Source of the DNA: Candidatus Harpocratesius repetitus | GTDB taxonomy: Archaea; Asgardarchaeota; Lokiarchaeia; Sigyniarchaeales; Promethearchaeaceae | Length of the DNA: 32,000 bases | Assembly (NCBI GenBank): GCA_021498095.1 | Contig: JAIZWK010000001.1 | Coordinates: 1,560,001 to 1,592,000 of the forward strand | Direction: 5' to 3' | Part shown: positions 1 through 32,000 of the stretch, piece after piece | How positions within the stretch are numbered: position 1 is the stretch's first letter | How the letters are laid out: each line of letters starts with the position of its first letter | The notes under the pieces: model-generated | Seen by the model: the letters and a program-made list of their open reading frames with translations, nothing else | What the model was told of the DNA's origin: nothing | Database searches by the model: none | Made by a program: the position numbers and the translations under genes

Positions 1-1335
1 ATAGGAGAAAACCGCCCATTCTTATTTTTGGCTCAACTCTTGCAACAAGCACTGGATGAAACAGGAAAAGACGCACCTGAAATTATTCTTTCAATTACAG
101 AATTACTTGATAATAAAATATTAATACCTATCAAGATTGAGCAAATTGAAAGACCAGAATTGACCGAATCACAAAAACAAGAGCTACATGCACGTGTTTG
201 GGAAATTCCAAATAAAACTAATTTAGAGAAAGAAGAGATTTTTGAACAATTAATCCAACTATCTGAAGCAGAACGTGAGGTTGCATTAAGTTCGTTGTTA
301 CAGAAAGTAACAATAACTTCTGAATATACCAAAGAAGAATATGAGATTCCTAAATTTACTGATGAAAAAGCTGCCAGAAAGGAAATTAAATCTTTGATTT
401 CTCAAGCTAAAAAGGCAGCGAAATCACAATTATTTGATGAAGCGTTAAAATTCTATGAAATAGCTGAAATAATTGCAATTCAATGGAATTTCAAAGAAAC
501 AGTCAAAGAATTAGAAAGTGTAACTTTATCGACTACAGTACTTAAAGAAAACACAATAATGAAAACATCTAAGAAGCGAGCTAAGAAACATGAGAAATCT
601 AAAGAATATGAACTTGCTCATTCTGAATATCAAAATGCTTTAGATGCTGCTCATAGATTATTCCAATTAGGTTTTCAAGAATATGAAGAAGAGATTAAAT
701 CTCTCACCCACAAGGTCGTTGAATTAAAGCATGAATGCAAATCTGAACAAAATAATGAAGAGTGTTTAGACGAAAGTATTATGATTAATTCTCGCAAGAA
801 GCTAATTAAATTCTATAATAAAAATGAACCTAAGTTGACTTATCGCGAAAAAATAGTAACGCTAACACGAATTGCTGTAATTTCAAACTTACTATTTAAA
901 TCTGGAAATGCTTCTGAAATAAAGAATATACGAACATATCAAAAGAAAATTGAATCCGTGAAAAAATCACTCGCAAAAGAATCTGAAAGTGTTCAAAAAG
1001 AGATCCAAGAAAATAACACTGTTTTACAAGAAATGGCAGAAAACTTAGAAAAATTGATAAAAGAAGCAGAATTGAATGAAAACTGGTTAGAATCTTTATT
1101 ATTATATCAGAAACGTGTTGATATCTCCTATCAGCTTGGAAACATAGATCGCGGTGTCTATTTTATTGGTCAGATTAAGGCAAAATTAGAAAAAGTTCCT
1201 TATCTATTTGATTTAATTGATGATTATAGCCAAAAACTTTCTATAGCTGAAGAGCAAAATAATCCTGGTGATAAACAGAAATATCATGATTTACTTAAAC
1301 TTTTACATGAAATTATGTTTGAATTTGATTTATAA
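1..1335 (+). CDS. Helical, TPR-like hypothetical protein, 5'-partial
   Basis: Frame 1 is open from position 1 (IGENRPFLFLAQLL...), so the gene starts outside the window. Helix-pair segments resemble TPR units (AKKAAKSQLFDEALKFYEIAEIIA; AKKHEKSKEYELAHSEYQNALDAA). No family recognised. Confidence 0.6.
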   Translation: MGENRPFLFLAQLLQQALDETGKDAPEIILSITELLDNKILIPIKIEQIERPELTESQKQELHARVWEIPNKTNLEKEEIFEQLIQLSEAEREVALSSLLQKVTITSEYTKEEYEIPKFTDEKAARKEIKSLISQAKKAAKSQLFDEALKFYEIAEIIAIQWNFKETVKELESVTLSTTVLKENTIMKTSKKRAKKHEKSKEYELAHSEYQNALDAAHRLFQLGFQEYEEEIKSLTHKVVELKHECKSEQNNEECLDESIMINSRKKLIKFYNKNEPKLTYREKIVTLTRIAVISNLLFKSGNASEIKNIRTYQKKIESVKKSLAKESESVQKEIQENNTVLQEMAENLEKLIKEAELNENWLESLLLYQKRVDISYQLGNIDRGVYFIGQIKAKLEKVPYLFDLIDDYSQKLSIAEEQNNPGDKQKYHDLLKLLHEIMFEFDL

Positions 1336-1640
1336 AATGCATTTTTTTAATACTTTTTGTATTTCTATTTATTGACTTTATCAATGTATTTCGATTTTAT
1401 CGCTAGAATCGTCGAAGTAGTGATAATTAATTGCTAAATTTTATTGTACTCACAAATATGATTAATAGAATTAATCATATTCCTATATTTGCTTAAAAAT
1501 GGATAAATTGGAATGTTTTATTTTCTTCTCTAAGATTATTTTCATTAAATCTAAAGGAAATTCATAGATTGGTCTCAAAAATAGAATTTTCTGATTTTCA
1601 ACACTCAAGAAATGATTTTGAATGATGAAAAGAAGGATAA

Positions 1641-1886
1641 TTGCAAAAAGAAAAAAACAAAAAAGAAAATATTTCAGGATTTCCTGTTGAATTGATAACA
1701 ATTTCTTCTTTAATGGCATTAATTTTAATCTCTTTAAGAGGTTCTAGCAACTTCTTTATTTTTGACAGAATTCCCATTTTAATCTTTCGTTTTCCGACAA
1801 TAATCAAACTTATCCAAGAATTATTTCAGTCGGCAAAAATAAACTTTATAAAATATAATTATGAGTCGATTTTTGACTATTTTTAA
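1641..1886 (+). pseudogene. Possible remnant of a cell-surface protein C-terminal sorting/anchor segment
   Basis: ENISGFPVELITISSLMALILISLR resembles archaeal PGF/Loki-CTERM-like tails (motif + hydrophobic helix + basic residue). The upstream frame is closed by stops and A-runs. Confidence 0.3.
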
Positions 1887-2088
1887 TCAAATTATAGTTG
1901 AATTTGATAAAAAAAGATCTAAATTTCTGATTGACAAATTTCAAATTTGGATGGAATATTGGTAAATGCATAAATTATGTAGGATTTTTATTTTTTTATT
2001 AATAAATATCAAATGTTGATAAAAGCTCTTAAAAGAGAGAAATAATTGAAAAATGATAAATATTTTTCGACCATTTTTTATTTATTAT

Positions 2089-2096
2089 CGAAAAGA
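2089..2096 (+). repeat. Target-site duplication, left copy (CGAAAAGA)
   Basis: Identical 8-mer at 3558-3565, each copy abutting a TIR. Confidence 0.88.
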
Positions 2097-2118
2097 GAGA
2101 ATTTCTCAATTCCCATGA
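2097..2118 (+). repeat. Left terminal inverted repeat of IS
   Basis: GAGAATTTCTCAATTCCCATGA; the reverse complement of 3536-3557 is GAGAATTTCTTAATTCCCATGA. Confidence 0.92.
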
Positions 2119-2131
2119 CCGACAAAATTAA

Positions 2132-3508
2132 ATGATTATTTCTTCAAAATTCTGGAACATTTATATTGTTTTGTATGTTACGTTCCATATCATGTCAAGA
2201 TCGTGTGAAATTGATACACTTCCGGTTGATGGATTATGTATTCCACTAAATATTTCAATTGGGACTAAAATCATTACTGATTATGTGAAAATATGTTGTC
2301 CAAATGAAAAAGACGGTGAAGAAGTTCATATATTGACTAAGAATGGCCAAGATACAAGCGTTAAAGGTTCTCCACAGCAATTTGTTTGCACTACATGCGG
2401 AAGATGTTTCTATCCGCATACTAGTCGCTTCTTCAAAGAATTGAAAACCGATATCAAGACGATCATCTCTCAATCACTCAAAAGAGGACGATTAAATGTA
2501 AAATCTTTATCGAGAAGATTGCAATTAAAAAGATCGACCACTTCGAGGCTTCTATTACAAGTTATTAAATTAGTCTCAAATTCGATTAAACACAAGAAAT
2601 ATTTTAAGACTAAGCGGAGACGGAGTAATTGCTTGTTTATCGATGAAACATTTCTCAAAATCGGAAGGAAAACATGGTATTTGATTGTTGTAGTGAGTGG
2701 AAATAACAAAATTATGGCAGTCGAGTTAGTTAAAAAGCGAACTAAAGCAATAATATTCGAAATTGTCAAGAATTGTGCAGATCGTTTATTATATGGCCTA
2801 CAACTCTTGATATCTGATGGATTTCAAGTATATGTAGGGGTAGCAAGGAAATTAGGCAAAAATCTCACACATGTAAGACATATTCACAAACCTCCGTACA
2901 GGAGAATTATCGTAGAAATCTATTCGTATGATGAGTTTGACGTTTCTAAAACAATCTTTAAAACAACGAATGAAATTACTACAACATTTGGATGGTTTAT
3001 AGGACATGTAAAAACAACCAAAGAGAGCTTAGGCAATCGAAAGCGTGGTCGAAAAAAGGGGAGTAAAAACCGTTCCAAACATATTATTGCGGCAGAAAAG
3101 AAAGAAAAGGCAGAAAACAGGAAACCTCGTGGTCGACCTCCAGCAAAATCTGCTAAAAAGGGATGGAAAGTGCATGTTTTCAATCATGACAGAAAAAAAG
3201 GTTGGATAACTGCTCTTGGTGGAAGTTCTACTGTGGTGGGCACCGCAATGAAGATAATCCTCAAGCAATTTCGAAATATGCACATAACCTCCAACCTTAT
3301 CGAAAAAGAGTTCAGTGCGCTTAAAAAACTTATTGATTTTCGAGGACGACGATCAATGGAAATATGGAACGAATTATTGATTTCCTATTTTATTATTCGT
3401 GATGAACCAAAAATATTGGATCAGGTTCTTGATCAAGTGAATATTTCTTTCCAAACCGTATCTAAATCAATTTCTTGTTTATTAACAGGAGGGGTAGCCG
3501 TTATGTGA
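2132..3508 (+). CDS. DDE transposase (IS1/IS6-related) with N-terminal Zn-ribbon and HTH; start may be ATG 2192
   Basis: CCPN...KNG...QQFVCTTCGRCF Zn-ribbon; FIDETF (D, 2642), LISDG (D, 2816), TSNLIEKEFSALK (E, 3302); lies between TIRs. Confidence 0.88.
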   Translation: MIISSKFWNIYIVLYVTFHIMSRSCEIDTLPVDGLCIPLNISIGTKIITDYVKICCPNEKDGEEVHILTKNGQDTSVKGSPQQFVCTTCGRCFYPHTSRFFKELKTDIKTIISQSLKRGRLNVKSLSRRLQLKRSTTSRLLLQVIKLVSNSIKHKKYFKTKRRRSNCLFIDETFLKIGRKTWYLIVVVSGNNKIMAVELVKKRTKAIIFEIVKNCADRLLYGLQLLISDGFQVYVGVARKLGKNLTHVRHIHKPPYRRIIVEIYSYDEFDVSKTIFKTTNEITTTFGWFIGHVKTTKESLGNRKRGRKKGSKNRSKHIIAAEKKEKAENRKPRGRPPAKSAKKGWKVHVFNHDRKKGWITALGGSSTVVGTAMKIILKQFRNMHITSNLIEKEFSALKKLIDFRGRRSMEIWNELLISYFIIRDEPKILDQVLDQVNISFQTVSKSISCLLTGGVAVM

Positions 3509-3535
3509 TTATTAGAAAAAAGACAAAACTGAGAA

Positions 3536-3557
3536 TCATGGGAATTAAGAAATTCTC
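3536..3557 (-). repeat. Right terminal inverted repeat of IS
   Basis: TCATGGGAATTAAGAAATTCTC, one mismatch to the left TIR. Confidence 0.92.
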
Positions 3558-3565
3558 CGAAAAGA
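3558..3565 (+). repeat. Target-site duplication, right copy (CGAAAAGA)
   Basis: Identical to 2089-2096. Confidence 0.88.
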
Positions 3566-3637
3566 GAGAAAATTCTCATTGATTGATATAAGAAGATGAA
3601 AAGAATTAATAATGTTCACTTCTATTAAATTCACAAA

Positions 3638-4837
3638 ATGCATTTTATAAGATATGGATTGAATTTTTTTTCACAACATAAAGTTCGTTTTTGGGCTTGT
3701 CTTCTGGGATTTTCCTTCGCTTTAGGTTCAGTTTTTACAATCCAAGGCTATGTGTCTATATTTTCGCAAATTGTTGAAAATCATGCCTTATTGAATAACA
3801 ATAATTATTTAGTGGTTGAAAAGGGGAGTAATTTAATTCAATTACTTCCTTTTGATTCAAATATTAACGAAAACTATACTAAAGAGCTTGAAACTATACC
3901 TCATATTCTGGCTTGTATTCCTCTTATATTTAAAGAATTTAGCAATACATCTGAATATTCTTGGTGGTCTGAAGCAATTATTGGGATTCCATTTGATGAT
4001 ATTGATCTTATAATTGGGAAAAATGTTCAAAACTATCTTGAATCTGGTAAATGGCCTTTCATCTCCAATAAACAAATACTTATTGGAGCAGAATTCTCAA
4101 AAAAAGGGTTAAAAGCAGGTGATCAAGTTCTTTTGCATAATCATTCCTTGAATATAGGGGGGTTACTTCAAAGTATAAATCCCTTATTTGATCGATGCAT
4201 TTTTGGAGATTTCTCTATGATTCAATCAACATTCGAGATGGAAGGATTTTGTTCAGGCATTTTCGTTTTGACAGATTCAATTCAACAAGCTTCCACCACC
4301 AATAGTTCAATATTTTCTATTGAGGAAAAAATTGAAGAATCATATCCTAACTTAAAAGTAATAAATCAAGTTTCTTATAAAACTTCAATTCAAAGCGTTT
4401 TTGGTAGTTTTAATGCACTAACGCAAGTGATTAGTATATTTCCTTTAATTATTAGTTTAATTTTCTTATTTGTATTAATTCAATTAACATTTAAGGAACG
4501 CCAATCTGAAATGTGCATTTTACGGGCAATTGGAGCTTCAAATTTTCGTCTTTTTTCTGCAATTTCCTTTGAATTGATGATTATGGGGGTTATTAGTTTT
4601 TTTATTGCAATAATAGTTGGTTTTAGTTATTTTGGTGTTATGTTTCTATTTTTCCCTGAAATTAGAGTGGGATATTCTATTAGACAGTATATTATTCAAA
4701 TGAAAGAACAAATTCCATTCAATGTTTATGTCAATACTGGAATTTTTGCTTTTTTCTTATTGGGAATTATTTGTTTACAAATTCTTTGGAATATAGTTCA
4801 TATGAATATAATTAATGGAATAAAACAAATGGAGTAA
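3638..4837 (+). CDS. ABC transporter permease, MacB/FtsX family
   Basis: N-terminal TM helix, large extracytoplasmic domain, C-terminal TM helices with KERQSEMCILRAIGAS (ERxxEIGxLRAxGA motif). Confidence 0.85.
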   Translation: MHFIRYGLNFFSQHKVRFWACLLGFSFALGSVFTIQGYVSIFSQIVENHALLNNNNYLVVEKGSNLIQLLPFDSNINENYTKELETIPHILACIPLIFKEFSNTSEYSWWSEAIIGIPFDDIDLIIGKNVQNYLESGKWPFISNKQILIGAEFSKKGLKAGDQVLLHNHSLNIGGLLQSINPLFDRCIFGDFSMIQSTFEMEGFCSGIFVLTDSIQQASTTNSSIFSIEEKIEESYPNLKVINQVSYKTSIQSVFGSFNALTQVISIFPLIISLIFLFVLIQLTFKERQSEMCILRAIGASNFRLFSAISFELMIMGVISFFIAIIVGFSYFGVMFLFFPEIRVGYSIRQYIIQMKEQIPFNVYVNTGIFAFFLLGIICLQILWNIVHMNIINGIKQME

Positions 4838-4930
4838 ATATTAAGAAATTTATAATCTGATAAATGATAAAGGAATAAAAAAAAATATTAACACACAAAC
4901 AAAAATCGACTAAAATTCAAGTGAATAATT

Positions 4931-6118
4931 ATGTATCTCTTTTCTTATATTCTCCAAAATTTTCAAATAAAAAAAAAGAGAACTAAATTAAGAGTAGGTG
5001 CTATAACTTTTGCTTTAATTAGTTCTTTAGTAATGGGGTTTTTGGTAAATATTTATTTGATTGCTGAGAAAGGTTTTTTTTCCCCATTTGAGAATTATGA
5101 CCAAATTGTGGAATCTGGAACAAGTTTCACTCAATTTTTACCAGTTGCTTCTTTATATAATCAAGAATTTCAATCTAAGACAGAAAATATATTAAATCAT
5201 AGTGTTTATCCTGCTTTAATTATTTCAAATACTCCATTCATTGTATCTTTTCACTTTTCATATGTTATTGGTATGCCGTTTGATAATATTGATACTTTTT
5301 GGCAGAAAAATTTATTGGCACAAGGAGAATGGCCCCAATCACCATACGAAGTTGTTGTAGGATGGAATTTAAGAGAAAATTCCACTATTTGTTTACGAGG
5401 TAACAATTTATCTGTTGTTGGTGTCTTTGAATTTTCATATTCTTTTTTAGATTTAATGATTCTCACAGATTTAGAAATGTTACAGAACATTACAAATCAT
5501 GAATCGTTAATTTCGGTAATGTATGTCCCTCGATCGCAAGATCCACGAATTAATGAACAAAATCTGGTATTAAATAAATCAAAAATAGATTCTATCGAGG
5601 CTCTTTCAACTCAATTAGATTACTTAACTCCAACTGATATTCAATGTATTCAATCAAAATTTCAAGGATTTATCGATAGTATTTCTCAGATTTTCATCCT
5701 TCTTAGTACTGGAACAGCTCTTTTCTTTGTTATGGTTGTAAATATTATTCAATTTCAGAATCAGAGGAAAGATTTTCTTTTATTCTCACAAATTGGGATG
5801 AAAACAAGCAAAATTTATTTACTATATTGGTTTGAAAATGGAATAATCCTTGCTTTAGGACTAATATTAGGTGTTCCTATTTCGATTGGAGTATTTACAG
5901 GATTATATTGTTATATTCGATTACAATCTGATTTATCCTTTACAATGTGGCAAAATCTTCAGATTGCCTTTTGGATTTTAAAACGAGCTTTTCCTTTTCA
6001 ATATATGATGAACTGCATTGCTTGGATCAGTTGTTTTTATGTAATAATGCTGGTGTCCACAACTATTTATGACTTCCTTATTAGAAAATCATTTGTTTTG
6101 AATAAGAAAATAAATTAA
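4931..6118 (+). CDS. ABC transporter permease, MacB/FtsX family (divergent)
   Basis: Same topology; GEWPQSPYEVVVG and QRKDFLLFSQIGMK are degenerate MacB/FtsX motifs. Confidence 0.78.
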   Translation: MYLFSYILQNFQIKKKRTKLRVGAITFALISSLVMGFLVNIYLIAEKGFFSPFENYDQIVESGTSFTQFLPVASLYNQEFQSKTENILNHSVYPALIISNTPFIVSFHFSYVIGMPFDNIDTFWQKNLLAQGEWPQSPYEVVVGWNLRENSTICLRGNNLSVVGVFEFSYSFLDLMILTDLEMLQNITNHESLISVMYVPRSQDPRINEQNLVLNKSKIDSIEALSTQLDYLTPTDIQCIQSKFQGFIDSISQIFILLSTGTALFFVMVVNIIQFQNQRKDFLLFSQIGMKTSKIYLLYWFENGIILALGLILGVPISIGVFTGLYCYIRLQSDLSFTMWQNLQIAFWILKRAFPFQYMMNCIAWISCFYVIMLVSTTIYDFLIRKSFVLNKKIN

Positions 6119-6148
6119 AAAATGTTGATTCTATTTATTTTTCAAAGA

Positions 6149-6188
6149 TATAAGAGAATCTGATAAATCTAACGATGTTTCTCTTATA
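6149..6188. repeat. Inverted repeat, 10-bp arms, 20-nt spacer (possible terminator or protein-binding site)
   Basis: TATAAGAGAA (6149-6158) and TTCTCTTATA (6179-6188) between the second permease and rpoA1. Confidence 0.4.
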
Positions 6189-6378
6189 ATTGTTATTTTT
6201 TTCTTAAAATCATTATAGTATGGGATAAGAAAATCATTTATTGTAACTTATCATCGAAAAATTTTTTACAAATGCACAATTTTTATTCTTGTTCATGAAC
6301 AGTGGAATTGCCTCTGTCACTTTCTTATTTTCTAAAAATTTCTAATCCCCAAATAATACAATTAAAAGGTGTTCAACT

Positions 6379-9300
6379 ATCTCATACAATCTAGAAACCC
6401 TTAAAGTTATTGATAAAATTCGCTTCGGGCTTTTATCTCCCGAAGAAATTCGTAAAATGTCTGTTGGTCGGATTATTACGGCTGATACATACGATGAAGA
6501 TGGTCTTCCTATTAAATCTGGTTTAATGGATTCTAAGCTAGGTACAATTGAACCAGGACAAAAATGTGCTACATGTGGTAATCGAGTTGGAGCATGTCCC
6601 GGTCATTTTGGTCATATTGAGCTTGCTAGACCCGTCGTCCATGTTGGTCATGCCAAATTACTTTTAAAAATACTGCGCGGTATATGTCATGAATGTGGAC
6701 GAGTATTATTGACTGAGGAGCAAATTGAAGAATATTACGACCGTCAAGAAAAATATATTGAAATTTTCGATAAACCAGATGAAACTTTAATTGGAGAAAT
6801 ATTCAAATCTGCAAGAAAATCGAAAGAATGTCCCCATTGTGGTGCAGAAAAACATAAAATAACAATTGAAAAGCCTACAACCTTCTATCGTGGAGGTGAA
6901 CGTCTGACTCCAGTTGATATCAGAGAATTACTTGAAAAAATACCAGAGAGTGATTATGGTCTTTTTGGAATTAATCCAGAAACTGCACGACCAGAGTGGA
7001 TAATTTTAACTGTATTACCAATACCTCCTGTTTGCGTTCGTCCATCTATCACATTGGATAGTGGAATTAGATCTGAAGATGATTTAACACACAAATTAGT
7101 TGATGTTATCCGTATTAATCAACGACTGCGAGAAAACATCGATGCAGGTGCACCTCAATTAATTGTGGAAGATTTATGGGAACTTTTACAATATCACGTT
7201 ACAACTTATTTCAATAATGAAGTTAGTGGAATTCCTCCAGCACGTCACCGTTCTGGTCGTGCTTTACGTACCTTAACTCAGCGTTTGAAAGGAAAAGAAG
7301 GGCGATTTAGATCAAATCTTTCTGGAAAGCGGGTGGACTTTTCTGCTCGTACCGTAATATCTCCCAATCCTCACATTTCTCTTAATCAAGTCGGTGTTCC
7401 ATATAAAATTGCTAAAATTTTAACCGTTCCATCCTATGTTACTGAATTCAATATTGAAGAAATGAAACAGACAGTTTTGAATGGGCCTCATACACATCCC
7501 GGTGCAAATTACATTATCAGAGAAGATGGTCGCCGCATTGATTTACGGTTTGTCAAAAATCGCGAGATAGTGGCTTCTACAATAAAACCAGGTTTTATTA
7601 TTGAACGTCATTTACGGGATGGTGATTTAGTTTTATTCAATCGTCAACCTTCACTCCATCGAATGTCAATAATGGCACATGAAGTAAAGGTAATGTCTGG
7701 AAAAACTTTCCGGTTATCTTTAGTTGTTTGTCCTCCCTATAACGCAGATTTTGACGGCGATGAGATGAATTTACACGTTCCACAAAGCGAAGAAGCACGA
7801 ACTGAAGCCGAATATCTGTTAAAAGTCCAAGAACATATAGTTTCTCCGCGATATGGAGCTCCTATTATTGGTGCAATTCAAGATTTCATTTCTATTGGTT
7901 ATATTTTCACAAGGAATGAACGAGCACCCGGTGTACCTAATGTATATAGTAGGAAAGATACATTTATGCTGCTTTACTGGGGAAATGTCTTTCGTAGAAA
8001 TCCATCATTTTCTATCAAAGATCTTACTCCTGTAAATCCTGAAGATCCAGAAAGTGAGTGGAAATATACAGGAAAGGAGATATTTAGTTGTATTTTGCCC
8101 CACGATTTAAATATGGAGTTGAAATCAAAATTTTATAAAGATGAAGAAGGTGCACGAATTGGAAGCGATGGATATGATGTAATACATAATGGAAAAATGA
8201 TTTCTGGAGTAATTGATAAAAATTTGATGGGTGATGGTAAGTCTTCCAGTATCTTACACCGTATTATTCGAGATTACGGACCAACTCGTGGGCGACAATT
8301 CTTAGATGATTTTTGTGGAATGATGGTTTGGGCGATAACAATGACCGGATTAACCATGGGAATTGATGAAGTAGATATTGGTCGAGCCCGCAAGGATGTC
8401 CATAATAAAATTTATGAAGCTTATGACAGAGCAGCTGAATTGATTAAAGCATATTATGAAGAAGATGAAGAAATATTACCTTGTGCGCCTGGTCGTACCC
8501 TTTACGAGACTTTAGAATTGAATTTAATGAGTCTATTAAATAAAGTTAGGGGTGAAGCTGGAAATATAGCATCCCACTTTTTAGGCGATACTGCTCATTC
8601 AGTTATTATGACCAAATCAGGTGCAAGAGGAAATCCATTAAACTTAGCTCAAATGGCTGCTTGCGTAGGTCAGCAATCTGTCCGACAAAACCGAATTCAT
8701 CGAGGTTATATAGATCGAACCCTACCACATTTTAAAGTTAAGGATTTATCTCCAGCAGCGCGTGGATTTGTATTGAATTCATATCGTGATGGATTAACTC
8801 CTACTGAATTCTTCTTCCATGCTATGGGTGGGCGTGAAGGTTTAGTAGATACTGCTGTACGAACAAGTTCATCTGGATATATGCAACGAAGATTAGTGAA
8901 TGCTTTACAAGATATGGTGGTTGAAAATGATTTATCTGTTCGTACCTCTGAGAATATGGTTGTTCAGTTCAAATACGGTGATGACGGAATTGATCCTGGT
9001 CGATCAGATGCTGGTGATATCTTAAATTTTGATCAAGCGATATTGAAAACACGATCATTTAAACAGTTATTAGAAAAAGAAGAAAAAATAGCTGAAAAAT
9101 TGGATAAAGCTTCACATCCTGAATTTCCTGTATCATATATTAAGAATATTACAAGTCATGGCTTTTCAGTTATTGAACAGATTGGAGAATCTCCAACAAT
9201 CAATAATGAACAAATTTCGCAAAAAACTTCATCTACTAAGATTGGTGCTAAAACTACAGAAACTAGTTCAGAAAAATCCGCTAAAAAGCTTAAATTATCA

Positions 9301-9957
9301 ACCATTTCTGATTTTGAGGAAAGTGATCCTAGCATTTTAGAGGATGAAGATTGGTATAGATGGTATAAATTAGAAACGAAAAAGAATGCCATTTATCATG
9401 GAAATACAACAAAATTGTTTACAAATTGGAAAACGGAAAAAATAAATGCGAAAAGATCCATTTCAACAGAAGAAAAAGAAGAATTTCAAAATGAAGAGAT
9501 CGCTAAAGAAGTTGCTGAAGAAGAAATAAAATCTTCCAGAACTCTTGCTGATTTTTCTTCTCTTGATCCTAGTACATTATCAGATGAAGATTTATACCAA
9601 TGGTATAAATTAGATACAGGAAAAAATGCAATTTATCGAGGAAACCTAACTAAAATATTCCAAAAATGGAAATCTAATAAAATAGCTGAATTTGAATCTT
9701 CTAGTGAGACTTCTGAGATTGAAACAGAAGATACTCAGACTACGATAATTGAAGATGAAAATGAAGTTATAGAAGAAGAACCTGAAGTAGAAGAGCAAGA
9801 AATTAAATCTGATTTAGCTTCTCGAAGCTTTTCATCTTTATCAATTGAAGAACGTTACCAATTATATAATCAAGAAACGGGTAAAAAGGCAATTGTTAGA
9901 GGACGAGCCACCAATATATACAAAAATTGGGAGTCCAAGAAAATGGAGGAAGAATAA
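6379..9957 (+). CDS. rpoA1: DNA-directed RNA polymerase subunit A' (Rpo1N) with ~300-aa C-terminal extension
   Basis: NADFDGDEMN active-site motif, clamp Zn sites CATC...CPGHFGH and CHEC...CPHC, DTAVRTSSSGYMQRRL bridge helix. Conserved N-terminal residues (KVIDKIRFGLLSPEEIRKM) lie upstream of ATG 6457; proposed start is ATC 6379, 7 nt after AGGTG. Confidence 0.97.
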   Translation: MSYNLETLKVIDKIRFGLLSPEEIRKMSVGRIITADTYDEDGLPIKSGLMDSKLGTIEPGQKCATCGNRVGACPGHFGHIELARPVVHVGHAKLLLKILRGICHECGRVLLTEEQIEEYYDRQEKYIEIFDKPDETLIGEIFKSARKSKECPHCGAEKHKITIEKPTTFYRGGERLTPVDIRELLEKIPESDYGLFGINPETARPEWIILTVLPIPPVCVRPSITLDSGIRSEDDLTHKLVDVIRINQRLRENIDAGAPQLIVEDLWELLQYHVTTYFNNEVSGIPPARHRSGRALRTLTQRLKGKEGRFRSNLSGKRVDFSARTVISPNPHISLNQVGVPYKIAKILTVPSYVTEFNIEEMKQTVLNGPHTHPGANYIIREDGRRIDLRFVKNREIVASTIKPGFIIERHLRDGDLVLFNRQPSLHRMSIMAHEVKVMSGKTFRLSLVVCPPYNADFDGDEMNLHVPQSEEARTEAEYLLKVQEHIVSPRYGAPIIGAIQDFISIGYIFTRNERAPGVPNVYSRKDTFMLLYWGNVFRRNPSFSIKDLTPVNPEDPESEWKYTGKEIFSCILPHDLNMELKSKFYKDEEGARIGSDGYDVIHNGKMISGVIDKNLMGDGKSSSILHRIIRDYGPTRGRQFLDDFCGMMVWAITMTGLTMGIDEVDIGRARKDVHNKIYEAYDRAAELIKAYYEEDEEILPCAPGRTLYETLELNLMSLLNKVRGEAGNIASHFLGDTAHSVIMTKSGARGNPLNLAQMAACVGQQSVRQNRIHRGYIDRTLPHFKVKDLSPAARGFVLNSYRDGLTPTEFFFHAMGGREGLVDTAVRTSSSGYMQRRLVNALQDMVVENDLSVRTSENMVVQFKYGDDGIDPGRSDAGDILNFDQAILKTRSFKQLLEKEEKIAEKLDKASHPEFPVSYIKNITSHGFSVIEQIGESPTINNEQISQKTSSTKIGAKTTETSSEKSAKKLKLSTISDFEESDPSILEDEDWYRWYKLETKKNAIYHGNTTKLFTNWKTEKINAKRSISTEEKEEFQNEEIAKEVAEEEIKSSRTLADFSSLDPSTLSDEDLYQWYKLDTGKNAIYRGNLTKIFQKWKSNKIAEFESSSETSEIETEDTQTTIIEDENEVIEEEPEVEEQEIKSDLASRSFSSLSIEERYQLYNQETGKKAIVRGRATNIYKNWESKKMEEE
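9301..9942 (+). repeat. Three ~40-48-aa repeats in the Rpo1N C-terminal extension
   Basis: 9301-9444, 9541-9684 (exactly 240 nt after the first) and ~9826-9942; core WYKLETKKNAIYHGNTTKLFTNWK / WYKLDTGKNAIYRGNLTKIFQKWK / LYNQETGKKAIVRGRATNIYKNWE. Confidence 0.9.
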
Positions 9958-9963
9958 TAATAG

Positions 9964-11253
<1,290 letters not shown>

Positions 11254-11264
11254 TCTAAAAATCC

Positions 11265-11273
11265 TTTTTTTTT
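11265..11273 (+). terminator. Oligo-T tract, candidate archaeal terminator after rpoA2
   Basis: T9 run starting 12 nt after the rpoA2 stop, followed by T-rich sequence. Confidence 0.4.
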
Positions 11274-11310
11274 CCTTCCATTCTTTATTATCATTATTAT
11301 TTTTATTATT

Positions 11311-11336
11311 CTTTGATATTTACCTTTGATATTTAC
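11311..11336. repeat. Perfect 13-bp tandem duplication
   Basis: CTTTGATATTTAC x2 in the rpoA2-rpl30e spacer. Confidence 0.8.
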
Positions 11337-11433
11337 TGCTTTTTCTACCGCTTTCGCTCTGTTAAATATTACAAACATAAATTTTTTTTAATATGGTTGA
11401 TTATCGAAATTATCATATTGAGTGGATGAAATT

Positions 11434-11802
11434 ATGTCATATCGACGAGGTCAACAAAAATTAAAGCGCCGAAAACGATCGAGTGCAAAGTCACTATGGG
11501 ATGAAGGTAAAGAAATCAACGTAGCCGTAAAAACTGGGAAAGTTCTTTTAGGCGAACGTTCAGTTACTCGAGAATTATCTATGGGTGACTTGAAAATGAT
11601 TGTGTTAGCGCGAAATGCTCCTGCAAAAGTTGTGAATCAAATTAAAATACTAAATAATTGTTTAGAATCTCCAATTCCTGTATATGTTTCAAAGAATTCC
11701 AGTTGGGAACTGGGAGCTATATGTGCTCGCCCACATTGGGTTTCTGTAGTTGGAGTAATTAATCCGGGCGATTCTTCAATTATGAAAGCTGTTGAAAAAT
11801 AA
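11434..11802 (+). CDS. rpl30e: Ribosomal protein eL30
   Basis: AVKTGKVLLG, LKMIVLARNAP, SSWELGAICARPHWVSVVGVINPGDS (L7Ae/L30e family); position after rpoA2. In-frame GTG 11422 is an alternative start. Confidence 0.92.
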   Translation: MSYRRGQQKLKRRKRSSAKSLWDEGKEINVAVKTGKVLLGERSVTRELSMGDLKMIVLARNAPAKVVNQIKILNNCLESPIPVYVSKNSSWELGAICARPHWVSVVGVINPGDSSIMKAVEK

Positions 11803-12100
11803 GCTTCTTCACTTTCAACTTTGATTTCTTTTTTTTAAGTTCTGTAATATAATTAACATTTAATTAATAGGCATTTTTATGACCGTTAAATTATGAAAAA
11901 TATTGAGTTTAGGTGAAATCCTCTTTTAATATATGTTTTCTCTTAAAATTCATTTTTATCAGAGCGCTCCTCGTTTTTAAACTTTATTGCTTGATAATCC
12001 TCTTAGTTTTTTTCTTCAAAACCCAAAATTTTATTTTAAATGGAAGGTTGATTTCCCTATCGCATATTACGATTATCGATTTATTGGAGTTATTTATACT

Positions 12101-12544
12101 ATGGGAAAAAGTAAAAGTCCACGCGGACAATTCGCTGCTCGTGCTTTGAAAAAAAAGCGACAACGATTCCGCTGGAGTGATAAAAATTATAAACGACGCA
12201 CACTCAGAATTAAAGAAAAAACCGATCCACTTGAAGCTGCCCCCATGGCAGAAGGAATTGTCCTTGAAAAAGTTGGTGTCGAATCGAAACAACCAAATTC
12301 CGCTATCCGAAAATGCGTCCGCGTTCAACTACGTAAAAACGGAAAACAAATCAGTGCCTTCTTACCAGGTGACTCTGCTCTTACTTTCGTGGAAGAACAC
12401 GATGCTGTGACTGTAGTTGGAATCGGAGGTGCAATGCATGGTGCTATTGGGGATCTTCCTGGTGTTCGTTGGAAAGTTATCAAAGTTAATGGCGTTAGTT
12501 TAGATGCTATGATTCAAGGGAAAAAGGAACGGGCAGTCCGTTAA
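12101..12544 (+). CDS. rps12: Ribosomal protein uS12
   Basis: [14 protein letters not shown] start after GGAGT; [15 protein letters not shown] and [18 protein letters not shown] motifs. Confidence 0.97.
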
Positions 12545-12563
12545 GACTTAATAGGTGAAAAAA

Positions 12564-13403
12564 ATGGTTGGAAAACGAAAAAGTAAAGCGGAAAAAGCTG
12601 AAGAAGAAGCAAAAGCTGAAGAAAGTGCAAAAGAAGATACCGCTACGATAGAATCTGAAGAAAAAGAATTGTCCGATGCCGCTCTTGAAGGATTAGAAGC
12701 TGACGAATCAGCAGAATTAGAAGATGAAATTGATGAAACCGATGATCTCGAAGAAGATGAAGAAGATACAACCAAGAAGAAGCGAAGTAGGCGTGCTATC
12801 GCTGATATCAAACTTTTCAATAGATGGTCTTATGAAGGCGTTGAAGTACATGATATCAGTTTGCAAAATTATATTAATTTAAATCCTGTTATCATTCCTC
12901 ATTCTGGTGGAAAGCATCAACATAAACGATTTTGGAAGACTGAGCATATTTCGATTATCGAACGTTTCATCAATAAGATAATGACACCTGGTTTGGTTAA
13001 AAAACGCATTAAAGGACGAGGTGCTTCCCATAATATGGGTAAGAAATCAAAAATCATCCAAATTGTCTATAATGCATTTGCAATTGTTGAGCAAAAAACC
13101 GGTGAAAATCCCATTCAAGTTTTTATCAATGCTTTAGAAAATACTGCACCTCGTGAAGAAACTACCCGAATTTCATTAGGTGGAATCAGTTATCAACAGG
13201 CAGTTGATATTGCACCTCAACGTCGTGTAGATTTGGCTCTAAAATTGTTAGTTCAAGCCACAGTTGGTAAAGCATATAATAATATTAAAACTATTGATGA
13301 ATTATTAGCTAATGAGTTGATTTTAGCCAGTCGAAATGATACAAATTCCGCTGCAGTTAAACGGAAAGATGAGATGGAACGGGTTGCAATTTCCGCCCGC
13401 TAA
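12564..13403 (+). CDS. rps7: Ribosomal protein uS7 with ~80-aa acidic N-terminal extension
   Basis: KLFNRW, ENTAPREETTRI, AVDIAPQRRVDLAL, KRKDEMERVAISAR; AGGTG + 6 nt + ATG 12564. Confidence 0.96.
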   Translation: MVGKRKSKAEKAEEEAKAEESAKEDTATIESEEKELSDAALEGLEADESAELEDEIDETDDLEEDEEDTTKKKRSRRAIADIKLFNRWSYEGVEVHDISLQNYINLNPVIIPHSGGKHQHKRFWKTEHISIIERFINKIMTPGLVKKRIKGRGASHNMGKKSKIIQIVYNAFAIVEQKTGENPIQVFINALENTAPREETTRISLGGISYQQAVDIAPQRRVDLALKLLVQATVGKAYNNIKTIDELLANELILASRNDTNSAAVKRKDEMERVAISAR

Positions 13404-13700
13404 AATTCCTTTACTGTACATTATTTGATTGTTAATTTAATTTATTTATAACTTATTTTTTCTCTTTTTCTAATTCTTATTTCCAGTAAATAATGAAGTA
13501 AATATTAAAATTGTAGCTTCGGTTAATGTGGCAATAGTGCAGCCGCTTTTACGGTATTATTAAATGTTTTATCAAATTTCTCTGCTAAAAATTCTTTTCG
13601 GCTAATATTCCGATAAAGATATTTCGTTAGTATCCGAGGTTTTTATTTTAATCTTTATTGTTAACTTTTCTAAATTTATTGTTTTCATTTATCAAGAGAT

Positions 13701-14651
13701 TTACATTATCAATTCATAACCGCTTTTCAATTTAAATCTGGGTCTGAACTTTTTTGCCCACCTTATAAATTCTTCACGCAGTTCTTTTTCTGGAATTTGC
13801 TCCGCAGCAATTAACGCATAGTCCATAAATTTAATCCGCTCAGCGGTCCAGACGGTTTCAAAGCCATATTCTTCAAAAAATAGTTTCTCCCACTCTTTAT
13901 AGCGCTCGATATTCTTCTGCTTTCGGGGATGGATGAACGAATCAAAAATCAGCATGAAATTTTCGCTGTTTTCAAACTGGGTGCAGTCCCAGAACTCAAT
14001 CAGCAGAAATGAAATATGAGGAATATGAGGAAGATTTGAAATGTTAATCCATAATTCAGGATTATGGGTAAATTCAATCGGAATTTCCTTTACTTCGCGT
14101 AAACTATTTAATTTCAATTTTTCTAATGAAATGCAGAATGCCCAATTGATGGGAACCTGCTTCATGCGGTGCTTTCCATCGTTTTTGGGCGGCAGCGTTA
14201 TTTTTTCACCATCGAACATATTTGCATACCACTCGCAAAGAAAGTCTTCACCAATTGAAATTTCCCGCAGGCGATAGCAATGGGCGAAATCTATGTTGTA
14301 GTCATCTAAAACGGCAGCAATAGTTGTGAATTTCCTTAAATATTGGTATTGGTCGCACTTTAGGGGTATTTTTAGATTTGGAAATTCAAAAATTAGAATT
14401 GATTCTATTTTCGGCGGCCATTTAACCACCCGCAGCTGATTTTCTCCAGATATTTCAATTTCTTTACAGTTAATGAAAGCTGAAAAATCTGCTTCATTAT
14501 TGGGATAAATACAATCGTATGCTTCTAATTTATATACTTTATCAACATCTTTCCAATTTTTAACATCAAAATCCTGCCTAACCAGTGTTAATACTATTTT
14601 ATCGCTATAAATTTGACTGTATCTCACATATTTTGGATTTTCATTATGCAT
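13701..14651 (-). CDS. Hypothetical protein with degenerate leucine-rich-repeat-like segments
   Basis: 316-aa ORF; LxxLxL-like units (YRLREISIG, ISLEKLKLNSLREVKEIP, LWINISNLPHIP). Confidence 0.55.
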   Translation of the reverse strand: MHNENPKYVRYSQIYSDKIVLTLVRQDFDVKNWKDVDKVYKLEAYDCIYPNNEADFSAFINCKEIEISGENQLRVVKWPPKIESILIFEFPNLKIPLKCDQYQYLRKFTTIAAVLDDYNIDFAHCYRLREISIGEDFLCEWYANMFDGEKITLPPKNDGKHRMKQVPINWAFCISLEKLKLNSLREVKEIPIEFTHNPELWINISNLPHIPHISFLLIEFWDCTQFENSENFMLIFDSFIHPRKQKNIERYKEWEKLFFEEYGFETVWTAERIKFMDYALIAAEQIPEKELREEFIRWAKKFRPRFKLKSGYELIM

Positions 14652-14756
14652 AATGCTTCATCCATTTTTTTTCCATTTCCATTTATTTTCTTATCCAATG
14701 TATATTAAAAAAAAACGATATTAAAAAATTAACCCGCTCTTGGGCAGACCAATCTT

Positions 14757-16226
14757 CTATCCGACAAATCCCTCAATCGCATCCAAATATGCATCAAAAT
14801 TATTCATGGCACTTTCATCGGCATATTCTTCGTAGTACAAGCGCATTTCGTTCTTGTATTTCAAATAGTATGCGAAACACTGCTTCAGCATTAACAACTG
14901 TGAATTTGAATTGAAGATGCCTACAGGATTTTCAATCTGGGCATACCACCGGTCGAGTCGGGAGTCAAATTGAATGTTGCCGTTCTCATCTAAAGTGGGA
15001 ACGAAGTATTCAATTGATTTATCTTTACTTATTTTAATTGTTATGGTTTCACCTTTAACGCCGAATGCCTTGATGATTCCTTCGATTCGGTTCCATGTAG
15101 CAATGTATGCATTTCCTCCACCACCTCTTGCTTTCATCATCAACTTAATATCGTTGTAAAAACTTTTCATCTTTAAATTTGAATCTTTTAAATCCTGCTC
15201 GGATGAATGCAGCGTATACTGCTCATAAACCCACTTTGCAAGCACGGATACAGAGTCTCGAATGCTGGAGCCTTGAAATTCGGCAAGATTGCGTAGGTTG
15301 AAAAAGGCTCGACAGTCTTCAAGTTCAATCAGCACCATTTTAGAAGCGTCTCCACCAATTTTGTTTTTCATCATCTTCGTAAATGTATTAATACTTTCTT
15401 GATTATTAAATATGTTTATCATGGATAAGCCGTTCTGGAAGGCTGTCCACACCTTGCGCGCTTTTTTAGTATAATATTCAGTATTAGTTTCCTTTTTACC
15501 ATGCATTCCCACGCCGTAAATACCGGGATACCGCCAATTAACCGCACCGCCTTCCGCTCCGAGTAAGTTCAGCATATTCTCAAATACCAGAAAATCCATA
15601 ACGAAGCGCTCAATTCCATTATTTATATCGGGTCTATTGGTTTTATAATATTCTTCATTCACCGGGTCCCACAAATCTATGGAAAACTGCGGAATTATCA
15701 TGGAATAAGGCGAAGGCGTGGTGGGGACTATGTCTTTAACGGCATCTGAAATCGGGGTGCCGAGTTGGAAGAATTTAATTGTATGAGCCTTATCATTTTG
15801 AATTTGACCGACCATACTTCCGAACACCAGCACTTCTCTGCCGGAACCGATTACTTCGCTTTTAATCATTCCGAATTGTATGAAATTAGCAATAAAGGCG
15901 TTTTTTTTGGCACCGATAATGATAACTGGGTCGGGAAGGGCGCTGGGGGGCACGTAGTAGTGATGATCATCGACTACTTTTTCTTTTAAATATTTCTCAA
16001 TGTATTCATCATTTTTTTCACCTTTTCTTATATTATTTTCAATAAGATAGTCAATAGTAGAACGGAGTGCCTCGATATTGGTAAAATGGGATGCTAAAGA
16101 CAGCCAAACTGCCTGCTCCAGCTCCCATTCATGAATTTGAGGAGATACAAGTGAACTATCAATATTATTTAATCTTTTTTTTTCAATATATTGTAAATAT
16201 TCGCTGTATCCAAGTCTTTTCTGCAA
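14757..16226 (-). CDS. Hypothetical protein (489 aa from TTG; frame stays open to 16403)
   Basis: Long ORF, visibly more GC-rich than flanks; no family recognised; no ATG/GTG/TTG in the 59 open codons upstream. Confidence 0.65.
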   Translation of the reverse strand: MQKRLGYSEYLQYIEKKRLNNIDSSLVSPQIHEWELEQAVWLSLASHFTNIEALRSTIDYLIENNIRKGEKNDEYIEKYLKEKVVDDHHYYVPPSALPDPVIIIGAKKNAFIANFIQFGMIKSEVIGSGREVLVFGSMVGQIQNDKAHTIKFFQLGTPISDAVKDIVPTTPSPYSMIIPQFSIDLWDPVNEEYYKTNRPDINNGIERFVMDFLVFENMLNLLGAEGGAVNWRYPGIYGVGMHGKKETNTEYYTKKARKVWTAFQNGLSMINIFNNQESINTFTKMMKNKIGGDASKMVLIELEDCRAFFNLRNLAEFQGSSIRDSVSVLAKWVYEQYTLHSSEQDLKDSNLKMKSFYNDIKLMMKARGGGGNAYIATWNRIEGIIKAFGVKGETITIKISKDKSIEYFVPTLDENGNIQFDSRLDRWYAQIENPVGIFNSNSQLLMLKQCFAYYLKYKNEMRLYYEEYADESAMNNFDAYLDAIEGFVG

Positions 16227-16583
16227 AAATTGGGTTAAATAATCAGTAGCACCGCCGGGATTAACTGAAATTTTATGATCAGTATAACCACCTGCATCTT
16301 GGGAAATTTTGCTGATTCTATTTAAAATGAATTCAATTTGATTCCCATCCTTTTTCTGTTTGGCGGATGAAACTTTGGCATAAATATAGGTCGATTTTAT
16401 CGTTTACTCTGCTTGTTGGCTTGGAAGATTAACCGATTCTGGCAGAAAATCCGCCAATTGTTCCCATGAGTATCGACGATGATTTCCAAAAGTCCTTTTA
16501 GGAACGAGGTATCCTTTTTTGTCCCATCTGCGCAGAGTTGCAAGAGTAACTCCAAGAAGGCTTGAAATTTCGGAGATGGTCAA
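16227..16583 (-). pseudogene. IS607-family TnpA (MerR-HTH + serine recombinase N-terminus) remnant, in frame with 14757..16226
   Basis: Manual translation: LTISEISSLLGVTLATLRRWDKKGYLVPKRTFGNHRRYSWEQL...QQAE*TIKSTYIYAKVSSAKQKKDGNQIEFIL. Matches the IS607 TnpA HTH and the YARVSSxxQ motif; TAA at 16406-16404. Confidence 0.8.
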
Positions 16584-16608
16584 TATAGAATTAAATTTGG
16601 GGAAGATC

Positions 16609-16644
16609 TATATAAATTAAGCGATCAATGATCAAGTTTGATCA
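16609..16644 (+). promoter_or_regulatory. TATA-like box and palindromic candidate operator upstream of TetR gene
   Basis: TATATAAA at 16609-16616; TGATCAA-GT-TTGATCA at 16629-16644. Confidence 0.45.
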
Positions 16645-16682
16645 AAAATTTTTTTGCTGTTGATAAGTTCTCTGTAAATAAT

Positions 16683-17285
16683 ATGATGATAGATCGATCT
16701 GAGAATTTGGAGAAAAAAAGAGCAATTGCATTGAAATTTAAGGAGTATTTCTTCAATTTTGGAATGGTTGATACAATTATCAGCGATGTAACTCAAGATA
16801 TGCATATCAGTAAAAAAACCTTTTATAAATATTTTCCTGGAGGAAAACAAGATTGTTTGTATTTTATTTTCTACGATATTGCTAAAGACTCAAAAAGTGA
16901 AATAGAAAAAATTCTATCCGATAAAGCAAATTTTGCTAAAACTACATCTGCTGAGATTCTTTCTATCCTATTTCAGAAAATATATGAATTGGTTCTTCCC
17001 TTTATGTATGGAAATAAGGCTCAAACTAAAGAAGATTATCTGATCGAAAATCAGATTGTTGGAAATGCTTATGCAGATGTATTCAGTGATATTATTAAAC
17101 CGTTTCTAAGTCAAGGAAAAGAAGCAGATCAATTCCATTTTTCAAATTTAGATTTAACATATGAAGCAATAACCGCTATTGTGAAAAAAAGTATTGCATT
17201 GATCTATGATGTACAACATGAGAAATCCCAAGTCGCTGCAATTCAACAAGAAACAATAGAATTAATACTAAAAATACTAAATTAA
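16683..17285 (+). CDS. TetR/AcrR-family transcriptional regulator
   Basis: KRAIALKFKEYFFNFGMVDTIISDVTQDMHISKKTFYKYFPGGKQD is a TetR HTH; ATG 16683 preferred over TTG 16638. Confidence 0.85.
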   Translation: MMIDRSENLEKKRAIALKFKEYFFNFGMVDTIISDVTQDMHISKKTFYKYFPGGKQDCLYFIFYDIAKDSKSEIEKILSDKANFAKTTSAEILSILFQKIYELVLPFMYGNKAQTKEDYLIENQIVGNAYADVFSDIIKPFLSQGKEADQFHFSNLDLTYEAITAIVKKSIALIYDVQHEKSQVAAIQQETIELILKILN

Positions 17286-17322
17286 TTTAGTCCCTCAATA
17301 TATTATCTTATTGTCTCTGTAT

Positions 17323-19575
17323 TTATTTTTCTTTAAGAAATGCGAACTTATCAACTGTTAAATCAAGTAAACAATTTTTAATTGATAGAAGTTGTTGAAT
17401 TGTGGTAAGGTTTTGAATTACTAGCATGTCTTGAAATTCTGAATATTTTTCAATTTTATTAAAAGGTGTTTTTTGCCCACTTTTGATAGATTCACCTTTT
17501 TTGGTTGAATTGGGTTGTAATTTATAGCGAATGGTTAATTCTTTGAATGATGATGCCTGTAATTCGGTATACATTTTAATAATCGTCGATAATGGTACTG
17601 ATGCAAGAGGATCATGGAATCCAATGCGGTAATGTAATACTGGTTCCTGAAAAAGCTGCTGTGCTTTCTGATCTACAGGGATTAAAATGGAATTTGGAGG
17701 ATTTAGAAGTTCTTTTTGAGGATGAGCTTCTGCTAAAACATAATGAATTGGGTTATTTTCATTAAAATTTTGTTTATCCAGTAATTTTTGCATGAAATCC
17801 ATAATCTTTACTGCAAAAGTACGATTTTTCGTTTGCATTCGAATAAACAAATCAGTATGCATTAAAACCATTTCATCCATTCCATGAAATGAGACTGCTG
17901 CGATTATACTACCTTTAGGTAAAAAGCATTTTTGAGAAGAAGTTGATTTAAACAAAATTTCTTGTATTTGTTGCCAATTGGAAAAATTAGGTAAATTCCT
18001 CTTGAGTAATGTGTATTTATATTCAAAAAAATCAAATACTCTAAAAATTGCTTTTTCTAATCCTTTAAAAAATATCTTTTCGTTCTTATTTGATTTATAA
18101 TACAAAGCTAGAAGATTTATTGAAATTTTTTCAAGAATTACGGCAGGTTTAAACTGATCATAGTGCTCAATTGCGATTGGAATACGAAGATTGGTGTAAA
18201 TATGCTCTGCAGAAGGCCATCCCCATTTCATAAATTGATCGAATATGACTTGTGGATGTGGAAGAATCGATATTAAAAGTTGCTGAAATGAAGATAGTTT
18301 AGAGAATTCTGAAGCATTTTGAATTCCTTTAAAATCTGATTTTTGCCCATGTATTACCAAATTTGGAAGTTGAATTTCTCTCTGTGAAGAGTCGTTTTGT
18401 AAATATTTCCAATCATTTACATATATTTCTAATAAAGGTCTAATGTCTACATAATTTGCAATCAAAGAAATTCCTAATGAGATCTTCCAATTATCTGAAA
18501 AATAGGGGCTCCAGCTGGTGATTAATTGATTTAATTCTTGGACACGCTTAAAGCTTCTATCTATGCTAAAAAAATGTTCTAAAAATAAATCAAAGCGAAT
18601 AATGCTGATTCCCATAGGGAAAAATGGCTTTATTGTTTTGAAAAATGATTGTGTTGCTTGGATTAATTCATATAAACTTATCTTGTTCATAGAAATGTCT
18701 GTAGGATCTTCTTCTTGAATATAAACTCCTTTAGAATATATATTTTTAGAAAATTTGTATTTTTTATAATCGAATTTACGAATGAATCTGAGTATTATTA
18801 ATTCAAATTGATCTCCAGTAATAACCAGTTCAATTGGAGAAATTCCAAAATGACTTAACTTTACAAATAAAAAATCTCCGGACAAGAATGCATCTGCATA
18901 TTTTTGTTGCAACAAGTTAAGTAAAACGAATTGTTCCATAACATTTCGTCCCAAAATATCTTGAAATTGTGTTGGACTAAAACAATGTTTGGATATTAAT
19001 AGCTGCTTAACATCAAATGGGGGAAGACCTAACCGTGTGAGTTTGGCACGATAGTTTTCAAAATGATGTTCTATTAAAATAGCGTTGATGTATTCTCTAA
19101 CCAATGGTGCCGTAAGATATGTTATATTTGCCTTATTTAATCTTTGTTTTGCTTCAGTAGCAATTTCTTTAGCAATATCTAAAGGCATTCCCGCTTCTTC
19201 TTGAAGATGCTTTTCAATTACTGATTCGTCAAAAAATTCCATAGAATACTTGGAAGTTCGAATTCTGATAGGTGCTTCAGGAGTTACTACTTCTTCTACT
19301 GATTGAAGAAAATTTCGGGTTTTATTGCCCATTTCTGTTAATTGATATCCTTTCTCATCTCCTGAAATGATTAAATTCTCTTTAAGAATGCTTAAATGGT
19401 AAGAAAGATTTGGGGTTATGCCAAATCTATCTTCTAATTCATGCTGAATTTCGCTGTATTCAAGAGGTGTCTTGTGTTGGCTGAGAATCTGAACAATAGC
19501 TATTCGTGCTTCATTTTTAAGCGCACCTAAATACTTTACTAATGGATCAATCGAATTTTCAGATTTTGCAGTCAT
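17323..19575 (-). CDS. ArsR-type wHTH + ATP-cone + degenerate class III ribonucleotide reductase (NrdD)-like domain
   Basis: ALKNEARIAIVQIL...NLSYHLSILKENLIISGDEKGYQLTEMG (wHTH); IRTSKYSMEFFDESVIEKHLQEEAG...LTAPLVREYINAILIE (ATP-cone); LTRLGLPPFDV and ISINLLALYY resemble archaeal NrdD; no CxxC pairs or C-terminal RxxGY. Confidence 0.75.
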   Translation of the reverse strand: MTAKSENSIDPLVKYLGALKNEARIAIVQILSQHKTPLEYSEIQHELEDRFGITPNLSYHLSILKENLIISGDEKGYQLTEMGNKTRNFLQSVEEVVTPEAPIRIRTSKYSMEFFDESVIEKHLQEEAGMPLDIAKEIATEAKQRLNKANITYLTAPLVREYINAILIEHHFENYRAKLTRLGLPPFDVKQLLISKHCFSPTQFQDILGRNVMEQFVLLNLLQQKYADAFLSGDFLFVKLSHFGISPIELVITGDQFELIILRFIRKFDYKKYKFSKNIYSKGVYIQEEDPTDISMNKISLYELIQATQSFFKTIKPFFPMGISIIRFDLFLEHFFSIDRSFKRVQELNQLITSWSPYFSDNWKISLGISLIANYVDIRPLLEIYVNDWKYLQNDSSQREIQLPNLVIHGQKSDFKGIQNASEFSKLSSFQQLLISILPHPQVIFDQFMKWGWPSAEHIYTNLRIPIAIEHYDQFKPAVILEKISINLLALYYKSNKNEKIFFKGLEKAIFRVFDFFEYKYTLLKRNLPNFSNWQQIQEILFKSTSSQKCFLPKGSIIAAVSFHGMDEMVLMHTDLFIRMQTKNRTFAVKIMDFMQKLLDKQNFNENNPIHYVLAEAHPQKELLNPPNSILIPVDQKAQQLFQEPVLHYRIGFHDPLASVPLSTIIKMYTELQASSFKELTIRYKLQPNSTKKGESIKSGQKTPFNKIEKYSEFQDMLVIQNLTTIQQLLSIKNCLLDLTVDKFAFLKEK

Positions 19576-20285
19576 AAAATAACCATTCCGCTTTAAGAAA
19601 TATGGAAGAGAATTTAATATATGAATAAGAGTAATCTAAACCAATAAATCCTATGATTTTTTCAATATAAATCTCAAAAGAATTTCAGAATAGACAAAAA
19701 ACGACAAAATATTCAAATAACAACACAGAAAGAATTTATTTTTCTAAATCAAGAATAAAAATACCCGTAAATTTTTCATCTTTTATAAAAATTTACAAAA
19801 ATTCTCTCTCTATGCGAGATCAACAGATTTTGATTCGAGAAATCGACTTTTTTATAATTAACTTTCCAGAAAATTTATGTCTAAAGATTTTAAAAAAACC
19901 TCATAATCAAAAATATGATATCAAGTCTTCAATTAAGGGTGAATTCTTCAATTCCCCGATTTTCAAATTAAAAAATTTAGAATTCTCCCAGTTTAAGCAA
20001 CTTCTGCAAATTTTTGAAAAAAAATGATATTTTTACCAAAGTAAAATTAAATGAATTTGAAAATCTTGCTGATTATCGAAACCATACTAAAAATGCTATA
20101 CGATTTGTCAGCTGGGCTCTATTGGCAATATTTGCATCTTGATTATAAATATCATATTTCTTTATCTTAATGGAGATCCATCAAAAATAGAGCGGCATAG
20201 GAAAATATATTTCATGCAAATTATTTCAATTATAATTTTTGCTTTAATTAATATAAGCTTATATATTTTTGCTCTAACTTTATAA

Positions 20286-20440
20286 ATCACCTTTTTTCAT
20301 ATAAAAATAATTGATAACGTTGGGGAAAATACGGATGATTCAAATGAAAATGGTAGTAAAACAGGATTGATCATCGGAATTAGTGGCGGAGTAACCCTTT
20401 TAGGCGCTGGAGGTTTTATTCTCTTCAGAAAGATGAAAAT
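20286..20440 (+). pseudogene. Start-less C-terminal membrane-anchor fragment
   Basis: NTDDSNENGSKTGLIIGISGGVTLLGAGGFILFRKMK (acidic linker, TM helix, basic tail). In-frame stop at 20283-20285 and no start codon between it and the TM segment. Confidence 0.4.
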
Positions 20441-20495
20441 AGAAAAAATAATTTCCTTTTTTTAATTATTCTTTGTTGGATGAACATTTAATGAA

Positions 20496-20518
20496 TTGTA
20501 CAAAATTTCTTTGTACAA
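20496..20518. terminator. Hairpin downstream of pyrB
   Basis: TTGTACAAA-ATTTC-TTTGTACAA, 9-bp stem and 5-nt loop, 17 nt past the pyrB stop. Confidence 0.35.
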
Positions 20519-20535
20519 ATGATATTGTAATATTG

Positions 20536-21471
20536 CTATTTTAATGTTTTCGGATCTTGAAGCAAAATACTGGCCAAAATCGCTTTTCGCATCATCAATC
20601 CAAAATATGTTTGCTTAAAATACTGTGCACGAGGATCTGAATCTATTTTTGGGTCGATTTCATTTACTCGGGGTAGCGGATGTAGAATAATTGCATCCTG
20701 CTTGATTTGTTTTAAATCATCCTTTGTAAGAATGAAAAGATCTTTGACCTTATCATACTCTTCTAAATCTCCAAACCTCTCTTTCTGGATGCGCGTCATA
20801 TAGATTACATCCAATTTTGGAAGTGTTTCATGAAAATCTTGTGTTTCAATAAAGTTTGTTCCCTTTAAAGTTAAAGAATCCTTTACTCGATACTGCATTC
20901 TCAACTGCTCAGGACTGATGAAAAATAGGTTTGAGTCAAAATTTGATAAAAGATGAGCTAAAGAATGCACAGTCCTACCGTATTTGAGATCCCCTATTAA
21001 ACCAATATTCAAATTATCTAGTGATCCTTTTAATTCTTTTATTGTAAGTAAATCCAACAATCCTTGAGTTGGATGTTCTTGGGATCCATTTCCTGCATTG
21101 ATAATTGGAACATCTGAAAATTCTTGAGCTAATTTTGCTGCTCCCTCTTTCTTATGCCGAATAACAATTGTATCTGCATAATTTGCCACAGTTCGAATTG
21201 TATCTGCTAGTGTTTCTCCCTTTTTAACCGATGAAGTGCCTGCTTCAGAAAAACCCATTACTCTTCCACCAAGATGTAACATGGCGCTCTCAAAAGACAA
21301 GCGCGTTCGAGTTGAAGGTTCAAAGAACAAAGTTGCCATTACTTTTCCTTGTAAAATTTGTGAATATTGCTTTTTATTTTGCTCGATTGTTGTGGCTAAG
21401 TCGATTAATGTTTCAATATCACTCCGTTCAAATTGCTTGGCGGAGATGACATCCATGTTGTAAAATTCCAT
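20536..21471 (-). CDS. pyrB: Aspartate carbamoyltransferase catalytic subunit
   Basis: FFEPSTRTRLSFE, KKGETLADT, HPTQGLLD, GDLKYGRTVHSL, HPLPRVNEI; ATG 21471 preferred over TTG 21519. Confidence 0.96.
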   Translation of the reverse strand: MEFYNMDVISAKQFERSDIETLIDLATTIEQNKKQYSQILQGKVMATLFFEPSTRTRLSFESAMLHLGGRVMGFSEAGTSSVKKGETLADTIRTVANYADTIVIRHKKEGAAKLAQEFSDVPIINAGNGSQEHPTQGLLDLLTIKELKGSLDNLNIGLIGDLKYGRTVHSLAHLLSNFDSNLFFISPEQLRMQYRVKDSLTLKGTNFIETQDFHETLPKLDVIYMTRIQKERFGDLEEYDKVKDLFILTKDDLKQIKQDAIILHPLPRVNEIDPKIDSDPRAQYFKQTYFGLMMRKAILASILLQDPKTLK

Positions 21472-21851
21472 TTTCCAACCAATACAAAGCGCGACTTTTT
21501 TTATGATTTTTGCTTTCAAGTAACAACCAAGTAATACCTTTTTTTCTGATTTTAATATGAAATTCTATTTGCTAATCTATTTGGCTTTCTATAGATGCAC
21601 ATTTAAACAAACAAAATCAAGCAAAAATCATGAATTTCATCGCCAATTATCAATCTAGATATATCCCGCTAAATAATGAGATATTATCCTATTGTTACCA
21701 AGAATGGAATTTCAATCTCCCTATTAGTAGAAAAAATTCCAACTCTATACTCGATAAATCATACGGTTATCTTCTTTGATCTCTCAAATCAAAAAATTAA
21801 AAATTCATGCCATCTTTTCATACCTATCAGAATTTCGTTGAAGGAATTATT

Positions 21852-22133
21852 ATGAAATTTCCCAAATCTAAACGCATTTACTGCCCAAAGTGTAAAGAAC
21901 ACACAGACCATAAAGTCTCAATATACAAAAAAGGAAAAGATACTCAATCCGCTCAAGGCGCAAGAAGATATGCACGAAAAAAACGGGGCTATGGATCGCA
22001 ACCTAAGCCTATTCAGCATAACCAAGCCAAGGTTAATAAAAAGACAACACCTACCTATAAATGCACCAAATGTAATCGAGTCGTAATTGGCAAGGGATTG
22101 CGCTTGAAGAAATTCGAGATCTTAACCAAATAA
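21852..22133 (+). CDS. rpl44e: Ribosomal protein eL42 (L44e)
   Basis: MKFPKSKRIYCPKCKEHTDH, RRYARKKRGYGSQPKP, CTKC. Confidence 0.95.
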   Translation: MKFPKSKRIYCPKCKEHTDHKVSIYKKGKDTQSAQGARRYARKKRGYGSQPKPIQHNQAKVNKKTTPTYKCTKCNRVVIGKGLRLKKFEILTK

Positions 22134-22154
22134 TCAAAAAAGAGGAAGAAAATC

Positions 22155-22355
22155 ATGAAAGCAAAAAAATCCGAATTAGTGCCCAAACCAAAAAGTCGAT
22201 TTTTACGAATTAAATGTTTGAATTGCGGTGCCGAGCAAATTGTGTTCGGTTGTGCGACAGTTGAAGTGAAATGCTTTGTCTGTGACAAGCAATTAGTTCA
22301 ATCTACCGGTGGAAAGGCACGAATTTTAACAAAAATTTCTGAAGTTTTATCATAA
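22155..22355 (+). CDS. rps27e: Ribosomal protein eS27
   Basis: PKPKSRFLRIKCLNCGAEQIVF...CFVCDKQLVQSTGGKA; follows rpl44e. Confidence 0.95.
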   Translation: MKAKKSELVPKPKSRFLRIKCLNCGAEQIVFGCATVEVKCFVCDKQLVQSTGGKARILTKISEVLS

Positions 22356-22476
22356 AATATTATTTAAAATATCACCAATCTTTTTTTTCCAAATCCTTGA
22401 AGGAATCAACATAACATATTTATGATTCTTTCCTTATTCCCAATTATCTTTAAATCTTATAACAGGCGATTGAATA

Positions 22477-22827
22477 ATGGTTGAATTCTGTCCAAATTGT
22501 GAAAAATTGCTTCGAAAGAAGAAAAATGACCAGGGCGAATATGTGATGATGTGTGTAGCGTGCGGATATTCGAAACCAATTGAAAAAAAGAGAGAGCGTA
22601 AACATAAATTATCAAAACGAATTGAAAAGAAAATCGCCGATAATAAAACACGCGTCTTAGACGAAAAAAGTGATAATTTAGAACTTAAGCCAAAAACACG
22701 GGTCGAGTGTCCTGAATGTGGGTATTTTGAAGCGTATTACGAGCAATATCAGACTCGATCGGCGGATGAACCTGCCACAACATTTTATTCATGTGTTCGT
22801 TGTAAACATCGTTGGCGGGAGTATTAA
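22477..22827 (+). CDS. tfs: Transcript cleavage factor TFS (RpoM/TFIIS-like)
   Basis: Two Zn ribbons (CPNC...CVAC; CPEC...CVRC) and QTRSADEP acidic hairpin. Confidence 0.92.
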   Translation: MVEFCPNCEKLLRKKKNDQGEYVMMCVACGYSKPIEKKRERKHKLSKRIEKKIADNKTRVLDEKSDNLELKPKTRVECPECGYFEAYYEQYQTRSADEPATTFYSCVRCKHRWREY

Positions 22828-23513
22828 ATTTTTTTACTTTGTCTGCTTTATCGAGAAAATATTTTTAGATTTTAAACTTTTCAACATTATAATAAATTCA
22901 ACAACAAATATTGAGGGTATTTTAAATTTCAAAGATTCGAAGTTTTTCATTCCTTCATCCTAATTCTCCCGGCTCAAATCTAAAATATTCTTCCTTATTT
23001 TTTGTCGATTTTACCAAGGTGCTAAATTCAAGATATGTAAATCAAAAATTATAATAAAATCGACATCAGATTGAAGAATTTATAAACAGGATGGTATATT
23101 TTTAACAAATTCTTTGAAAAAATCGAGTTCGACAAAAAAAGATTTGCTATATTTCAGATATAAGTCGGATATATATGAATGATATTCAAAAAAGCGTTTA
23201 AATTAAAAAAGATGAAACATCCTCCATTATTTATATATTTGTTGTTCCTATTCTGTATTAAATGACTACTAAGCAAGATTATAAAAATGAAATTTCTTAT
23301 AAGGAACTTGAATTTATTGAGGAATTTTTAAAAATATCAAGATTTAAAATTGTATGTTTTAAAGATTTTGCCAGTATTCGTCCACAAGCTAATCAAATTC
23401 TGCATCTGAATGGTTCTGTTCAAGTTTTAGTTATTATTTATCGAGCATCGCGACATTATTATTATTCATCCTATAAAGAAAAATATTATTTTGCTAAAAT
23501 CTTAAAACAATGA

Positions 23514-24704
23514 GTGCTTATCTATCTTGTGTTATTTCCAAAATATAATGGTGGGTCGATTGTTAATTTAATGGCTTCTTTAGGGCAGTATTTTGGAATT
23601 TCTATGGAATATTCACCCTTGGAAAAATTTCCGACTGGATTTTTGAATTCAAACAACTCATCTCCTGTTATTTTGATCATAATTGATGGATTAGGGTATA
23701 ATTATTTGATTAAACACGGCAGTAAATCAAATTTTCATAAATATTTGGCTGAAAAGATGACATCAGTTTTTCCTTCAACGACAGCTGCAGCCATGACCAC
23801 GTTTTATTCTGGGATTGCTCCGATAAACCATGGAATTCCCGCCTGGTTTACTTATCTGCGAGAAATGGGTGTTGTTAGTACAATTTTGCCTATGCATGTC
23901 CGTTCACTTAATACTTCAATTCTTTATAATAATCTAACTGCTGCAGATATTTTTCAATTTCCTTCTTTTGCAGCTAGACTTTCCCAAAAATCCGTTTCAC
24001 TTTTTCCGAAATCCATATATAAATCGCCTTACAGCTCTTATGCTGTTAAAGGATCAGTTGAACTGAAATATCCAATCAAGAATTTACGCGCTTTTTTTAA
24101 AACTATTCGAAAAACTATGACAGACAAAAATCCTCCTTCTTATTTGCTGGCATATTGGCCTGATTTTGATACGTCATCACATATTTATGGAATTGAAAGT
24201 AATCAAACGATGGAACACTTTAACGCTTTGGATAGAGAATTTGGTATTTTTATTGATGAAATGAAGACAAAAGGGCGCAATATGAAAATAATAATTACAG
24301 CCGACCATGGTTTGATTGATACAACGGAGGAACATTCTCTATGGTTGCATGCTTATCCTGAATTGCGACACATGCTGACTTTACCGATAGTTGGTGAAGG
24401 ACGCGTGCCTTTTTTATACGTTCGGCCTAAATCAGTCCAAGCTTTTGAACGATATATGGAAAATCATTTTGGAGAAGTGGGTGAATTATGGACAGCTGAG
24501 CAAGCATTCAATCATAATCTTTTTGGACTTTATCAAGCCCATCCACAATTTACAGACCGGATAGGGGATTATCTCCTGTTTATGAAGGATAATTACGTAT
24601 TTCGAGAGAGATTACTTGGAGAAAAAAGAGAAAAAATGATTGGGCATCATGGAGGATTAAGTCCTGAAGAAATGGAAGTACCTCTCATTTTGGTGGATAT
24701 TTGA
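23514..24704 (+). CDS. Alkaline-phosphatase superfamily nucleotide pyrophosphatase/phosphodiesterase
   Basis: IIIDGLG, SVFPSTTAAAMTTFYSG, DTSSHIYG, ITADHG, GHHGGLSPEEMEVPL. Start codon uncertain. Confidence 0.88.
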   Translation: MLIYLVLFPKYNGGSIVNLMASLGQYFGISMEYSPLEKFPTGFLNSNNSSPVILIIIDGLGYNYLIKHGSKSNFHKYLAEKMTSVFPSTTAAAMTTFYSGIAPINHGIPAWFTYLREMGVVSTILPMHVRSLNTSILYNNLTAADIFQFPSFAARLSQKSVSLFPKSIYKSPYSSYAVKGSVELKYPIKNLRAFFKTIRKTMTDKNPPSYLLAYWPDFDTSSHIYGIESNQTMEHFNALDREFGIFIDEMKTKGRNMKIIITADHGLIDTTEEHSLWLHAYPELRHMLTLPIVGEGRVPFLYVRPKSVQAFERYMENHFGEVGELWTAEQAFNHNLFGLYQAHPQFTDRIGDYLLFMKDNYVFRERLLGEKREKMIGHHGGLSPEEMEVPLILVDI

Positions 24705-24743
24705 TAAATTTAGCAACATACCTGAAAAATTTTAATAGATATG

Positions 24744-24797
24744 GGAGAAGTGTGAGATGTGTGAGAAGTATGAGAAATGCAGGACATGTGAGATGTA
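24744..24797. repeat. Six degenerate 9-bp tandem repeats between convergent genes
   Basis: GGAGAAGTG TGAGATGTG TGAGAAGTA TGAGAAATG CAGGACATG TGAGATGTA. Confidence 0.75.
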
Positions 24798-24806
24798 TAA
24801 AAAAGC

Positions 24807-25154
24807 TTATTGGATTTCCTTAAATTTCTCCATGGTTTTCAAATAGAAATTAAAATCCAATTCTTGCATGTCTTGAATAATTTGAGCAGCAATTACTGGA
24901 GTCCCAGTTCCATCAACTTCATACTTTCCGAAGACTCTATATAGATTTCCCTCTGTTATTTTGGGTGCGTCATCTGGGATATTTTGGGTTTGAATTTTAC
25001 CTGTTGTATCATCAATGTAAAAATCGTTATTTGCATTTATGTTACGAGCATAACCTGTCAGTTGGACCAAACCATCAGTGGGTTGAAGGTCTTTTACAAG
25101 TTTTTTTTCATAATACTGATCAGAACGCATTTCTTCTGGAGTAAATTCAGCCAT
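24807..25154 (-). CDS. Single OB-fold protein, RPA3/RPA14-like replication protein A small subunit
   Basis: VQLTG...FYIDDTTG...YRVFG...AAQIIQDM followed by a C-terminal helix; pattern recalled from euryarchaeal RPA14 (WLDDGTG, VRVIG, AEVIQDF). Confidence 0.68.
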   Translation of the reverse strand: MAEFTPEEMRSDQYYEKKLVKDLQPTDGLVQLTGYARNINANNDFYIDDTTGKIQTQNIPDDAPKITEGNLYRVFGKYEVDGTGTPVIAAQIIQDMQELDFNFYLKTMEKFKEIQ

Positions 25155-25476
25155 AAATAGTCAAATAAATTATGTCTCTCTTGCTTTTTAAAATCACTGA
25201 AGTTGGGATTAATAATAAATTAGTATTAGAAAGCAATAAAGCGAGTAATGATGAAATTGGTGAAAGTTATGAATATTTATGTTGTACATAAAAATGAAAA
25301 GGTAGAGAATAAACTTCCATTATAAAAATGGTCAAACGATATTATAAGAGATCAAGAATCAAACGATTTGGAGAAAAATACTTATTACAAGGTTAATATG
25401 TTGAGTGATTAAGTTTATTTGATTTTCCATACAAACATTCATATTATTAGTAGATAAAAAAATAGAGGACATAAGC

Positions 25477-26262
25477 ATGTTTAAGGTTAAAATTAAAGAT
25501 TCAAAAATGATTAAAGGAATTTTCGATGCAATATCTTCCATTATTAGTGAAACAGTACTTAAAGTTGACCCAAATGTAGGGATCTCGATGACAGCAATGG
25601 ATATATCCCATATCTGTTTGGTCTCCTTAGTTTTACATAAAGATGATTTAGATGAATTTCAAGCTGATGAATTATACGAATTGGGAATTAATTTAGAAGA
25701 TATGGTTAAAATTCTCAAACGTAGTGGTTCATCTGATGAGATTACCTTCTCTCATGATGCTTCTGAGAAAAAATTAATCATCCAAATGAAACCACCTGAG
25801 GCGAAAAAGGCGCGTACTTTTACGATGAGTTTAATTGACTATGATGGAGAAGAAATTGATGTAAATGCTTTGAACAATTTGGAATTTGATAATATTTGTA
25901 CATTTAATCTTTCATATTTAGATGAAGCCATCAAGGATGCAGAAATATTTGCAGAAGTTCTTCAAATCCAAGCTTTACCAAATTTAGTATTTTCGACTAA
26001 TGGTAATATTGGGGATATGGAATATGTTCTAGAAAAGGAGGAATTAATCTCTGCAGATTTTAAGTCAGAGAGCACAGGTGTGTTTTCAATTGCATTTTTG
26101 AAAAATATTTTGAAGATGGGTGCAATTGCACAGAATATTACTGCAGAAATGCGTTCAGATGCCCCATTAAAGATGAATTTTGATATACTGAATTCAAGTC
26201 ATGTCTTGTATTTCTTAGCACCTCGGGTGGAAGACGATGACGATTCCATGTATGAAGATTAA
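25477..26262 (+). CDS. pcn: DNA polymerase sliding clamp PCNA
   Basis: AMDISHICLVSL, GINLEDMVKILKR, LDEAIKDAEIF, APLKMNF, YFLAPRVE; GAGGA RBS upstream. Confidence 0.96.
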   Translation: MFKVKIKDSKMIKGIFDAISSIISETVLKVDPNVGISMTAMDISHICLVSLVLHKDDLDEFQADELYELGINLEDMVKILKRSGSSDEITFSHDASEKKLIIQMKPPEAKKARTFTMSLIDYDGEEIDVNALNNLEFDNICTFNLSYLDEAIKDAEIFAEVLQIQALPNLVFSTNGNIGDMEYVLEKEELISADFKSESTGVFSIAFLKNILKMGAIAQNITAEMRSDAPLKMNFDILNSSHVLYFLAPRVEDDDDSMYED

Positions 26263-26289
26263 AATATAATTGTATTTTTTTAGTGTAGC

Positions 26290-26355
26290 GGTCAATAATT
26301 TTTTGGAATTTGGTAATAGTTTTTTGGAAAACGGGTAATAATTATTTGGAAAAGT
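26290..26355. repeat. Three ~22-bp degenerate direct repeats upstream of the Argonaute locus
   Basis: GGTCAATAATTTTTTGGAATTT / GGTAATAGTTTTTTGGAAAACG / GGTAATAATTATTTGGAAAAGT. Confidence 0.7.
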
Positions 26356-26444
26356 GAAGAAATTACTCATTTCCCTTCTAACTATCTCTTTTTTTTGTAT
26401 CACATTGCATACCATTCTAATTCATTGAAAAGACCAAAAAGAAA

Positions 26445-27068
26445 ATGATAACTAATATTTTAAAATCTAATCGTGAAATTACTAATGTTAACGGTTATGT
26501 TATCCGAAACTTCACTCGAAATGAAATAGCTGATTATAAAGAGTTTAAGATATCTCTAAATAATAATGGTATTGCAGTAATACAAATAAAAAGAGATTTG
26601 GTTTTTATCTTTCTTAATAATGAACTTCAATTATCAGATCTACAAAGTGAGATCGAGCATCTTTTATATCGTGGTGGTGTTCAAGTAAAACATCTTGAAA
26701 ATTTCGCATATTCCTTCGAAGAAAGAGATACATATCATGTCTTACCTTCAATATTATATAGTCTGATGATCTACAAATTGAAACGGGATTTTGGGGCAAC
26801 TTATGATAGAAAAGTGATTGAATATCTTGTTGATGGTCAATCTGTCCATCGATTTCAATTTCAATTTTTATTCGATAATGTCTTTAATGCCTATTTAATT
26901 CTCGATCCTTATCTATCTTATGATCAAGAAATAATTACTGCTAGGGAAAGATTAACCCGAATTGAATCAATTAAAGAAACAATCCAAGATATGGTATTAA
27001 CTTTGGGATCTCTTTCATTCAAATTTTCTGAAGAAATAAGTTTTAATCAATCAAATCAATTAAGGTGA
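26445..27068 (+). CDS. Putative Argonaute N-lobe partner (N-L1-L2/APAZ-like, no PAZ)
   Basis: MITNILK N-terminal strand, HRFQFQFLF...YLILDPYLSY (L1-like), ARERLTRIESI (L2-like helix); stop overlaps the next gene (GTGA). Confidence 0.62.
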   Translation: MITNILKSNREITNVNGYVIRNFTRNEIADYKEFKISLNNNGIAVIQIKRDLVFIFLNNELQLSDLQSEIEHLLYRGGVQVKHLENFAYSFEERDTYHVLPSILYSLMIYKLKRDFGATYDRKVIEYLVDGQSVHRFQFQFLFDNVFNAYLILDPYLSYDQEIITARERLTRIESIKETIQDMVLTLGSLSFKFSEEISFNQSNQLR

Positions 27069-28480
27069 AAAAATTGCAAATCGAAATTGAATATTTAAAA
27101 ACTCCACAAATACAAGTGTTTCCTGAACCAAACTTACTATTCAAAGTTGGTCAGAGAAGTACAATTAACAATGCTTTAATTGGTATTCAAAATCACGGTC
27201 CTTATGATTATAATTTAAATTTGAGAACATTTGATTCTATTAAGTTTATTGTAATTCACAATAACGATAAAGATTTACAAATAAAAACTCTCCATTTATT
27301 AAACAAACTAATATCACGTCAAGGTTATTATAAAGGCTTTAAAACTAATTTTAGATTGACAGAAGTAAAAATCCCAGAATCAACCGATGAATTCCTTATA
27401 TATAATTCACAAAATGATAACATCCTTTTTGATTTAAACCAAAAATATCCTATTACTGCAAAAAAAAGAGGTCAAATATACTTTGTAATTATTGTTGGAA
27501 ATGATCATCGTGCAATTGAAAACACAAATGAATATTATTACTTAAAAAAGATTTGTATTGAAAATGGTTATCCTTGCCAATATATTTCTAATTATAAAGG
27601 TCCAAATTACTCAGGTATACTTCAAAAAATGTCTGATACAAGAGGGTTACCTTACGCACTCTGGAATCTTGGTGTTGCAATTTATTCTAAATCGGGGGGT
27701 ATTCCTTGGGTTTTAAACAATCCTACACATATAAATATTAATTTAGGAATTAGATTTGCCCGAAATTATTCAGGAAATTATACGACTGGTTTTGCAACTT
27801 TATTTGATAAAAATGGTAGATTTATTCAGATATTTTCAAATTCTTATATAGATCGTGATTATAATCTCGGAAACGATGATTTTAAGAAAACATCCACAGG
27901 ATTAGTTGTACCTGAAATTATTGCAAAGAGAATGATTGAAGATACGATATCAAATTATAGATTATTTCATCGAGAATTACCAAATTCAATTTCAATCTAT
28001 AAACTTGGATATTTTGGCAAAGATGAACAAAAAGCGTTTATTTCTGCTTTAGAAGGGGATTTTCAAGACTATTATCTAATTGAAATAGTTGATAATACAT
28101 TGATTAGATTATTTGATGAATCCCGCTTTAATAAAATTATTGATAGAGGTTCTTTCATTCCTTTATCAAATAATTGGGGATTACTTTGTACAACTGGAAA
28201 TCACTCTAAAGATAAATTTAGAGGTTCCGAACAAGTAATTCATCAATTAGGAACTCCAAAACCCCTTTATATTAAAAAAATTTTTACAAAAAGTAATAAT
28301 GTTTCATTGGATTCTCATGCAAAAGATATTCTATCGTTAACTTCTTTACATTATCAAACAGTTACACACAACGAAATAAGATTACCTGCTCCATTGATAT
28401 TTGCTTTAAAAATAGCGAAAATGAAGAAATATAACATAACTCCACACGATTCATTGAAGAATACTCCTTGGTTTTTATAA
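27065..28480 (+). CDS. ago: Prokaryotic Argonaute, MID-PIWI only, predicted catalytically inactive
   Basis: YYYLKK...PCQYI...NLGVAIYSKSGGIPWVL (MID pocket Y-K-Q-K), GTPKPL, LTSLHYQT...RLPAPLIFALKIAK, C-terminal PWFL. Tetrad Asp positions read R (GIRF), L (IYKLG) and L (FALK). Start GTG 27065 or TTG 27074 (AGGTG + 6 nt). Confidence 0.93.
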   Translation: MKKLQIEIEYLKTPQIQVFPEPNLLFKVGQRSTINNALIGIQNHGPYDYNLNLRTFDSIKFIVIHNNDKDLQIKTLHLLNKLISRQGYYKGFKTNFRLTEVKIPESTDEFLIYNSQNDNILFDLNQKYPITAKKRGQIYFVIIVGNDHRAIENTNEYYYLKKICIENGYPCQYISNYKGPNYSGILQKMSDTRGLPYALWNLGVAIYSKSGGIPWVLNNPTHININLGIRFARNYSGNYTTGFATLFDKNGRFIQIFSNSYIDRDYNLGNDDFKKTSTGLVVPEIIAKRMIEDTISNYRLFHRELPNSISIYKLGYFGKDEQKAFISALEGDFQDYYLIEIVDNTLIRLFDESRFNKIIDRGSFIPLSNNWGLLCTTGNHSKDKFRGSEQVIHQLGTPKPLYIKKIFTKSNNVSLDSHAKDILSLTSLHYQTVTHNEIRLPAPLIFALKIAKMKKYNITPHDSLKNTPWFL

Positions 28481-29685
28481 TGACGGATACAATTTTTGAA
28501 TTAAGGGAATTTGAGCTCATCAAATATACTGAAAATTTATCGGATGAATTACCTGATCCTCTCCTCTTTTATCTACTTAAAACAATAGATTCTTCAAAAT
28601 ATGATGAAATTCTTAGGAATAATAATATTACACACTTTAGTCAATATCTAGATAATTGGAATTCAAATTTTGATTTAGATGGGATTAATGTTGTATTTAA
28701 TTGTATTAAAGTTTTGATTGAATTCGAAGAAATTGAAAGAGATGATGTTTTTAATTTATTGAATGAAATTTCCAAAATAGGTGAAATATACGATGATCTC
28801 CGTCTATTAACATTTTTAATTCTTCTAACAAAACATTCTATGAATCTTTTTAACAATGAGTCATATTTTCAACCGATATTTGATAATGTAAATTCATTTA
28901 AACACTTTCATCAATTAACTAATGATACTAAATCTTCCCATACATTGTTGCTATATCAAAATTTATCTAAGTATCTCATTGGTCTTGATTCAGAAATTGC
29001 AGTTGAAGAATTTTATATATTTTATCAAAGAAAGTATATTGATTATGAATTTCTAGAAATGATATCTTATTTATTAAATAAGAAATTACTTCCAAAATCA
29101 TTTTGTAATATTATAACCGATATATTAAGATATCATTCAAAAATATATATTGAATCGTTAATTTCTCAAACTTCAAGCATCGATGTTGATATTCCATATT
29201 TGCTTTCAGTAATCTATAATTCTTTTCAAGGTTTTGAATATAGATTTATTTTTCATAATAATCCAGGTACCGTTCTTTTAGAAAAAAATATCGGATTATT
29301 CACAAGATACTCATTAAATAATTTGGATCAAAGAATCACTGAATCCTTAAAAGAATTGGAATTATGTTTTAACCAAAATTGCTATTATTCATGTATGTTT
29401 CTAATAAGAAGAATCATTGAAGCAGCATTACATATCAAAGCATTAAGAGAAGGTAAACATGACCATTACAAAGATTCAAATGGTGAAGTTAAGGATTTAA
29501 AATATATTCCAGATATCGCAAAGGATTTGGGATTCATTTCTCGATATCATGCAAAAGATTTAAACACACTTGTTCAAAAAACAAACAATTATATTCATAA
29601 TTACCGGCAACCAAAACCAAATGAAAATGATCTCCGTGGCTATATTAATAATCTCTGTGAAATCGTAGAATCCTTATTCCATTAA
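28480..29685 (+). CDS. Helical N-terminal region + C-terminal DUF4145/HEPN-like domain; putative Argonaute-associated effector
   Basis: TAATG overlap with the ago stop; ELELCFNQNCYYSCMFLIRRIIEAAL...IAKDLGFI...LVQKTNNYIH follows the DUF4145 pattern. Confidence 0.72.
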   Translation: MTDTIFELREFELIKYTENLSDELPDPLLFYLLKTIDSSKYDEILRNNNITHFSQYLDNWNSNFDLDGINVVFNCIKVLIEFEEIERDDVFNLLNEISKIGEIYDDLRLLTFLILLTKHSMNLFNNESYFQPIFDNVNSFKHFHQLTNDTKSSHTLLLYQNLSKYLIGLDSEIAVEEFYIFYQRKYIDYEFLEMISYLLNKKLLPKSFCNIITDILRYHSKIYIESLISQTSSIDVDIPYLLSVIYNSFQGFEYRFIFHNNPGTVLLEKNIGLFTRYSLNNLDQRITESLKELELCFNQNCYYSCMFLIRRIIEAALHIKALREGKHDHYKDSNGEVKDLKYIPDIAKDLGFISRYHAKDLNTLVQKTNNYIHNYRQPKPNENDLRGYINNLCEIVESLFH

Positions 29686-29734
29686 TAAGCATATGCTTTA
29701 ATGATAAAAATTTGTACACATTTAGATGATTAAT

Positions 29735-30148
29735 ATGAATTCTGAAATTGAAGGTAAAGAAACTAATCCGTATGATCTATGGTGTTCTAATAGAATTATT
29801 CGTCGGTTAATTTCAATAGAGGAATGTGGAAAAATAGCAAAAAGAAGAAAGATTGTTAAAAATGTATATGATTTTCAATATTTTATTCAATATCTTATAG
29901 ATCATGGTTATGTGAAAATTTTTACCACACATAATAAGTATTCCACAGATATTCGATTCAATAGAGGCTTTTATCTCTACGAAAATGCTCCTGAAGAGAT
30001 TCCTTATTTTCATCCTCTTCAATTAATGCAGATAATTGATTTATTTTATTCTAACTTTATAATAGATCAACCTCGATTTGAAGATGTTACTTCTCAAAAA
30101 TATCTTTTCAACCAAGAGCGAAACAGAATTATAAAAGACAGAAAATGA
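29735..30148 (+). CDS. Hypothetical protein, possibly 3'-truncated by the downstream IS
   Basis: Co-oriented, 49 nt after the HEPN-like gene; contains YFHPLQ; ends just before a hairpin and the transposase region. In-frame ATG 29726 is an alternative start. Confidence 0.5.
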   Translation: MNSEIEGKETNPYDLWCSNRIIRRLISIEECGKIAKRRKIVKNVYDFQYFIQYLIDHGYVKIFTTHNKYSTDIRFNRGFYLYENAPEEIPYFHPLQLMQIIDLFYSNFIIDQPRFEDVTSQKYLFNQERNRIIKDRK

Positions 30149-30418
30149 CTTCCATTTAAACACTTGAAATGGACGACAAAAAACCACTTTTTTCATTCTG
30201 ATCTCGGAGAATTTGTTCTGCCTTCGGCTTTTGAAAGGAATTATTTTTGTAACTTGAGTAACTGAACTGAAGGAAAGATTTCTATAATTAAACGAATCCG
30301 GCGTGGTAATTTATCAAGAAAAATGCTAAGAAACGAATCAAAAAGTACAAAAGGGATTTAAGATTATAGATTGTTGCCAAACGCTCTACAATATTCCCTA
30401 AAAGAGGTCTTAAATCCC

Positions 30419-32000
30419 ATGATTAATAATACGGAGCTCTTAAAAGAATTTACGGATTTCATCAATCTTTTTGATCAACCATCAAAACAGGCAAAAATCC
30501 CCCATTCTTCTTCAGAAGTCCTAAATAGAATTGGTTTAACCCAAATAACTGCCATTCTTACAAATTCAGACACTGCATTTGCTCATCAGCTCTTAAAATC
30601 AATTTCAACTTTTTTTTTATCCATTCTTAAATCCATTGCCGATACTGAAGATCCTAAGCGCACATTAGAGCAAATCTTAAAGAAATTCAATCCAGATCAA
30701 CCAGCAAACTTACTTTCTACAAGTAGATCTTGTGTTCAAGCTCACATTCCACAAATGACAAAAAGTCAACTTGACGACCATTTGGAGCGTGAATATAAGA
30801 AAGAATTGAAGATATTAGATGATTATCATGCAAAATCTAAGTCTGTAGCTCTTGCGATTGATATGACGCACGAAAAAGTCTCCACGAAGTATAAAAATAA
30901 TCAACATTCATACGTTAGAATCGGACAACGGAAAGTATGGGAGACAAGCTTTAATTACTCAGCCATATATGATATTACTCATCAAAAGTTCTTGGGATTT
31001 AAGCATTTCAATGAACACAAAGTTGCAAACACAAATAAAAACCTTCAGCCATGGATTCTTCATTTACAAAATAAAATATCCGCTGTAAAAGAGGCAAAGT
31101 GTCAAGTTGAATTGATTGAAGCCGATAGGGGTTATTATAACTCTGAATTTTTTGCACTTTCTTATTTAGGAAAGATGCGGGGGTTTGACGTACCGTCTGA
31201 GTTTATCCGCTGTAATGTACCAACTAAGTTTACTGCAGGAAAAGAAGAATCTATATGGAATTTTCTGATTGATGAACAATCTAATCAAGTTTCTTTACAA
31301 TCTATGCAGTTAAACCATTATTGTCCGCCGAAACTTCGAGATTTATGCCGTAAATATAATGTTCCTTATGAAGATGGATATTATAAGATTCCTGTAGCCC
31401 AGGTTGTTTTAATAGATGAATATAAAAAAGGAAAATCCAGATCATTTGAATCTATAAAAAATGAAGCTTTTTCAATCCAAAATAGATTGCTTTCTATTCG
31501 GGAGCAGTTAAAACTCGCTGAAGATAAGTATTTCAAATTCCAACAAGCGACTAAAAAAAATCCACGCCGACTCAAATACAGGAAAGCCAAACGACGGAAA
31601 AAATTCAGCAATACTGAGGAAGAACGACTTTATCGCCTCTGTTATTCACTCTATGATCACAAAATTCGTTTGAAAGAGAAAAAGAATAAATTAATTCATG
31701 CTGTCACCTTCTTTACCATCTCGATTGCACCAGGAGAAGATCCTACGAAGTTGAACGGTAAATTTATCAAGTTTGCAAAGGACTATCATGAACGATGGGG
31801 GATTGAAAATGGTTTTCGAGATACGAAATACCAGTTTTTACATAAGAGTCGTTCCCAAAAATCTACACGACGACAATTTTATTGGATCGCAGGATTAGAA
31901 CTGTATAATCAATGGCAGCGACATAAACTGCTGGATCTTTTAGTACAAGAACGGGATCGCGTTCACAATATTGTTCCGTGGAATTCTCGACGTCGACATA
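30419..32000 (+). CDS. IS4-superfamily (ISH3/IS1634-like) DDE transposase, 3'-partial; absent from ORF track
   Basis: Frame 2 is open from 30362 to the window end: ALAIDMTHE (D, 30860), IEADRGYY (D, 31124), DYHERWGIENGFRDTK (E, 31805). The same frame continues upstream past a TAA at 30359-30361. Confidence 0.9.
   Translation, partial: MINNTELLKEFTDFINLFDQPSKQAKIPHSSSEVLNRIGLTQITAILTNSDTAFAHQLLKSISTFFLSILKSIADTEDPKRTLEQILKKFNPDQPANLLSTSRSCVQAHIPQMTKSQLDDHLEREYKKELKILDDYHAKSKSVALAIDMTHEKVSTKYKNNQHSYVRIGQRKVWETSFNYSAIYDITHQKFLGFKHFNEHKVANTNKNLQPWILHLQNKISAVKEAKCQVELIEADRGYYNSEFFALSYLGKMRGFDVPSEFIRCNVPTKFTAGKEESIWNFLIDEQSNQVSLQSMQLNHYCPPKLRDLCRKYNVPYEDGYYKIPVAQVVLIDEYKKGKSRSFESIKNEAFSIQNRLLSIREQLKLAEDKYFKFQQATKKNPRRLKYRKAKRRKKFSNTEEERLYRLCYSLYDHKIRLKEKKNKLIHAVTFFTISIAPGEDPTKLNGKFIKFAKDYHERWGIENGFRDTKYQFLHKSRSQKSTRRQFYWIAGLELYNQWQRHKLLDLLVQERDRVHNIVPWNSRRRH

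Follow-up and report, generated by a model that had tools for sequence, protein, structure and literature searches.

The RNA polymerase subunit A' (Rpo1N) of Candidatus Harpocratesius repetitus does not end at the usual A'/A'' split but goes on for another 301 residues as a tail that is translated and under selection (residues 866-1166, nt 9052-9954 of the window, by which we mean the whole 32,000-nucleotide stretch analyzed). According to structure prediction, the tail is organized as beads on a string, with three modules of 45-55 residues held apart by disordered linkers that differ in charge. The module represents an undescribed domain family. Two sister families of archaea use it promiscuously in the cytoplasm, and it is neither a polymerase invention nor a polymerase-only device.

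The open reading frame from 6457 to 9957 on the forward strand translates into 1166 residues with no internal stop. The corresponding database protein has 1192 residues and starts 26 codons 5' of the first ATG; because conserved N-terminal residues are also encoded 5' of that ATG, the upstream ATC is likely the true start. Pfam identified Rpb1 domains 1-5 (E 5e-88 to 8e-25), and their order, the end at the A'/A'' split and the adjoining A'' gene identify the protein as an archaeal Rpo1N/A'. Rpo1N chains in the PDB match the last core segment (E 4e-38). Homology to the solved Thermococcales and Sulfolobales chains ends at residue 865 (...FDQAILKT), 10-12 residues short of the end of those chains, and in a sister family belonging to the same order Rpo1N likewise ends at this point; on both grounds, we placed the start of the tail at residue 866. 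These boundaries bear out the original prediction, made from the sequence of the window, that archaeal Rpo1N normally ends here and that about 300 further residues follow, its junction at 9060 being off by no more than three codons.

Table 1. Positions and properties of the A' gene, the elements of its tail and the A'' gene within the window
Feature	Residues (A')	Positions (nt)	Strand	Properties
rpoA'/Rpo1N gene		6379-9957	+	First ATG 6457; likely true start ATC 6379
Post-core element	866-912	9052-9192	+	Predicted helices flanking an HPEFPV motif, conserved within the family; pLDDT 60-76
Linker 1	913-946	9193-9294	+	S/T/K-rich, net charge +4, predicted disordered; pLDDT <50; dN/dS ~1.3
Module unit 1	947-997	9295-9447	+	Core aa 967-991 (nt 9355-9429); pLDDT 89-93; dN/dS 0.30
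Linker 2	998-1026	9448-9534	+	Acidic, net charge -5; pLDDT 43-57
Module unit 2	1027-1077	9535-9687	+	Core aa 1047-1071 (nt 9595-9669); pLDDT 86-91; dN/dS 0.38
Linker 3	1078-1119	9688-9813	+	Strongly acidic, net charge -18; pLDDT 34-48
Module unit 3	1120-1166	9814-9954	+	Core aa 1134-1158 (nt 9856-9930); pLDDT 81-93; dN/dS ~0.08
rpoA''/Rpo1C gene		9964-11253	+	Start 6 nt past the A' stop codon; Rpb1 domain 5, profile positions 58-265

Related genomes have conserved the tail, and AlphaFold2 modeled it as three confident beads (pLDDT 87-93) on low-confidence linkers. The post-core element lies outside the coverage of solved Rpo1N chains; its HPEFP motif is invariant in nine family tails, and its dN/dS against a second genome of the genus (G002) is ~0.13. 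Units 1 and 2 are offset by exactly 240 nt, as had been claimed, with 73% identity across 121 nt (9324-9444 vs 9564-9684), and unit 3 sits 87 codons after unit 2. Unit 1 scored 66-99 bits in the HMM search of the genome. Unit 3 shares 60-72% identity with the terminal A' copies of other genera and, judged from these comparisons of sequence, is orthologous to the lone terminal copy found there and is under strong purifying selection. As a whole, the tail in Ca. Harpocratesius carries a net charge of -19 (pI 4.9), and each unit forms a charge dipole in which the hairpin and helix 2 together reach +4 to +6.

The module follows the consensus L..E.L...[YF].xETGKxAIWRGKxTKx[FY]xxWK. AlphaFold2, whose use on the repeat had been proposed with the original prediction, confidently modeled each unit as a helix, a tight beta-hairpin of the 2-residue type and a second helix. 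In terms of sequence, the family signature comprises a helix ending in [YF]-x-x-E-T-G-K, a hairpin A-I-[WY]-R-G-K-x-T and a helix K-x-[FY]-x-x-W-K within a core of ~35 residues, and we refer to the family as the ETGK-WRGK-W module. An independent profile built from 33 copies, all on non-polymerase proteins of other genomes, scored units 1, 2 and 3 at 37, 54 and 53 bits, respectively, compared with a top score of 11.7 bits in 1000 shuffles of the tail, indicating that the three predicted repeats are not due to chance and that all three units belong to the family. The near-invariant positions T, A, G, T and W form helix caps, the turn and the core, and are structural. At its exposed positions, the module conserves basic or aromatic residues (K 91%, W/Y 94%, R 59%, K 72%), and the exposed K, W/Y and K positions are kept across unrelated carriers; given so small a fold, conservation of the module could nevertheless be purely structural. 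A predicted complex of two copies (homodimer, alignment A2) scored 0.00, which is evidence neither for nor against pairing.

The repeat had been described as unrecognised, and searches of Pfam, NCBIfam and PHROG returned no family for it except a partial, sub-threshold match to PF01693. With a single-module model, the best Foldseek match in the PDB had an E value of 4.9, and a wide fold search with VIA-align gave a best Z of 3.4 (2.5 in a second VIA search). The Lsr2 DNA-binding domain ranked third in the wide search (Z 3.2, 46/48 residues, rmsd 3.1 A), within the noise band of the aligner; the RNase H1 hybrid-binding domain (HBD), SAP/LEM domains and the villin headpiece were absent from the Foldseek and VIA fold lists. 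In the ESM Atlas, a feature search with unit 3 gave no usable match, and the fold search returned chiefly other Promethearchaeota carriers. No SAP, HeH, LEM or Lsr2-type family was listed in Pfam scans at E up to 1. A superficial likeness of LSDED...WK..KKEK to the villin headpiece (PF02209; 36-position VHP profile) yielded no match in the genome or tail at E up to 10, and weak, inconsistent Pfam matches to DUF6651, Soyouz_module and AID were taken as noise. Literature searches on Asgard/Lokiarchaeia Rpo1N, C-terminal extensions and Harpocratesius found no account of the tail.

PF01693, the RNase H1 HBD, was the only signal from a known family, at 23.8-28.1 bits summed over the repeats, and 1qhk and 3bsu were among only three PDB sequence matches to the module. 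The HBD (also Cauli_VI) and the module share the motif A-[IV]-x-[RK]-G-[RK]-x-T-x-[IV]-[YF]-x-x-W with the same spacing. However, the match spans only about profile positions 4-23 of 44 (4-19 to 4-24), single copies score 13.3-16.4 bits, below the gathering score of 21, and a sequence clears its 21-bit cut-off only when three partial matches in one tail are added up. No copy in 41 related genomes exceeded the cut-off, and no single domain matched the whole 44 positions above 21 bits. Whereas the HBD has a beta-beta-alpha-beta-alpha topology with a lysine-pair third strand, the AlphaFold2 model predicts alpha, hairpin, alpha: the module has an N-terminal helix and lacks the third strand and last helix that bear the HBD lysine pair. 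Stand-alone module proteins end 4-5 residues past the conserved Trp, leaving no room for HBD strand 3 and helix B.

The search of related genomes suggested with the original prediction revealed the module on many non-polymerase proteins. Detection was confined to two sister families of a single order, against 26 other families sampled, with 576 representative clusters at E up to 1e-3 among 1.84 billion proteins, and the module was present in 60/60 sampled genomes of these families. In most of their members, A' carries one terminal copy after a lysine-rich linker, and three A' copies are a trait of this genus. The proposal of a lineage-specific flexible tether with repeated modules thus holds for its linkers and modeled folded beads and for its restriction to the lineage, but the module is not confined to the polymerase and the triple arrangement is specific to the genus, one copy being the usual state of A'. 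In the set of representative carriers, 71 have the module at the C terminus, 28 at the N terminus and 23 internally or at both ends, and 28 are stand-alone copies; the module is nearly always terminal, behind a flexible linker and on the cytoplasmic side. Beta-helix surface proteins, for example, have a TM helix followed by a K/P-rich cytoplasmic linker and then the module. Other carriers include eL13, aIF2-gamma, HisKA-receiver proteins, Ras/Arf/Rag GTPases, LRR proteins, a BBS-like propeller, MoxR and ABC ATPases, SWIM and zinc-ribbon proteins, and the cytoplasmic tails of surface receptors. Signalling, trafficking-type and membrane proteins, not nucleic-acid enzymes, make up most of the carriers, and the 25 most frequent Pfam families in 77 scanned carriers contained no helicase, nuclease, polymerase-accessory or HTH family.

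No protein other than A' carries the module in this genome, in 2/2 other same-genus genomes searched or in one other closed genome of the family, which rules out a homotypic network as the general mechanism. In the sister family, Rpo1N is without the module even though it occurs on other proteins of the same genomes. Copy number and linker composition vary freely among close relatives. A histone-H1-like K/T/P/A linker is present in most A' tails of the two families, and the linker charge ranges from acidic in this genome to poly-lysine in a same-genus genome and most other genera; this lack of conservation argues against simple electrostatic nucleic-acid binding by the whole tail. Stand-alone module proteins have 44-46 residues, those of 44 residues being very basic, and no conserved partner gene was found beside stand-alone copies at five loci. 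One genome encodes a stand-alone 46-residue copy in the interval from rpoA' to rpoA'', a link between the free module and the polymerase.

With regard to function, we tentatively regard the module as a tethered docking (adaptor) unit on the polymerase tail, a reading to which we give somewhat less than an even chance, and as its partner we slightly prefer a protein or cell structure to nucleic acid. With the tail, the polymerase would reach and hold a cytoplasmic partner, more avidly for having three copies; receptor tails, small GTPases, HisKA-receiver proteins, ATPases, eL13 and aIF2-gamma would engage this partner as well. In this way something would be recruited to the polymerase during transcription, or the polymerase would be brought to a particular place, and the tail would work like the alpha-CTD or the Pol II CTD while being unrelated to either. 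We infer a recruitment tail, as did the original prediction. On the side of docking, we counted a real and constrained tail, the bead-linker models, the terminal placement, the types of carrier, the variation in linker charge and the stand-alone copy in the operon; on the other side stood the genomes in which A' is the sole carrier, the basic or aromatic nature of the conserved exposed residues, and conservation that may be structural. The polymerase, eL13 and aIF2-gamma all act on nucleic acid, which fits nucleic-acid binding equally well.

In our judgment, nucleic-acid binding by the module itself is somewhat less likely than docking. Here the basic hairpin and helix 2 (K, W/Y, R-G-K/R, K, W-K) would contact DNA, nascent RNA or the RNA:DNA hybrid; thanks to the tail, the polymerase would stay bound to its template or transcript, regulators among the other carriers would be brought to the nucleoid or RNA, and in a sub-case the module would be a degenerate relative of the RNase H1 HBD that senses R-loops. 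The charge dipole of each unit is consistent with such contacts, as are the histone-H1-like linkers, the very basic stand-alone copies and the presence of the polymerase, eL13, aIF2-gamma, SWIM and zinc-ribbon proteins among the carriers, yet the tail in this genome is strongly acidic overall and the carriers instead include receptor tails, GTPases, LRR proteins and ABC ATPases. The sub-case draws on PF01693 with its two PDB matches, but the match is partial, single copies fall below the cut-off and the predicted topology is unlike that of the HBD. The Lsr2 DNA-binding domain has a helix-loop-helix shape, and its rank in the fold search favours nucleic acid, but its Z score lies within aligner noise.

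It is improbable that the module instead docks on the surface of RNA polymerase, serving on A' as a cis-tethered subunit-like piece or an auto-competitor and elsewhere delivering regulators, ribosome parts (eL13, aIF2-gamma) or mobile-element proteins. The genomes in which A' is the sole carrier and the copy within the rpoA'-rpoA'' operon are in line with this, and the eL13 and aIF2-gamma copies would give transcription-translation coupling; against it, three copies on linkers of ~30-40 residues fit poorly with a single docking site, and the sister-family Rpo1N lacks a module that other proteins there bear. Also improbable, and a little more so in our estimate, is a tolerated lineage-specific decoration with no specific ligand (an entropic bristle or solubility tag) arising from a small, stable, easily duplicated fold. 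Free variation in copy number and linkers and the structural nature of the near-invariant positions suit such a decoration, but the constraint on unit 3, the occurrence in every sampled genome of the two families and the exposed residues conserved across unrelated carriers speak against it. Finally, a sequencing or assembly error might mask a stop or frameshift near 9060, so that the tail is not made, a possibility raised with the original prediction. Independent assemblies of the genus, as well as dozens of other genomes, show this open frame with the same modules, and the codon-level pattern is that of coding sequence; this cross-genome conservation effectively refutes an artefact, whose probability we consider negligible.

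If the module is a docking unit, it may be a shared docking tag of Lokiarchaeial cell organisation or signalling, gathering RNA polymerase, the ribosome through eL13, aIF2-gamma, receptor tails, GTPases, LRR proteins and HisKA-receiver proteins in one cytoskeletal, membrane or scaffold hub, with the A' tail as an independently evolved CTD-like recruitment or localisation platform. We consider this extension doubtful; were it true, such a platform would have evolved in the closest prokaryotic relatives of eukaryotes, at the Rpb1 foot position as placed by alignment. Polymerase-tethered accessory domains link transcription to regulators in bacteria (the alpha-CTD) and in eukaryotes (the CTD and foot), and we know of no such tethered appendage on archaeal polymerases, nor did the literature searches turn one up for Asgard A'. 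On sequence evidence, an order-restricted A' appendage is now defined in the Asgard lineage to which the cultured Lokiarchaeia belong, and its domain family, absent from the Pfam, NCBIfam and PHROGs libraries that we searched, is likewise attached to ribosomal, translation-initiation, small-GTPase, receptor and two-component proteins. The identity of the ligand would reveal either a physical connection of transcription and translation with signalling or cell architecture, or a minimal fold for nucleic-acid binding that is new. Because the module is small (35-55 residues), confidently predicted and naturally available as stand-alone proteins, it is directly testable.

Among known systems, the small homotypic adaptor domains of prokaryotic signalling and conflict systems (effector-associated or Death-like) resemble the module in being tiny, terminal, promiscuous, multi-copy or stand-alone, and common to receptors, NTPases and output proteins; they differ in that A' is the sole carrier in several genomes, so that pairing cannot generally be homotypic, and no family match links them. 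The C-terminal domain of Lsr2 and the SAP/HeH/LEM domains, which are helix-loop-helix DNA-binding mini-domains, share with the module a size of ~40 residues with two helices and a loop of ~10 residues, and the A' copies of the family bear R-G-R/K in the inter-helix loop. Domains of these types are often terminal on diverse proteins, including membrane proteins. The loop of the module, however, is modeled as a tight beta-hairpin, and the structural match to Lsr2 is at noise level. The bacterial alpha-CTD is a small folded helical domain on a flexible linker with which the polymerase reaches DNA or activators. The A' tail resembles it in this tethered architecture, but the alpha-CTD is one domain of ~85 residues on alpha, while here 1-3 copies of a 45-55-residue module stand at the A'/A'' split, and the module showed no sequence or fold match to it in Pfam, Foldseek against the PDB or VIA-align. 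The CTD of Pol II Rpb1 is likewise a repetitive, flexible tail on the largest-subunit lineage and a potential multivalent platform. By alignment, the A' tail lies where the Rpb1 foot domain begins, and, as the original prediction held, it is not homologous to the CTD: the CTD consists of unfolded tandem YSPTSPS heptads that end the A''-equivalent part, whereas the tail described here is built of folded modules and linkers, repeats with a period of 80-87 residues and ends A'.

The uninterrupted forward-strand ORF at 6457..9957 encodes 1166 residues. Because it contains Rpb1 domains 1-5 in order (Pfam) and the next ORF carries the A'' half of domain 5, the pair is identified by sequence as rpoA', encoding Rpo1N (A'), followed by rpoA''. 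Conserved N-terminal residues of A' were found 5' of the first ATG, and no in-frame ATG, GTG or TTG lies upstream of that codon (window 6343-6459). The database copy of this protein (P0002, 1192 aa) starts 26 codons upstream, at an ATC (6379) with AGGTG 7 nt ahead of it, and this non-canonical ATC is likely the true start. Neither rpoH nor rpoB precedes rpoA' within the window, and the usual archaeal rpoH-B-A'-A'' block is broken. Downstream of rpoA'' (window 11422-13403) the order is L30e, S12 and S7, and no NusA ORF separates the first two. As listed, the ORFs for S12 and S7 are long (185 and 282 aa), with Pfam domains beginning only at residues 76 and 104, which probably reflects over-called starts or N-terminal extensions.

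When A' was compared with every PDB sequence, its homology to solved Rpo1N chains stopped at residue 865 (...FDQAILKT), 10-12 residues short of the ends of those chains, and in a sister family of the order (genomes G016 and G020) Rpo1N ends a few residues beyond the equivalent position. Because core homology ends there and the sister-family proteins terminate nearby, the remaining 301 residues are an add-on, and the tail start near 9060 given in the original prediction was accurate. The three repeats that it described in this tail were also recovered, with copies 1 and 2 exactly 240 nt apart, as claimed, and 73% identical over 121 nt. An independent profile built from 33 module copies, all on non-polymerase proteins of other genomes, scored units 1, 2 and 3 at 37, 54 and 53 bits, compared with a top score of 11.7 bits for the shuffled tail (n=1000).

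Two other assemblies of the genus each contain the same open frame with three units, and the A' of relatives reaches 1148 aa with three units or 1011 aa with one. The frame is thus open past 9060 both here and in independent assemblies, and such cross-genome conservation excludes an artefact origin. Against the same-genus genome G002, where dS is saturated and only the ranking is meaningful, dN/dS was 0.017 for the polymerase core, 0.08 for unit 3, 0.13 for a post-core HPEFPV element, 0.30 for unit 1, 0.38 for unit 2 and 0.45-1.3 for the linkers. These comparisons indicate that the tail is made and under selection.

An AlphaFold2 model of a single unit (59-sequence alignment, mean pLDDT 80.7) predicted two helices joined by a two-residue beta-hairpin at the R-G turn, the second helix beginning at the conserved Thr. 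A second model, of the whole tail from nine family sequences, contained three confident beads (pLDDT 87-93) preceded and separated by stretches with pLDDT <50, so that the predicted architecture is one of helix-hairpin-helix units on low-confidence linkers. The module profile (203 copies) reads L..E.L...[YF](99%)-E-x-E-T(88%)-G(81%)-K(91%)-x-A(90%)-I-W/Y(94%)-R(59%)-G(93%)-K-x-T(97%)-K(72%)-x-[FY](100%)-x-x-W(90%)-K, in which the aromatics would form a mini-core and the T, G and T positions would serve as helix caps and turn. Charge within each unit is arranged as a dipole, with -2 to -3 on the first helix and +4 to +6 on the hairpin and second helix, and the whole tail of this genome has a net charge of -19 (pI 4.9). 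The 47-residue post-core element, which has predicted helices, is conserved in all nine of this family's tails that were examined, its HPEFP motif being invariant, and does not occur in the other carrier family.

Features of the window and coordinate-mapped module carriers in related genomes (G, genome; L, locus)
Feature	Location	Strand	Remarks
DDE transposase-like ORF	2132-3508		upstream of rpoA'
FtsX-like permease ORF	3638-4837		upstream of rpoA'
FtsX-like permease ORF	4931-6118		upstream of rpoA'
A' tail	9052-9954	+	301 residues
Post-core element	9052-9192	+	47 residues
Unit 1	core aa 967-991	+	bead aa 945-1005
Unit 2	core aa 1047-1071	+	bead aa 1025-1085
Unit 3	core aa 1134-1158	+	bead aa 1120-1166
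rpoA'' ORF	9964..11253		
Ribosomal protein eL13	L013:1483-2433	-	G004; K/P/A/E-rich tail, two C-terminal module copies
aIF2-gamma (GTP_EFTU + eIF2_C)	L034:2522-4114	+	G004; one N-terminal module copy
Stand-alone 46-aa module protein	L063:3438-3578	+	G045; between rpoA' and rpoA''

The description of the repeat as unrecognised was borne out. Pfam returned only PF01693, the RNase H1 N-terminal hybrid-binding domain (HBD), always at profile positions 4 to about 23 of 44; it reached 23.8-28.1 bits when three partial matches in one tail were summed, and 13-16 bits on single copies against a cut-off of 21. Among PDB sequences, the module profile in turn matched this short motif in the yeast (E 0.38) and human (E 1.1) HBDs. 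Although the shared A-[IV]-x-R-G-[RK]-x-T-x-[IV]-[YF]-x-x-W is striking, we did not file the module under PF01693, because it lacks the second half of the HBD, has an added N-terminal helix and differs in predicted topology. Searches of NCBIfam and PHROGs gave no match, and Foldseek and two VIA-align fold searches with the module model returned nothing above noise; the Lsr2 DNA-binding domain (VIA-align Z 3.2, within noise) is a lead only. A villin-headpiece identity was rejected after a profile test (PF02209, whole genome, no match). Public annotation calls the carriers only "response regulator", "RNA polymerase subunit A'" or "hypothetical", and no published description of the tail or module was found in the literature on Asgard/Lokiarchaeia Rpo1N, C-terminal extensions or Harpocratesius.

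Profile searches placed the module in 58 of 61 genomes of the order and, in a phylum sample of 251 genomes, in every genome of two families (4/4 and 56/56; 60/60 together) and in 0/190 genomes of 26 other families. An exhaustive profile search of 1.84 billion representatives yielded 576 clusters (E up to 1e-3), with as many as 8 matched stretches in a single protein; all named sources were Asgard MAGs, and ESM-Atlas fold neighbours were mostly Promethearchaeota proteins. In the two carrier families, A' usually consists of the core, a lysine-rich K/T/P/A linker of 50-100 residues and one terminal module; in a third family of the order the module occurs on other proteins and A' has no tail. This genus is characterised by three modules on acidic linkers, but even within it the linkers of G001 (L005) consist of poly-lysine KKKTP-type repeats where this genome is glutamate-rich (window 9193-9813; linker 3, net -18).

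The original prediction held for the tail and its repeats. The module is not a polymerase-only device, being also present on many non-polymerase proteins. In this genome A' is the only carrier, even at E up to 10. Elsewhere, HisKA-receiver proteins are the commonest class, often as tandem pairs, alongside ABC and MoxR-type ATPases, Ras/Arf/Rag-like GTPases, LRR proteins, a BBS-like propeller, SWIM, TPR and zinc-ribbon proteins, a multi-pass membrane protein and very basic stand-alone proteins of 44-48 aa. In beta-helix/NosD surface proteins the module follows a signal sequence, ectodomain, single TM helix and K/P-rich linker, and therefore lies on the cytoplasmic tail. Of 150 representatives, 71 have the module at the C-terminus and 28 at the N-terminus; another 28 are stand-alone copies, and in the remaining 23 the module is internal or occupies both ends. 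The rpoA' beside the stand-alone copy in G045 is itself module-terminated, and its rpoA'' occupies two ORFs (L063:3610-3894 and 3987-4844), which suggests a split or frameshift. At L062 (G015:C34:1-9000) a 6-kb stretch encodes a TFB (TFIIB) paralogue and two zinc-ribbon proteins together with module-bearing proteins, two of the HisKA-receiver type and one of the LRR type. G049, with 20-22 module copies in total, has an internal copy in each of three ORFs of 1300-1416 aa (L047:3-4250 and two paralogues on other contigs); the L047 ORF, the one scanned, had no Pfam domain, and the three may be mobile-element members.

The A' tail is a flexible tether with one to three small folded units common to many cytoplasmic proteins of the clade. 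We tentatively infer that the module serves in docking, as an adaptor that on the A' tether would engage a protein or cell structure. This role is favoured because the carriers' partner domains are overwhelmingly of signalling, trafficking and membrane types, not nucleic-acid enzymes, because the linkers switch freely between an acidic and a poly-lysine character, and because the tail is strongly acidic in this genome. Direct binding of nucleic acid, the main alternative, is in our view somewhat less likely, although the conserved module surface is basic and aromatic, most A' tails have lysine-rich linkers, the polymerase, eL13 and aIF2-gamma are among the carriers, and the HBD-like motif points the same way. 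Binding to the polymerase itself, judged improbable, would account for the genomes in which A' is the sole carrier and for the free copy embedded in the operon; decoration without any ligand also seems improbable, as the selection on unit 3 counts against it.

If the tail is a docking tether, its closest counterpart in action would be the bacterial alpha-CTD and a looser one the Pol II CTD, with kinship to neither, in keeping with the proposal of a functional analogue, not a homologue. The point at which the tail leaves the enzyme aligns near yeast Rpb1 residue 880-900, where the foot domain starts on the Pol II domain map. Accessory modules tethered to a polymerase are a known kind of device; new are the domain family, the position at the A'/A'' split and the spread across transcription, translation and signalling proteins.

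Follow-up and report, generated by a model that had tools for sequence, protein, structure and literature searches.

A winged-helix, ATP-cone and dead NrdD fusion paired with pyrB in archaea: a probable regulator of nucleotide supply

What can a ribonucleotide reductase (RNR) scaffold still do for an archaeal cell once its radical chemistry is gone? The question is raised by a gene, here called X, in the 32,000-nucleotide stretch of the Candidatus Harpocratesius repetitus genome analysed in this work (the window). Its product, P0001, joins a winged helix-turn-helix (wHTH) to an ATP-cone and to a barrel of the class III RNR type, NrdD (Table 1), and its reading frame is intact over 750 codons according to the ORF list and the translation. 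The control of RNR and nucleotide-synthesis genes in archaea is largely unknown, and no published description of the family was found in the literature on DUF7347, on archaeal NrdD, ATP-cone and HTH proteins, on ATCase and ATP-cones, or on RNR phylogeny.

Table 1. Positions, within the window, of X, its parts and its upstream neighbourhood
Feature	Position	Strand	Description and basis
Gene X (protein P0001)	17323..19575	-	wHTH / ATP-cone / dead-NrdD fusion, 750 aa; ORF, translation, Pfam, full-length homologues
Stop codon of X	17323-17325	-	
wHTH, ArsR/SmtB-type	19285..19548	-	Pfam DUF7347; residues 10-97
ATP-cone	19036..19272	-	residues 102-180
Linker and ten-stranded NrdD-type barrel	17326..19035	-	residues 181-750; linker KLTRLGLPPFD, conserved; barrel without radical machinery
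pyrB	20536..21471	-	aspartate carbamoyltransferase catalytic chain; upstream of X, same strand; PF02729 and PF00185
pyrB-X spacer	19576..20535	.	960 bp, AT-rich; without convincing ORF or Rfam match

The ArsR-like wHTH that the original prediction placed at the N-terminus is upheld by profile and by fold. Residues 17-85 match the DUF7347 winged helix (PF24038; 35.7 bits against a gathering cut-off of 27.6, E 1e-8), the profile of the family's wHTH matches ArsR 6j05 (E 1e-6), CzrA, HlyU and CadC, and an AlphaFold2 model of residues 1-100 (pLDDT 92.5) has SmtB, BigR, CadC and ArsR as its Foldseek neighbours (TM 0.6-0.7). By both routes the domain meets the ArsR/SmtB alpha1-alpha2-alpha3-alphaR-beta-beta-alpha5 fold with its S-x-H-L-x-x-L recognition helix, which here reads S-Y-H-L-x-x-L, with H60, L61 and L64 invariant or nearly so. 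The match to the curated ArsR family NF033788 stays below its cut-off (24.5 bits against 55), and no metal-sensing residues were found in the domain, residues 1-100 having no Cys at all. DNA binding by X is an inference, for which the promoter repeats of its orthologues, described below, are only an indirect hint.

The ATP-cone had been called clear, and this is borne out, although not by Pfam on P0001 itself, where PF03477 gives a weak, sub-threshold match at residues 104-177 (15 bits); the cone of a canonical Lokiarchaeial NrdD also falls below that cut-off (24.5 bits). The identification comes from 30% identity to the cone and first strand of the same NrdD (E 8e-17), from PF03477 matches precomputed for relatives of X, and from structural alignment (VIA-align), in which the model aligns onto cone-bearing NrdD structures from residue 100-114. 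The cone is the most conserved module of the family, with a mean identity to P0001 of 54% across 101 relatives, against 41% for the linker, 33% for the wHTH and 14-27% for the barrel, and R106, T107, S108, E113, F115, E127, R160, E161 and R176 are invariant or nearly invariant in it. Since it carries R-T where classical cones carry K-R, the identity of its ligand is not fixed; binding of ATP or dATP would be an inference from sequence, with conservation as the only argument.

Whether the remainder of the protein is RNR-like at all was a point on which the original prediction could have failed. It did not: Foldseek and VIA-align both recover an NrdD fold over the C-terminal 550 aa of the AlphaFold2 model (pLDDT 87, pTM 0.80), whose best structural matches are solved class III RNRs (Foldseek E 1e-14 to 1e-9). 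VIA-align, with residues 197-750 as the model range, places 454 residues on P. copri NrdD (8p27) at Z 26.2 and rmsd 3.3 A, and gives Z 25.6 to T4 NrdD (1h78). Pfam recognises a partial NRDD domain at residues 482-605 (PF13597; 34.7 bits against a cut-off of 26.2), and a full-length phmmer search against the PDB returned only spurious periplasmic-binding-protein matches. The eroded NrdD landmarks noticed at the outset align exactly with the canonical Lokiarchaeial enzyme, SGDFLFVKL with SGDIHVHML, ISINL with SISVNLPR and SFHGMDE with GFVGLNE. The pocket residues Asn487 (ISINL) and Gly565/Glu568 (GMDE) are thereby retained, the Asn being conserved in 193 and the Gly in 190 of 198 aligned relatives.

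What is missing is the reductase chemistry. P0001 has three Cys, all unconserved, with no CxxC, and it has neither the Cys pair of the finger loop nor the Cys on the beta-strand, and both Zn ribbon and RVxGY motif are missing, so that the poverty in Cys and the absence of a terminal glycyl-radical motif first reported are confirmed by sequence and alignment. HIYTNLRIPI is aligned where the finger loop of the Lokiarchaeial NrdD has its thiyl-radical Cys (SQCCR), a column with Cys in at most 3/198 aligned relatives; at the active-site Cys of the first barrel strand (the position of T4 Cys79), P0001 has SPIEL against the canonical RPFCQ, and no relative (0/198) has Cys there. The protein terminates directly after the last barrel strand, before the Gly loop. 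Retention of the catalytic Cys and Gly would have refuted the idea of a pseudoenzyme; both are absent from X in the alignment, and its score on the class III RNR equivalog TIGR02487 (29.1 bits) is far below the cut-off of 326.

Similar fusions were suspected in other archaea, and they are in fact widespread: relatives of X occur in 417 species genomes of Asgard archaea, Bathyarchaeia and Nitrososphaerales, including both cultured Asgard archaea examined (P. syntrophicum MK-D1 and Ca. L. ossiferum). Judged from these relatives and from a 90%-identical orthologue, the family is real and not a product of chance. The neighbouring pyrB, previously mentioned only in passing, proves the strongest functional clue. 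X directly adjoins it in 76/80 GTDB species loci, which span Loki-, Thor-, Hermod-, Hod-, Odin- and Baldrarchaeia; the two genes are convergent in about 67-68 loci and co-directional in nine, the window included, the co-directional layout being that of the window's clade. In Bathyarchaeia the adjacency was seen on two of three contigs looked up, and in the order Nitrososphaerales X lies directly upstream of a class II RNR, followed by a convergent pyrB. Exceptions without pyrB adjacency are the distant members P0078, P0118, P0150 and P0158 and a Loki subfamily of ~775 aa.

Within the window, the likely start of pyrB is the ATG at 21471, from alignment of its N-terminus with 44 orthologues, the longest ORF beginning at a TTG at 21519. 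Unless transcription runs on from pyrB into X, the promoter of X must lie in the spacer between the genes. An Rfam scan of 16000-22500 gave nothing credible, a scan for bacterial-type promoters and terminators stayed at background level, and footprinting within the window's clade met upstream regions of pyrB and X too diverged to be read in alignment. In MK-D1 the junction is co-directional and measures 16 bp. One contig of an MK-D1 'RNA' run bridges pyrB, X and DUF72; the library also gives contigs of 10-90 kb and may contain DNA, and for that reason co-transcription is not shown.

Our preferred reading, to which we assign a probability of roughly 55%, is that X is a transcription regulator that senses nucleotides and is linked to the synthesis of pyrimidines and deoxynucleotides, NrdR-like but unrelated to NrdR. 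That the protein dimerises and binds nucleotides and DNA is inferred, and so is the choice of its targets. The original prediction of a pseudoenzyme regulator distinct from NrdR thus finds support in the dead NrdD fold, the wHTH and the conservation of the cone, and the remit of X is likely to be pyrimidine and deoxynucleotide synthesis rather than RNR genes alone. An ancestral class III RNR bearing an ATP-cone would have acquired an ArsR-type winged helix at its N-terminus and been stripped of its thiyl Cys and partner Cys and, in Asgard lineages, also of the Zn ribbon and the glycyl-radical loop; selection keeps the winged helix, the cone, the linker that leads to the first strand of the barrel and a few residues of the barrel pocket. 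The proposed mechanism is inferred from the analogy of NrdR and of the way ATP-cones control NrdD: the barrel may dimerise as it does in NrdD and hold a pair of winged helices, binding of ATP or dATP by the cone would shift oligomeric state or domain orientation and alter DNA binding, and a nucleotide in the old active or specificity site could possibly act likewise. X would in this way tune the transcription both of itself and of genes for nucleotide synthesis, the prime candidates being pyrB and, where linked, the class II RNR. Several points count against this reading, namely that a regulator and its target do not classically form a convergent gene pair, that the promoter repeat is missing at the window locus and was not found at nucleotide genes, that several distant members lie away from pyrB, and that the cone departs from the classical K-R. 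Only as a tentative extension do we suggest that X may be the chief regulator of nucleotide pools in Asgard and TACK archaea and their functional counterpart of NrdR, a whole RNR turned into a multi-site nucleotide sensor (cone plus old specificity and active sites) that links de novo pyrimidine synthesis, through pyrB, with the making of deoxynucleotides and is older than the split of the phyla.

The repeat in question, ATATCACC-N3-ATATTATC, is a direct repeat lying ~45 bp upstream of the BRE/TATA of X in most Asgard orthologues, and promoters bearing it have a third box, ATATTAT, just downstream of the TATA; repeat and third box occur together at 55/68 convergent-clade loci. A PWM of the repeat gives 58 matches in X promoters against two elsewhere in about 1 Mb. 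It is absent at the window's own X locus and from its clade, and the genome of the window has 17 weak matches against five in the control, none at pyr genes, nrd genes or X. Elsewhere in three Asgard genomes, matches were near control in two and stood at 42 against 15 in the third (G043), the exact matches inspected lying by a hydrolase and an aldo-keto reductase; the repeat was not found at the RNR loci examined, nor upstream of pyrB or other nucleotide genes in whole-genome scans. It could belong to another factor, or operators of another sequence may serve at those genes, and no regulon is defined. A motif unique to X would suit a DNA-binding regulator whose link to nucleotides is incidental, the adjacency to pyrB being inherited synteny and the cone and barrel mere scaffold, all the more as X sits within a housekeeping block syntenic across Asgards (RNAP - S12 - S7 - X - pyrB - L44e - S27e - TFS) and some members have no pyrB link. 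We consider this unlikely, without setting it aside, because X and pyrB stayed paired through a local inversion of X in the window's clade and are found together again, within a different surrounding block, in Bathyarchaeia and Nitrososphaerales, and because the strongest constraint falls on the cone, with the pocket Asn nearly universal.

Alternatively, X could act on proteins, binding ATCase (PyrB) or the class II RNR and relaying nucleotide status allosterically, with the wHTH serving protein contacts or oligomerisation. The tight, phylum-spanning adjacency to pyrB, operon-like in MK-D1, agrees with such a role, as do the position of X directly before the class II RNR in Nitrososphaerales and the fact that pyrI, which encodes the usual regulatory chain, lies apart from pyrB in this genome, at G000:C1:688073-688351. 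However, pyrI is present in 35/41 relatives, this genome included, which leaves no vacant regulatory slot, X and pyrB are convergent and not co-transcribed in most lineages, and the wHTH keeps both the ArsR recognition-helix signature and the fold of a DNA binder, so that we give this explanation little credence. A predicted complex of X (residues 100-750) with PyrB scored 0.00, which lends no support and is not evidence either way.

It is very improbable that X is still an enzyme, either a reductase whose radical is provided in trans or an enzyme that modifies or binds nucleotides without radical chemistry. Such a role might be read into the conserved Asn and GxxE of the pocket and into the less eroded relatives, since the Zn ribbon is present in 77/198 (none of those seen from Asgard), Gly occupies the radical column in 31/198, and some non-Asgard members retain the ribbon together with an SR-x-x-G-like C-terminus; P0001, however, stops short of the Gly loop and has no Cys at a catalytic position, and given the established RNR mechanism we know of no RNR chemistry without a thiyl radical. 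The lack of an activase, originally reported for the vicinity of X, holds genome-wide, as no NrdG exceeds the cut-off in this single-contig 4.36-Mb genome (best TIGR02495 match 60 bits against 131); among relatives, NrdG2 is above cut-off in only 14/41, all with canonical NrdD. A separate intact RNR, the search for which had been proposed as a check, is encoded at G000:C1:524429-526699. This B12-dependent class II reductase (RTPR) has NPCGE and a C-terminal Cys pair and shares 79% identity with its MK-D1 counterpart, itself a 415-bit match to TIGR02505; dNTPs in the Harpocratesius genome are made by it. A PF02867 search of the genome found no class I or II RNR although the RTPR is present, and the notion taken from that null, that X is the sole RNR-like gene, was ruled out by the search with the MK-D1 RTPR that found the real enzyme. 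Finally, a decaying, functionless RNR relic would account for the highly diverged barrel, but is already contradicted by conservation (the intact frame, the 417 species genomes, the invariant residues and the 90%-identical sister) and is at odds with a confidently folded model.

Because it adjoins pyrB in nearly all relatives' loci, X is probably a regulator of nucleotide supply in archaea that has not been described before, and if the preferred reading is true it offers a clear example of a large radical enzyme put to new use as a transcription factor that senses a ligand. The pairing with pyrB, the RNR linkage in Nitrososphaerales and the Asgard promoter repeat are new here. Our analysis also corrects a common misannotation, since many members carry the label 'anaerobic ribonucleoside-triphosphate reductase', which wrongly suggests class III RNR capacity in genomes that, like this one, depend on a B12-dependent class II enzyme. 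The presence of the family in cultured MK-D1 and Ca. L. ossiferum makes X testable at the bench, and the near-universal pairing offers pyrB as a concrete first target.

Among known systems, NrdR, a protein of about 150 aa that binds DNA through a Zn ribbon and reads ATP/dATP with an ATP-cone, resembles X in joining a DNA-binding domain to a cone and, in Nitrososphaerales, in the position of X beside an RNR gene. Unlike NrdR, X uses an ArsR-type winged helix with no N-terminal Zn ribbon (no CxxC) and carries an entire 550-aa dead RNR barrel, in Asgard members without any Zn ribbon; no NrdR-box-like regulon was found for it, and its main neighbour is pyrB and not an nrd gene. NrdR, which often regulates its own expression, is found in few archaea (PMC9110341), and this rarity leaves an archaeal niche free for X. 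With NrdD (T4 1h78, P. copri 8p27, T. maritima 4coj) X shares the ATP-cone and ten-stranded barrel (Z 22-26), the first-strand motif, the INL Asn and the GxxE motif, but it is without thiyl Cys, partner Cys, Zn ribbon, glycyl-radical loop and activase, and it has an additional N-terminal wHTH. The ArsR/SmtB proteins (ArsR 6j05, CzrA, CadC, SmtB) are matched by its N-terminal domain in profile, fold and S-x-H-L-x-x-L helix, whereas their metal-binding Cys/His motifs are lacking and the putative sensor modules are the cone and the RNR barrel. Finally, NrtR, a Nudix-related regulator of NAD metabolism, combines an enzyme-fold effector with a winged-helix DNA-binding domain and has its gene misannotated as the enzyme (PMC2330246); it is bacterial and differs in folds, ligands and domain order, but it provides a precedent for the conversion of an enzyme scaffold into a metabolite-sensing transcription factor.

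Our evidence is consistent with X, the 750-aa product of one window gene (P0001), being a nucleotide-sensing transcription regulator made from a dead ribonucleotide reductase (RNR), DNA and nucleotide binding being inferred. The main new finding is its neighbourhood with pyrB, the gene for the catalytic chain of aspartate carbamoyltransferase (ATCase): X directly adjoins pyrB in 76 of 80 species loci, and in two of the other four (L028 and L089) it lies about 230 bp or less from a contig end, with the upstream side missing. The two genes converge in 67 loci (68 by a second tally), in the order S7, X, reversed pyrB, L44e, and the convergent pair recurs in Bathyarchaeia, where pyrI (the ATCase regulatory chain) comes next on one contig and another has AMP phosphorylase and type III RuBisCO in the vicinity; Nitrososphaerales have the order X, a 1045-aa class II RNR and convergent pyrB. 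The pyrB link is absent in some distant family members and in a Loki subfamily of about 775 aa. A main linkage to pyrimidine synthesis, with RNR in second place, would fit. Two less likely readings of the same adjacency are that X acts on ATCase or RNR as a protein partner, against which its winged helix speaks, and that X is a regulator with an incidental neighbourhood, favoured by the members that lack the pair and opposed by its recurrence. The window's clade has X inverted, downstream of pyrB on the same strand, with a gap of 16 bp in Promethearchaeum syntrophicum MK-D1 versus 960 bp in the window; this spacer, without any Rfam match, may be an insertion or rearrangement remnant. Three ORFs without a Pfam match separate S7 from X in the window, and in other Asgards X follows S7 immediately, which fits a local insertion or rearrangement accompanying the inversion of X. 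In these Asgards the partner of pyrB is X instead of pyrI, the pyrI of the window's genome lying about 0.9 Mb from pyrB. Another window ORF has a sub-threshold match (24.5 bits vs 27) to Ten1_2, the OB fold of a telomere-capping CST subunit.

In 55 of the 68 convergent-clade loci, ATATCACC-N3-ATATTATC, a direct repeat of 11-nt period present in three copies in a few loci, stands about 120 nt upstream of the X start, followed some 45 nt downstream by the BRE/TATA element TCCTAAATTTTTATATA and then, near the expected transcription start, by a further ATATTAT box, CATATTATTTAGTTAAGCAG. A weight matrix of the repeat gave 58 matches in X promoters and only 2 outside them in roughly 1 Mb of flanking sequence, and the repeat was not found at pyrB, at the RNR loci examined or at the window's own X locus. 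It defines no regulon; it is a candidate operator with which autoregulation is consistent, unproven in the absence of binding data. In L033-L103, conservation in the divergent pyrB-L44e intergenic region is strong over the block ATAAATTTTAAATTTTATTAGTTCTG and is also seen close to pyrB in TTAATAAAAAATAATTTAAAT ... CATAATnTTAATAAAAC; these are probably the two core promoters.

As judged from its sequence, X is dead as an RNR enzyme. The original prediction described an eroded class III RNR (NrdD) with no CxxC pair, only three cysteines and no glycyl-radical motif, and alignment to canonical NrdDs of related Lokiarchaeia (reference P0225, 489 bits on PF13597) showed the motif and the catalytic cysteines to be missing. 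The landmarks SGDFLFVKL (canonical SGDIHVHML), ISINL (SISVNLPR) and SFHGMDE (GFVGLNE) are kept; the strand-cysteine site reads SPIEL, no cysteine matches the finger-loop SQCCR pair, the three cysteines present are unconserved, and X ends directly after the last barrel strand, and therefore has neither Zn ribbon nor RVxGY. Of 198 relatives, each 560 aa or longer, none has the strand Cys and at most three have the finger Cys; 77 keep the Zn ribbon (none of those seen Asgard), 31 have Gly at the radical column, 193 retain the pocket Asn and 190 the Gly of GxxE. NrdG2 exceeded its cut-off in only 14 of 41 relatives, all 14 also encoding canonical NrdD, and the best NrdG score in the whole genome of the window was 60 bits against a cut-off of 131. 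Residual enzymatic activity is the unlikely alternative on which these counts bear. Five non-Asgard relatives (P0150, P0153, P0158, P0147 and P0163) keep the Zn ribbon and a C-terminal S-R-x-x-G motif without the catalytic cysteines and may be intermediates in radical-domain decay. Other Lokiarchaeial genomes encode a third paralogue of NrdD, about 600 aa long, with ATP-cone and barrel (PF13597, 232 bits) and without winged helix, finger-loop Cys or C-terminal Zn/Gly domain; it co-occurs with canonical NrdD and X in many genomes of family f3 and is a second, independent-looking dead NrdD. X was the sole PF13597 match in the window's genome, and PF02867 had none there. The search for a separate intact RNR succeeded with a B12-dependent class II enzyme (RTPR) 79% identical to that of MK-D1 (763 aa, 415 bits on the adenosylcobalamin-dependent RTPR model TIGR02505) and bearing the NPCGE finger loop and C-terminal CDGDSC pair, so X is dispensable for dNTP synthesis. 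This RTPR (867 aa) has a leucine-rich-repeat-like tail of about 105 aa past CDGDSC, absent from the MK-D1 enzyme. Elsewhere in the genome, a stand-alone ATP-cone-like domain scored 23.6 bits on PF03477, with 34% identity to the RTPR cone.

Coordinates of X, its domains and associated features
Feature	Position	Strand	Remarks
Window	G000:C1:1560001-1592000		part of a single 4.36-Mb contig
Gene X	17323..19575	-	one uninterrupted ORF, 750 codons
DUF7347 winged helix	X residues 17-85		Pfam, over cut-off
ATP-cone	X residues 104-177		Pfam, weak
NRDD, partial	X residues 482-605		Pfam, 34.7 bits vs cut-off 26.2
pyrB-X spacer	window 19576-20535		960 bp, AT-rich, tiny ORFs only
S7-X extra ORFs	window 13701-17285		316, 489, 215 aa
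Ten1_2-like ORF	window 24807-25154	-	115 aa
Repeat-to-TATA architecture	L033-L103, about -120 to -45 from X start codons		conserved phylum-wide
RTPR (L015)	G000:C1:524429-526699
pyrI	G000:C1:688073-688351
Cone-like domain (L016)	G000:C1:1282988-1283251		187-aa ORF, outside window
~600-aa NrdD paralogue	L017:951-2741, L018:901-2709

X scored below the cut-offs of the NCBIfam models (NrdD, 29 bits against 326; ArsR-type HTH, also under). An AlphaFold2 model built from 102 homologues was confident (pLDDT 87, pTM 0.80), and the predicted kinship with NrdD was upheld by Foldseek, whose top PDB matches were all class III RNRs (E 1e-14 to 1e-9). With VIA-align, P. copri NrdD superposed at Z 26.2 (rmsd 3.3 A, 454 residues) and T4 NrdD at Z 25.6; scores were lower for class I RNRs (about 18) and for other glycyl-radical enzymes (about 17). 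Residues 1-100 modelled alone (pLDDT 92.5) resembled the ArsR/SmtB regulators SmtB, BigR, CadC, ArsR, CzrA and HlyU (TM 0.6-0.7), and the family's winged-helix profile matched ArsR 6j05 (E 1e-6) with the S-x-H-L-x-x-L recognition helix in register. The cone is 30% identical to that of canonical Loki NrdD (E 8e-17), which also falls under the Pfam cut-off, so its weak score reflects lineage divergence. The closest named relative is a Candidatus Harpocratesius sp. protein (90% identity), the source genome being placed in one family with MK-D1 and Ca. Lokiarchaeum ossiferum. With E values up to 1e-3, matches cover about 600 cluster representatives; relatives are encoded in 417 GTDB species genomes, among them Asgard lineages, Bathyarchaeia and Nitrososphaerales. 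We found no published description of the family in the literature searched. Invariant columns are concentrated in cone and linker (R106, T107, S108, E113, F115, E127, R160, E161, R176, R181-P185), and mean identity to X falls from 54% in the cone to 41% across linker plus first strand, 33% for the winged helix and only 14-27% in the barrel. Constraint on the aligned sequences is located in the N-terminal part, to which sensing and DNA binding are attributed by inference; that X is merely a relic, as the divergent barrel might suggest, is very unlikely given these invariant columns. A nucleotide-sensing regulator of this kind would, by analogy and without binding data, be consistent with acting like NrdR; unlike NrdR, which carries a Zn ribbon, X has none and uses another DNA-binding domain, and for these reasons it stands outside the NrdR family.

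Follow-up and report, generated by a model that had tools for sequence, protein, structure and literature searches.

The window analysed here is a stretch of 32,000 nucleotides from 'Candidatus Harpocratesius repetitus'. The genes under study lie side by side on its plus strand, and together with the elements referred to below they are the following:

26445 to 27068, plus strand: 207-aa protein, predicted stand-alone Argonaute N-lobe subunit (N-L1-L2/APAZ fold, without PAZ and without an effector domain), with an N-terminal strand at aa 2-8, an L1-like hairpin at aa 133-155 and an L2-like helix at aa 166-181 that carries the invariant R169
27064 to 27068, plus strand: Shine-Dalgarno-like motif GGTGA, its last three letters being the TGA stop of the 207-aa gene; the probable TTG start of the pAgo follows after 5 nt
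27074 to 28480, plus strand: short pAgo (MID-PIWI) of 468 aa (471 aa from GTG 27065), recognised by Pfam Piwi and PADLOC pAgo
28480 to 29685, plus strand: soluble all-helical protein of 401 aa, candidate trans-acting effector or adaptor, its start overlapping the pAgo stop (TAATG), with an N-terminal helical repeat (approx. aa 1-250) and a C-terminal DUF4145/HEPN-like bundle (approx. aa 280-400)

The 207-aa open reading frame begins at the first start codon following a stop. With the local base composition (approx. 30% GC, corresponding to an 8% stop probability per codon) the chance of an open frame of 207 codons is about 3e-8 per frame start. Comparison with the 79%-identical orthologue in the closely related locus L001 gave a dN/dS of about 0.22, and the values for the pAgo and the third gene were 0.16 and 0.20, respectively. 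The 207-aa ORF is a real protein-coding gene under selection. The GC content of the three genes (26-30%) is slightly lower than that of the flanks (30-35%), a drop which is uninformative on horizontal acquisition.

When the ORFs of 16 loci were compared all against all, exactly three genes were found to be common to the clade, namely the subunit gene, the pAgo gene and the third gene, and they followed each other in this order in every clade locus (Promethearchaeota, Thor- and Helarchaeota MAGs). The subunit gene is adjacent to and co-oriented with the MID-PIWI gene, with a 5-nt spacer (or a 4-nt overlap, depending on the pAgo start); this arrangement is kept in 13 loci, and the third gene is kept after the pAgo in 11.

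The start of the pAgo was examined at the junction of the first two genes. The TGA stop of the 207-aa gene occupies 27066-27068 and the TTG codon at 27074 begins 5 nt later. Read from this codon the pAgo has 468 aa, as has its database copy (P0003); GTG 27065 would give 471 aa and a GTGA overlap. Since the orthologues begin with MQI... and the GGTGA motif and the A-run upstream of the pAgo start are shared by the window and L001, where the start is ATG, the homologous start is probably TTG 27074 and not GTG 27065, and the reading with the GTGA overlap has to be corrected in this sense. The GGTGA lying over the TGA stop, near the probable start, may be read as a sign of translational coupling.

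The pAgo gave matches to Pfam Piwi (7.6e-9), to PADLOC pAgo (2e-66) and, in the PDB, to the Agos of SPARSA, SPARDA and SPARHA and to SiAgo. Its 5'-phosphate pocket (Y157-K161-Q172-K209) is retained. Active PIWI domains carry catalytic Asp motifs. The positions of these motifs in the PIWI domain are taken here by LGIRFAR and YKLGYFG, without the catalytic Asp, thus the protein is predicted to be catalytically dead. The proteins related to it with 37-77% identity make up a small clade and have 468-474 aa (468-480 aa over all pAgos of the clade), and all clade matches with a source name come from Asgard MAGs (Promethearchaeota, Thorarchaeota, Helarchaeota). In comparison with solved Agos the clade profile A2 matched those of SPARSA (8e-20), CbAgo (3e-16), SPARHA (6e-15), SiAgo (2e-13) and SPARTA/SPARDA (about 1e-11), from all of which it appears to be about equally far, AfAgo being the farthest (2e-3). 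The PADLOC PprPIWI model is matched by the window's pAgo in its C-terminal half (290-665). Other archaeal split pAgos were seen in L041:137-1042 (a Nezhaarchaeota MAG) and L081:21-857 (a metagenome contig); their upstream proteins of 302 and 279 aa match the N-terminal half (about 32-286 of 666) of the same model, so in these cases the split is visible by sequence.

The locus fits that of HrAgo2 of 'Ca. Harpocratesius repetitus' FW102, an Argonaute predicted to be inactive and described as being without N-L1-PAZ, in contrast to the effector-partnered short pAgos; in the published tree, from which the clade placement is taken here, its subclade is sister to the short pAgos (PMC11217426). A second, long Argonaute (an 822-aa open frame, Piwi 1.9e-63; G000:C1:3526454-3527359, L115) was found in the same genome, which is consistent with the HrAgo1/HrAgo2 pair of this organism; furthermore, the short pAgo has PCNA on its upstream side and an IS transposase on its downstream side. 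The upstream N-lobe gene is not mentioned in PMC11217426, and the literature search found no other paper naming HrAgo2.

In the same paper PCNA, TOPRIM, InsG and TniQ are listed as components of the HrAgo2 operon (PMC11217426). In the window, PCNA (25477-26262) ends 182 nt upstream of the 207-aa gene and an IS4-like transposase lies downstream (30371-31999). Of the flanking genes, PCNA, the phosphodiesterase and the OB-fold gene are common only to the window and its close relative L001. The IS4-like transposase downstream was likewise common only to these two loci. In L001 the three-gene cluster is followed by TniQ. The flanks seen elsewhere in Asgard loci bear no relation to these and contain an MmeI-type restriction-modification gene as well as HNH, TPR and ankyrin genes. 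Since PCNA and the transposase are shared by the window and L001 only, the published 'operon' looks like local synteny, judged from gene content, and not like a functional unit. PCNA and the transposon genes had been considered as parts of the system and were dropped, being conserved with the cluster only in L001. The 140-aa ORF that comes after the three genes (29726-30148) gave only a weak match to HTH_52 (E 0.07), and none of the other loci has an equivalent.

In order to define the sequence family of the 207-aa protein, related loci were gathered via the pAgo alignment A2. Their upstream proteins are homologous to it (20-25% identity; 1e-47 to 1e-96 against the family HMM), and the resulting family alignment, A3, comprises 15 sequences. 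The members have 202-253 aa and are never fused to another domain. The family is rare, being present in 3 of 400 Asgard species genomes, one copy per genome and always beside a pAgo. A3 also gave four marginal matches (E 2e-4 to 1e-3) elsewhere among the Asgard genomes; all were rejected as spurious, three of them being a beta-helix/NosD protein, a VTC-domain protein and an Fe-S protein, and the fourth a frame with stops. Most family members end in an ...IxEREC tail, with the terminal Cys right before the pAgo start (e.g. L003:4295-4993); the subclade of the window, L001 and L110 is without this tail and is about 25 aa shorter overall.

Searches with the 207-aa protein and its family gave little beyond the family itself. 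In Pfam only DUF7444 was matched, at E 0.047 and in 2 of the 15 members; PADLOC, including its Aga/APAZ models, returned 0 matches at E <= 1, and neither phmmer nor the A3 profile found a match at E <= 10 among all PDB chains, 8znj_B and 9lgw_B included. A phmmer search over 1.84 billion representatives recovered just the protein's own fragment and one family member. With hhalign, the 32 SIR2-APAZ proteins of more distant short-pAgo loci were matched with a probability of 0.1%, and these together with 6 mid-sized upstream proteins gave 0.1-0.3%. An A3 search for longer or fused forms of the family found none, which is weak evidence. The upstream ORFs (177-322 aa) of L053, L085, L051 and L052, whose pAgos are the next-nearest to the Asgard clade, are also without a PADLOC match; these could be further effector-free N-lobe partners. 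Since sequence homology to the known N-lobe and APAZ families was not found, the assignment of the 207-aa protein as an N-lobe rests on a structure predicted from only 15 sequences.

The AlphaFold2 model obtained with this 15-sequence alignment was a confident one, with a pLDDT of 84.6 and a pTM of 0.83. From the N-terminus on, two strands (5-8, 14-20) are followed by helix 31-40, a hairpin (43-56), helix 63-75, another strand (85-90) and the long helix 95-116, after which come a four-stranded sheet (119-155), helix 166-181 and a short hairpin (185-192). In the Foldseek search against the PDB SiAga1 was the top match (8znj_B, E 1.8e-7, TM 0.70; also 9lgw_B), followed by the APAZ domains of SPARDA, SPARSA and SPARTA and by the N-lobes of long pAgos. 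On SiAga1 195 of the 207 model residues could be aligned, with a structure-based identity of 12-14%. The alpha/beta core of the N domain, the L1 beta-sheet and the L2 helix and strands of the model are superposable on those of the Argonaute N-L1-L2/APAZ superfamily, thus the structure prediction and superposition uphold the proposal of the earlier note that the protein is an Argonaute N-lobe.

The details of the model agree with the features pointed out in that note. The opening strand, given there as MxxNxL, is ITNIL at aa 2-6, and strand 5-8 of the model falls within the N-terminal strand aa 2-8. The L1-like segment HRFQ...LSY (aa 135-159) is separated from the L2-like segment TARER...IKE (aa 165-178) by 5 residues, and in the model the L1-like region is formed by strands 133-143 and 149-155, from the last of which about 10 residues lead to helix 166-181. 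The claim that L1 nearly abuts L2 and leaves no room for a PAZ domain therefore holds. On TtAgo the model maps to residues 9-315 with about 177 aligned positions, and about 130 TtAgo residues of this range, which spans the PAZ domain, are without a counterpart. Similarly to SiAga1 and AfAgo-N, the protein has neither PAZ nor a fused effector: the chain opens directly with the N-domain strand aa 2-8, with no N-terminal TIR, SIR2 or nuclease fusion. The suggestion that it stands alone without a fused enzyme could thus be kept, as the whole chain is used by the N-L1-L2 fold, the family members are of similarly small size (202-253 aa), and no Pfam or PADLOC domain and no longer form was found. Since L2 is very short (approx. 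45 aa), the geometry of the channel may differ from that of the known complexes.

The two-chain model of the 207-aa protein and the pAgo, a putative heterodimer that would close the nucleic-acid channel, was built with our own alignments and reached an ipSAE of 0.81 in three runs, compared with 0.00 for the best of 3 controls; since similar complexes have already been solved, this score indicates likeness to them and is not a proof of binding, and it may in part come from solved Ago-APAZ complexes that the model has learned. Among solved complexes 58 of 80 attain the ipSAE mark used, and among mismatched pairs 2 of 110. The runs shared at least 85% of the contacts and the pLDDT of the 207-aa partner was at least 84. 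The modelled interface comprises residues 1-5, 138-154, 160-173 and 198-202 of the 207-aa protein and residues 2-8, 345-365 and 393-398 of the pAgo. In the model aa 1-5 of the subunit pair as a strand with a PIWI segment (pAgo aa 345-352), the L1 hairpin (aa 138-154) grips the N-terminal strand of the pAgo (aa 2-8), and the L2-like helix (aa 160-173, with R169) packs on PIWI aa 348-358 and 393-398. The conserved residues R169 of the subunit and R348, H393, G396, T397 and P398 of the pAgo are in this predicted interface. The C-terminus of the subunit (aa 198-202) contacts the N-terminus of the pAgo (aa 2-8) in the model, as expected of two halves of one architecture; the vicinity of these two termini has also been noted for fAfAgo and short pAgos (PMC10954474). 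The type of the modelled interface parallels that published for SiAgo-Aga1, in which Aga1 residues 4-6 and 161-169 touch PIWI residues 322-347 (PMC11788926).

The third protein was modelled by AF2 as all-helical with a repeat-like N-terminal part (pLDDT 74.9). Its C-terminal domain matched a DUF4145 cluster of the ESM Atlas (TM 0.59, rmsd 2.3 A over 132 aa) as well as Abi_C, HEPN_RiboL-PSP, AF_1680/DUF4145 and HepT-like clusters. Pfam DUF4145 was detected below the threshold in 4 of the 12 members (at best 20.1 bits, with a gathering cut-off of 23.1). Foldseek gave no PDB match at E <= 0.001, only one weak local match to a small T. thermophilus protein, 1wwp, which we take to be a HEPN-type protein. 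Among the 12 members H373 is strictly conserved, N374 and R310 nearly so, and the canonical HEPN motif R-x4-6-H is absent in all of them, there being no Arg 4-6 residues before H373. No transmembrane segment was predicted in the protein (maximum 19-residue hydropathy 1.20). Since its fold matches the above clusters but the Pfam score and the motif fall short, the protein can be called HEPN-like in fold and is at most a putative family member and a putative RNase. For the same reasons its role as an effector, where we consider it a candidate output module, is the least secure step of the proposal. The literature search found no paper linking an Argonaute with DUF4145 in such a way.

Taken together, the 207-aa protein is most likely the detached N-lobe (N, L1 and a short L2, without PAZ) of a split, catalytically dead Argonaute, which we expect with good confidence to form a 1:1 heterodimer with the MID-PIWI protein. 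The in silico support for this comes from the fold, the gene linkage, the purifying selection and the predicted interface. The heterodimer would rebuild a two-lobed Argonaute with a closed channel for the guide-target duplex, as in SiAga1/SiAgo and AfAgo-N/AfAgo. Without PAZ and slicer activity, it would take up a guide with a 5'-phosphate together with a complementary target. On binding the target it would change its shape and engage the soluble third protein, and this helical-repeat and DUF4145/HEPN-like protein would be the output module of a defence-type system. The binding of nucleic acids, the type of guide and target, the activation of the effector and the role in defence are inferred by analogy with SiAgo-Aga1-Aga2 and fAfAgo.

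Several other explanations have to be weighed against this one, two of which concern the gene and its fold. If a frameshift had arisen by a sequencing or assembly error near 27065-27075, a region including an A6 run, both ORFs would be one gene coding for a single-chain, PAZ-less pAgo of about 680 aa. The two genes are indeed in different frames, 5 nt apart and beside a homopolymer A-run, and single-chain forms are known among AfAgo homologues and short pAgos (PMC10954474). However, a stop separates the 207-aa-type gene from the pAgo in each of the 13 related loci whose sequence extends to the junction, in independent assemblies, with differing stop codons and with spacers of 15 nt (L001), 4 nt (L003), 1 nt (L005 and L006) and 26 nt (L008), and the pAgo restarts with the conserved MQI... 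N-terminus; moreover, none of the clade pAgos exceeds 480 aa. The Logan re-assembly of the probable source run was identical over 26400-27500 and contained no indel, although it is made of the same reads and thus gives weak independent support (the runs listed for the stretch comprise a single DNA run, kept as contigs and probably the source of the assembly, and no RNA run). The search for longer forms was also empty, which adds little. Since the genes are separate in 13 of 13 loci, with different stops and spacers, the frameshift is practically excluded and the two ORFs can be treated as separate genes. It could also be supposed that the N-lobe likeness is a modelling artefact, or that a small alpha/beta protein without kinship to Argonaute has come to it by convergence. 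The lack of sequence similarity to the Ago and APAZ families and the shallow alignment of 15 sequences would speak for this; we consider it extremely improbable.

The other two explanations accept the gene and give it a different function. The 207-aa protein might be a decaying or regulatory remnant, i.e. an effector-less APAZ or a pAgo inhibitor, with no part in duplex binding. It is short for its family (207 aa against 225-253 aa), is without the C-terminal ...EREC tail of most members and contains no enzyme domain. On the other hand, the gene is under purifying selection (dN/dS 0.22), the whole family is effector-free and keeps the interface residues across distant Asgard lineages, and the model covers a complete N-L1-L2 core, so a remnant is very improbable. 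Somewhat less so, but still unlikely, is that the three genes serve transposition or DNA replication and not defence, the N-lobe aiding guide-directed targeting as in TniQ-associated systems. The proximity of PCNA and of the IS4-like transposase, the TniQ after the cluster in L001 and the composition of the published HrAgo2 operon (PMC11217426) would speak for such a function; the flanks are, however, shared only by the window and L001 and unrelated elsewhere, and the folds to which the third gene product is similar (DUF4145, Abi_C and HEPN) typically occur in abortive-infection modules.

SiAgo and AfAgo are already established examples of the design proposed for the three genes, in which a stand-alone N-L1-L2 subunit goes with a MID-PIWI protein and a third gene of its own. 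In the SiAgo-Aga1-Aga2 system of Sulfolobus islandicus, SiAga1 (8znj_B, 9lgw_B; PMC11788926) has no detectable sequence similarity to the 207-aa protein, and the gene order is also different: in that system Aga2, which codes for the effector, precedes Aga1, while here the order is subunit, Ago and third gene. The effector SiAga2 is a transmembrane protein, whereas the third component here is soluble, with a helical repeat and a DUF4145/HEPN-like part. The pAgo clade differs as well, SiAgo matching the A2 profile (E 1.9e-13) no closer than the long-A CbAgo does. AfAgo-N of Archaeoglobus fulgidus (8old, 8olj, 8pvv; PMC10954474) also has no sequence similarity to the 207-aa protein. AfAgo is a truncated long-B pAgo and, of the solved Agos, the most distant from the window's pAgo (E about 2e-3), which therefore does not group with the long-B clade as the partner of AfAgo-N does. 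The gene downstream of AfAgo resembles the membrane protein SiAga2, in contrast to the soluble third protein here, and fused single-chain relatives are known for AfAgo, while in a weak search none was found for the present family.

The APAZ domains of SPARTA (TIR-APAZ), SPARSA (SIR2-APAZ), SPARDA (DREN-APAZ) and SPARHA (HNH-APAZ) are fused to effectors, whereas the 207-aa protein is without TIR, SIR2 or nuclease. It is also shorter than typical APAZ domains (approx. 250 aa) and, having no PADLOC Aga/APAZ match, cannot be placed in the APAZ family by sequence. In long pAgos (TtAgo, CbAgo, KmAgo, RsAgo) N-L1-L2 is part of the chain with PAZ between L1 and L2, while here it is a separate polypeptide without PAZ, in which L2 is cut down to one helix and a short hairpin. 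The differences from SiAgo and AfAgo are thus an unrelated partner sequence, an Asgard-specific pAgo clade, a more compact N-lobe and a soluble HEPN/DUF4145-like third component.

The earlier note saw in the protein a possible intermediate between the long and the short pAgo architecture. It is also possible, though rather doubtful, that the Asgard clade, sister to all short pAgos in the published tree, keeps an ancestral form of short-pAgo immunity, in which an N-L1-L2 subunit free of enzymes and an inactive MID-PIWI sensor work with a soluble HEPN-like effector in trans, possibly an RNase, and that the fusion of APAZ with effectors took place later, in bacteria. If this were true, the cluster would be a defence system of three components that has so far gone unrecognised in Asgard archaea, and the published description of HrAgo2 as 'effector-less' would be wrong. 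The published picture of HrAgo2 would in any case be changed, since its missing N-lobe appears to be encoded by the gene just before it, the clade as a whole conserves only three genes, and the third of them looks like an abortive-infection-type HEPN/DUF4145 module. Expressing HrAgo2-type proteins alone would repeat the history of AfAgo, on which work went on for years in the absence of its second half. The predicted compact (approx. 205 aa) N-L1-L2 module may be of use for structural work. Being a third, sequence-unrelated example of stand-alone N-lobe subunits, it would strengthen the view that Argonautes have been split into two chains repeatedly.
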